Assembly: GCF_006345805.1 (NCBI RefSeq) | Contig: NC_043006.1 | Coordinates: 23,188,001-23,252,000 of the forward strand | Origin: Octopus sinensis | Lineage: Eukaryota | Length of the DNA stretch: 64,000 bases | Reading direction: 5' to 3' | Part shown: positions 1-64,000 of the stretch, one piece after another | How the letters are laid out: every line of letters begins with the position of its first letter | Position numbering within the stretch: the stretch's first letter is position 1 | Translations under genes and position numbers: made by a program | The notes under the pieces: model-generated | Database searches by the model: none | What the model was told of the DNA's origin: nothing | Seen by the model: only the letters and a program-made list of their open reading frames with translations

Positions 1-40
1 AATATAGATGGCCAATTCAAAGGCTTGGGTCACTGTCATT

Positions 41-608
41 GTTATTATTATTATTGAGTGAGAGAGCAGTGCATGCCATCAAAGTGACATTGGGGTAAAA
101 TACACGAAGCCCAGTATACCCATCATGACTACCCACCTGAAGGGTACACCAGGCACATGCATCACAACCATATGTGCGCAACATGGTGATCTCATATCAA
201 AATAAACAGCGCATGATCTTGCAGGTGGGGCCCAGTTAGAATTTTCTTCAGGTTGAGTAGCCCATCCCGCTCAAAAGGTCCCTGAATAAGGGTTGTTTAA
301 GGATGTTGAAAGAACCACCCATGTTTCCAGAGGTGAATTATTCAATCCTCAAAGAATCCCTCTCAGCACATGGCTATGATGCTCCCCCACTACTTCTGCT
401 CGTGATCAGAGATGCACATATCGTCAGCCACTAAGGGACATGCTCAACTGGTTAAGGTCAAACAACTGACAAGCAAATCTGTGGTATTGAGCAGAATATT
501 TGCTGTAGCCCATCTTTTATACCAAGACAAAACAATGTACATGATAACACTTCCAATCAGTTAAGATCAGAAGCCATGAGAGCCACTGCCTGGTACTGCA
601 CCAGGGCA
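41..608 (-). mobile_element. ~560-bp non-coding retroposon-like repeat with (AAT)n tail
   Basis: Reverse complement of 10585-11148. Both copies start TGCCCTG and end CTCTCTCACTC(AAT)n; a partial third copy lies at ~57070-57200. Confidence 0.8.
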
Positions 609-681
609 TATTGAGCAGAATATTTGCTGAAGCCCATCTTTTATACCAAGACAAAAAATGAACATGATATCACTTCCAATC

Positions 682-1278
682 GCTATAGAAGACATGATAA
701 TTCGGGTTAGGGTAGAGGGCAGGACCCCGCGTTGCTATACGTGTGGCCTGAAAGGCCACATTAGAGCGGACTGCTTTCTGCCGTCCAAAATGCCCCAAGA
801 AAGACCCGTGAGCAGAGAGGAAGTCGCACCACCAGCGCCAACAAAAGAAAACGTAAGTACTATGGAAGAAGCAAACAAACTGAATGAATGGTAAACGGTC
901 GGAAATAGAAGAAAAAGGAGGAAAAGTGAATGTAGATCTCCATCCCACGGCCAATCCACACCCACTTTGCCCCATCCTTCCCAAATCTTCCCACTCCCCT
1001 CCGACACAAAGAAAACCATTGACACGCAAGTACCTTAAAACTTCACCTCCCCCGGCCCTTGTTAAAAGAAAATACGTAATGATATGCGACGATTCAAATA
1101 TGGAACTCTGCAAAGAGATAGACACTTGGGAAGACGTAATAACAGTGACTACGACAACTTATATTGGGATACCATGGCGCTATAATTGTGTGCTGGCAAC
1201 CCAGGATCAAATGCCTAAAATAGTCAATTACAATGAAGACTTTGAATACAATGGAAAACAATGGACACCAGTCAGGTA
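682..1278 (+). mobile_element. Decayed non-LTR ORF1 (Tx1/L1-like) with CCHC zinc knuckle
   Basis: IRVRVEGRTPRCYTCGLKGHIRADC (CX2CX4HX4C); in-frame stop at 894; interrupted by a SINE at 1279. Confidence 0.7.
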
Positions 1279-1511
1279 CCTATTTCTTTTACTACCCACA
1301 AGGGCTAAACATAGAGAGGACAAACAAGGACAGACAAACGGATTAAGTCGATTATATCGACTCCAGTGCGTAACTAGTACTTATTTAATCGACTCCGAAA
1401 GGATGAAAGGCAAAGTTGACCTCGGCGGAATTTGAACATAGAACGTAACGGCAGACGAAATACGGCTGCGCATTTCGCCCGGTGTGCTAACGTTTCTGCC
1501 AGCTCGCCGCC
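1279..1511 (-). mobile_element. tRNA-derived SINE family A (Deu/Nin-like core); representative copy
   Basis: Consensus GGCGGCGAGCTGGCAGAA..GAGTTCAAATTCC (B box)..GCCTTTCATCCTTTCGGGGTCGAT..tail AAAGAAATA. Other approximate copies: 3621-3881, 10390-10562, 21435-21650, 22996-23215, 23628-23862, 24516-24748, 29555-29770, 34780-34995, 35220-35420, 55615-56008 (two nested), 61647-61893, 62825-63250. Confidence 0.9.
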
Positions 1512-2162
1512 CAAAGTATATTAACTATCTTGATCTCCGAGAGAATTACAAAATTGACATTCTACAGCCAAACAGTGGTGGATCGAATTAAGGTAGTATT
1601 AACGGAATAAATGAAGTCGCTCGGAGGCTGTGCCCAAAAGCTTCATTTCATCTTTTCATTTTCAAATTTGTGAACGAATAATTTGTTGAGATTCCTGTTC
1701 ATCTTGATGAGGGTGTCATCGCCGAGATGTCAAACCACGGCAGTGAACTCCCGAAATGGCCATAGATGTGTTTGATTTGATTTTGTGGAGCTCTTTTACG
1801 CTCTTGGACTCCAACCTACCATGGTTTTTATGAAATTAACTTTTTTGACATATATTTTTTTCTTTTTGTTTGAGGGCAGTAAGAAAAAATCTTTTCAGTC
1901 AATTGATATTTTATTTAGATTTAGATTTTTATTCGTATGACACGCTTTAGAATTTTTAGTAGATTGTATTACACCTTCTTGATAGGCCGTTCTATATATC
2001 TGTATTTTTATTTGCATCTTTTACCTTCTGTGTTTTTCATATATGTATTTTTTTTATATGTTGAAAGGCCAGGGTAATATTTATATATGATCAAATGTTT
2101 GGAGGCGTGGTGTTATATATAAAGTCATTGACTCGAATTTGATGTTTGTTCTCTGATCAATG

Positions 2163-2187
<25 letters not shown>

Positions 2188-2199
<12 letters not shown>

Positions 2200-2450
2200 G
2201 TGTAATAAATAAAATATATGCATACATACAAACATATATGTACGAACCTACATCTACATGTATATATACATGCATATATAAATATATATACGTGAGTACA
2301 GGACACCACAACTAGACGTAGAACTCAACGAGAAACGAAAACGGAAAAGCCATTTTTTTACAACAGAAAAACAGAGACGTGGAACTGGACGAGAAACGAA
2401 AACGGGAAAAACATTATTTTTTACAACAGAAAAACAAAGTACGGGACATA

Positions 2451-2521
<71 letters not shown>

Positions 2522-2806
2522 ATATATATGTATATAGTGTAATAAATAAAATATATGCATACATACAAACATATATGTACGAACCTACATCTACATGTAT
2601 ATATACATGCATATATAAATATATATACGTGAGTACAGGACACCACAACTAGACGTAGAACTCAACGAGAAACGAAAACGGAAAAGCCATTTTTTTACAA
2701 CAGAAAAACAGAGACGTGGAACTGGACGAGAAACGAAAACGGGAAAAACATTATTTTTTACAACAGAAAAACAAAGTACGGGACATACTACACACACACA
2801 CACACA

Positions 2807-2837
<31 letters not shown>

Positions 2838-2842
2838 CACAC

Positions 2843-2850
<8 letters not shown>
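2188..2850. repeat. Tandem duplication, period 337 bp, each unit with an internal ~61-bp direct repeat
   Basis: GTATATAGTGTAATAAAT at 2193 and 2530; the units are essentially identical apart from (TA)/(CA) tract lengths. Confidence 0.9.
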
Positions 2851-2934
<84 letters not shown>

Positions 2935-2937
<3 letters not shown>

Positions 2938-3323
2938 AATCACTCGCCATATCGCGGTTCACCTATTGCGGTTTATTATTTAAGCTTACGTCGATTCCTC
3001 TGTGGTGTTGTTTTGCATTCATAATAAAATTAAATATATACAGTGGTTGTATAATGTCAACTTAACGTGACAGTCCTGTAAGGGAATTACACCACCGCTG
3101 TTTAGCCCTAGGAAGCATCGACGCTTCCTGTCGGCCTTGACACATTTCCTGTGTCCTTACATATTTACGAAGGGGAGACAAACACCCCCAACAGCTAGGC
3201 CTGAATATATACAAATTATGAAAAATAAATTTTAAAATACTGTACAATACTGCTTCTGGTTCGCTGATTTTCACCTATCGCGGTGTTTGGAACGTAATAC
3301 CCGCGATAGTCGAGGGATTACTG
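2935..3323. mobile_element. Tc1/mariner-pogo-like MITE
   Basis: Left AGTAATCACTCGCCATATCGCGG and right CCGCGATAGTCGAGGGATTACTG|TA are imperfect terminal inverted repeats. Confidence 0.65.
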
Positions 3324-4359
3324 TATGTGTACGTACCGAGAGAGAAAGACAGAGAGAGAGAGGCGCAGAGAAGGACACGTAGATATGTAAACCAAAGTGT
3401 ACAGCATTATAGAAAATTTAAATATGTACACACACACACACACATTACACATGCAGATATATATATAAAAGTAACGTGCATGCACAGAACATCTCTCTCT
3501 CTCCTCTCTTTCTTTCTTTCTTTCTTCCCCCCCTCTCTCTCTCTCTCTATATGCACTCATACCTTTATATATATATATAGTTTTTGTTTTGTTTTAAATA
3601 TATCCGTTCTACTAGATAAGCCGGCGAGCTGGCAGAACTGTTAGCGCGCCGAGCGAAATGCGTAGCCGTAGTTCGTCTGTCGTTACGTTCCGAGTTCAAA
3701 TTCCGCCGAAGTCGACTTTGCCTTTCATCCTTTTGGGGTCGATTAAATAAGTACCAGTTACGCGCTGGAGTCGATTAAATAAGTACCAGTTACGCACTGG
3801 GATCGATATAATCGACTTAATCCCTTTGTCTGTCCTTGTTTGTCCCCTCTGTGTTTAGCCCCTTGTGGGTAGTAAAGGAACATATCCGTTCTCCTTGATA
3901 AAGATTTAGTTCTTGTTCCAGTTGTAGAAAAAGACAAGTCTCTATATACGAAGAGAACGACACTACATACGTACATACACGTGTGTGTGTGTGTGTTGTG
4001 ATTGTGTGCGTGCGCACATTTATGTGTGTGTATGTGTGTGTAGAAAGAAAGGAAGAAAGAAAGGGTGTCTACATATATAAAGAGAATGTCTCTATATAAG
4101 TAAAGAGAAGACTTTTATCTTTATGGTTCGGAAATAAGGAGCCGGGAGTGAAAGGGACAATGTGTAGCTCGAGTTGACATCAAGGTAATTTCTTGATAAT
4201 CTAAACCGGTATTAATTTATCAAAGACTGTGCCGCTTTGATAACATTCTTGGCTTCAAGTCTATTTTAGTACTACATATATGTATGTGTGTGTGGATATG
4301 AATGCATATATATATATATATATATATATTACTGTGTGTATATGTAAATATATATATAC

Positions 4360-4396
<37 letters not shown>

Positions 4397-4734
4397 TACG
4401 CATCCTACACACATGAACGTATGCATGTGTGCGATATATGTGCGTGCGTGTATCTGTGTGTGCGTACATACATGTTGATATGTGTGTGTACGTGTATATA
4501 TATGTGTGTGTGTGTATGTATGTATATATATATATATATATATGTTTATACATATATATATATATATACATATATATGTTTATACACATATATATATATA
4601 ATTATATATATATATATATTACATATATATATATGTATACATATATATATTATATATACATATATATATATATATGTTTATACATATATATATACATATA
4701 TATGTTTATACACATATATATATATATATATAAT

Positions 4735-4767
<33 letters not shown>

Positions 4768-5402
4768 TACATATATATATATACATATATATATTATATA
4801 TATATATATATATATTATACACACACATAAGATTGCATACAAATTGAACTTCGTTACGAACGCTATGGTGATGGATATCCGTCGTTCGACGATGAGAGCT
4901 TAGTTGTATCAGCTGAAACTACCTCCTCAGTGAATTAGCATGTTGTAAGTGGCTGACAGGTTTTCCCTTAACACAATTCCCGGGTTGGTGTTGTGTGACA
5001 AGCCCACCTTTTGATTTACAACTAAAATGCCTTCAACGGGGTTCTGTACAGTCTCCCAATTCCACTCAGAATGTATGGGTTGGTTAGCCGGCAGTTAGAG
5101 AAAAATTGCGTTTGACATAGATGCCGCGCTGTGGAATGGAACCTGGTACGTCGTATTTCAGAAAGAAATGTCTTCATTCCGCGAAACTGCACCCATAATG
5201 AACCATGCTATATTTCACCTCTTAACTTTTGGGTTTTAGTCATTGGACCGTGCCTATGCTGGAGCATTGCCTTGAGGGATTTTAAGTCGAAACCAGTACT
5301 TGTTTTTTCAAGTCTAGTTAGCACTTATTTTATCGATTTCTTTTGCAGAAGGGATAAGTTACGAGGGACGTAAAGAAACCAACAGCGGTTGTCAAACGGT
5401 AG

Positions 5403-6857
5403 GTGGACATGCTGGTGACAGCCATAATGTATGACATGTATGAGGAGGCCAAGATAATGAGGGCCACAAGATTCCAAAGAGTTAACTACTGGAGATATGG
5501 AATAGAGTTAACCGTTCAAGCAACAGTGGAAGACCTAAATAGAAATGTCGAAGAGACAGTGCTGCCCGATGATGTAAGATTGAGAGTGGTGGTGGAGGTC
5601 AGGCTGCCTACATGTTATACATGTGGGGAAAAGGTCCACATGAAGGCGAGGTGTCCCCAGAGGGAACAACAGATGGAGCAGACGGAGAGGCAGGAGAGCA
5701 CGGACCAGGTGGTACAGGTCGAGATAAGGCGGCGAACTGGCAGAAACGTTAGAACGCCGGGCGAAATGCTTAGGAGTATTTCGTCTGCCGTTACGTTCTG
5801 AGTTCAAATTCCGCCAAGGTTGACTTTGCCTTTCATCCTTTCGGGGTCGATAAATTAAGCACCAGTTACGCACTGGGGTCGATGTAATCGACTTAATACC
5901 TATGTCTGTCCTTGTTTGTCCCCTTGTGGGTAATAAAGAAATAGGTACAGGTCGAGATAAAGGAGAAAGCAACGGAGGAGGGGTTCACGGTGTTTAAAAA
6001 AATGAAAGAGAAGTGGGAGAGTGTGCTCTCCGCAGGACAGTGGAAAAAGAAGAAAGAAGAGATGGAGGAGGAGGAGACAAGAAGGAAGGAAGACGAAATG
6101 GTGGTGGAAAAAATGAGCGGAAAGTAACCTGAAGAAGTGTCCAAGGAGGTGTTGCTTAAGGAGGAGACATTGGTGAGGACACTGGTTGTTCTAGAGGAGG
6201 AGGAAAGTTTGGAAATACAACTGGAGAGTCTGCTCAGGGAGGTGGATGAAAGGAAGAAGGTACCAGGAGCGGAGCAGGAAAGGAGAAAACAAATGAGAAA
6301 AGGAAAATTTCGATGAAATTTTGTGAGGTACACAAAAATCAAAGAAACTGAAAAGAAAGTATTAAAGTTTAAACATATTATTAGAGTTAAGTTGCCCGCG
6401 GATGTGTGTTCCGAGAATGTGAAGGCCATCGTGGTTGACAAGGACACCTACAACAGACTAAAAGACATGTGTGGAGAAGGGATTGACCCGCCAGGTGTGA
6501 TGGTGGTGTTCGATGAATTGCCACCAGTAGTGGAGCTAAAAGATTTAGAACCCTTCATGAGATATGAAAAAGTAAAAAAGTAAGTAAAATTGTTTTTATT
6601 GAAGAAAGAAGAAAAAAGTAAAATTGATTCATCTAAAAAAAAGCGGAAAAACGAGAAAAAACAATAAGATAATAGAACGATTGTAAATAGTTTATACAAA
6701 CGTTCAAATGGTACTGCGTGGGAGTGGGGCCCATGCAGCCATTTCATTTTTATATAACATCTCATTTTCATTCGTTTTATGTTTTTTGTCCCCACTGTGG
6801 TGTCTTTGTAGTGTCCCCTCTGTGTTGTGGCTGTAGTGCCAAAATAAAGAAACATTG
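5403..6857 (+). mobile_element. ORF1-only (HAL1-like) Tx1/L1-type retroelement, decayed and SINE-interrupted
   Basis: LRVVVEVRLPTCYTCGEKVHMKARCP knuckle. After removing the SINE and one TSD copy the frame continues through an E/K-rich region (two stops) to TAA at 6583, followed by a short UTR ending AATAAAGAAAC. Confidence 0.65.
5728..5943 (+). mobile_element. SINE family A with 17-bp TSD
   Basis: TSD GGTACAGGTCGAGATAA at 5711-5727 and 5944-5960. Confidence 0.95.
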
Positions 6858-7032
6858 GCGGAGGTTTGGGCTCTCTGAGTGCTCTTGTTTACTTTATTTT
6901 TATTTTAAACTTATTTATTTGCTATTTTATAACTTTCATTTTTATTTCTATTTTTTTTTTACTTTATATATTTATTTTTTTCTACCTTATTATTTTAATT
7001 TACCTTATTTCCTATTATATTCAAATTATAAT

Positions 7033-7115
7033 AGAGCCAGAGAAAGAAAGAATTCCATGCTACTACCAATGTGCTACATTGGTAGCAGCATAGAATTCTT
7101 TCCTTCTCTGGTTCT
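7033..7115. repeat. Hairpin with 40-bp arms and a 3-nt loop
   Basis: AGAGCCAGAGAAAGAAAGAATTCCATGCTACTACCAATGT-gct-ACATTGGTAGCAGCATAGAATTCTTTCCTTCTCTGGTTCT; four mismatches. Confidence 0.9.
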
Positions 7116-7404
7116 GATAAAATATTTGCTAAAAGTTATAATAGAATAACCTCTCTGTTGAAAACTTGCATTTTGCAACTGAAGATGGTGCTGTATTTCA
7201 AATATATGAATTAAATGGAGCCGCCTGAAGTGGCCATATCGCATTAATACCTTGACATCCTTGTTACTTATTTGCTGTTTATGATATATATAATATGCAT
7301 ATATGTATATACAATAATATATATATATATATATAATGAACACACGTACACATATGTGAACACATATATGTACTTATACATACATGCATACATACATACA
7401 TATA

Positions 7405-8599
7405 CAGGGGTTGGACAAAATAATGGAAATACCTATCATCAGTGCACCATAATTTTGAAATATCTATAAAACCGTCAAAAGCTTATTTTCGTGTTTTTTT
7501 TTTATTATTATTAGAGTTGCTTAATATGTTTCGCTAAAATTGCTGTTTATTTTCAGATATCATCAGAAAAAGGTAATTAAAATTCATTAAAATGACAGAT
7601 CTATCGGACTTTCAAAGAGGTCAAATTATTAGTACTCGAATGGCAGGCGTTAGCATAACGAAAACAACCGAAATGTTTGGTGTATTAAGAAGTACTGTCT
7701 CGAAAGTAATGGCAGCCTTTGAGAAAGAGTGAAAAATCCTCTTGTCGAAAAAAAAAAAACTCCGGAAGAAAACCAAAACTTTCAGATAGGGACCGTCGGC
7801 CTCATATGCGAATTCTTAGAAAGGATCACAAAAATACAGCTCCCAAAATTACTGCAGAGCTTTATGACCACCTCGAGAACCCAGTTTCCACAAAAACTGT
7901 TCGTTGGGAGCTGCACAAAACCGGATTTCACGGGAAGGCTGGAATCAGAAAACCACTACTTTCAAAAACAAACGTTGCAAAGCGTTTAGAGTGGAGTAAA
8001 AACCTACAGAATTGGCCCCTAGAGCAGTAGAAGACTGTTATTTTCTCGGACGAGTCATCCTTTACCGTATTTCCGACCACCGAACGAGTATACGTGACGT
8101 GTGGAGACAGCCAAAAGAAGCATTTGACCCAGATTGCTTTCTTCCAAACTGTTAAACATGGAGGGGGGTCTGTGATGATCTATGGGGTTATATCTTGGAG
8201 ATCCGCCGACTCAGTGATTTCCATTCATGGCAGAATTAATTAAGCATTTTATCTAATCAGATACATCCTATGGTTGTGGAACTGTTTCGGAGGGATGATA
8301 ATGCACCAATTCACGCAGCTAAAGTTGTTACTAACTGGCACGAGGAACATTCTAGTGAATGTGAACTACCATAGTCCTCAGGTCTCAATATTAAACATTT
8401 GTGGTGCATTTTAGAAAAACAAGCGACGAGTCGATATCCTCCACCATCCTCACTACAAGAACTGGAGACTGTTTTAGCTGAAGAATGGACAAAAATTACT
8501 TTGGAAACAATTCAAACTTTGTACGAGTTCATACCTTGTAGAGTTCAAGGTGTAATTACTGCCAAAGGCGGTCCTGCCCCATATTTTGTCCAACTCCTG
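7405..8599 (+). mobile_element. Tc1-family DNA transposon with pseudogenised transposase
   Basis: TA|CAGGGGTTGGACAAAATA..TATTTTGTCCAACTCCTG|TA. From ATG 7592: MTDLSDFQRGQII..SGRKPKLSDRDRR..FSDES..DDNAPIH..HLW..GGPAPY, with frameshifts and stops. Confidence 0.93.
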
Positions 8600-8604
8600 T
8601 ACAC

Positions 8605-8713
8605 ATAGTTGAAATTTACAGAAAAACAAAAGACGAAGATAAGTGTATAAACAACAAGCAGGTGTAATAGTTTGAAACACGGAAACGTGAGAAAGTCTTT
8701 TACGTTTCGAGCC
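8605..8713 (-). mobile_element. Penelope-like terminal-repeat fragment with the 3' half of a hammerhead
   Basis: Minus strand GGCTCGAAACGTAAAAGAC followed by a T-rich tail; a related fragment lies on the plus strand at ~39616-39675. Confidence 0.5.
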
Positions 8714-8727
8714 TAATATTTATGATA

Positions 8728-9420
8728 CAGTGCATTCCAAAAGTTTTTTGAGACTTTCAGCAGAGACGTTTATTAATTTCATAGAAACTCAAAACTCTAA
8801 TCTCCCTCAAAGCAGGTTCTTCCGACTTCAATGCACTTGATGCAGCGCTCTAGTCACTTCGTGAAGGCCCTATAGACGCCCTCCAAACTGAAGATGTTCA
8901 AGATCCTTGTCATCGCCTTCAAGTCCTCAATGTCTTCAAAACGACTGCCACTGAAATTCTTGAGTTTGCGTGCGGAATAATCGTGTCATAGACAACAACT
9001 TCTGGACTGCAGGAAAGATGAGGGACTGTGTGATGCCCATCTCTGTCAAGTAGTCGGTTACAAGGATACTCATCACTAATCTCCTTGGGAACAAACTTCG
9101 CAAAAATTTCGCCAATTTTCAGACCTTCATTTGTCACACCGACTCTAAACTGTATGCTTACTGTCTTTATAGACACACGACGATATTCGTCCAGAAAATT
9201 GCGAATTTTCTCATCCAACTCTGATATTCTGACATTCCTCTCCCTCCGACATCTCTCCTCGTCTCTTACCTTCTCTCTACGGTCTTTGAACCGCGAAAAA
9301 CTTAATTCATAAGCCGCCTGGAGCATTTTATAAGTTTCTTAGCCTTTTTATCCACATCAGCACAAAATTTTATTGCATAGCGAGCTTCCAAACGACCTGA
9401 ATGCGTTTTACAAACTAGTC
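8728..9420 (-). mobile_element. Decayed mariner transposon
   Basis: ORF 8919-9326: FSRFKDRREKVRDEER..EKIRNFLDEYRRVSIKT..KFVPK..HLSCSPEVVVYD (degenerate WVPH and YSPDL motifs), with internal deletions. Confidence 0.8.
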
Positions 9421-9913
9421 AGCTGTAACAAGCAGTATTTAGCAGGGTGTAGTCAAAGTGCTGTTACAGCCGTCTCCTTTAATCTGGAATAAAAATGTTG
9501 GTATGTCAACAACTTATTAGATGTATAGTAACGGTATACTAAAATTGCAATAATCTAGGACAGTGATAACTGTCTCTCTCAAAAACCTTCCAAATTTCTA
9601 GAATATATATATGTACCGATGAATCACAAAAATAATTTTTTTTTAATTATTGCGATTAATACGCACAGGCGGGCGTACAAGTGTGTATGTGTGTGTATGT
9701 GTGTGTGTCTGTGCATGTGCGTGTGTGAGCTTTATAAAAAGATCTTGTTAATCTAGAACAACTTGATGTCATAGTCCAAATTTCTGAAGATTGATGATGA
9801 TATTTCGGGTTGCAGGAGTCGGACATTAGAAAACTGAGTGGCTTTATAGATTAAAGAGTTTTTACACACCACACGCAGGTAAGTATGTATGTATGTATGT
9901 ATGTATGTATGTA

Positions 9914-9981
<68 letters not shown>

Positions 9982-10300
9982 ACGTATGTATGTATGTATT
10001 AACTTTAATACAGAAAATCCCTGCTGACAACGAATGTACCTACCAACCTATGGACTGAAGAAGTTTAATTAGAGCATAGCTAAAAAGATATAAAAAATAA
10101 ACTAAAATAAAATAAATGTTAAGTTGTTAAAAAATAAAAAATAAATAGAAACAATAACAACGGACCTAAACTAGAAATACATAAAAGGACCAAAGACAAA
10201 AATAATGAAAATAGTAATGAGACACCTCGCTCCGCTTCCCTTTACTCACCACTACAACTACGGTGATCATGTCCAGGAACTAATACAACGGAATAACATC

Positions 10301-10335
<35 letters not shown>

Positions 10336-10584
10336 TGATGATGATGATAATGGCTTCAAATTTTGCCACAAAGGCAGCAATTTTGGGGGAGGGAATAAGT
10401 CGATTCCATTGATTCCAGTGTTCAACTGGGACTTATTTTATCGACCCCGAAATATGAAGGCCAAAGTCGACCCCGGCGGAATTTGAACTTAGAACGTAAA
10501 GGCAGACGAAATGCCGCTATACATTTCGCCGGCGAGCTAACGATTCTTCCAGCTGGCCGCCTTTATAATAATAATAATAATAAA

Positions 10585-11148
10585 TGCCCTGATGCAGTAC
10601 CTGGAAGTGGCTCTTATGACTTCTGATCTTAACTGATTGGAAGTGTCATCATACACGTTGTTTTGTCTTAGTATAAAAGATGGGCTACAGCAAATATTCT
10701 GCTCAATACCACAGATTTACTTGTCAGTCGTTTGACCTTAACCAGTTGAGCATGTCCCTGAGTGGCTGACGATATGTGCATCTCTGATCACGTGCAGAAG
10801 TGGTGGGGGGGGGGCATCATACCCATGTGTTGAGAGGGATTTTTTGGAGCTTGGATAATTCACATTTGGAAACGTGGGTGTTTTGTTCAACATCCTTAAA
10901 CAACCATTATTCAGGGACCATTTGAATGGGATGGGCTACTCGACCTGAAGAAAATCTAACTGGGCCTCCACCTGCAAGATCATGCGCTGTTTATCTTGAT
11001 GTGAGCGCACATATATTGTTATGATGCACGTGCCTGGTGTGCCCTTATCAGATGGGCAGTCATGATGGGTAGTTATTATTGGCTTCGTATATTTTACCCC
11101 AGTGTCACTTTGATGGCATGCACTGCTCTCTCACTCAATAATAATAAT
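10585..11148 (+). mobile_element. Second copy of the ~560-bp (AAT)n-tailed repeat
   Basis: Reverse complement of 41-608; flanked by (AAT)n on both sides. Confidence 0.8.
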
Positions 11149-11660
11149 GATTTCTTTATTAACCGCAAAGGTTTTCTTTAAGAAAAAACATTATGGGCAG
11201 TACAGGGCAAAACAAAGAATGTATGTATGTGTGTTGTTTTCAGAGTTTTGCGTGTAAATAAGACTAACAATTTTTTTTTTAAATCAACGATTTGTGATCC
11301 CCGACAGGAAGGAGACGTTTGAGGTCTGCTCATGGAAAAATTCCATAAAAAGACATTGCTACCCTGACTTTTGGGGTAGGTGCCTTTTTTCCAACCACAG
11401 GCATATGCTCAGGGCAGGCCCGTTCAATCGAACCATTCTCGCCACTTTCATTCATCCACTTTTCAGCAAACTGGCTAGAAGACAATACTTCCTTCTCTAC
11501 CCTTAATTTCCTTTTCAAGTGAAACTTGAAGAAATTGATCAGGGATTGGCCAAAGAGAAGAATGTTTGTCTTCAGCTATTTCAATCTCGTCCACTATACA
11601 GCTTCTTTCGTCATGGCCACCAGGCATATAAACACAGCGTTACTGTCCCGGTTAAAGAAA
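11149..11660 (-). mobile_element. 3' fragment of a Tx1/L1-like LINE
   Basis: KRKLRVEKEVLSSSQFAEKW resembles an ORF2 C-terminus; the UTR ends AATAAAGAAAT. A similar 3' end lies at ~62558-62810. Confidence 0.55.
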
Positions 11661-11702
11661 ATCATCATCATTATTATCATCTCAACAAAATGAAGACAAC
11701 AT

Positions 11703-12327
11703 AGGCGCAGGAGTGGCTGTGTGGTAAGTAGCTTGCTAACCAGCCACATGGTTCCGGGTTCAGTATATATGTATATATATGGTTCCGGGTTCAGTCCCAC
11801 TGCGTGGCACCTTGGGCATGTGTCTTCTGCTATAGCCCTGGGCCGACCAATGCCTTGTGAGTGGATTTGGTAGACGGATTAAGAATTAAGAATATTCATT
11901 TAGGAATTAGAATTTAAGAGGAGTGGCTGTGTGGTAAGTAGCTTGCTAACCAACCACATGGTTCCGGGTTCAGTCCCACTGCGTGGCATCTTGGGCAAGT
12001 GTCTTCTGCTATAGCCCCGGGCCGACCAATGCCTTGTGAGTGGATTTGGTAGACGGAAACTGAAAGAAGCCTGTCGTATATATGTATATATATGTGTGTG
12101 TGTGTGTATATGCTTGTGTGTCTGTGTTTGTCCCCCTAGCATTGCTTGACAACCGATGCTGGTGTGTTTACGTCCCCGTTACTTAGCGGTTCGGCAAAAG
12201 AGACCGATAGAATAAGTACTGGGCTTACAAATAATAAATAAGTCCCGGGGTCGATTTGCTCGACTAAAGGCGGTGCTCCAGCATGGCCGCAGTCAAATGA
12301 CTGAAACAAGTAAAAGAGTAAAAGAGT
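11703..12327 (+). mobile_element. tRNA-derived SINE family B (CORE-like, internal TA/TG tract): one truncated and one near-full copy
   Basis: GGAGTGGCTGTGTGGTAAG (A box)..GGTTCAGTCCC (B box)..CCTTGGGCAAG..tail TGACTGAAACAAGTAAAAGA. Other approximate copies: 26589-26935, 27120-27520, 27725-28105, 30376-30853, 34330-34540, 38370-38590, 42635-43102, 49150-49330, 49915-50065, 54375-54630, 63355-63835. Confidence 0.9.
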
Positions 12328-12571
12328 ATATGTAAACTTCTTCAGCAGGCGGTAAACATGAGACAAAATTTCAGCGGTGAGAATGAGAGAACACACGGTA
12401 CAAGATCTGGTCAAATAACCAATAGAACAACAACAACAAAAAGTAATCAGCACACGTTATTTTTCTATTTTATTTACCACCTACTTACATACCTATAGAT
12501 ATGTGTGTGTGTCCGTGTGTCCGTGTACGTAAGTGTGTGTATGTATGTATGTATGTATGTATGTATGTGTG

Positions 12572-12626
<55 letters not shown>

Positions 12627-13361
12627 GTATGTATATCCTCTTAACTGATGCTGTACAAATGACAAAAGGAATTAATCAAACTTCAAAAAGCTTGTTTTTT
12701 TTATATCATACCGCCTGCCTAAAACTTTACTCCCCGAAGTCACTGAACGTCTTCATACACGCGCGCACACACACACACACATACAAACAAACACACACAT
12801 ACACAAACGCGCATATATATATTTATATAGCCCTCGATGTTAATAAGCCAAGCGCGAAGAAAATAGAAACTTGTTTGCTATCAGATAACGGTATTTTTTT
12901 CCCCTTTTTTTAAATACTTTTTTTTTCACAATTATCAGTAATTGTCACTGACTTGTGACTTCAGCACTTCCACTTTTCTTCAGAAGTGGGTGGGGATAGC
13001 TTTGTTTTCTAGTTTTTTTAAATTCATATTTAGGTTGTTTTTAATCTTTATTATTATCATTGTTATTATCACTCAGGCGACGATCTGGCAGAACCTTTAG
13101 CGGCATTTCTTTCGACTCTTTATTCTCTGAGTTCAAATTCCACCGAGGCCGTGCCTCCGACTGAATTAAATCTAAATATTAGGAACCCTGGCTGTGAAAG
13201 AAATATAAGAATAATAAATTCCTTCTATGCTTTCGAGATGTAGGAAAAAAATCAGGAGTATCCTGGTGGACCGTTTCAAGTTTTTGTGATCGCTTCTCAA
13301 TAAAGCATTTTCCTTCCCTGATCAACAACAGTAATATTCAGCCGCCATATAATAGGCTATC

Positions 13362-13734
13362 GTGGAGGCGCAATGGCTCAGTGGTTAGGGCAGCGGACTC
13401 GCGGTCATAGGATCGCGGTTTCGATTCCCAGACCGGGCGTTGTGAGGGTTTATTGAGCGAAAACACCTAAAAGCTCCACGAGGCTCCGGCAGGGGATGGT
13501 GGTGATCCCTGCTGTACTCTTTCACCACAACTTTCTCTCACTCTTACTTCCTGTTTCTGTTGTACCTGTATTTCAAGGGGCCGGCCTTGTCATTATCTGT
13601 GTCACGCTGAATATCCCTAAGGGTACACGTGTCTGTGGAGTGCTCATTCACTTACACATTAATTTCACGAGCAGGCTGTTCCGTTGATTCGGATCAACCG
13701 GAACCCTCATCGTCGTAACCGACGGAGTGCTTCC
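13362..13734 (+). mobile_element. tRNA-derived SINE family C with 11-bp TSD
   Basis: Head GGAGGCGCAATGGCTCAGTGGTTAGG..GGTTTCGATTCCC; TSD AATAGGCTATC. Decayed minus-strand relatives at ~4870-5020 and ~28290-28440. Confidence 0.9.
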
Positions 13735-13897
13735 AATAGGCTATCACCGTAGAGGTTAGCTTAATTTTTATTTCTGCTTTTGACGGTTCGCAATTAATTC
13801 AAATATATTTTATGCACAATACAGTATGTACAAGAAGGACTTTTGCAGCTTTAATATCTAATAATTAAATTTAATATATATTCTTATATATTATCAT

Positions 13898-14166
13898 ATA
13901 TGTGTGTACACTCATATTTAACACATTCGAGTGTACATTCAGACGTGGGAAGACCTTTTGCTGCGAAAATTGTTTCGAGAGAAAATTCTGTTCACAGACA
14001 ATGTGTGAAAACACAATCATCTGATAACGTCATTCGTAGCCAAATGATATGTTTCTCACACATATTGTCTATGAAATGAATTTCCTCCTGAGACTATTTC
14101 CGCAGTGAAAGGTCTTCAAACATCCAAGTGTACACGAACGTGTTAAATATGATTGTACACACATGT
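13898..14166. repeat. Diverged ~270-bp foldback
   Basis: ATGTGTGTACACTCATATTTAACAC..GAAGACCTTT..AGACAAT is mirrored by ATTGTCT..AAAGGTCTTC..GTGTTAAATATGATTGTACACACAT. Confidence 0.85.
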
Positions 14167-14497
14167 ATTTCATTGAACGCTGTTTCATGCGCCTCCTGTA
14201 AATTGAAATTGTTTTGAACCCTTCAAATTATATTCTGTCTAAAAAAAGGGGGACATGTTAGACGATATAATCCCGGAAAGACAAATAAACAAATCATGAT
14301 TAAGTTGAAATGGAATTTGATCTAAAGTCGGTTCGGACTTGAAGCAAAAACAATAAGTATAGTAACACGCATAAAAGAATAGACAAACAGTGGTTGAAAT
14401 TACGATGCCGTGCAAAAGGCTGTAGGAGAAAAGTCAGAAAAAGGTTACAATTTTAACTAGGAAAAAAGTTACAGGAATTTTTTTTTTTATCTAAATA

Positions 14498-14638
14498 TTA
14501 GGTTGTCCCAAAAGTTCGTAAATACTTGCGAAAATTGAATTTTTACTCGCCAAGTACTAACAAAAACAACAAAAATTATTCCTCAAAATAAAGACCATTA
14601 TTTTCCAAGACTTTCTACGAACTTTTGGGACAACCTTA
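14498..14638. mobile_element. 141-bp mariner-type MITE
   Basis: TA|TTAGGTTGTCCCAAAAGTTCGTA..TACGAACTTTTGGGACAACCTTA|TA. Confidence 0.88.
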
Positions 14639-14665
14639 TACTATAAATATGTTAGATAACAAACG

Positions 14666-14858
14666 ATATTTTAAATCAGTTATTAACTTAGAGTACATGA
14701 CTTTTACAGTCTATACATGATGGCATTACACATATTTAAAAAAAAGTTTTATTCAATTTGAATAAATTCAGTAAAATTGAATAAAAGTTGTTTTTTTTTA
14801 CATATGTGTAAAATCATGTAAAAGCCATGTACAGTCGGTTAATAACGATTTAAAATAT
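14666..14858. repeat. Imperfect ~190-bp foldback
   Basis: ATATTTTAAATC/GATTTAAAATAT, GTTATTAAC/GTTAATAAC, TTACACATAT/ATATGTGTAA and TTTTATTCAATTT/AAATTGAATAAAA are nested symmetrically. Confidence 0.75.
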
Positions 14859-15070
14859 TTTTTGTTTCATCAGATTAATTTCTTTTGACTTGTTTCATCA
14901 TGAAACTGCGACCATGCCGGGACGCTGCTTTGAGGAATTTTTAGTCGAACAAATCAATCCCAGTAATTGTTTGTCTTTTTAAAGCCTGATATTTATTCTG
15001 TCGGAGTCTTTTGCCGAGCCGTTAAGGTACGGAGAAGTAAACACTCCAACGCCAGTAGTGATGGGGGACG

Positions 15071-15109
<39 letters not shown>

Positions 15110-15316
15110 GTGTATGTATATATATTTATTTCTTTATTGCCCAGCAGGGGGCTAAACATAGAGGGGACAAACAAGGACAGGCAAAGGAGATATTAAGTTG
15201 ATTACATCGATCCCAATGCGTAACTGGTACTTATTTAATCGACTCCGAAGGGATGAAAGGCAAAGTCAACCTCGGCGGAATTTGAACTCAGACAGTAACG
15301 GCAGACGAAATCCTGC

Positions 15317-16481
15317 GGATCTAGTTTTTTCATGCGTAAAATATGCATTTTTTAAAACGAAGTAAAAAAATCTGAAAATCAGCTATAATAATGTAGTCTT
15401 CCAGTCTCATTGCTATGTTATGGAAAAAAAATTGGAGGAAAGAGTTACAGAGGTTTAAAGATCGGAAAAAAGCTCTGTATTTTTTAGCCAATAGCAAGAC
15501 ATAAATTTTCTGCGGTTAGCGGAGCGGTGTCAACTTTAAGGTTTTACCGTGTGAAATTTGTAGTTTAGCGTCTGTGACATGACCTGTTTATTGTAGGTTT
15601 CTAAATAAACAGAAATACCTAATTAAATCAACATGTATCATCTTACTGTGTCTGTTGTCTCGTCATTGGTTGCATGTTTTTATTATTTTTAAAAATTTGT
15701 TATATTAATATATTTGTCTGCATGTGTTTATGCGTATTTCAGTATTATGTTTATGTCATGTTTTTGTGTACATCATTAATATATAAGCGCATGTAGGTGT
15801 ATGTATTCATATATAAGTTTATATGTGCATTTATGCATTCATGTATGTGTGAAGGGGGCGTCTGCCTCCAAAACTCCAAAGTTGAGGAACGTTTTTATGC
15901 TTGGATTTGTAAACTACGATAAGAATAACACTGGTCAACAGAGAATTTATCCCAAACTAAAGAATACCAGTATCTTATATGTTTTGGCATGCGGAATTCA
16001 AAAATAATGTTAAATTATCTGTATCACCCACAGTTTCTCTGTTCCACGGTATCCCTCTCAGTTCCTGTTACGCGTGCTAAGTTTCAGTTAAGCTAACGGT
16101 TTAAATAATACTCCCAAATTAAATTTTTATGAATAGAATTGAACTAGTGAAATCATAAAGAAAAGACTTAAGGAAATTAAAACAAAACACGCGGGTGAAA
16201 AGAATCTCGTGTATGAAAAATCAACAAAGAAACAGCAGCACAGTAAACAGTGAACCACAACACAGCATGCGGTTGTCATGGTAACAAGCTGCTAATGCCA
16301 CACTATCTGTTGATTGGCTAAACGACTTTAATTCCAAATAACATCAGATTCTTTAAGTTAGGAGATAAAGTAATTGGTTGATTGTAATCAAAATTCAGAG
16401 TGGCATCGATATACCAAAATTGAAAGCAATTTGAGCAAAATTAAAGGGGGCTCATTTTGCGAATGAAAAAAGACTAGATCC
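15317..16481. mobile_element. Non-autonomous TIR element (Mutator-like) inserted into a SINE A copy
   Basis: Termini GGATCTAGTTTTTTCATGCGTAAAAT / ATTTTGCGAATGAAAAAAGACTAGATCC; degenerate 9-bp TSD AAATCCTGC/AAATGCCGC; SINE halves at ~15125-15316 and 16482-16536. Confidence 0.7.
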
Positions 16482-16567
16482 AAATGCCGCTAAACATTTC
16501 GCCCGGAGTGCTAACGTTTCTGCCAGCTCGCCGCCTTGCATATATATATATACATACATATATATAT

Positions 16568-16657
<90 letters not shown>

Positions 16658-16721
16658 TATATATGCATATATATATATATATAAATGAAAAGAATGGAGT
16701 CGAACGAAGATTTTATCAAAA

Positions 16722-16820
16722 TTCCTTTACTTTCGACATATGTTTCGAAGACTGCATATTCTTAATTCTGAAGGAATGAAGGTTGCATTATGCCGTCTTC
16801 TCATCAGGAAATACAACGAA
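16722..16820 (-). ncRNA. Type I hammerhead ribozyme (inverted twin, same sense as Wnt4)
   Basis: Reverse complement of 17010-17108 with two substitutions outside the core; TCATCAG at 16801-16807. Confidence 0.78.
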
Positions 16821-17009
16821 CCTCTATCAGCCTCGAGATGAACAAAAGCTTCTTATCGTCCCCTTCCTATTTTTTTATAACTTCCTCCTTCCATCCAATT
16901 TTGACGCCATTGCATATAACGGATTATTTTAAATAAATACTCATTATCACTGTGGAAACCATGTAGGCAGACGGTAAGAAGCTTTTGTTCGTCTCGTGGC
17001 TGATAGAGG

Positions 17010-17108
17010 TTCCTTGTATTTCCTGATGAGAAGACGGTATAATGCAACCTTCATTCCTTCAGAATTAAGAATATGCAGTCTTCGAAACATATGTCGAAAG
17101 TAAAGGAA
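17010..17108 (+). ncRNA. Type I hammerhead ribozyme, intact core
   Basis: Stem I TTCCTT..TTTC / GAAA..AAGGAA; CTGATGA 17023-29; stem II GAAGAC/GTCTTC; GAAA 17084-87; palindromic stem III CATATG; predicted cleavage after GTC at 17095. Confidence 0.8.
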
Positions 17109-17284
17109 TTTTGATAAAATCTTCGTTCGACTCCATTCTTTTCATTTATTCATATAAAAAAACACACAAATTTCCACGGGGTTCAGCCCTTGGCATGTAA
17201 CTTCAACCGTGTTTTACTGAAGTGAATTTGCTACCCAGGTATCGATTAACAGAATTATCTATACTAGGATAATTCATTCATCTA

Positions 17285-17343
<59 letters not shown>

Positions 17344-17538
17344 CATACATACATACATATACATACATACATATATATATATGTATATAATATATATATA
17401 TTATATACATACATATATATATATATAAATATATGTATGTATATATATATGTATGTGTATATATGTGTATGTATATATATGTATGTATGTATATATATGT
17501 ATGTATGTATATATATATATATGTATGTATATGTATGT

Positions 17539-17574
<36 letters not shown>

Positions 17575-17735
17575 GTATGTATATATATATGTATGTATAT
17601 ATGTATATAATATATATATATATATATATATATTACATGCACGCTGCCTCATATTGCTTCCGCGTTCTCATTGTATGTGTGTATACATACATACATACAT
17701 ACATACATACATACATACATACATACATACATACA

Positions 17736-17770
<35 letters not shown>

Positions 17771-18183
17771 GAGTGAGTGTGTCGCCTGTGTATAAGTGTA
17801 TGTGTATTTATACAAGTACATTCAATCACTTCCTGTCCAGAATGTGTAGTGATTTGACCAGCAAACTATAAAAAAAAAAAATTTTCTAACAATAAAAAAA
17901 GGTTTTGGCAGTAAAAACCAGAGGGATGATAGACGAGAAAGCTGAGCAAACATTATCATCCCCCATATTCCCGGAAAAGCCAGATTAATAGCACAATGGC
18001 TGCAAACATTGTCTTTCCCTCAGTATTTAATGTTTTCTATTTAACTTCTGCAGTTACCAAAAGAAAATGCAGGAGATATGTAAAGGCTTCCTGATCTTTA
18101 GAAAAACAAGTCCGATTGTATATTTTGAATAAATACCAAAGAATAATAAACGGAAGAAAATAGTAAAGCATTTCAAAGATTAT

Positions 18184-18244
<61 letters not shown>

Positions 18245-18354
18245 ATAATATATATATATAAAGTTAATCCAAACAAGAAAAAAAGACAACAACGCAAGGA
18301 TGTGGAACAAATAAAGTATTATTGGACGCTCAGGAAAGAAGGGAAGAAGGAGGG

Positions 18355-18386
18355 TTTGACGTTTCGAGCGGAGCTCTTCGTCGGAA

Positions 18387-18387
<1 letters not shown>
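18355..18387 (-). ncRNA. Minimal PLE-type hammerhead, variant core
   Basis: TTT CCGACGAA GAGC-TCC-GCTC GAAA CG TC AAA, inside a short PLE-like repeat (~18262-18390) flanked by (TA)n. Confidence 0.6.
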
Positions 18388-18433
<46 letters not shown>

Positions 18434-18684
18434 TGTAATATGTATGTATTAAAGAGAAAAAGATTTAAACGCGATTATTCTTTTACGTCTACGTATCGTT
18501 AATGTATGCTTCTGATCAGAGAGAAAAGCTTATATTGTAATGGAATGTCACCGAACCACTGTTAATGATACTGTCTGTGAGTTTATCTATGTACATACAT
18601 ATATATATACATATACGTACATGTGTATGTGTGTGTATATACACACACACACACACACACATACACATACACATATATAAATAT

Positions 18685-19215
18685 ATTTAAAAAGGTTCAG
18701 AGAACACCCACGAGTAAATATATATTGAAAAATAAGAGAAAGAGAAAAAAACGTTTGGAGGACATTATCACGGAAAACAAAAAGAAAATATGTGGAGGTT
18801 TTGGTCGTTTGAGACGATCTTTTCATACTGAACAAAAAAGAAAAATTGAAAGAAAGAAAGTTGTTCTTTCACAGTAAATTGCTTGGCGGTTCGTAAAAAT
18901 TGCATGTTGTTGCATTTCGTACCCTGGTTGTTGGTTGCTGGTAGCTGGTCTTGTTTTTTTCAATAGCAGAAGCAAAAGAGTGACACAAGCGCTGAGAGTT
19001 TTGTGCTTTAGAACTTAAACTTATCGACAAACCATATTTAAAAAAATTTCTTGATCCTTCGAGAAGCGATCAATTACAGAACTCAATGCATGAAGATTGT
19101 TCTTTAATACAATATAACTGAAAGGCTCATATCTTCCAGTACTCTGAGTAACACATTTCCGATTGTCAACTAAGTAATTCGAGCTTGTTTTTCTTGGAAA
19201 TATTTGTTTGAACAT
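18685..19215 (-). mobile_element. Highly decayed Penelope-like 3' remnant
   Basis: Peptide KTSSNYLVDNRKC..FSYIVLK weakly resembles a GIY-YIG C-terminus; degenerate hammerhead-like TATGAAAAGATCGTCTCAAACGACC near 18800-18830. Confidence 0.3.
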
Positions 19216-19251
19216 ATTTGAACTTATGAATAAAATGTCTAACTTTATGTG

Positions 19252-19288
<37 letters not shown>

Positions 19289-19291
19289 ATA

Positions 19292-19323
<32 letters not shown>

Positions 19324-20417
19324 TCTATATATATATATATTACTTTATTTTAAGCAGCAGAAAATTAAACAAAATCTGTTACTCTGAGTTTCTCGTTGCC
19401 GTTCATCAGACAGTTTTTGCTATATATATATATATATATAATATATATATATATAATACACAGAAAGAGAGAGAGAGAGAGAGAGGGAGAGGCATGCAAT
19501 ATAAATTCTTGATTTTTACAACAAAATTTATCTCTGCCTATGCACATATACGCGCACGTACACACTTGGGACGATGTTATCACTATACACACAGCTATCC
19601 ACAATGGCAACGATTTACTCACAACAAACTAGACTCGATCGCACAGCTCCTTTCATTTTAACAACACAGTTTCCCCTACTGGTCATCTACCATCTCATCT
19701 GTTCCTCTAAACTAGCCGACGTCATACATCGTCCACCCAGGAGCACTCCACATATCCGTCTCACCTCATAGAGTCGGGCATTCAGGTCATTTTTCACCAT
19801 TGATGTTTAACAAAATAAGGGTTTTAGTCATCTAACAAATTAAAGTCAGAAATAACGACAAAAGATAAATTATAATTAATTTTTTTTTTTTTTTTACATT
19901 TAAAAAATATCTTTTGTTAGTCCCTACATATTTAATAAATCCCTTAAGTTTAATTTGTAATTCAAGCAAATTGTTAAAATATACAAAATGGCGGCAGGTA
20001 GGTGCCAGAGAATACAAAGTTTTCTGAACAACGAACTATTAAGAAGAATTATAAACGTGTGGAAGTAGAGATTCGTAGACAAAGTAGATTTATTGGTGGC
20101 ACCAAGCACCTTGACAGCATTTACCATTTTAAAGATTATCTCCAGCGCATGTCGCGAATTGTGTTAAGTTTAAATAGATGCCGAGTGAATTCTTTGTGAC
20201 AGAGAGACGAGAGTAAAGAATTTCAAGTAAAGAACCGTCAAAGAAAGAGATAAGAACGACTAGCTAAATGGATGTTTAATATGAAATGGGACTATAATAT
20301 TAACTCGATTTGTGTTCAACGATTATAGCGTGTTGTGTGTATGTGTGTGTGTAAGGGCGTTTTCATGATGTATGTGCATGGTGAATATATTCGTGTGTGT
20401 ATATATATATATTTATA

Positions 20418-20476
<59 letters not shown>

Positions 20477-21214
20477 GTGTGTGTGTGTGAGTGTGTGTGT
20501 GTGAGTGTGTGTGTGTAAGAGCGTTTTCATGATGTGTGTGCATGGTGAATATATTCGTGTGTGTGTGTATATATATAGATGTGTATGTATGTGTGTGAGT
20601 ATGTGTGTGTGTGTGTGTGTATGTATGCATTTGTGTATATTTAAAGAATTTGTAGTGTCAGTATGAGCAAGAAATAATACATATATATTTAGATATACAT
20701 AAATATAGTTTATATGCATACGTATAATATATATATTACACACACGCACACACACATACACAGAGACACTTATTGTATGTATGTATGCATGCTTGTGTGT
20801 ATAGCTATCGTTCTTTCTATTTATCTGTCTATGTATCTATGTGTGTGTATGTGTTGTGCACGTGCGCGCATATATATGCATTTATGTACGTATCTATATA
20901 AATATATATGCATGTATGTGTATATGTATGTACAACCACGTTGGTGTATATTTTATTAAATAATGACTCAGTAATAAAAAAAAATCCTCTGCCGTAATCA
21001 GAGCCTTAGTTAGCAAAATACGGCAGTTGATTTAATCAAAGAATTGGAAGATGGTGGAATCTCTTGATAACCCAACTTTTATACTTGAAAAGAGAACAAC
21101 GAATACAGTTGTTGATGTTGTAGTATCGTTGTTGTTATTGCTGTTGTAGTGTTACAAGAACTGTTAACGTAGCAGTCAAAAACAATTTTCGATTAACTGG
21201 AAAGTGTTAGTAGG

Positions 21215-21339
21215 ATGATGATGATGATGATGATGATGATCCTTTCTACTATAGGCACAAAGCTAGTAATTCTTGGGAGAGAAGTTCGTCGACTGCATCG
21301 ACCCCAGTGCTCAACTGGTACTCATTTTATCGTTCACAA

Positions 21340-21378
<39 letters not shown>

Positions 21379-21433
21379 AAGAAGAAGAAGAAGAAGAAGA
21401 AGAAGAAGAAGAAGAAGAAGAAGAAGAAGAAGA
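21215..21433. repeat. (ATG)n, (AAT)n and (AAG)n microsatellites around SINE fragments
   Basis: Directly visible; they produce the spurious poly-M/I/R ORF. Confidence 0.9.
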
Positions 21434-21929
21434 ATGGTTTCAAATGTTGGCAGAAGGCCAGCAGTTTTTGATTTGGCGGGGAAGTTGATTATATCGATCC
21501 CCAGTTCTTGACTGGTATTTTATCGACGTCCAAAGGATGAAAGGCATAGTTGACCTCGGTGGAATTTGATCTCAGAACATAACGAGTCGTTAAAAATGCT
21601 GTAAGCATTTTGGTTCGACGCGTTAACGATTTTGCTAGCTAGTCACCTCAAAAACAACGACAACAACAGCAACAACAACAATCCTTTCTGCTATAGGCAC
21701 ATGGCCTGAAATTTTAGGGGAAGGGGAAGGCCGATTACATCGATCCCAGTACTCAACTGGTACTTATTTTATCCACCCCAAAAAGGATTTCACTCCCTGA
21801 CTAATTAGTAAAGCAAACAACTGGTACAAACATTAGAACATTGGGCAGAATGCCTTGCTGTAATTGTTCCGAGTCATGTTGTTCTGATTTCAAATATCGC
21901 CAACAAGTGCTGGAGATAATTCCATTAAA

Positions 21930-22665
21930 AAAGGGTAAAGACCTCTTTCGGTCGTGAATGATCATAGGATTGCACCGAAAAAGTTACCCTCTGAGACACA
22001 AGTCCGGGCAAGGTTGTTTTATGGAAGACCAGCCGTCACCCATGCATACCAGTCCCCGCTCTCCACGCCATCGATGTTATCCAAGGCAAAGGCAAAGGCC
22101 GATATAACTTGGCACCAGTGACGTCGCAACTCATGTATAGAGATGGACGTTATCAAAGAAGCTTGAGAGGCGGTTGGATGGAACTTACACTCGCCTCCTT
22201 ATGAGAGCTCAAAATCTCTCGTGGAGGCGTCATCCAACCAAAATGCAAATATATGGGAAACTAACACCTGTGTCATCTCTTGTGAAAGGTAGGAGAGTCC
22301 AGTTTTGCTGGACATTTTTGTAGAGCTGAAAAAGAGGTAATTTCTACTCTTCTCCTCTGGAAGCCATCTACTCGCAATACCAGAGGGCGCACATTCTCCT
22401 ACCCTGATGTAATCTCCAGGGATACAGGCATCCAACAACAAGACCTCCGTAATGCCATGATGGACCGTGAAGTCTGGCGTAGCATGGTAAATTCCATTGT
22501 CTCGACCACGGTCGAACAATGATGATGATGATGATATAGATGAGTGAACTGGAGCGACGTGAAATAAAGTGTTTTGCTCAAGAACGCAACACACAGCCCG
22601 GTCCTGGAATCAATCTCACTACCTCATGATTGTGAGCCCGACACTCTAACCACTGAGCCATGTGC
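21930..22665 (-). mobile_element. tRNA-headed SINE split by a LINE insertion
   Basis: Minus-strand head GCACATGGCTCAGTGGTTAGAGTGTCGGGCTCAC..GATTCCAGGACCGGG; the body resumes at 22140. Confidence 0.7.
22142..22534 (+). mobile_element. 5'-truncated RTE-type LINE 3' end with (TGA)n tail
   Basis: WTLSKKLERRLDGTYTRLLMRAQNLSWRRHPT..FAGH..MMDREVWRSMV (one frameshift); possible TSD TATAGA at 22136-41 and 22535-40. Confidence 0.85.
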
Positions 22666-23506
22666 ATTCACTAATTTCACAAACAATTATGCTTTTAAGG
22701 ATGATAAAACAAATGCTGCTCATTTTATCAACCTCAGAGGGCAAAGTTGGACTGAAAGAGATTTCAAAAGAGAAACGTATCAAAACTATGACTAAATTCT
22801 AATAAAATGTAATTCGTTATGGTCCATTGTTGCATAATTTTCACTAAATTGTAAATATTCAGATATAAATATCTGAAGCTGATTTACACAGTTGAAGTAA
22901 TAATGATATTGATCTTGATCAACAGTTCACGTCTTAGGTAATCATAAACATTCACGGTCACTAGTGAATGAGAGGAGCTTTGATGGAGCTGATAATCCTT
23001 TTGCAATATAGCCACAAAGCCTGAAATTTGGGGAAGGGGACTTAGTTGATTTTATCGACCCCAATACTTGACAGGTACACATTTGATCGACCTCGAAAGG
23101 ATGACAGGTCACGTTGTCCTCGGTGGCATTTGAACTCAGAACGTAATGAGTTGGAAGAAATGCCGCTAAGAACTTTTTGTCCGGCGGGTTAAAGATTCTG
23201 TTTACGCGTAGCCTTAGAAGCTGCGAATAGTTGCAACAAAATCTGCCTCAAATCACATGCTACCGCATTGAGGAAAAACAAAGGAACGGTAAAGGAAGGG
23301 TTCTTGACAAACGAATGATATTAGTTTCATCTGTCATAGTTCTTACTTCAATACACATGTATGTACATAAATACAAATGCATGCACACACTAACACACAT
23401 GCTTGTACAGGCATAGACACTTTGTGATCCATAGTTTCCAAAAGAGTTATTCCACGTTCTCGTGTGTGTAAATTCTTACACACACACTATATATAGATAT
23501 TATATG

Positions 23507-23578
<72 letters not shown>

Positions 23579-25611
23579 CGCATATAAAGGTATACAGGAA
23601 ACTGTAATGCAATATACAAAGAACTAGGGCGGCGAGCTGGCAGAATCGTTAGCACGCCGGGAGAAATGCCAAGCGTTATTTCGTCTGCCATTACGTTCTG
23701 AATTCAAATTCCGCCGAGGTCGACTTTGCCTTTCATCATTTCGGGGTCGATTAAATAAGTACCAGTTATGCACTGGGGTCGATGTAATCGACTTAATCCC
23801 TTTATCTGTCCTTGTTTGTTCCCTCTGTGTGTGTGTGTCCCCCCCATGGACAATAAAGAAATAAATATACAAGGAACTCCCAAGAATTAAGACATTCCAA
23901 TGGCTGAGTGACGGTGTGTATACTTATATGCACACACACACACATGTACATACATTTGCATGTATATGTATATATATAAATATGTGTGTGTATTATGTAC
24001 ATGTATATATCATACATATGTGTGTGTTTTTGTGTGCATGTATTAAAAAAGAGAAGAGTCTTTTTAATCGTGATTTTTCGAGTAATTTTTTTGAAACACA
24101 CACAGGCATATGTACATATACGCAGATGTACACATACGCGCGCGCACCAACGCACATACACTCACGCCTGAATTTGTTTGCGGAAAAGAGATTGTTTATA
24201 AGATATTTAGTTACACCATCTTACGTTTCATTAACATAAATTTATTATTAATTACACGATGTAAGTTACACTGTCAAATCATCAGAGACATTTTAGTTTT
24301 GTATGTAACATTGTTGAATTGCAAACATGTTGACAGAATTCATTGTCATGGAGATGGTATAGAGCTGCGTATACACATAAAATATTTTACATACAAGAGA
24401 TTTCTTATTTATGGAAATCCAAAGGAAGTTAAATATAACTTTATGACCATCTACTCTTTGACTGTTGCCAACTACCAACCAATTAACTTCAATATTTCAA
24501 ACGAATAAATTATATCTATTTCTTTACTACCCACAAGGGGCTAAACACAGAGGAGACAAACAAGGACAGACAAACGGATTAAGTCGATTACATCGACTCC
24601 AGTGCGTAACTGGTACTTAATTTATCGATCCCGGAAGGATGAAAGGCAAAGTCGACCTCGGCGGAATTTGAACACGGAACGTAACGGCAGACGAAATACG
24701 GCAACGCATTTCGCCCGGCGTGCTAACGTTTCTGCCAGCTCGCCGCCTTATAAATGATATCACGAATAAATGATATCACCATTCCACATGGATAACAGAA
24801 TAAGTAGAATGGAAGATTAAACTTATTTGGAGCATTTTAAAGTTCAAATCGTACTATCATTCACCTTTCTAGAATCGTTTGAAAATAAGATACCAGCCAT
24901 GTACTGAGGTCGACACAATCAACTATATCTTCCAGTTTTCCAGGAATATAGCACATATGAAATTTCGGTGACGTAGTGACCTATCTATCAGCCGCCGTAA
25001 ACATTAAGCTTCTATTTTATCCTAGGGGTTTGTTGCCTTTGAGACATCAACTCAAGATAAATCAATAATTTCGAATAACTTATGACAAGGTTTCAAATCT
25101 GGTAAGTTGTTCAGGTTTGTTTAGATTTGTTTTTATTTTCGAACAATAGAAACCTATTTCTCCACGAATGATCAATGAGATTTCAGAATGAGTTTAGAAG
25201 AAGCGTACAACGATACGCCAAAGCCCGCGCCTCATGTGAGATGTCTGAAATATCATTGTTTAGTCTATTGCGATAAAGAGATTAAGAGTTAGGAGACAAC
25301 TTCCTCAGATCTGTCAGATAAACCGTGATTGTTCAGATTAGAGTCAAACCGACAATCCCCGGTGGACTTGTATTGTTTGGCTTTGACTAAGCAACTTGCA
25401 GTAGGCGAGTTTTGTATGAAATCCATTGTGTGTGTGTGTGTGTGTGAGTGTGTGTGTGCGTGTGTGCCACTATGTGTGTGTGTGTGTTTGAGCGTATGTA
25501 CGTGTGTGCGTGAATGCGTGTAGGAGCCCGCCCGTACGCATGAGTATCCACATGGGAAAATCAAGATACCAGAATAACGACGGAACGATATATATGTATA
25601 TATATATACAT

Positions 25612-25703
<92 letters not shown>

Positions 25704-25713
25704 TATATGTATA

Positions 25714-25760
<47 letters not shown>

Positions 25761-25836
25761 CATATATGTATATATACATATAATGTATATATACATATAC
25801 ATGTATATATACATATACATGTATATATATGCATGC

Positions 25837-25873
<37 letters not shown>

Positions 25874-26123
25874 TATATACATATATATACACATATGCAT
25901 GTGTACTCACACACACACACACATATATAACCATGCATGTATGTACGTATATGTATATATACTATGTTTGTAAGTATATATTTTGAATGAAATATACGCA
26001 ACAACGATGTCCCCCATGCAGCTATGACTACAACACACCACACACGTATAATAATATAATATATTTATATGTACTCATGTCTGTCAGTCCGTCTGTATAT
26101 TCTTCGCTTGGATTATCTATCTA

Positions 26124-26177
<54 letters not shown>

Positions 26178-27313
26178 CGTCCGTCCGTCCGTCCATCCAT
26201 CCATCCATCCATCCATCCATCTATCTATCTATCTATCTATCTATTTATCCATCTATCTATCTATCTAACTATCTATCTATCTAACTATCTATCTATCTAT
26301 CGAAGTATCTATTTCTTTTCATTCTTTCTATTTGTGTATGTAAGTATGTGGGTGCGGCGAGGTGCATATGGTGACACTTCATAATGGTAATATCTTAACT
26401 TGTATGCTTAACAAAATTTAATGACATAAATATAAGAATTAATGATGTAAAGGATAAAAAATCTTTGAAATGTTGGAGTGAGTCTCTGTGGTGTGTGCTG
26501 GTGTCAGCGTACCCATGGATGTGTACCGACCTAAAAGTAATAAAGAAGCCAAACAAATATTAGTTCTGTGTTTTATTCAAAAATAATACTGCGTGGCATC
26601 TTGGGCAAGCGTCTTCTACTATAGCCTCGGGCCGACCAAAGACTTGTGAGTGGATTTGGTAGACGGAAACTGAAAGAAGCCCGTCGTATATATGTATATA
26701 TATCTATGTGTGTGTATATGTTTGTGTGTCTGTGTTTGTCCCCCTAGCAATGCTTGACAACCGATGCTGGTGTGTTTTACGTCGCCGTCACTTAGCGGTA
26801 CGGCAAAAGAGACCGATAGAATAAGTACTGGGCTTACAAAGAATAAGTCCCGGGGTCGATTTGCTCGACTAAAGGCGGTGCTCCAGCATGGCCGCAGTCA
26901 AATGACTGAAACAAGTAAAAGAGTATAAAAGAGTATACTGTTACTCTTAGGAGCTAATGATACTCCAATACCCACAGTATATACATACAAAGGTAGATTT
27001 GTTAGTAGTCTGTTATGTAGGCGGATATATATATATTCTTACATATATTCTTAGATATATATATATATATATGTACGTATGTATGTATGTATGTATGTAT
27101 GTATGTATGTACTTTTATTCTTTTACTCGTTTACTTGTTTCAGTCATTTGACAACGGCCATGCTGGAGTACCGCTTTAGTCGAGCAAATCGACCCCAGGA
27201 CTTATTCTTTGTAAGCCTTGTACTTATTCTATTGGTCTGTCTTGCTGAACAGCTAAGTTATGGGGACGTAAACACACCAGCATCGGTTGTCAAACGATGT
27301 TGGTGGGACAAAT

Positions 27314-27352
<39 letters not shown>

Positions 27353-27622
27353 AACACACACATATATATATGGGCTTCTTTCAGTTTCCGTCTACCAAAT
27401 CTACTCACAAGACTGGTTGACCCGAGGCTATAGTAGAAGACACTTGCCCAAGGTGCCACGCGGTGGGAATGAACACGAAACCATATGGTTGGAAAGCAAG
27501 CTACATACCACACAGTCACATATAAGTAGATAAAAGGATATGTAGGTAAACAGACAGGTAAGTAGATAGATAGGTACTATGGTAATATGCCCAGACAAGG
27601 ACACACACATACACAAAAAGAA

Positions 27623-27705
<83 letters not shown>

Positions 27706-28132
27706 TAGATATAGATATATATCTTTTTACTTGTTTCAGTCATTTGACTGCGGCCATGCTGGAGCACCGCTTTAGTCGAACAAATCGACCCCAGAATTTA
27801 CTCTTTGTAACCCTAGTACTTATTCTATCGGTTTCTTTTGCCGAACCGCTAAGTTACGTAAACACACCAACATCGGTTACCAGTCGATGGGGGTGGGTGG
27901 ACAAACACAGACTCAGAAATATATATATATATATACATATATAAATATACATGACAGTCTTCTTTCAGTTTAAGTATACCAAATCCACTCACAAGGATTT
28001 GGTCGACCCTGTAATAACAGAAGACACTTGCCGAAGGTGCCACGCAGTGGGACTGAGCCCGGAACCATGTGGTTGGAAAGCAAGCTTCTTCCCACGCAGC
28101 CACATGTGCGCATATATATATATATATTCAAT

Positions 28133-28168
<36 letters not shown>

Positions 28169-28485
28169 CATACATACATACATACATACAGAGATAATGT
28201 ATGCATACATCTATATACATAAGTGTGTGTGTGAGTTGTGTAGACACACACATAAGAAATATATTTTTAAAAATGAACCTGAGCATCAGTTTGACGGATT
28301 CTCCGTCGGTTTCGACGATGAAGTTTCGGTTGGTTGTCCAACTGAATTCACACTTGTGAAATCAACATATACGTTGATGAGTATCTATAAAGAAGAGCAC
28401 CTTAAGCATAATTCTCAAGCCGAAGCCGTATGACACCTTGTGAGAAGGCAAAATCCCTGAATTAGGGATGAGGGAGAGAGCGGGT

Positions 28486-28537
<52 letters not shown>

Positions 28538-28817
28538 GAAAGACAGACAGAAGAAGGGAGAGGGAAAGTGAAGAAGTTGAAGAATTGACTTCAGTGCTAA
28601 CGTGGTTTTTTTATTACCCGCCCCCACCCCGACCCCACGAAAGGATTGAAACCAAAGTTGATCTCGGCGGGATTTGAACCAAAAACTCTGATCGATGTCC
28701 AATCCTGCCGATTCGCGCCTGAAAATGAATATAGAAGCAGCAAGAAATGCCACCAAGCATCCAACCCCTTCTTTTATATCTGTCTAAGGAATATTTCCTT
28801 AGCAAGTTTAATACATA

Positions 28818-29213
28818 CTAGCAGTATCGCCCGGCGTTGCTCGGGTTTGTAAGGGAAATAACTATATAAGCATTTTTAGAGAGTTATAGCCAAAAAATAG
28901 CAAAAAACTGCATTAAAAATGGAAAACAAATGATGGTAAATTTTTTTTAAATCGTTGACTCATCGTAGACATTTTTAGAGAGTTACTTCCCTTATATAAT
29001 AGCGAAAAAATGCATTAAAATGGAAAAAAATGATGGTAATATTTTTTAAAATCATAGACTCATCGTAGACGCGCGCTAATACCCAGAAGGGCTCGATATG
29101 AATGACGACTATAAGTTACCCGGTTTTGGTTAAACTGCACCGCAAAATGTGGGAGTAGTTAGGAATCTAAATCGTAGGAGACAGACACACAACTTCTCTT
29201 TTATATATAAAGA
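28818..29213 (-). mobile_element. Non-autonomous Helitron
   Basis: 5' TC, 3' hairpin CCCGAGCAACGCCGGG followed by CTAG, inserted between A and T with no TSD; second copy at 44628-45021. Confidence 0.88.
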
Positions 29214-30602
29214 TATATATTCATTGATCTATCAGGGATGAAACATTAACTGAAATATTTTGGTTAATTGAAGTAAACTAAAGCAAACTCATTTATATTT
29301 GAAGGCCGAGTGCTGAGGAATTTTAAAGACACTACAACCATGACCACCACCTATAAAAACAATAGACATTTTGTTTCGTAAACCAAACTCCCTGATTGGA
29401 TTATTTGAATCAAATTTAGAAATGCTGTAGTATCGATTAGCTAGATAACGTGCAGCTAAAAATATTACCGCAAATGAATCGGAAATTTTGACAATGAAAT
29501 GCAAAACTATCATGTAAACAATCTGTCTCGTCACCAATATATAAAACGTGAAAGTCGGTGAGCTGGTCGAATCGTAAGCACGTCTGGCAAAATGCTTAGC
29601 AGTATTTCGTCCGTCTCTACGTTATGAGTTCAATTTCCGCCGAGGTCGACTTTGCCTTTTACCCTTCCAGGGTCGCCATAATAAGTACCAGTTGAGCACT
29701 GGAATCGATCTAACCGACCTATCTCAACCCCTGAAATTACTGGCCTTGAGCCAAAAAACTTGAAAGCAATATATATATAAGACGTGAATCGACAGGTAAA
29801 TTGCCACAATGTCCCGTCGATTCTTCCTGTAAGGTTCAGTAGTAGTGCAGGATTATTGTATTACTCACATTTAACGCATGTCGGCTATCATGCATCGACA
29901 TAAAAGCCACTGAATTGCTTTTCTCAGTGGTGTTCGTTGCTGAGTATAGTGCATTTGAACGGCGTACCTCAGCAGCTATTCTGAACTACTGAAGATAACA
30001 CAAGAAAGTACTATACAAGCAGGTGTCCGTTGTTGTGGCATAATGTCCATTAAATTACGGGATTTCACCAGTTGCCTCTATGAAATTATGAGGGTGTCAT
30101 TGTTTTCACTTCCAGCTAATTTGCTTCCATTTTTTTATACATCTATATTGTTAACATTATTACCAACACGCAATGCATCTACATTGAAGATCAACGTTGA
30201 CTACATTGATTTGTGGACATGATTGATCCTGCATCATCCTCTCTCTCTCGTTCCCCCTCTCTCTTACTCTCCCCCTCTCACTCCCTCTCTCTATGATGTT
30301 CCAAATTTTTGGCTACGACTGTATAGACACAATATGTGAAATTTGGTGGGAAGATGGCTTGTCGATTGCATACACTTTACTCTCTTTTACTCTTTTACTT
30401 GTTTCAGTTATTTGACTGCGGCCATGCTGGAGCACTGCCTTTAATCGAGCAACTCGACCCCGGGACTTATTCTTTTTGTAAGCCCAGTATTTATTCTATC
30501 GCTCTCTTTTGCCGAACCGCTAAGTAACGGGGACATAAACACACCAGCATCGGTTGTCAAGCAATGCTAGGGGGACAAACACAAGACACACAAACACACA
30601 CA

Positions 30603-30656
<54 letters not shown>

Positions 30657-31133
30657 ATATATATAATATATATATATATACATATATACGACGGGCTTCT
30701 TTGAGTTTCCTTCTACCAAATCCACTCACAAGGCATTGGTCGGCCCGAGGCTATAAGTAGAAGACACTTGCCCAAAGTTCCACGCAGTGGGACTGAACCC
30801 GGAACCATGTGGTTGGTAAACAAGCTACTTACCACACAGCCACTCCTGCGCCTATCAAGCACATCAACTCATACTTTTAACGACTGCAAAAGGATGAGAG
30901 GCAAAGTCTCAACCTCATCTGAATTTGAAGTTAGAACGTAAAGCCTGAAGGAATGACGCTTAAGCATTTTCCCCGAGATGCTAATGATTCAGCGAGCTGG
31001 CTGTAATAGTAATAGTAAATGAAAAATAAGAAATAAGCAAAATAACACATCTTCTCTGCAATACTTGCACTGTCCTTGGTATGCTGTCAAGCCACGATAT
31101 GCCACTCTTTATTATAACAACTTATTATCTTAC

Positions 31134-31411
31134 CTTTCGTCCAGCTTGGTTATTATGAAGATTCATCAAACTCCGACCGTTTATTTTCCTTCGTCTTTCT
31201 TTTGCATCAACAAAAGTCTGAGAGAAAGCTGATCCAAACGCTATATTATCAGAACAGCCAGACCAAATGAAAGTGCTTTCTATCGAAGCATTTTTATGTA
31301 CGATCCGATCACAGCCACATTGTTCCATTTTCCCGCTGCTGCAAGCTCGAGTGACAGTATGGGCAACTGCAGCCGACGATATGGCATACACAAAGGCAGA
31401 CTCACGAGTAG
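31134..31411 (-). CDS. Wnt4: Wnt4 internal coding exon, 278 nt
   Basis: Acceptor tactttcag|CT completes the phase-1 codon G|CT from the previous exon; donor CGA AAG|gtaaga. Encodes [82 protein letters not shown], a close match to WNT4 ([49 protein letters not shown]). Confidence 0.97.
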
Positions 31412-31532
31412 CTGAAAGTAAATAACGTATATATATGTGTGTGTATATATATGTATATATACATCCATAAAGAAGTAAACAATTGAATAAGGAAACAGAA
31501 ACTAAATGTTAGATGATAAACGAAATAAGTTT

Positions 31533-31748
31533 AACGTAAAGTATACTAGCCATCTCAATATGGCTAACCACTAAGAGTGGGTGTTACTGTAGCTTTTAGC
31601 CCCAGGTGACCTCCCTTTGCAAATACCATAAGGGCACAGAAAGTGTGCCTAAAGCCAGCTGGAGACGATGATCTCCTGGGGCTAAAAGCTACAGTAACAC
31701 CCACCCTTCGTGGTTAGCCATATTGAGATGGCTAGTATACTTTACGTT
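31533..31748. repeat. Foldback with 74-bp arms (2 mismatches) and a 68-bp structured spacer
   Basis: 31533-31606 versus 31675-31748. Confidence 0.93.
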
Positions 31749-31879
31749 GTCGAGCAGTTACTGTTTACATCTCGTTCAGAGATTTATTATTAAAATAAGT
31801 TTAGCTTGTGAACAATTTGTATGTGGTTGTGTGTGTATACAGGTAATTGTTCCGTTATATAAAAAAAGTAAATAAAAAT

Positions 31880-32290
31880 TAAGGAGGAGATAAATAGTAA
31901 AAGAAGCAAAAGGACATTGGGTATTCGGTGGCATAGAGAGAGTCTCAAGAAAGTGTCTTTTGGTCGAAGTACCTGATCGCACAGAAGAAACTTTAACTGA
32001 GCTGATACAAAGTGGATTTTGCCTAGGTCTCACATAGTCAGCGATGGATGGCGAGCATATAATAACATCGGAATCCTCAATCTTCGTGCCTACACCAACA
32101 AAAAACATTTTGTTGATCTTCATGATCAAGATGTCCACGCACAAAATGTGGAAAATATGTGGATGCGGGTGAATTGGAAGTTGAGATAACAGTTTGGGAC
32201 ATCGAACGAATTGTTTGTTTCGTATCTGCATGAGTTTTTCTGGCATAATTCCACTGAGAAAAAGAAGACATTTGTTCACTTTCTGGCGGC
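31880..32290 (+). mobile_element. Merlin/IS1016 (ISXO2-like DDE) transposase remnant
   Basis: GHWVFGGIERVSRKCLLVEVPDRTEETL..IVSDGWRAY..FVD..VHAQNVENMW..SYLHEFFW, with frameshifts. Confidence 0.85.
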
Positions 32291-33059
32291 GGTCGCCTTC
32301 TTTATGCTGTATAAAAAGTAATCTGCTTCTTTTACTGCTTACCTCCCCTTAATGTTATTTACTTTTTTATATACCTAAACTGAACAATTGCCATATATAT
32401 ATATATATATATATATGATTATGAACATAGAAGCGCTGAATATTTTTTTCAAATGTAATTCCCTCCTTCTGTTATTTTTCATGGTCTTCTGTCTGCATTC
32501 CGCAACTGAGGGTAAAATAGAAATATATTCAGTGATCTATCATTGCTGAATCATTAATTAATTAAAAAATATTTTGCTCTATTGCTAATATATCCCCGAG
32601 TAATTGGTCAGGAGGGTCAAAGATTTAATATACGGATTCAAGTTTGAAATTTAATATTTCGCTTATTTAATCTTACGATTCGGACGACTTCAAATTCCAG
32701 ATGTCTTCAGGCGCTGATTGAGTTAATAAACATTTTGGTGAGTAAATTAGTTGGTGGAAAATTAGCCAGTTTCTATTTTGTCATCCGGTTTCAATCCGAA
32801 GATTTTACTGCGTTTAATATGCTAATAACAGATTAAATAAAGAAAATATATGTATATATATACACACATATATCTATACATTTTGGAACTTATTACACAC
32901 ACATGCACACATGTATACATACAGAAATACATACATACTTATATATATTATATATCAATATCATATGTACATATATCATACGCACACATATAAATATGTA
33001 TGTATATTCGTATGTATGAATGTGTGTACACACACGCGCACACACACAAACACACGTGC

Positions 33060-33720
33060 GCGCGCACATCAAAAGAGCCTTGCAGGCCCTCGAAGACATC
33101 TGAGACTAATACCGTTAACGTTCCTTTTAAACATGTCTTACTTGCTGGTTAATTCCCACAAGACATGAGCGGGTAGGAGATTCCAGAATGCCAATGTTCT
33201 AAAGATGAATGGTTGACACAGTGGTTAGTAAAGGGAAACGGGGTTCGACGCATCAAAGGTGCCGAGAGGCAGAGAGAGACAAGCAAGTCGAAGTGCGTGA
33301 GTGGTAGAAGTACGATACCAGCCAGCTCTGAAGGGAAGAGACCAGAGGCAGTACACCAGTGCGACAGAGGCTCGAACGTGTCTCTTGGTGATGGAGTGAC
33401 TATCTGCCAAGTGACACTTTTCTTAATGCGTTCTAAGATGTTAGTGTGCGTCGTGGCAGCTCAGTTGCAGAAGTAGGCCGCAGAACTAAATTGTGGTCCT
33501 CACTTGAACTTTGTAGATTTTCAGAAGCTGTTGGGAGATGAAATATCTTTTGGCCTAGAGAGGCGGGCAAGTCTTTGCAATGCGGTCATAGCTATGGTAA
33601 TGATGAGCTTTTGCTAGGAGAGATACTTGATGATACAGAGGTACAGCGTTAAGAGAGACTGTGGGTGCTCCAGCTGAGTGGCATTTACATTCAGAGAGGA
33701 CATGGTGCGGGGATGTTTGC
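33060..33720 (-). mobile_element. CR1/L2-group LINE ORF2 3' fragment
   Basis: Minus-strand RTLAFWNLLPAHV-like C-terminal motif and PSELAGIV; GC-richer than the flanks; decayed. Confidence 0.55.
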
Positions 33721-33769
33721 AATAAATTTAATTATCTATTTATAATTAATTAAAACGACAGTTATTTAC

Positions 33770-34005
33770 CTTTGTTCAAAATATTTCCAGGGCTGTCTAA
33801 TGACTCGATGGAGCTGCAATTCCAACGTCTGCTCTTAAACTGCTCCTGACATTCTTGGATAGCCAAAATGGCTCCCTGTTTAACACTTTCCATCATTATT
33901 AAATTCTTTTTGCATATTTTTTTCTGTCGTTTCACCAGTCCAACCAGTGTATCACAGGCTTCTTCTGTGTTGATGCTCACCAGAGAAGGCATCTTGGCCA
34001 ATGAC
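33770..34005 (-). CDS. Wnt4: Wnt4 internal coding exon (equivalent to vertebrate exon 2), 236 nt
   Basis: Acceptor tttaaag|G at 34006/34005 and donor AAA G|gtaaat at 33770/33769. Encodes SLAKMPSLVSINTEEACDTLVGLVKRQKKICKKNLIMMESVKQGAILAIQECQEQFKSRRWNCSSIESLDSPGNILNK, which resembles WNT4 ([42 protein letters not shown]). Confidence 0.95.
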
Positions 34006-36111
34006 CTTTAAAGACAAAACACAATAAACAATAACTCAATGTACCGCTAAAGTAAAGTTGCTTTAAAGAAACAGAAAATGTTTCTACATTTCTAGAAACA
34101 TTCATAAAACGGAATTCTTTTCATTGTAAGGAATTGAAAGACACTATTCGATGGAATCAATTCCAGCACATCACTTGTATTTATTTTATTGACATCTGGG
34201 ATATTGAAAATCGATTGTTTGCAATAGAACTGAGATAGGAGGAACATCATGGCATTCAGTACAATATTCTACTGCTTCTGCTACTCATCTTAGTATGGAT
34301 TAGCATTTCTGTTAGGTGTTTTGGAGCACCAGTGTGTGTGTCTATGCTTGTCCCCCACCCAACATCGCTTGATAACCGATGCTGGTGTGTTTATGTCTCC
34401 TAACTTAGCGGCTCGGCAAAAACCGATAGAATAAGTACTAGGCTTACAAAGAATAAGTCCTGGGGTCGATTTTCACGACTAAAGGCGGTGCTCCAGCATG
34501 GCCGCAGTCAAATGACTGAAACAAATAAAAGAATAAAAGAATATATATTAGTAGCTATTACGGGAAACTTCTTTCATTGTACGACATTTTGAAATCCCAT
34601 TCGTAACATCCAAAGTACTTATGTCAAGTAGTAGAATAACATTAACTTATGAAGTGTTTAGCTTTTATATTTATATATTATATGTTATATAGTATTTACT
34701 AATGTTTAATATATTTATATCATATTAGATAAGCGATCTATGTGACCAATAGTTGGGGTTAATATTTTCAATTTGTTAAGGCGGCGAACTGGCAGAATCG
34801 TTAGCACGCCGGGCAAAATGCTTAGCAAAATTTCGTCCGTCTTCACGTTCTTTGCTCAAATTCCGCCGAGGTCGTCTTTGCCTTTCATGCTTTCGAGGTC
34901 GATAAAATAAGTACCCGCTAAACACTGGGGTCGATGTAATCGATTTACCACACACCCCAAAATTGCTGGCCTTGTGTCAAAATTTGAAACCAGTATTTTC
35001 GATTTGTGCCTTTCAATTGTGCTAATCTGATAAAATGTCGATAAAATATCACCATTAAGTCAACGGTCCACTAGAAACAGAAGCCAAATCTCTCAAATCC
35101 TATTATTTGATTGAAGGAACGACATATTTGATAGCCCTAGGAAGCATATGTTGGCTAGATCAGGGTATAAACCTGAGGTTAAACAACATCAATTGATTTC
35201 ATTAATATAGGGAGTTTAGGAGGCGAGTTGGTACAATAGCTACCCTGCCGGACAAAATGTCTTGCTGCATTTCTTCCGGCACTTTACGATCTGAGTTCAA
35301 ATATCTCCGAGCTCAACTTTATTTTTCATTCTTTCGGGGTCGATAAAGTAAGTACCTGTTGAATACTGGGGTGATGTAAACAAATTTTTTCTTTCTCATA
35401 ATTGCTGGCTTTGTGCCAAAAATGAGAAAAAAATTAATATAAGGAATTCAGTTAACTAATTTACGCCTTACCTACACATCCATATCTGCCGTAATCACAC
35501 AGCCACAACAAATTTGCACCTTGGAAAAAGCGAAAATTATTATATTCCTTTTACCTTATGAAATATTTGGAATTGACTTTATATTTTATATGGTCCTTTA
35601 CATTACGTATGCCATCAAAATTTTAATGGTCTTATTAATACTGACGTTATACATTTGTGGAATGGCAAAATACTTCTTGTTACTTAGTCATATCTTTTTA
35701 CGTTTTGTCACCAAATCTTGCAAGTGTCGATTTTCGTTTGATCATTCAGGGGTGGATAAAATAAGAGCCAGTAATATACTGGTATCAATTCTATCGACAA
35801 ATTTCTTATATTAATGTGAAATATTTCATATTATAATTAATGGAAGAAACATATTTTTTGTGTTTTGTAACATTATACGTCTAAACGAGATACATTTTCG
35901 TGACGACTACCGAAATTTCCCAGCTTTCTAGAATATACTTGCATTAAGAATGATTTACAGAATGCTAATTTGAACTAATGCTGCTTTCGTCGCTAATAAC
36001 AAACTCTTATGCAGCCTGGCGACTAACCGCAACATCAGTGATTTGTTAATCACTATTTTTCGAGATCAGTATTGGCTAAATTTGTCTAAGTACACGGTTT
36101 ACTAATTCGAC

Positions 36112-36339
36112 GGCCAGCTGGCAGAAACGTTAGCACGCCGGGTGAAATGCTGATCGTTATTACGTCTGCCGCTACGTTCTGAGTTCAAATTCCGCCGAGG
36201 TCGACTTTGCCTTTCATCCTTTCGGGGTCGATTAAATAAGTACCAGTTACGCACTGGGGTCGATACAATCGACTTAATCCGTGTGTCTGTTCTTGTTTGT
36301 CCTCTCTGTGTTTAGCCCCTTGTGGGCAGTAAAGAAATA
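36112..36339 (+). mobile_element. SINE family A with 16-bp TSD
   Basis: TSD GGTTTACTAATTCGAC at 36096-36111 and 36340-36355. Confidence 0.95.
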
Positions 36340-37674
36340 GGTTTACTAATTCGACCACCGCTGCCAGACATTTTTTTGTCTGCTTCTGATATATTTCTGT
36401 GTTTTCTAACATTGTACGCCTATATAATATGCTTTCTTGAGACGAATGCTGCAGTTTCCTGGTTTTCTATACAATATCTGTGTTTAGTACGTTATATAGA
36501 ATGTAATTTGCTTGTATAAGATTAGATGAGGGAATAGTCACGAGGTCTTTTACCAATTGAAGTTATTTCTGTAGTCATCCCAGAATACAAGAACACAAAG
36601 TGAAAACAGATTTTTGTAAAGTGTTCTTTTTTTTCTTTTATGACAAACGTTATTTTTGTGATGTAAATTCACTGCTTTGCTTAAGTATTTAAGTTAAAAG
36701 TTTTTAAGCTATAAAAATATGTATATAAGATAAAACGCTTGCTGCAAATGTTCTTAATCTTTTAATGTTTCTGCTACTCTTAAGAGCAAACAAAAAAAAA
36801 AAAGAGCGATACGTTTTATAAATGAAACTTCATTTTTTTTTTTTTTTTTGTAAAAAAGAAATAATAATGTTTACAAAGAGGAACCTTCATGATTCCATTT
36901 TCTGATCCTATGCCAAACCCTGTTATCAGACTTATGGCACAATGAAAATATAAATTATTTCGCCTTGGTGTGTGGCTTCATTTAATTTCCTACCTTTATT
37001 TTCTGAAACTTCGTTAAAAAAAAAAGCTATTGGAGATTCTTCGGAATTTTCTTTTTCTTTTTTCTTTTGTTTATTTATTTGTAGTAATTTGGTTTTTCAT
37101 TCATTTGTATTTATTTGGTTCTTTCCCTAACTTAGTTGTTTGTTTGAATTCCAACTTAATATTTTAAGGAAAAAAATACTGGGTACCTAGATAAAGAATT
37201 TTAGATGTCAAACTCGATGTTTTCTATTCAAAATATCTTCCTTGTATAGCAGAAGATACGAAGTCCAGTGTAAAACATACGAAATCATGGAGATATTGGG
37301 CGCCAGCGCAAGGGGCAATTTACCAAGATGGTATGGGTTATTCCACCAACTATTTAACGCCTGACTTTCTCTGCGTGTAACGCTTCTGAAGTAGGGGAGA
37401 TAATGGGCACAAACTCAAGGGACATATTACCAAGAAATAATGGTTTACTCTACAAATTTTTCTTTGTATGTAAAACATTGGACTGCAAAATGAGCATTGC
37501 TTGTTGCGGGACTCGAGGCGTGGTCAAACTGCTGAAGAGATGCGCGTAAAAAAGAGACTTGTGGATAATTTTGAGTTCTGTCAGGGTGTTAGCGAAGGAT
37601 ATTGTTCTTGATGGTGTTGTCGGACTCGTACAAGTCTGTATGATTCAGGAAGATACAACGCATGCTTTACCCCT

Positions 37675-38390
<716 letters not shown>

Positions 38391-39310
38391 TGTTGTGTCC
38401 CACACCATCGCTTGACAACCAGTGTTGGTGTGTTTACGTTGCGTAACTTAACGGTTCGGCAAAAGAGACCGGTAGCATAAGTACCAGGCTTTAAAAATGT
38501 TCTAGGATCGATTCGTTTGACTAAGACTCTTCAAAGCGGTGCTCCAGAATGGCCTCAGTCAAATGACTGAAAGAAGCAAAAGGAGTAAAAAAAGATTGTA
38601 TTTTGTTTTCTATTCAATTAATTCTGCATTGGATGTTCTAAGTGCAATTGGATACTTAACTACAACGGTTAATCGGGTGAATACTTTATGGCATTATGTT
38701 TCAGAGATCTTTTATGCTTTAATTCGTTAATTCTTTTATTTCTTTGTCATTGGTCTGCAAGCCATATGGAGTAGAAAAGACTGCACATGGATAAATATAA
38801 GCAACACCTTTTTTTATGGAATACAGTCATATACTGTATATCAGCATAAGAAATATTAGTGGAACAATGCCCATCAGAAATGCAAACACACAGACATGGC
38901 ATAGTTATTTGAGACTGAAATGAAAAGTTATGTGCAACCATAGAGGTTAGCTGCCCTGAACAGTGAACTTCACTTCTGAAATCAGCGAGTATGAGAACAT
39001 CTACGGAAAACTGTTATGAAACCAGAAACTCCTCTACACTGATTATAAGTTCACTCGCATACCAATAATTAATGGTGTCTAAGCCACAACCTGGAGAAGG
39101 TACGATGGTCTAGTGAGAGACTTGCTAACATTTAACTTTACAGATGCAACCTGTAAGTAGAACAGGAGCCTTCGACTTTTCTATCCAAGAGGTTTCCTAA
39201 CTCAATATTTACATGTTATTATTTATAGCTCTCTTGCTTCGAGTTTCACTGTTCCAAGAAAGTCTTATTTCACGCTCTCTTTAAGTTTCTAAATTCTTAT
39301 GATATCAACG

Positions 39311-39347
<37 letters not shown>

Positions 39348-40419
39348 TATGTAGATGTAGAGAAAGAGAGAGAGAGAGAAGAAAGTCATTTTATTCCACA
39401 CGGGTAGAAATCTAGAAAAACGAAGCTGAACATGCACTGGGAGTCTTTTAAATATTTTTTTTAAAGGTTTAACCGATTTCACAGACATTCTTAATTTTCA
39501 AAAGTTAACTGAGATAGAAATATGTGTGACTATATATATTATATGTCAGTATATATATGTGTACATATAGTTATACATATATATATATTTATATATATCA
39601 ATATATAAACTAATACACCTGTTTGCTGTTTACACACCTGTCTTCGTCTTTTGTCTTTTAGTAAATTCCAACTATATATATATTTCGGTGCGAATGGTTT
39701 TTTAATATGGCGCCGTGTTCTACAATCCTGTGAATAATAATAATGGTATTTTTATAAAAGCTTAAAGCTTATGCAATGAGTAAGGAAGATAGTCTAATAA
39801 AGGGGCATATAAGCCATCGGCAGAAAAAAAAAGAAATGCTTTCCCAACCTCATGGGACTTGAACCTTCATCCCTTTGTTAACGCGACTAAGTGTGTTACC
39901 TTTATACCAGCGAATTAGCCTCCCCGTTTCCGCCAAATTTAAGAACTATGTTAGTTCGTATTTGTTTTTATGCAAACAATCTTTCTATACGCTTTCGGTG
40001 CGAATGTTTTTTTTCAAACATTGCATAAGGAGTAGACAACCACCATATATATATATATATATAACCAAAAGTGCTACTAGTAATTTCATGCTGTTATGAT
40101 ACTTGAACAGGCATATTTATAAAATACGCCATGTATCTCCAAACAATCTTTCAGGCCCTATTTATGCGCTATATATTTTTTTAAACCAAGGACGCTGGAC
40201 AGTGAGAATATATGGAAAAATACGTGGAAAAACCGTGAAGAAGATTGGTGCAAGAAAATGGAACGAGGAAAAAAAATGAAATCAAGAAAACTAAGATACT
40301 CGTCTTCCTTGATTGGAGAAAGCACATTAAATACAACTGGTATAGCATAGAATAACAAAAAATATATCAAAATCTGCGAGACAGTAATTCAATCTAGAGT
40401 GGATCGTGTCTTCCAGTTC

Positions 40420-41000
40420 CAGAAAAGAATCCTGTCCATGTGTTTACACCTGCTAAAAATGTCCGAAAACTATTTATACACACATTGAATGATTTGTAGA
40501 GACAATGTTTCTTAAAATATATTTCGTCTTCAAAATTTCATAAGCCATATACAGACAGAATTTGTTTCTACGAATGCCTGTTTTCAAATTGATGACTACT
40601 GATCCAGTTTCTGTTGACAACGCGAAGCAATGGAATCACAAATATCAAGAAACATTTTGTTCAGGATTTGTGTGCATTCTTGATCAATGGCTTCTCTCAT
40701 TTCACCGACTGTTGTCGGTTTTGTTCTGTAAACTTGATTTTTTAAGTATCCCCATAAAAATTGTCTAGTGGTATGAGACGTCGGGTGAATGTGGAAGGTG
40801 TTTTACTGAAAATTTTCGTCTAATTTACCTGTTCAGCAAAATCTCTAGAATACCCCATCTTGTTGGAAATAAACTGCACATCCTCAAACTCCTCTTCAAT
40901 GCTTGGCATGACAGATTGTCGAAGCAAGTTCAAGTAAATGGGACAATATCTCCTTGAATGTAAGATTTCAAACCAGGAAACTTGCGAAAGAAAAGCACAC
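40420..41000 (-). mobile_element. Possible decayed Tc1/mariner-superfamily transposase fragment
   Basis: YLNLLRQSVMPSIEEEFEDVQFISNKMG resembles the segment before the QQDGA motif; heavily degraded. Confidence 0.35.
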
Positions 41001-41048
41001 ACACGCATAGTGTGTGTGTACGTTACTTAGTGAATGTTATTAAATAAA

Positions 41049-41432
41049 GGAGGCGCAATGGCCCAGTGGTTAGGGCAGCGGACTCGCGGTCATAGGATCG
41101 TGGTTTCGATTCCCAGACCGGGCGTTGTGAGTGTTTATTGACCGAAAACACCTAAAAGCTCCACGAGGCTCCGGCAGGGGATTGTGGTGATCCCTGCTGT
41201 ACTCTTTCACCACAACTTTCTCTCACTCTTACTTCCTGTTTCTGTTGTACCTGTATTTCAAGGGGCCGGCCTTGTCACACTCTGTGTCACGCTGAATATC
41301 CCCGAGAACTACGTTAAGGGTACACGTGCCTGTGGAGTGCTCAGCCACATACACGTTAATTTCACGAGCAGGCTGTTCCGTTGATTCGGATCAACCGGAA
41401 CCCTCATCGTCGAAACCGACGGAGTGCTTCCG
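41049..41432 (+). mobile_element. SINE family C with 11-bp TSD
   Basis: Close copy of 13362-13734; TSD TATTAAATAAA. Confidence 0.92.
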
Positions 41433-41487
41433 TATTAAATAAAATAATATCACAACTTAATGATAATACATCCGCCATTGAAAGAAA

Positions 41488-41525
<38 letters not shown>

Positions 41526-41732
41526 TCCTAGACGTATAAAATGGGAAACGAAATATAAAAGACGCCCGCGACAAGGTCTTAACCCTAATCTAAGTTACCC
41601 GTGTTATTTTTGTGTCTCCGCTGAATTTTCTCTAACAACGCCGCCTTCCTGTCATCGGTTAAACATTAAACGAAATTTGCACCACTGCATTTATATACAC
41701 ACACACAGACGCGCATACACATATACACACAC

Positions 41733-41800
<68 letters not shown>

Positions 41801-42343
41801 TATGTACGTATACATTTATACACATATGTGAATGTGTGCGTGCGTGTACACACACACACATTCATACATATATATATATATTTATATGTATGTATACAGA
41901 GATACGTATATATACACACACATACACATATATACAGATAATAGATATAGATGTGTGTGTGTATATGTACACACACACACATACACACATAAAAGCGGAA
42001 AAAATAGATGGAGAGTTCATTTCTTTAATCAATCCCGCCAATGGGTAGGGGTGACCACGATATAAAAAGAACTACAGCAAACAAGAAACCAACGTAACAA
42101 GGAAATAATGAAAACGCCGAGTGACAGGCGAAAGGGTGAGGCGTAATTTTCATTGGAATTCAATTAATAATGATTGGTCCTTTCGGTTTCTTTTGTCCTG
42201 CTCACGTGGGAGTGTAGCATTTTGTGATTGGATAATGTTACAAATTGTCAACAAGTTTGGAAGATGACGGCACATATTGGCGTATGAAAATACACTCGCA
42301 CAAGAAACATTTTCACATCCACACACATACATACATCCACGTG

Positions 42344-42423
<80 letters not shown>

Positions 42424-42861
42424 TATTATAGATACCAGTGTACGATGTCTTACCAAAATGGAAAACTATAGTCACTAAATATGACTAGGGTGTTAGAAAC
42501 ACCCACATTGCTAGAAATAGTAGCTAAATGCTGTAATGCTGTAGTTAAAGCACATAATTGTAAAGATATATATTGTCAAGGACTATAATCGCCCGAAAAC
42601 ACCCATCGTGATTTACTTATATATATATATTCCTTTATTCTTTTACTTGTTTCAGTCATTTGACTGCGGCTATGCTGGAGCACCGGTTTTAGTCGAACAA
42701 ATTGACTCCAGACTTATTCTTAGTAAGCCCGGTACTTACTCTATCGGTTCCTTTGCCGAACCGCTAAGTTACGGGGACGTAAACACACCAACATGAGTTG
42801 TCAAGCGATGCTAGGGAGAGAAACACAAATACATGCATACATAATACACACACACACATAC

Positions 42862-42941
<80 letters not shown>

Positions 42942-43186
42942 GACGGGCTTCTTTCAGTTTCCGTCAAGCAGATCCACTCACAAGGCTTTGGTCGGCCCGA
43001 GGTTGTAGTAGAAGACACTGCCCAAGGTGCCACGCAGTGGGACTGAACCTGGAACCATGGGGTGGGAAGCAAGCTTCTTACCACACAGCCACTCCAGCGC
43101 CTATAAAAGCCTAACAATGTGTATATGTGTATGCGTATATATATATATCTATATATATATATATTTAAACGTATGTATTATATATG

Positions 43187-43258
<72 letters not shown>

Positions 43259-43259
43259 G

Positions 43260-43291
<32 letters not shown>

Positions 43292-43305
43292 GTTTATTAT
43301 ATATA

Positions 43306-43500
43306 TGTTATATTTCGGAATGGTCATTTTGCCAGTTTAGCCAATAAAAACACACGCTCTATATATTTGGTGTTATTTTGCTTCAGTGCGTGTGTTTTTA
43401 TTGGCTAAACTGGCAAAATTACCATTCCGAAATATAAACAATATCTGTTTCAACACACGACTTCACATAAAAAATCTTGTACAACAAATATATAAACGTG
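43306..43500. mobile_element. Collapsed palindromic PLE end
   Basis: TATATTTCGGAATGGT..AAAAACACACGC followed by its reverse complement; same sequence as the inverted ends of 45347-46555. Confidence 0.75.
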
Positions 43501-43506
43501 TTTATA

Positions 43507-43549
<43 letters not shown>

Positions 43550-43551
<2 letters not shown>

Positions 43552-45200
43552 AGATAAGAAAATGGAGAAATACATCTAAATCAAATATCAATTACCAGAT
43601 AATACTCAATCACATACTTTATTAAACCACCACATAAGAGACTGTAGGATTAAATATAAAAAGCAGAACAAATCAGTGTACATAAAGGAATGTTCATAAA
43701 AAATGTACATAAAAGAGTAATGTTGTATAATAAGTAGAATATATATAAAAGAGAATATAAATATAAGTATAAATTACATCTTACAGCTGTTTCGGCCATG
43801 TCGATAAGTATGTCTCATTTTACCAATATTAGCCCTTTATGGTTGGTCAATATCTCTTATTATAAAAAGCAGATTTTATCTGCCTCCCTTTGTCAGTTAT
43901 AGAAATCTACAATATAGGATTTCTTCAATTACAATTTACCTAGCATTTTTAAGAGTAGAATGCATCGGGTTTTGCCAGGTCCAGTTTTTAAAATTTAAAC
44001 TCCAATTAAGCAAAATTTACAGAAAACTCACATTCTGGTGTGTATGTCAAATGCTTTTCTTAGTCTGGTTTACAGCACACGTAAACGCACACACAGTGTG
44101 CAACGAATAAAGTGAAACTAGATGTAATATTTGTTTCTGTCTATCACGCTGATAGATACATGAGTAAAATGTATGGCAAGCTAACAGATAAGAGTGAGTG
44201 AAAATGTTCTTGGAAGAGAGTAAATAGCGACAGAGTGATTTGAGGAAGACTAAACTGAAAGTATGAAACAGTGTTTATGTATAAAAAGACGACACATATA
44301 TAAACCCTTTCGTTACCAAACCCCCGAATTTACCTATTCATATTTAAATGAGAATATCAGAGTAAATCTCTTTAGTACATTCGTGAAAACACATATTATA
44401 CTTCGTAAACACTTCAAATACAGTTTTGTACAAAAATCGAAGTGTAATTTTAATTCCGTGAATTATGGGAGATTTTTTCCGAAATTTGTTCCTATTGTGT
44501 TTTCAAAATTTGTAATTCTGACAAAAAATGGATACGAATTTCATTATATCAAGCAGCGAGTCAGAATTCGAAGGATTTTCTACTGAAGACCTTCATAAAT
44601 CTAACTCTATGACTGAAAAAAAAAGCATCTTTATATAAGAGTGAAGTTGTGTGTCTGTCCCCTACGATTTAGATTCGTAACTACTCCCACATTTTGCGGT
44701 GCAGTTTAACCAAAAGCGGGTATCTTATAGTCGTGATTCATATCGAGCCCTTCTGGGTATTAGCGCGCGTCTACGATGAGTCTACGATTTTAAAAAAATT
44801 TACCATCATATTTTTCCATTTTAATGCATTTTTTCGCTTTTATATAAGGGAAGTAACTCTCTAAAAATATCTACGATGTGTCAACGATTTAAAAAAAAAA
44901 TTTACCTTAATTTTTTTTCAATTTTTAATGCATTTTTTGCAATTTTTTGGCTATAACTCTCTAAAAATGCTTATATAGTTATTTCCCTTACAACCCGAGC
45001 AACGCTGGGCGATACTGCTAGTATAGATATAAATGAGACATTTACAAAAATATCACAAGGCCTCTTCAGAGACTGGTAATTGATATTTGATTTAAATGTA
45101 TTTCTCCATTTTACCTTTGCCCATATAATACAGTAAATGAATTGATTGCATCGCAATCATTAACATTTATGTATTAACTTTGTTGGGTACTTCACTAGCA
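43550..45200 (-). mobile_element. PLE-like terminal repeat with a split hammerhead and nested insertions
   Basis: Inverted ends 43560-43598 and 45073-45112; hammerhead halves GTCT CTGAAGA GGCC (45073-45059) and GGCC GAAA CAGCTG TA AGAT (43797-43778). Confidence 0.7.
44628..45021 (+). mobile_element. Non-autonomous Helitron
   Basis: A|TCTTTATATAAG..CCCGAGCAACGCTGGG..CTAG|T; reverse complement of 28818-29213. Confidence 0.88.
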
Positions 45201-45254
45201 GTATATTGGATATATGTTATCCCATAGAGGGTTGCATTTACAACCCCAATCTCA

Positions 45255-45335
<81 letters not shown>

Positions 45336-45346
45336 CATATGTTTAT

Positions 45347-46555
45347 TGTTATATTTCGGAATGGTCATATTGCCAGTTTAGCCAATAAAAACACACGCAC
45401 TATATATGGTGTTATTTTGCTTCAGTGTTATTTATTTTTTACATTAATCTTAATCTTATTTCGGCCAGAGTTCTTTCGTCACACTCCTGTGACCGCATCA
45501 GTGGTCCTTTGTTTTCTTCTTTCTTATTTGTGTCTCTCCTTACTAACCGTCAGCCATTTTGTATTTCTATTGTATGTCTTCATTTGCGCATGCTTATATC
45601 TCTATGTGCGTCTATGTTTATTTAGTGTGTGTATGTGGGGGGATGCCTGTAATATTTGTATCTTCTGTTTATATACGTTCATGTAATTTGTTTTTGTTGT
45701 TGTTGTTTATTCTTATTTTGTTCATGTGTTTTCATCCACTTATTATTATCATTACATATGCTTGTATGTATGTATGTATAACAACAATACTAGTAATAAT
45801 AATAATAAATCGAATCGAAAAAAAAAAAATATATATATGTATATATAGTTATTTATTTCTATTTGTCTATTTATCTGTGTATTTATTATGTTTTCGGGAT
45901 CCTCTATCGTCATAAGTTGTGGTGTGTGCTAGTGCTCCATTCTAGTTTTCTATTCAGGCTAGGTTTATTTTCTATTATGTGTGTAATTGTCTAATTGTTG
46001 CATCTGTTCTATGTGTGGACAATATTTTAATTTCTATGTTATTGATTGATCCCCCGTGTTCCTGTTCGGCGTGTTGGTACAGAATCGATGAGCTTTTACC
46101 TTCCTTGAGTCGTCTCCAATTATTCATTTACTCGCTCTCCTATGCTTCTTGCCGTTTCCCCTATGTATGTCGTTGTCTTGTTACTGCATCATCCCTCTAT
46201 ACATCTTATACTATAGACTACATTTCTGACTTTACAGTTTGTTTGTGGGCTAAATCTACATACAGTACAATACTTATCCGTACAGGGGGTTCTACTAAAA
46301 GGATAGGTTCTACCAATTATAGATTTCATAGGGTTGCCTGGCTGTTCAACAACCTTAATTCTTAGCTTAAGTTTGTCGAAATAAGATTAAGATTAATGTA
46401 AAAAATAAATAACACTGAAGCAAAATAACACCAAATATATAGTGCGTGTGTTTTTATTGGCTAAACTGGCAATATGACCATTCCGAAATATAACAATATC
46501 TGTTTCAACACTCGACTTCACATAAAAAATCTTGCACAACAAATATTTAAACGTA
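45347..46555 (-). mobile_element. 5'-truncated Penelope-like element (GIY-YIG remnant) with inverted terminal segments
   Basis: PFSRTPCTDKYCTVC..NCKVRNVVYSIRC..YIGETARSIGERVNE at ~46120-46365; 45347-45463 is inverted at 46377-46497. Confidence 0.85.
45463..45507 (-). ncRNA. Minimal hammerhead-like motif, variant core
   Basis: CCA CTGATGCG GTCAC-AGGAGT-GTGAC GAAA GAAC TC TGG. Confidence 0.55.
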
Positions 46556-47162
46556 TATATGTTTATATATATATAATATATATATACACATATATTATAT
46601 GATACATGATTTCTTTGCATATATATTGTATATTTAGTATCTTATAATATAATATACATATATATACATACATACATACATACATTTATACATACATACA
46701 TACATACATACATACATACATACATACATACATACATACATACATACATACGTACATACGTACGTACGTACGTATATAGTCACACGAATACGTGTGTTTA
46801 TGTTTATGTGAATGTGCGTGTGCGTGCCTGTATATGTCAAGTGTATATCATGACATTTCTCATTCAGATAGGATAGAAAAGCAGTTTCTGAGGTGAACCG
46901 GAAGCAGCATCAAAAGCTGCAACAATAACAGCACTGACAGCAACAACGTTGTTAACAACAATACAACAGGAAGCAAACAGTTGCCAATTATGCTTTCTAA
47001 TTTTGTCACAAGGCCAGTAATTTTGAGGGGCTGGTGGTTAATCGATATCATCCGTTTCAGTACTTGAATGGTATTTCATTTTGTTATATAGACCCCCCGA
47101 AAGAATTACGACCTCGGCAGCATTTAGAGACAGGATAGAGGGTAAAAGAAAGACCGAGAGAG

Positions 47163-47228
<66 letters not shown>

Positions 47229-47458
47229 TAACATAAGACGTACAGTATGAATGATATACTCTTGACATCGAAGCAGGTAATGATAACTTTCTGAGAAATA
47301 CTCAATTTTTAAAATGAAATTTTGCAGAGATAGAGATTCGATGGAGTAGATTGCAATGACGTTGATAAAATTAAATGTATGTATGTATGTTATATATAAA
47401 AATATACATTCATACATACATACGTACATACATACATACATACATACATACATACATA

Positions 47459-47494
<36 letters not shown>

Positions 47495-47579
47495 AAATTG
47501 GTCATTCCAAGCATCGAGTTTGTAAACGGTGTTATTGAATTGAGGGTATATACATATACATATACATATATATATATAT

Positions 47580-47624
<45 letters not shown>

Positions 47625-47630
<6 letters not shown>

Positions 47631-49138
47631 TAAACAGTAAAATTAATTACAGACATGGACAAGAACATGAAACACCACAGAGACGACACAAGAACCACAG
47701 GACGGGACATTCGAAGCCCTCAGTCATCAGTCAAGAACCAGATCATCTTAGCAATTTCGGCTGATTAATCTTGAGATTGCTCCGATATGGCCAGCCCGCC
47801 AAGGGAAATCTAAGCCAAGCGCATTAGATCCCCTGGAAGAAAGCTCGAATGTATACAACGAAAGGACGGAAAACGATCGAAGTACACAAACAAAAATACA
47901 GAATACGTGACACCAATAAGAATACAAAAACGTAAAAACAATAACGGTAAAAATAAAAAATAAACAACAAAACAAAACCAGGACGTAGGACAAGGGTCTT
48001 TCGACAGGACGATTTGAGTAGGGGCTGGCTTGTGAAGTTGTGCCTAAAGGCCACGGGGAGACGAACAAATACGTGTTGCTTCTGAGGCTGCTGAAAACGA
48101 AAAGAGCGCTCAACAGCGGCTAGCTGTCACGTGAGAACAAAAGACAGGAGAAAGGGACAGATGAAAAGGGAGAGAAGGTGGACGAGGGAGGAGAAGAAAG
48201 AGACAGATCGAGGGGGCTGGAGGTGAGAGAGATAGAGAAACGTAGAAAGGGGGGGGGACGGATGGAGAGGGAAAGAAAGGAGTGGAATAAGGGAGGAGAG
48301 AGAGAGAGAGAAAAAGAGACAGATTAAGAGTCGTATCAAAGCTTGAGAAAAAAATATACTTATCGTATAAGGACAATTGTGGATACGTAGCCGCCGATTA
48401 TATAGGTAAACAGTAAAATTAATTACAGACATGGACAAGAACATGAAACACCACAGAGACGACACAAGAACCACAGGACGGGACATTCGAAGCCCTCAGT
48501 CATCAGTCAAGAACCAGATCATCTTAGCAATTTCGGCTGATTAATCTTGAGATTGCTCCGATATGGCCAGCCCGCCAAGGGAAATCTAAGCCAAGCGCAT
48601 TAGATCCCCTGGAAGAAAGCTTCGAATGTATACAACGAAAGGACGGAAAACGATCGAAGTACACAAACAAAAATACAGAATACGTGACACCAATAAGAAT
48701 ACAAAAACGTAAAAACAATAACGGTAAAAATAAAAAATAAACAACAAAACAAAACCAGGACGTAGGACAAGGGTCTTTCGACAGGACGATTTGAGTAGGG
48801 GCTGGCTTGTGAAGTTGTGCCTAAAGGCCACGGGGAGACGAACAAATACGTGTTGCTTCTGAGGCTGCTGCTGAAAACGAAAAGAGCGCTCAACAGCGGC
48901 TAGCTGTCACGTGAGAACAAAAGACAGGAGAAAGGGACAGATGAAAAGGGAGAGAAGGTGGACGAGGGAGGAGAAGAAAGAGACAGATCGAGGGGGCTGG
49001 AGGTGAGAGAGATAGAGAAACGTAGAAAGGGGGGGGGACGGATGGAGAGGGAAAGAAAGGAGTGGAATAAGGGAGGAGAGAGAGAGAGAGAAAAAGAGAC
49101 AGATTAAGAGTCGTATCAAAGCTTGAGAAAAAAATATA
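47625..49138 (-). repeat. Head-to-tail partial tandem, period 776 bp, PLE/retrozyme-like, in (TA)n
   Basis: GGTAAACAGTAAAATT at 47629 and 48405. The copies differ by two small indels as far as I can see; 48359-48399 is present once. Confidence 0.9.
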
Positions 49139-49349
49139 TATATATATATGTATGTTTATCTGTGTGTGCCTTTGTGTCTGTGTCTGTCGCTCCACCATCG
49201 CTTGACAACCGATGTTAGTGTGTTTATATTCCCGTAACTTACCGGTTCGGCTAAAGATGACGATATAATAAAAACTAAGCTTACAAAGAATAAGTCCTGA
49301 GGTGGTGCTCCAGCATGGACGCAGTCAAATGACTGAAACGTGTAAAAGA

Positions 49350-49390
<41 letters not shown>

Positions 49391-49526
49391 TATTATATAT
49401 ATATTATATATATATATGTATGTATATATATATATATATATAATATATATATATATATACATATATATATGTATGTATATATATTATATATATATATAAT
49501 ATATACATATATGTATATGTATATGT

Positions 49527-49875
49527 ATATACCCTCAATTCAATAACACCGTTTACAAACTCGATGCTTGGAATGACCAATTTTAAATACTATTGGAACT
49601 TACTCACAAGGTACTGGAATCTTATATGTATACCATTCTGCTTAAATAATGAAACTGCAGAAACAATATCCCTGCATATCTCTCGTCTGTTTTCATTTCT
49701 CCACTTCACTTTCTATTTCATTCTTCTCTAGAATAACTATTGTTTAACCATCTTCTCACACCGTCTCCGATGAAGGGATATATAAAATATCCCGGAAACA
49801 GCTGTAAGACCTTCTCTTTATAAATGTCCTGAAATCTTTCACAGCCTTGAATTTTTATCTCATTCTGTTAATTTA
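49527..49875 (+). mobile_element. PLE terminal repeat with hammerhead-like motif; first ~60 bp inverted at 47491-47550
   Basis: GTCT CCGATGA A GGGATA..TATCCC G GAAA CAGCTG TA AGAC at 49763-49810. Confidence 0.7.
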
Positions 49876-50147
49876 TATATATATATATATATATATATAG
49901 GTACATACACACACGCACATGACGGGTGTCTTTCAGTTTCCGTTTACTAAATCCACTCCAAAGCTTTGGTCGCCCCGATGCTTGAGTAGAAGACACTTGC
50001 CCAAGGTACCACGCAGTAGGACTGAACTCGGAACCATGTGGTTAGGATGCAAGCTTCTTACCACACAAGAAAAAGGACAACAAAACCAAGGCAGGACAGA
50101 TATCTCAAGTCATTTAGAATATTTAATTAAGGTAAGGTGAATTTGAA

Positions 50148-50221
50148 GTCTTACAGCTTTTTCTGGGATATCCCAAGTGATAGGCTAACGTCTGTACACT
50201 GGGTATTCCGTCGTCAGAGAC
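50148..50221 (-). ncRNA. Type I hammerhead motif with degenerate stems II and III
   Basis: GTCT CTGACGA CGGAATACCCAGTG..CACTTGGGATATCCCA GAAA AAGCTG TA AGAC. Confidence 0.6.
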
Positions 50222-51571
50222 AAGGCGAGTATGTATGAAAGATCTAGACAGGGAAATTCACAGTTTATAAGGAATAAAATAGTAGATAGATGAATAAAGA
50301 GTAAAACAGTAGATAGAAAAATACAGACAGGAGAATAAAGTTCACAGCTCATCTTCTTCCAGAACGTATGGAGGTTGGTCCGTACTTCCGTGAAGGTATA
50401 GGACCTTAGGTGTAATCTCAGGTAAATCCAGGCTGTATTTTAACAGTATTTTGAATGTTGCGTTCATGTTGAAGGAATATAATTAAGTGGTTAGCTAATA
50501 TGAAAATGGTCCACGAAGGTATATAGAGTGAGAAAGACAGACATCATGATAGATAGATAGATATGGGTTGTGAATGAGTGACTAGAAGAAAGATGAGAAA
50601 GAGAGAAAAAAGAAAGGAATGGGATAGGTGTAGGAAAGAATGAATGAGAGTGAAAGTAAAATAAAAAATAAAGATAAAGATACGATGTTAGTATTTTTCT
50701 TCGTAAGGGTCGTTTCGAGGTGAGAGGTCAGGCGTTATGGTTTTGGTAAAGTGGAGGAGGAAGGCATTTATGCTTATTAAATAAATAGATGAATTCTAGG
50801 TTCGGTGTAGTGAGAAAGAAAATTTAGTTCAGTGGTCAGCAGGGATAGTTAAAAAATAGATACCTAGCTTAAGGGAGTATATATAGGATCAAGATACGAT
50901 TAAATGGATAAAGGATTAAAAATTAAAGAATTAAAAATTAAAGAATTAAAAATTAAAAAGGTTTTATATTAAAAATTAAAATTAAAAATATAAAATCTTA
51001 AAAAGATTATTGCAGCGAGTTATCTTCTATGATATTTATGTTGATAGAAAAGAAAAGAAAAAATAACGACTGTGGATGCATATAGGCAAGTCACATGCAT
51101 TTGGACCTATGGAAGAATCTAAAGGTGCGATAGAATTTATGTTTACATGTAGAGAAAGCTTCGTGTTGCTTATTGAGTAATTGTGGTGAATTATAAATTA
51201 ATATTTGGAGGGCTTCTTTCTGGCAGAATCCACACGTAGAACGTAGGACTCCAGAATCTATTATGGTATTTTTTATCTATCAGATGGTGTATGTGGTTGG
51301 CTAGGGACGTGAATTTGCTATGCCCCTCATTTAAATGGGTTTGGATGTGCAAAATATCTTTGTTTAATATTGATAGTAGATCTGATGTAATAGCTAGTAG
51401 AATTGTGTGATATGTTGTGGACAATGCATTTATATACCACGTTAAACCTTCTGTTATGGGCTTGCAGCAGGCATTCGTTCCCAGACCGACAGTTGCAGCT
51501 ATCTCTCTTACGTGGGCTAGTTGTGGAAAGGGATGATGCTGTACTATTTATGTATAATTTTTTGACTATGG

Positions 51572-52108
51572 GTAGATTGCAATGACGTTAATAAAATTAA
51601 ATGTATGTATGTTATATATAAAAATATACATTCATACATACATACGTACATACATACATATATGTTCATTTACCCGCTCTCCTATGCTTCTTGCCGTTTC
51701 CCCTACGTATGTCGTTGTCTTGTTACTGCATCGTCCCTCTATACATCTTATACTATAGACTACATTTCTGGCTTTACAGTTTGTTTGTGGGCTAAATCTA
51801 CATACAGTACAGTACTTATCCGTACAGGGGGTTCTACTAAAAGGATAGGTTCTACCAATTATAGATTTGATAGGGTTGCCTGGCTTTTCAACAACCTTAA
51901 TTCTTAGCGTAAGACCCGCAGAAGAGAGCATCGACGGATGGATGAATGCGCATCCAGGCTCAGCTGTTGCGTAGGAAGTCGGGGACAAGAAACAGGAAGA
52001 AAGAGTGAGAGAAAGTTGGAGCGAAAGAGTACAACAGAGTACAAGAGTAAACGAGAGGAAGGTGAACTCTTACATGTAAACTAAATTCATTGCTTTACTC
52101 ATTGCCGA
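51572..52108 (+). other. Composite templated insertion built from three local sources
   Basis: 51572-51660 ~ 47346-47440; 51665-51908 ~ 46123-46366; 51908-52108 ~ 55097-55323. Confidence 0.85.
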
Positions 52109-52405
52109 TTTGTCTTGTATATTCTTACTGATTCGTCTTAAGTCCGATTTTGTGGGGAAGATCAGTCTTATAGAGGGTTGGGTTATGAAACCTACTTTGT
52201 GGTCTTTAAGGTTGAAATGCAGGGCTCTTGAGTTGCAGGGCTCCGTGCGATCGTCTACTCCAAGTTTGTTCATTAGTTTACAGTGACTGATGTTAATGGT
52301 ATCTAGGGCGGACACCGGGGCTGTCTTGCAGAACTTGTATAATTCTTTACTAATAAAGCCAATGTATTCCTCAATAGTAAGTGAATATATATTTCCAGTT
52401 TTATC

Positions 52406-52930
52406 TTTGGGCAACTGATAATCACATGCGTGATGTCTTCCACAGAAATATGACATAATCTACATTTTCGTTTGCATTCTGGAATTACAAGGGCTTCACT
52501 GTTTCTTTTGTTTGTTAGGTATTTAGTAGCAATCTCCTGTCCTTGGATAGCAAATGCATAGCCTTCGAAGAGTTGTGAAGTGATGTAGCGGTCACGAGTC
52601 TAAGAAAGGTTTTGCTTTATGTCAATATCATTGCCTTCTTCAAGTCTTTGGGAAGCATACTCATGCATGGACTTTTTATTTATTATTATAATTATTATAT
52701 ATTTTTTTGTATACTGAGTGTTTCATACCTAGTTCTCCTTTGAGGTATGTTAGTCCAGCTGTTTTAGGGTTGCCGACACGTAAGATATTGTTCTCTTCAC
52801 TTTTCGGCACTAAGTTCATGAATTTATTTTTTCTGCTTGAGAAAGAGACTATATGACATTCGTAGGCTGCCTGCACTGATCTCAAGCATCTATCTCTTCT
52901 TAGTAGACCCTCTCAACGTCACTATTCCTG
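52406..52930 (-). mobile_element. R4/Dong-type non-LTR fragment
   Basis: FEGYAFAIQGQEIATKYL followed by KCRLCHISVEDITHVIISCP (CCHC finger preceding the RLE endonuclease); abuts the PLE at ~52405. Confidence 0.75.
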
Positions 52931-55269
52931 TGGTGGTTTCCATTTGATTTCAGTTTCTTACGGGTTTTAACGCCTATGCAGTGGATTTCTTCTACAGACC
53001 AGTCAAGTATCCCAAATGTTGGAATTAGCTACATAAAAACATGTTAACCATTTGAATCAGAGAGAAGATGCAAAAGCAGGTGGCCACATAGTTTTAGTTT
53101 TATGTTTTGCTGCTCGTAAATTGAAAAAAAATCGTTATTTTAAGCTGTAAACACAAAACCATACGGCTGCCTGCTTTTCGTCAGTGAAAGCATAAACCAA
53201 GGTGTGCAAGACAGATAATTTTCCGCTAAGTATTCTGTACTCCTGTATCTCATAAACCTCAGTGGTTTATAAGATACAGTCGTTGATTGGTTGAATTACC
53301 CAAATATGACAACTTTAACACAAAATAACTTCTAAAATATGAAATTTTGTCAAAAACGTTCAGAGTAAACTGTGTCCTACGTAAGAAATTCTACCAGTAT
53401 TCGAAGTTTCAAACTGTTTAGTTAAAAAAAATTAATTAAAAAATCTGTGAGTGAGATGGAATAGATCCATATTTATGGCTCGGTCAACCTGAATGAAGTA
53501 CCTTAGCCACATTACACTGTTCAGTGACGGAGTATAACGATCAGATTATTTACCGTTGTTTCGGTTCGATAGTTCAATACTTTAATTAATCATCAACCTG
53601 TGACTCTTTTTACAGCATAAATCACAAAATAAAAACCAAAGATTCTTGAAGAAAATTTTTAAATTCTCTTAACTAGGGCGCTATACAGATTATAGTAGAC
53701 TGTTACAGATTATATGGCTTCTGCTGAAAATTGAATCCGTATCACAAACCTACAACTTGCTGTTATAGACAAAAAAAAATTGAAACAAATTTAGTTAATT
53801 TGCCAAGAACATAAAAATAACTGCAACATGGCACAATCAGATATGTAGAAATCATGTTCTTTTTGCAAGAACACACATTTATAAGGAAACTTTAGCCAAG
53901 CAGTGATTCTACATCTACTTACAAGACAATTAAATTAAATATCGCAATGGTATCTTAAGTACGGAACTTAAGTCTAAGATCTTAAGTAAGATACCATAAC
54001 GGTATTTCATTTGCTGTCTCACGTCTTTGACTCGAAATCCCGCTGGGATTGGAATTTATTTCCATCATTCCAAAGTCTATAAAATATTCCAGTAATATAA
54101 TACTGTTGAGTTCATTGACTATAACCCACATCCCCTCCTTCGACTATAACCCATACACTTCTCCTTTGATTCTACCTCACACCCCTCCTTCAACTATATC
54201 CTACACTCCTCCTTCCATTATAACTCACACTTCAGTCTCCCTCCTTCTGCCGAAAGGGCTTGTGCTTAAAACGGAACAAATAATCTTATCTCACCGCTTA
54301 GCACACGGTATCGTGTGCCAAACAGGAAGAATTATGATTCCAGCGGGTCGAGTCTGCGAAACAGGTTTCATTTTTATCTTCTTGTTTCAGTCATTGGACT
54401 GCGGCCATGCTGGGGTACAGCCTTGAAGAGTTTAGTTGGACAAATCAACTCCAGTACTTTATTTATTTATTTATTTGTAAGTCTAGTATTTATTCTATCC
54501 TTTCCTTCTTTGCCGAACCGCTTAAGCAACAGGAACATAAACAAATCAACACCGGTTATCAAGCTGCGATGAGCAACAAATACAAAGAGTTTCCGTTTAC
54601 CAAATCCATTCACAAGGTTTTGGTCGGCCCTTATTGTTCCAGGTTCAGTTTTACTGAAACCGGAACAATACGATTAAGAAACTTCAGTTTTACCATTGGG
54701 GAAAATACAAATACCAATACAATTCCAGTTCCTATTCTTTTTCTTACTCCAGCTTGGCCAGTATACACACGAAGGAAAGAAGCAATCAACGAAAGAAAAG
54801 TCATTGGTTACAATTTTGTGTTGGCGCCTTTTCGATGTCTTCTTGAAACTCCATTGTGAAGCTATATAAAGATTGTGGCAGCGCGTAGTGGCCCATTACC
54901 GTATGTTACCAGCTTTTCAAGATGTCAATAGATTCATGTTATTGCTCTTGCTGACGTTGTTGTTGCTGTTGCTTTTGTTGTTGTTGTTGCTGTTGTTGTT
55001 CTTGTCGATGCTATTACTGCTGTTGCTGTTGAGCGAACGGTCTTCGTCCCAGAGCTCGCAAGATGGGAGAAGTCCGAAATGTGGTCCTTTGCTATTCGTA
55101 AGACCCGAAGAAGAGAAAGCAGGTCAACCCCCGTCACCGAGAGCATCGACGGATGGATGAATGCGCATCCAGGCTCAGTGGTTGCGTAGGAAGTCGGGGA
55201 CAAGAAACAGGAAGAAAGAGTGAGAGAAAGTTGGAGTGAAAGAGTACAACAGAGTACAAGAGTAAACGA

Positions 55270-55549
55270 GAGGAAGGTGAACTCTTACATGTAAACTAAA
55301 TTCGTTGCTTTACTCATTGCCGACTTTTACCTTACTGACACCATCACTATATATAGTGTGTACAGCTCTCACCAGCCACTCATCTATACATAACTTCTGT
55401 ATTGAGTACCAGATAAGGTTAAAGGCTTTCTGCATGTCAACAAAAGCCAAGTACAGACATTTCGTTTTGGCTAAATGCTTCTCCCACAGCTGCTTTATCT
55501 GAAAGATAACATCAATAGTGCTTCTCCCTTGTACAAAATCGAACCTCAT
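55270..55549 (-). mobile_element. RTE-type reverse transcriptase fragment
   Basis: FVQGRSTIDVIFQIKQLWEKHLAKTKCLYLAFVDMQKAFN..IDEWLVRAVHTIY..SKVKVGNE. Confidence 0.88.
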
Positions 55550-57399
55550 ATATATATATGCATATGCGATGATTTAGTAAGAGATGTCGTATTTTACAAT
55601 TCTGTAAATAATAATCCTTTCTATTGAAGACACAAGGCCTGAAATTTGGGATAGAGAAGTAATCGATTACATCGACCCCAGTGCGTAAATGGTATTTAAT
55701 TTATCCCTGAAAGGATGAAAGGCAAAGTCGACCTAGGTGGTGTTTGAACTCAGAACGTAGCGACGGGCGAAATACCTATTTCTTTACTACCCACAAGGGA
55801 CTAAACACAGAGAGGACATACAAGGACAGACAAACGGATTAAGTCGATTATATCGACCCTAGTGCGTAACTGGTACTTATTTAATCGACCCCTAAAGGAT
55901 GAAAGGCAAAGTCGACTTCGGCGGAATTTGAACTTAGAACGTAGCGGCAGACAAAATACCGCTAAGCATTTCGCCCGGCGTGCTAACGATTCTGCCAGCT
56001 CGCCGCCTTAAAGAAAGAAAACAGTCTGATAGTGGGGCATATAAACCCTCGACGGAAAATCTTGCGATTTTTCTGTCGAGGGCTCCAATATTAAACTATT
56101 TTCTTTAATCAATTCACGGTGATCGCTTAAAAGCTTTAAGCTTATAATATATGCGCGCGCGTTTGAATGAATGAAATGAGTGTTTGCCCAGTATCCGCCA
56201 GCCAAATCTCACTCTCCAAATCTGGTTTCACTGGCGGTCCAAAGGTTGTGCTGTGACAGAAAGTATTTCTTTCAATGTTCTACACTGGAGTAGAACCACT
56301 GTATCACTAAGCCAACTTCTTAACCGCTCTTTGTCACAATTGCAATCTTTCCAGTAAAATGCACGCTTCTAGTGATAAAATTACAAGTCAATCAAAATAA
56401 ACTACTTAATTCTTAGTCGCAATTCATCAGAAATAATATCTTAATTTTATATATTTAAAACTGTTGACATATTTGCATAATTATGAATTCCACATTAAGT
56501 CTTAGCTTTAGAATGTAATATAAATATAAATATATCAGATGCAAAGAAAATAAAAAGGGAAAACGAAATCCGTAGATAAAAAGAAACCGGGTATTTTACA
56601 TTATCCTGCTACTTAATTTTTAAATTCTGAATATTACTTTTATGTTGAAGTAGTGAAGTAGGTAAATGTTTAGTGTCTGTAAATTTGCAACGTAATCGTG
56701 CACTTTTATGTTTTAATCTGACGGCGAACAGCGAAATTTTGAACGATGACACGTATTCATGCTTAATACGTTCCGTCAGGTTTGAGCGTAAATATGCTAT
56801 TCACTGGTATTTCGTCATTGGGGAACAACTTCGTTTAAACAAACGTTTCGATTGGCCAAATCTATAACATGTGTAACAAAATATCAAATTGTTTTTATCT
56901 CTTTGGACAATGATTGCTATTTTCTATTTGCTTCTATCTAAAAATCAAAGGAAACAACTATTCCCTTCAGACTTTGCTTTTGTTACCTGCATATCAATGT
57001 TTTGAAACTGATCTATTTTCCATTACATTTCAGACAAATACAGTGCTGGGTTGCTGAAGCAGAAATATCGTTATAGCAAATATTCTGCTCAATGCCACAG
57101 ATTTACACGTTAGTTGCTTGACTTTAATCACTTGAGCATATCCCTTAATGGCTGAGCAGCAGTAGTGGGGAAACATCATAGTCATGTGTTGAGTGGGAAT
57201 CCTCGGGATTATAATGAATGTAACAAAAGCAAACTCTGAAGGAAATGTCTGTCATTTTTCATACTTTCTAGGGGTAAGCAAATAAGAAATAACAGTTGCA
57301 ACCCAAGGACAAAAATCGTGTTACACAATGTAATTTGTATCATTTTGACAAAAAAGAATAAAAAAAAAAGAAAATGAACCATTGGCGGTCAAAGCTATA

Positions 57400-58300
57400 T
57401 GCAGGCTTAATACTTTCACTTTACATATTAATGTACTAGTGCAGATAAGAAAAGTCTATAATCACTCTCAAAGTATAATGAAAAATCTCAATAAGAACAC
57501 TTCATTAGGACTCTCAGATTTACCTCCCAATAGCTCGATATTCAACGAAATTTCAACACCTGACCATAAAGCAATATACAAAAGTGGGTATAGAGAAAGA
57601 AGTTCAATATACAATTCACACAACACCAACATCTCCCAAAAGGAAAATAGAAAAAGGAAAAAAAAAAATCGTTTAATTCAACCTTCAACCTAAATGATGT
57701 GCTTTCGCTCAGTATCCATCTATTTATTAAAATTCAACATAAACGATTCTAGCACCTGTTGAAAACCTGTCAAAATATATTCCACAACAGTCTTGTGCAA
57801 CATATGGTCTGCGGAACTTTCAGTCTAGTACGCCTAAAGTAAAATTAACATGGATTTTTTTAGTAGTGCAGCTCACATGATGATGAGCCATGTCTCATGC
57901 AGCCCTCTTCCCGAAAATTGCTGTTTATGACTGTTCTACAACAAGGAACTTTGCTAAAAACAAGCTAAATTATAATTGCCAGAAGTTATGTAAATGTTAC
58001 GACCATAACCAAATACTAAGGCTAACCAACTACAACTGTAATGTTCCTTCGTCTTAAGAGAAATTACCTTGCTATAATTGTAATCAAACATAACATAGTG
58101 GTATGAGATATATGCATAGATATTAATTGTCACAGTGTTTATAACCTAACTGTAATTAAACATAATAATTCATTGGGTGCACGTAGTGAAACGAGAACCA
58201 AAATAATCACGCGTCTATTTATTCGTAATACGTTCGGGCAGATTCGAACAGCGATTTGATATTCACGTTCAAATTTGCGAGACCGTATTGAGTATAAATA
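57400..58300 (+). mobile_element. Heavily decayed Penelope-like (Naiad-like) thumb/linker/endonuclease fragment
   Basis: NHSQSIMKNLNKNTSLGLSDL..SIFNEI..AIYKSGY..RKRKKKNRLIQP resembles SNHP..RLS..IF..AL..SGY..RKIIWFNPP. Confidence 0.6.
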
Positions 58301-61300
58301 GACATAGTTTTATAGTTAACTACTACGGGGTATACCCAGACATATTGACTGTCATTGAATTTATAAATGAATTAAAAATGAACATAACACAGTATTATAC
58401 AAAATTTCACAGTAACATGCAGTTTAGGAGTTTCAAAAAAATGAAAGTAAATTAACCGGAAATTAAGACAGTGATATCCTTTATAATTTCATATAAACAA
58501 ATCTATGTAATATAGCTATTGTACAGAACGCACATATATTTTATATAATATGAGAAAGCTTACATATATAAGATAAAAATCATATTTTTAATGGTCATTG
58601 ATTGCTATTTCTGAAATACGATATCACAAGAAGGTACTACACTAGTAGGAGCCTGTAGACAAGGCCTAATGATGGGGTCCTGTTAATAAAATTAATATTA
58701 GAAGATTTCACCAGTTCGCTCTATGTATTCTATGAACTAATGCATTGTTACTGACACCACTTCCAGTCATTTTCCAATTTTTTAAAAAATCCCAAACTGC
58801 AAGTTAACCAACTTTATGGTATGTACTCATAGATATTAATCGCCACTGCGTTTGTAAATTAATTATAATTGAACATAGATTGGTTTTATACTGAACTTTA
58901 GTAAGGGGGATGCCCCCACATACTAATCGCAATAGCAGTTAAATTTATTAGATACATTAGACAGTTGTGAACGTGTGTCATGTTTACACTTCACAGTTTG
59001 ACATTCTTCATATTGGAGATGAATGTTTTACTTGCAATTTTGATCTCCTGTATATCTGATGTTGTTCATGACCAGGTAACATTATTTTACAAGTTCACTA
59101 CGACACAAGCGAAATTAGCGCCACTAAGCGGTTGATTATCATACTAGAAATAGCAACCCAATTTACCACATATCACACCCTGTCATATCACAACCGGAGA
59201 TTAGGTAATGTAATTCTAGATAATATAGTTCCAGACACACCAAAACAGATTTTAAATATAAAACTTGGAAATAGGGTATGTATGGATTAAGGGTATGAGA
59301 GAACCGTATCGTAATTAGCTTGAATTTAAATTACTTTGCTCGTTAAAATCCATGTCACTCACCACAAACCTCATAACAAAAATCATGGTAACGCATGCAG
59401 CGATGTCAAAATAAAATGACAACAAATTATTACTTTAAGAAGACATCCTTATTATTAGCATAGTCACCAAATATTGTTTCAGTGGATCCAATTGTCCCCC
59501 ACATTTGTCGAAACGTAAGCTAATACTTCTGCTGACCTTCCAGAAGCTGGGCTTTCATACGAACATGTGAAGAAGATATAATCGTCAACTATTTCAACTG
59601 TCCCAAAGAAAAGACAAAATTAGAATATGTGAAGCCCATCAAAGATTGGAATAAAGTAACACAAAAACTATAAAACCAAAGAACAAGAGCTCAAAGAAAC
59701 AAAACTGGTTCTGCTATACATGAAGACATAATATAAGATAGATAAGAAGGTTCAAGAAAAGGCAAGCAATTTCCATAAAACACAATGTACCGAAATTACA
59801 AGAATAGCTTTACAAATACTTTTATCTCTTCAAAAGAAGATAATGTCGATTTAGATGACAAAAAAAAAAATGAAAGGAAATGTTGCAAAAGAAATGGACT
59901 GATTAAAGATCAGTAAGAAAAAAGAGAAAGTAAAGTTGAGTATCTCATTAATCTTTACTAAACATCGAGAAAGTGGCAAGACAAGTCACCAGAAAGGCAA
60001 TTTCCTGCGGTGGTTAAAGGTCAGACTATATATTTACTTTACATCGACCTCGTTGTACCAGATGTTAATGAAATACTAACCACATTTGCATAAGCACCTG
60101 CATCACAACCATGTAAGGAAGAGCATAAAGGGAGATTCAGAAATTTGTTCTATATATCAAAGCACCAGTATTTCACCACAAAAGTCTGTTGGCAATCTAA
60201 GTTCTCTACCTTAGTGTGTTTCCATTTCTCATAGCAGAATCCAGCCCCATCTACTGGAAAGAGCCATGGATACGGAAATAGGGTGGACAAACGGCCACCA
60301 CCACCACCACCATCATCATCAATTTCGAAATTGTATAAAACATAAAATGGGGAAACGCCTGTCAGAGGCAGCTAAAAAAAGCTCAATGAAGCTATCAGCA
60401 AAGAGAGGCGATAGCTAGAGCTGAAAAAGAATACTGCAAGCCGCTAAACAGAGAATAGATAGAGGAAAACTCAGATTGAAATAGATCCACCGTGCAAGTT
60501 CTTTCGATAATCTTCATAGCCGTGTGGTATACGCCATAGTTCAGGGAAATAAGATCACTCGAAGGTTTCGAGTTCAATCCTCAATAAAAATAGCATTACG
60601 AAAGCAGCAGGGCTAGATGAGCCCTGCTTCATTAGATTGTTACGAACCAATGGGCCGAAACATTTGCCCGGCGGGAGTCCTCCCTCTGAAGATTTCTTCA
60701 GCTGTCCACTCGCCCGTAACAAGTTTCCATTTACTTATGTGGGACCAAAAAGAAGAAATAGAAGACAATCCTAATAGACCTTGATATTTCCAGTTAATAA
60801 TTATCTACCCTAGAAAATGTGTAGGCTTTTTCTAAAAATTAATATTGGACTCTTTCCTAGATTAATAAAATACGATTCGATGAACTAATGCATTGACCAA
60901 CATAGCTAGCTTGTAACTAGATTTAATGTAAATCGCCACAACAGACGACTCTAATCTGAAATTAAATTCTAGAGTAGCTTCCATTTATACATGAGATTAA
61001 ACTCACAAACTAATCATAATATAACACAAGGCTTCTGAGTTTAGAACCAAAGCTCTCAGGCTTCCTCAGTTCAGGGCCACGACCTATTGTATCACCGTAA
61101 AAGGAAAAGTGTTACCATAAAATCAATAATGCAAACGTGAATATGGCTTGATATTCTTATTATTATGGCTGATGTGATGAACTTCAAAGAAAGTGTACGA
61201 GTTTTCTTGCCAAATATCTTGAACGAAGCTTCTCGAAAATTTGGCTTATGGTAATAAAAAGCTGACAAGTTCAACTTCAGGCCAGAGTCACTCACCCGTC

Positions 61301-62379
61301 TAGATGCAACTATGTCACTTTGCTCAGTGAGTTGATCTCTCGCTTCCACTTACGTTTCGGCAAATGTGGGAGACAACTGGATTCACTGAAACGATATTTG
61401 GCACCACTTGCATAATATCATCTAGCACGTATTATTCCTAACTATTATGTTCATTGTTTTATGAACGTTGTTCCTTTAAATTATTTATATGTACACATGT
61501 GAATATTAGCGATGCGGGTTTATAAAATATATGAAAACTCAAATATTACTGTGGCTATTCTTGTCTCCACACGCAACTTACATAATATTGTGGACTCTTG
61601 TTAAAGAAAACACGACAAAACTCATTAGTTATATGATATTGATATTGGCGGCGAGTTGGCTAAGGCGGCGAGTTGGCAGAACCGTTAGAACCCCGGGCGA
61701 AATGCGTAGCCGTATTTCGTCTGCCGTTACGCTCTGAGTTCGAATTCCGCCGAGGTCGACTTTGCCTTTCATCCTTTCGGGGTCGATAAATTAAGTACCA
61801 GTTACCTACTGGGGTCGATGTAATCGTCTTAATCCGTTTGTCTGTCCTTGTTTGTCCCCTCTGTGTTTAGCCCCTTGTGGGTAGTAAAGAAATATATATT
61901 GATATTGCGTGGAACTATGGGGGTGGCCAGCGTACGATGTTTATTTGGAGTCAGGGAAATTGACTAAATGTTAAATATTTTGCTCGTAGGTATAACTAAA
62001 CGCTGGTGACATGATACGAACTACTGACACCCTAGTCGATAGTCCGACAATGCATCGATTGGGTCAGCTGCTAAAACTAGGATGTTTCTTGTGAATAAAT
62101 CTCAGTCAAAATCTAAACAAATTCAATTCTCCATTTGATCTGACGTTACTGTAAAAGATAAACAAATCAGTTATTTGTCGTCTGATTGATGTGTCATGTC
62201 TGTAGGGTTAGAAGATATTAGCGAAGGAAGTGGCAAGTCTTTCAAGTTACAACGGTCAGGAAACGAAGAGAACGGAATTTTGGAGCTGCTGGAAAACATG
62301 ACTTCAATGTTTTATATTGGATATCCTTTGTGTTGTAAAACCTAATGTAAACTATGAGTGAGTTCATATGTCGGTGGTT

Positions 62380-62398
62380 ATAATAATGATGATGATGA

Positions 62399-62480
<82 letters not shown>

Positions 62481-62523
62481 GATGATGATGAGGATGATGA
62501 TATGGTGATGGTGATGGTGAGGG

Positions 62524-62554
<31 letters not shown>

Positions 62555-62560
62555 AATGAT
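62380..62560. repeat. Compound trinucleotide microsatellite (GAT/ACT/AAT/GAT)
   Basis: Directly visible. Confidence 0.95.
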
Positions 62561-63541
62561 TTCTTTTATTTGCCACGGGTGCATCAAATGAGGTGGACAC
62601 TAGAAGGAAAGATTACAATTTGGGTGTGGGATTTGCATAAAAGTTGAGGTGAAAGAAAGGGAGAAATGGGAAAATGATGTAAAAAAATGTACATACAATG
62701 CAAAATAAGTGAACACACGAAGGAGGCAACCTTCATGATACAGAACCTCCATATAGAGTCAAGCAAGGAACCCCACGGATTCAAGTTCACCCTGACCACC
62801 AATGGGCCCAACTATTGTGCTCCAGTCTATAGGCACAAGGCTAGAAGTTTTGAGCAGAAGAACTAGTCGATACCATCGACTCCAGTACATGACTGGTACG
62901 TCATTTCATCAATCTCGAAAGGATGAAACGCAAAATTGATCTCGACAGGATTTGAACTTAAAATATAATGAGCCGAAACAAACACCATAAGGTATTTTTT
63001 CGCGATGCGCTACCGATTCTACCGATCCATCATCATATAATAATAAAACTGTGGTTCCCGATTTAGTTAGAAGTCAAGCGATTTTGAGAAGATGAGGTTA
63101 GTGAGTACCATCGACCCTGTACATGACTGGTATTTATCTTATCGGCTCCAAAAAGATGAAAAACAAAGTTGACCTCGGCAGGTTTTGAACTCAGAATAGT
63201 AAATATCCGGGTGAATTACTGCAAGGCATTTTTTCGACGCTGTACCAATTTTATAATGCTCTTATGTTATATTATTTAAGAATAACCGTTTCTTATATTT
63301 ATGGCGGTGCCCCAGCATAGCCCAACCTCTTGTTGAACAAGTAAAAGTAAATGCAGACGTGGCTGTATGCTTCAGACGCTTGTTTCCCAACCATTTGCTC
63401 TTGGGTTCTGTCCCACAGGGTGGCACTTTGGGCAACTGTCATCTACTATAGTCCCGGGCTGACCAAAGCCTTGAATGAATTTGGTGGAAAGTAACTGAAA
63501 AAAAGATTGTCGTATAATATGCGTGAGTGCCCGTGTGTGCG

Positions 63542-63575
<34 letters not shown>

Positions 63576-64000
63576 CGTGTGTGTACGTGCGTGTGTGTAT
63601 GTGTGTGTGTGTGTGCGCGTGTGTGTATGTGCGTGTGTGTGTGTGTGTGTGCCATTGTCTTTGCCTCCTCCCCCATCACTGGACAACCGGTATTGGTTTC
63701 TTTAAATCCTGTAACTTAGCGGTTCAGTAAATAGCGTCTGATGGAATAAGCACCGAGCTTTAAAATTTATTCGACTAAAATCGTCAAAGCAGTGCCCCAG
63801 CATGGCCGCAGTCTAAAGACGGAAACAAATGAAAGATGATTATCAAGAAATAGATTATGAAAATTCGAGGCATTTATGCCTTTATCGGGGACACTAAATA
63901 GGGTGAAAAAAAAAAAGCTGCTTCACCTGGGGAATCGAAACCGGTTGGTCGGTTCAACTACTCGAAATGTGGCCTTTGTAACACACACGTTGCCTATTAG

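What the first reader, a model, noticed from the sequence alone, without database searches (positions are those of the whole stretch)
47720..47781. Candidate permuted (pseudoknotted or dimeric) hammerhead in a 776-bp tandem repeat
Seen: the minus strand reads AGCAAT-C-TCAAGA-ttaa-TCAG-cc-GAA-ATTGCT-(13 nt)-TCTTGA-CTGATGA-CTGA, with an identical copy at 48496-48557. This supplies a 6-bp stem III closing GAAA with an AUC cleavage triplet, a 6-bp stem I (TCAAGA/TCTTGA) directly followed by a perfect CUGAUGA, and a 4-bp stem II (CTGA/TCAG). The strand order fits none of hammerhead types I, II or III: stem I is tied to stem II by a 4-nt linker, and GAAA precedes CUGAUGA. Established: stems I and II lie side by side in the active fold, and tandem hammerheads process retrozyme and PLE RNAs into unit-length or circular RNA. 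Inference: this may be a new topology, or a ribozyme completed between adjacent tandem units. Weakness: two extra Cs lie between stem II and GAAA and the usual G10.1-C11.1 pair is missing.
Basis: partly seen in the sequence, partly recalled or inferred. Interest (0 to 1): 0.75.

Follow-up and report, generated by a model that had tools for sequence, protein, structure and literature searches.

The report
Split-core hammerhead in Penelope-type retrozyme
A short jumping repeat with thousands of copies in this animal genome carries a likely self-cutting RNA whose parts stand in an order not found in the papers searched, many copies break off at the predicted cut, and the same predicted fold ends Naiad jumping genes that were reported to lack such a ribozyme.

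Summary
The better partner of UCAGCC lies upstream (GGCUGG, 47796-47791). This restores G10.1-C11.1 next to GAAA and removes the 'two extra Cs'. The predicted ribozyme starts at G10.1 and ends at A9: a type-SGC hammerhead (Eckert 2023) closed into a ring and reopened inside the core, outside that paper's six block orders. A fourth helix bridges stems I, II and III.

The unit is a non-coding retrozyme with thousands of copies, a fixed 3' end in (TA)n and variable 5' truncation. 5' junctions rise about 15-fold at and just behind the predicted cut, which is indirect evidence of cleavage in vivo. Sequence-unrelated families in this genome show the same fold (314 pattern hits against 3 controls). 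So do 10 published Naiad 3' UTRs from five phyla, read by eye; 5 nematode Naiads are type CSG.

Cleavage, circles and the mobilising enzyme are untested. This scan reached the same reading before on another genome (e1-8668580); that is not independent support.

The parts
47724..47796 (-). Predicted split-core hammerhead, copy 1 (73 nt, from G10.1 to A9)
47791..47796 (-). Stem II 5' strand GGCUGG (G10.1 = 47796)
   Evidence: 94% of cells paired in 39 distinct rows; duplex -10.0 kcal/mol
47784..47790 (-). Bridging helix P0, 5' strand (equivalent of Eckert's 'I' helix); one U.C mismatch in this copy
47781..47783 (-). GGA, short strand of a kink-turn-like loop between P0 and stem III
   Evidence: GA/GA pattern in 32 of 40 rows; K-turn consensus recalled
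47776..47780 (-). Stem III 3' strand GCAAU
   Evidence: C-G to U-A change in subfamily B, 7 rows
47775..47775 (-). C17; predicted cut between 47775 and 47774
   Evidence: 93 genomic copies have TATATA joined directly at this site
47769..47774 (-). Stem I 3' strand UCAAGA
   Evidence: 98% of cells paired
47765..47768 (-). 4-nt linker from stem I to stem II
   Evidence: typically 3 nt in type SGC
47756..47764 (-). Stem II 3' strand UCAGCC and G12-A13-A14
   Evidence: near invariant in all subfamilies
47738..47755 (-). Stem III 5' strand, long strand of the internal loop, P0 3' strand
47724..47736 (-). Stem I 5' strand UCUUGA and core CUGAUGA (A9 = 47724)
   Evidence: N7 varies U/A/G among subfamilies
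48500..48572 (-). Predicted split-core hammerhead, copy 2 (identical)
47623..48398 (-). Full retrozyme unit 1 (776 nt, 44% GC, no known coding role); fixed 3' end at about 47629, next to (TA)n
48399..49138 (-). Unit 2, head-to-tail, 5'-truncated at unit position 41, next to (TA)n

Best explanation
This is a non-coding, 5'-truncated tandem retroelement (a retrozyme likely moved by a Penelope-like element) whose RNA is predicted to fold into a hammerhead opened between A9 and G10.1 and to cut itself after C47775. Predicted order 5' to 3': stem II strand, helix P0, kinked loop, stem III strand, cut site, stem I strand, 4-nt linker, stem II strand, GAAA, stem III strand, P0, stem I strand, CUGAUGA. 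P0 and stem III close a 20-nt loop and both flanks pair into it (a double pseudoknot), so one copy should suffice. Read-through transcripts would be cut once per unit into linear monomers, some ligated into circles. A PLE reverse transcriptase would prime at a nick in (TA)n at a fixed site about 150 nt behind the cut. It would run off at the cut end of linear RNA (short copies) or keep going round a circle (tandem copies). Shown: sequence, family structure, junction counts, complementarity. Inferred: fold, cleavage, circles, enzyme.
For: Duplex energy -10.0 against -3.9 and -6.4 kcal/mol. (2) Two-sided changes in stem III and P0 (14 cells, 0 of 500 shuffles reach it); the motif is 76-91% identical between this unit and 10 copies of other subfamilies, the best-conserved bin in 9 of the 10, against mostly 50-80% elsewhere. 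(3) A pattern that excludes this family gives 314 hits against 3 controls. 24 of 27 F1/F2 loci carry a different upstream stem II strand that is again complementary (3 are truncated there); 19 copies in those 30 loci pass the strict descriptor. (4) 10 Naiad 3' UTRs from 5 phyla fit, read by eye. (5) 5' junctions on one strand: 109 in offsets -33..-3, 767 in -20..+10, 224 in +11..+37; 93 exactly at the cut on both strands; in family F1, 17 of 22 listed junctions lie at -1..+9. (6) Fixed 3' end and ragged 5' ends put the RNA on the ribozyme strand. (7) Units within one array differ by 0.3% (11 pairs), units of different loci by 1.5% (584 pairs).
Against: No cleavage assay, and no raw RNA reads were available. 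Within this family stem II shows no two-sided change; its covariation comes only from comparing unrelated families by eye. The measures that count pairs or pair types do not beat the shuffles (419 and 481 of 500). One P0 pair is mismatched in 21 of 39 rows. Nested folding gives P0 and stem III only 0.01-0.16 pair probability and a different minimum for longer windows, with unremarkable z-scores. Most junctions lie at +5..+10, where TTAA offers microhomology to (TA)n, not at 0, and the three count patterns use anchors of different length. Subfamily A has a second possible upstream register (47816-47813). The Naiad copies of this genome are old (83-90% identical) and share no sequence with the unit, so the mobilising enzyme is unidentified. 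Frangieh 2024 found no RNA-seq ends at the cut site of a Poseidon hammerhead, and cleavage was dispensable in vitro.
Confidence: 0.8

Rival explanations
1. An ordinary type-SGC hammerhead whose stem II uses the strand 3' of CUGANGA: the reader's CUGA/UCAG with two bulged Cs, or GGCU/AGCC after a 5-nt insert.
For: Both helices can form in this copy. HRIMA-1 has a 1-nt insert at the same place (descriptor). Family F3 also has a downstream copy of its stem II strand. The downstream helix could form after cleavage.
Against: It is broken in subfamilies D and E (11 and 12 of 39 rows unpaired at key pairs). It is absent in F4 and in the Naiads seen, which have a perfect upstream strand. It is 3.6 to 6 kcal/mol weaker.
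Confidence: 0.07
2. The same helices form, but between two copies: adjacent tandem units or two RNAs swap strands, as in dimeric PLE or newt hammerheads.
For: The units are tandem; the motif holds short palindromes (GAUUAAUC, GAUC, CCGG); the distance that P0 must bridge was not modelled in 3D; subfamily B lacks the K-turn pattern.
Against: All strands lie within 73 nt; type-SGC and type-CSG RNAs cut as single constructs in vitro; the P0-to-stem III joint is always an internal loop or bulge that could bend.
Confidence: 0.08
3. A conserved structured signal, such as a binding or stop site for reverse transcriptase, or a dead ribozyme relic, that no longer cuts; the junction peak would come from RT stalling and TA microhomology.
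For: The peak is at +5..+10; 8 of 9 Xenopus retrozymes did not cut in vitro; cleavage was not needed for Poseidon insertion in vitro.
Against: The core is intact in 36 of 40 copies. An RT coming from the 3' side would stall at the 3' edge of the fold (about +50), yet junctions pile up at the cut and fall sharply upstream, where TA microhomologies also exist. An unrelated family shows the same step.
Confidence: 0.05

Closest known systems
Type-SGC hammerheads (HRIMA-1 and variants) and type CSG, Eckert et al. 2023, PMC10085705
   Same: Cyclic order S, G, C; short linker from stem I to stem II; an extra helix joining the other strands of stems I and II; multiple pseudoknots; full core.
   Different: Here the chain is opened between A9 and G10.1, so block C is split. 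That paper assumes blocks cannot be interrupted and lists six orders. Its SGC RNAs came only from metatranscriptomes and none from genomes of known organisms; this one is a high-copy animal repeat.
Metazoan non-LTR retrozymes (Cervera and de la Pena 2020, PMC7229834; Li et al. preprint 10.64898/2026.07.22.740005)
   Same: Non-coding head-to-tail units with one hammerhead each, low GC, thousands of copies, proposed to be moved by PLEs.
   Different: Those carry type I hammerheads, found with type I descriptors; circular RNA is shown for some of them and untested here.
Naiad Penelope-like elements (Craig et al. 2021, PMC8557442)
   Same: 5' truncation, partial tandems, (TA)n targeting; 10 published 3' UTRs show the same split-core fold and 5 show type CSG (read by eye).
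   Different: Naiads encode GIY-YIG endonuclease and RT, this unit does not; no sequence homology between the unit and this genome's Naiad 3' ends. The paper reports that Naiads lack canonical hammerheads.
Minimal dimeric type I hammerheads of PLE pLTRs (Lunse et al. 2017; recalled, seen only as a reference line)
   Same: Retroelement context; one such motif lies 630 nt away in this window.
   Different: They have a type I order and a palindromic stem III that needs a dimer; here stem III is a normal 5-6 bp helix.

Membership tests
Hammerhead ribozyme | Core CUGANGA, GAAA and UH triplet | tested here: met
   intact in 36 of 40 aligned copies
Hammerhead ribozyme | Three stems around the core, with G10.1-C11.1 next to G12 | tested here: met
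   with the upstream strand: 94%, 97% and 98% of cells paired in stems II, III and I
Hammerhead types I, II, III | Block order CGS, GSC or SCG | tested here: not met
   order is II-5', S, G, I-5' plus CUGANGA; no Rfam hit
Hammerhead ribozyme | Site-specific self-cleavage | not testable with these tools
   only indirect: 5' junction step at the predicted site
Type-SGC hammerhead | Short stem I to stem II linker and helix joining the other strands of I and II | tested here: met
   4-nt linker; P0 85.6% paired, one pair with a two-sided change
Type-SGC hammerhead | Block C intact: stem II strand follows CUGANGA within 0-2 nt | tested here: not met
   downstream partner broken in subfamilies D and E and absent in F4 and the Naiads seen
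Non-LTR retrozyme | Non-coding head-to-tail units with one hammerhead per unit | tested here: met
   arrays of more than 4 units; longest stop-free frame 123 codons; units of about 760-880 nt in subfamilies A and B
Non-LTR retrozyme | Type I hammerhead | tested here: not met
   see the order above
Non-LTR retrozyme | Expressed as monomeric linear and circular RNA | not testable with these tools
   only contigs were served
PLE-mobilised element | Fixed 3' end, ragged 5' end, partial tandems, microsatellite target | tested here: met
   29 of 30 loci end at the same 3' base in (TA)n; the other is cut by the locus edge
PLE-mobilised element | Sequence homology to the pLTR or 3' end of an autonomous PLE | tested here: inconclusive
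   no blastn hit to the Naiad or F1-F3 motif regions in 50 loci; other PLE families were not surveyed
Kink-turn | 3-nt bulge followed by tandem G.A and A.G pairs | tested here: inconclusive
   pattern present in 32 of 40 rows and in the Octopus Naiads, absent in subfamily B and not clear in F1/F2; consensus recalled; kinking untested

The most novel reading that the evidence does not exclude
A seventh natural hammerhead architecture, opened inside the catalytic core between A9 and G10.1, cuts in cis and is the overlooked ribozyme of Naiad retroelements in at least five animal phyla, of their retrozyme parasites and of one non-PLE retrotransposon family. SGC, CSG and this form are openings of one closed ring. 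In a circular unit the whole element is an insertion in the core, and cleavage sets the 5' ends of new genomic copies.
Probability: 0.7. Interest if true: 0.88.

Novelty: new variant of a known kind. Interest (0 to 1): 0.82.

Why it matters
It would extend hammerhead topology beyond the six orders thought possible. It would place non-circular permutations in animal genomes, where Eckert et al. reported none. It would correct the reading that Naiads spread without a ribozyme, which was used to argue that hammerheads may be mere passengers of PLEs. The pile-up of 5' junctions at the cut makes the open question of what PLE hammerheads do in vivo testable from genomes alone. A core that tolerates an open A9/G10.1 joint would also be a new place to insert cargo or aptamers in ribozyme design.

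Tried and rejected
Rfam scan: only microsatellite-driven miRNA hits. Nested MFE folds: uninformative for a double pseudoknot. A search for an ancestral CUGANGA-GG form gave 25 hits against 5 controls, and only 2 belong to this family. A downstream fourth helix (GGAUG with CRUCC) was dropped because changes in the linker are not compensated. Metagenome pattern scan: 0 hits. Sequencing runs: no RNA holder listed; 20 of 21 listed runs hold part of the unit, under four organism labels, all as contigs. Eight were laid: depth peaks over the motif, relatives stop matching at 47797 and 47727 (the motif borders), and template-switch adapter letters occur in two runs; contigs show neither ends nor strand, so none of this is counted as evidence of expression. 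No ORF of an autonomous partner was found attached to the unit in 91 loci (output partly cut). The first 30 of 93 'tcgaaa' places in the Naiad supplement added no new motif. The CTGATGA places near parts 25 and 26 of that file did not fit.

Full report
Observation. The described letters are at 47781-47720 on the minus strand and again 776 nt away. The repeat is one full unit (47623-48398) and one 5'-truncated unit (48399-49138), both flanked by (TA)n; they differ by two small indels. Rfam has no matching family. The genome is probably an octopus: one family found below is nearly identical to the published Octopus Naiad 3' ends.

The element. A 181-nt query gave 1314 candidates in G000, and the 40 scored were identical to it. 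Exact 25-letter patterns counted 1132 copies of a second subfamily and 2546 of others; a further pattern counted 453 copies of subfamilies D and E, partly overlapping the last count. In 30 loci of the window's subfamily, 29 end at the same 3' base followed by (TA)n and one is cut by the locus edge. 5' ends are scattered, and arrays reach more than four head-to-tail units. Subfamilies B and C also end about 130-150 nt behind the motif, mostly in (TA)n. The longest stop-free frame is 123 codons. The fixed 3' end and ragged 5' end mark the minus strand as the RNA, which is the ribozyme strand. This matches the PLE insertion pattern in Craig 2021 (passages) and the internal priming shown for a PLE RT in Frangieh 2024 (passages). 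Units inside one array differ by 0.3% (11 pairs) and units of different loci by 1.5% (584 pairs; 35 of 44 extracted units kept). That fits repeated copying of one template but also recent local duplication.

In subfamilies D and E, however, the bases after CUGANGA change and no longer pair with UCAGCC, which stays almost invariant. The invariant complement GGCUGG lies upstream at 47796-47791. On 40 copies chosen to cover subfamilies A-E (39 distinct; truncated, duplicated and most strongly rearranged loci left out), this helix is 94.4% paired. Duplex energies are -10.0, -3.9 and -6.4 kcal/mol. The upstream helix gives the usual G10.1-C11.1 pair directly before GAAA. Right behind it a 7-bp helix P0 pairs with the bases just before the stem I strand; this is the 'I' helix of type SGC. 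P0 joins stem III through a loop with a kink-turn-like GA/GA pattern in 32 of 40 rows (consensus recalled). Stem III and P0 each have one two-sided change (14 cells, 0 of 500 shuffles). Subfamily B rows are one column out of register in P0, which lowers its score.

Topology. The predicted ribozyme runs from G10.1 (47796) to A9 (47724). It equals a type-SGC ribozyme with its ends joined and the ring reopened between A9 and G10.1. Eckert et al. assumed that blocks cannot be interrupted, so this order is not among their six. A descriptor for it hits both window copies and 0 of 200 shuffled windows. In this subfamily it also allows a second upstream register (47816-47813) that the other subfamilies mostly lack.

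Independent families. A pattern built only on core letters and spacing, with this family's first stem I pair excluded, gave 314 hits against 3 for the reversed control. Of 30 loci fetched, 27 belong to a family pair F1/F2, one to F3, one to F4, and one looks like chance. F1/F2 have GAAGG upstream of CCUUC (GAAGGC with GCCUUC in F2) in 24 of 27; 3 are truncated there. F3 has GGCCCA with UGGGCC and F4 has GACACC with GGUGUC, each followed by its own P0. 19 copies in these loci pass the strict descriptor. F3 lies behind an ORF with a zf-RVT hit (E 8.9e-7) and a restriction-like endonuclease motif (recalled), so it sits in a non-PLE retrotransposon.

Naiads. F4 is the 3' end of the published Naiad_Obim and Naiad_Ovul consensus sequences. 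In this genome it has 1823 candidates, the 40 scored being 83-90% identical apart from the self-hit, and RT C-terminal frames lie upstream in 3 of 20 loci. Craig 2021 says that Naiads lack canonical hammerheads and flags 'HHR_core' and 'HHR_half_core' cases. I read supplement places by eye: 60 of 62 for ctgatga, 30 of 87 for ccgaaa and 30 of 93 for tcgaaa. Of 54 Naiad consensus sequences, 10 show the split-core fold: Bfor (stem I only 2 bp), one Clytia entry, Amil, Aacu (two mismatches), Anas, one Morbakka entry, Plae, Naiad-4_Dst, Obim and Ovul. Five nematode entries are type CSG: Nbra-3, Hcon, two near part 13 and one near part 16. The Clytia, Morbakka, part 13 and part 16 entries are named from their position in the file. 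The other 39 were not resolved. These sequences were not run through a script.

Indirect evidence of cleavage. 4 of the 60 loci begin exactly at the predicted cut. Genome-wide, counting minus-strand matches (one per locus) of TATATA near a motif anchor gives 109 for offsets -33..-3, 767 for -20..+10 and 224 for +11..+37. That is about 3.5 per base upstream, about 54 per base in -2..+10 after subtracting the upstream rate, and about 8 per base downstream. 93 copies (41 plus 52) join TATATA directly at the cut, against roughly 14 expected for two offsets on two strands. Of 27 distinct loci listed, 23 lie at 0..+10. In F1, 17 of 22 lie at -1..+9. Caveats: the anchors differ in length, and most junctions sit at +5..+10, where TA microhomology helps.

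Mechanism. Shown: the sequence, the family structure, complementarity across unrelated families and the junction step. Inferred: cis folding, cleavage after C47775, ligation of some monomers into circles as in other retrozymes (PMC7229834, passages; Li preprint, parts 1-3 of 5 and a term search), and priming by a PLE RT at (TA)n about 150 nt behind the cut. The partner is unknown, because the Naiad copies here are old and share no sequence with the unit.

Novelty. Searches for non-circular permutation, octopus plus Penelope plus hammerhead, kink-turn plus hammerhead plus retrotransposon, retrozymes, Naiad plus hammerhead, type-SGC/CSG since 2023 and G10.1 insertions listed no paper that describes this fold. 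Apart from the five papers named above I saw only listings. The library lacks most subscription journals, the preprint's supplements are closed, and figures of the two supplements could not be seen. After forming this reading I found that the scan had reported the same idea on another genome (e1-8668580); the sequence look-up was empty. Verdict: a new variant of the hammerhead class in a new retrozyme family, interest 0.82.

Noticed in passing
window 49763-49810 (+): A PLE-type minimal type I hammerhead (core variant CCGAUGA, 7-bp stem II, palindromic stem III, GUA triplet) in another repeat that ends about 60 nt later in (TA)n.
   Followed up: no
window 47489-47579 and 49499-49589: 91-nt inverted repeat (99%) that brackets the retrozyme; it looks like the inverted partial copy of the neighbouring element, with the retrozyme inserted between the arms.
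   Followed up: no
L154 (G000:C1:78074184-78074241): Family F3 carries the split-core motif about 60 nt behind an ORF with zf-RVT and a restriction-like endonuclease motif, and ends in (TG)n; it also has a second copy of its stem II strand 5 nt after the core. 6 of the first 100 hits are of this family.
   Followed up: partly
L146-L175 (family F1/F2): A second, sequence-unrelated retrozyme family with the same fold, several hundred copies, partly tandem, with GUU or GUC triplets. Its G8-A9 and the next bases could pair with the stem II strand, a possible off state.
   Followed up: partly
Craig 2021 supplement S5, nematode Naiads: Five nematode Naiad 3' UTRs are clean type-CSG hammerheads, a permutation so far reported from two metagenome sequences; the one near part 16 has the extra U after A9 seen in HRIMA-1.
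   Followed up: partly
G000:C3:113033905 and C5:15551157: Two further single hits with core, spacing and a K-turn-like pattern but different stems; possibly more old families.
   Followed up: no
L031, L036-L038, L044, L048, L051, L054: A repeat family with CUGAUGA followed by a short stem and GAAA, probably ordinary PLE type I hammerheads.
   Followed up: no
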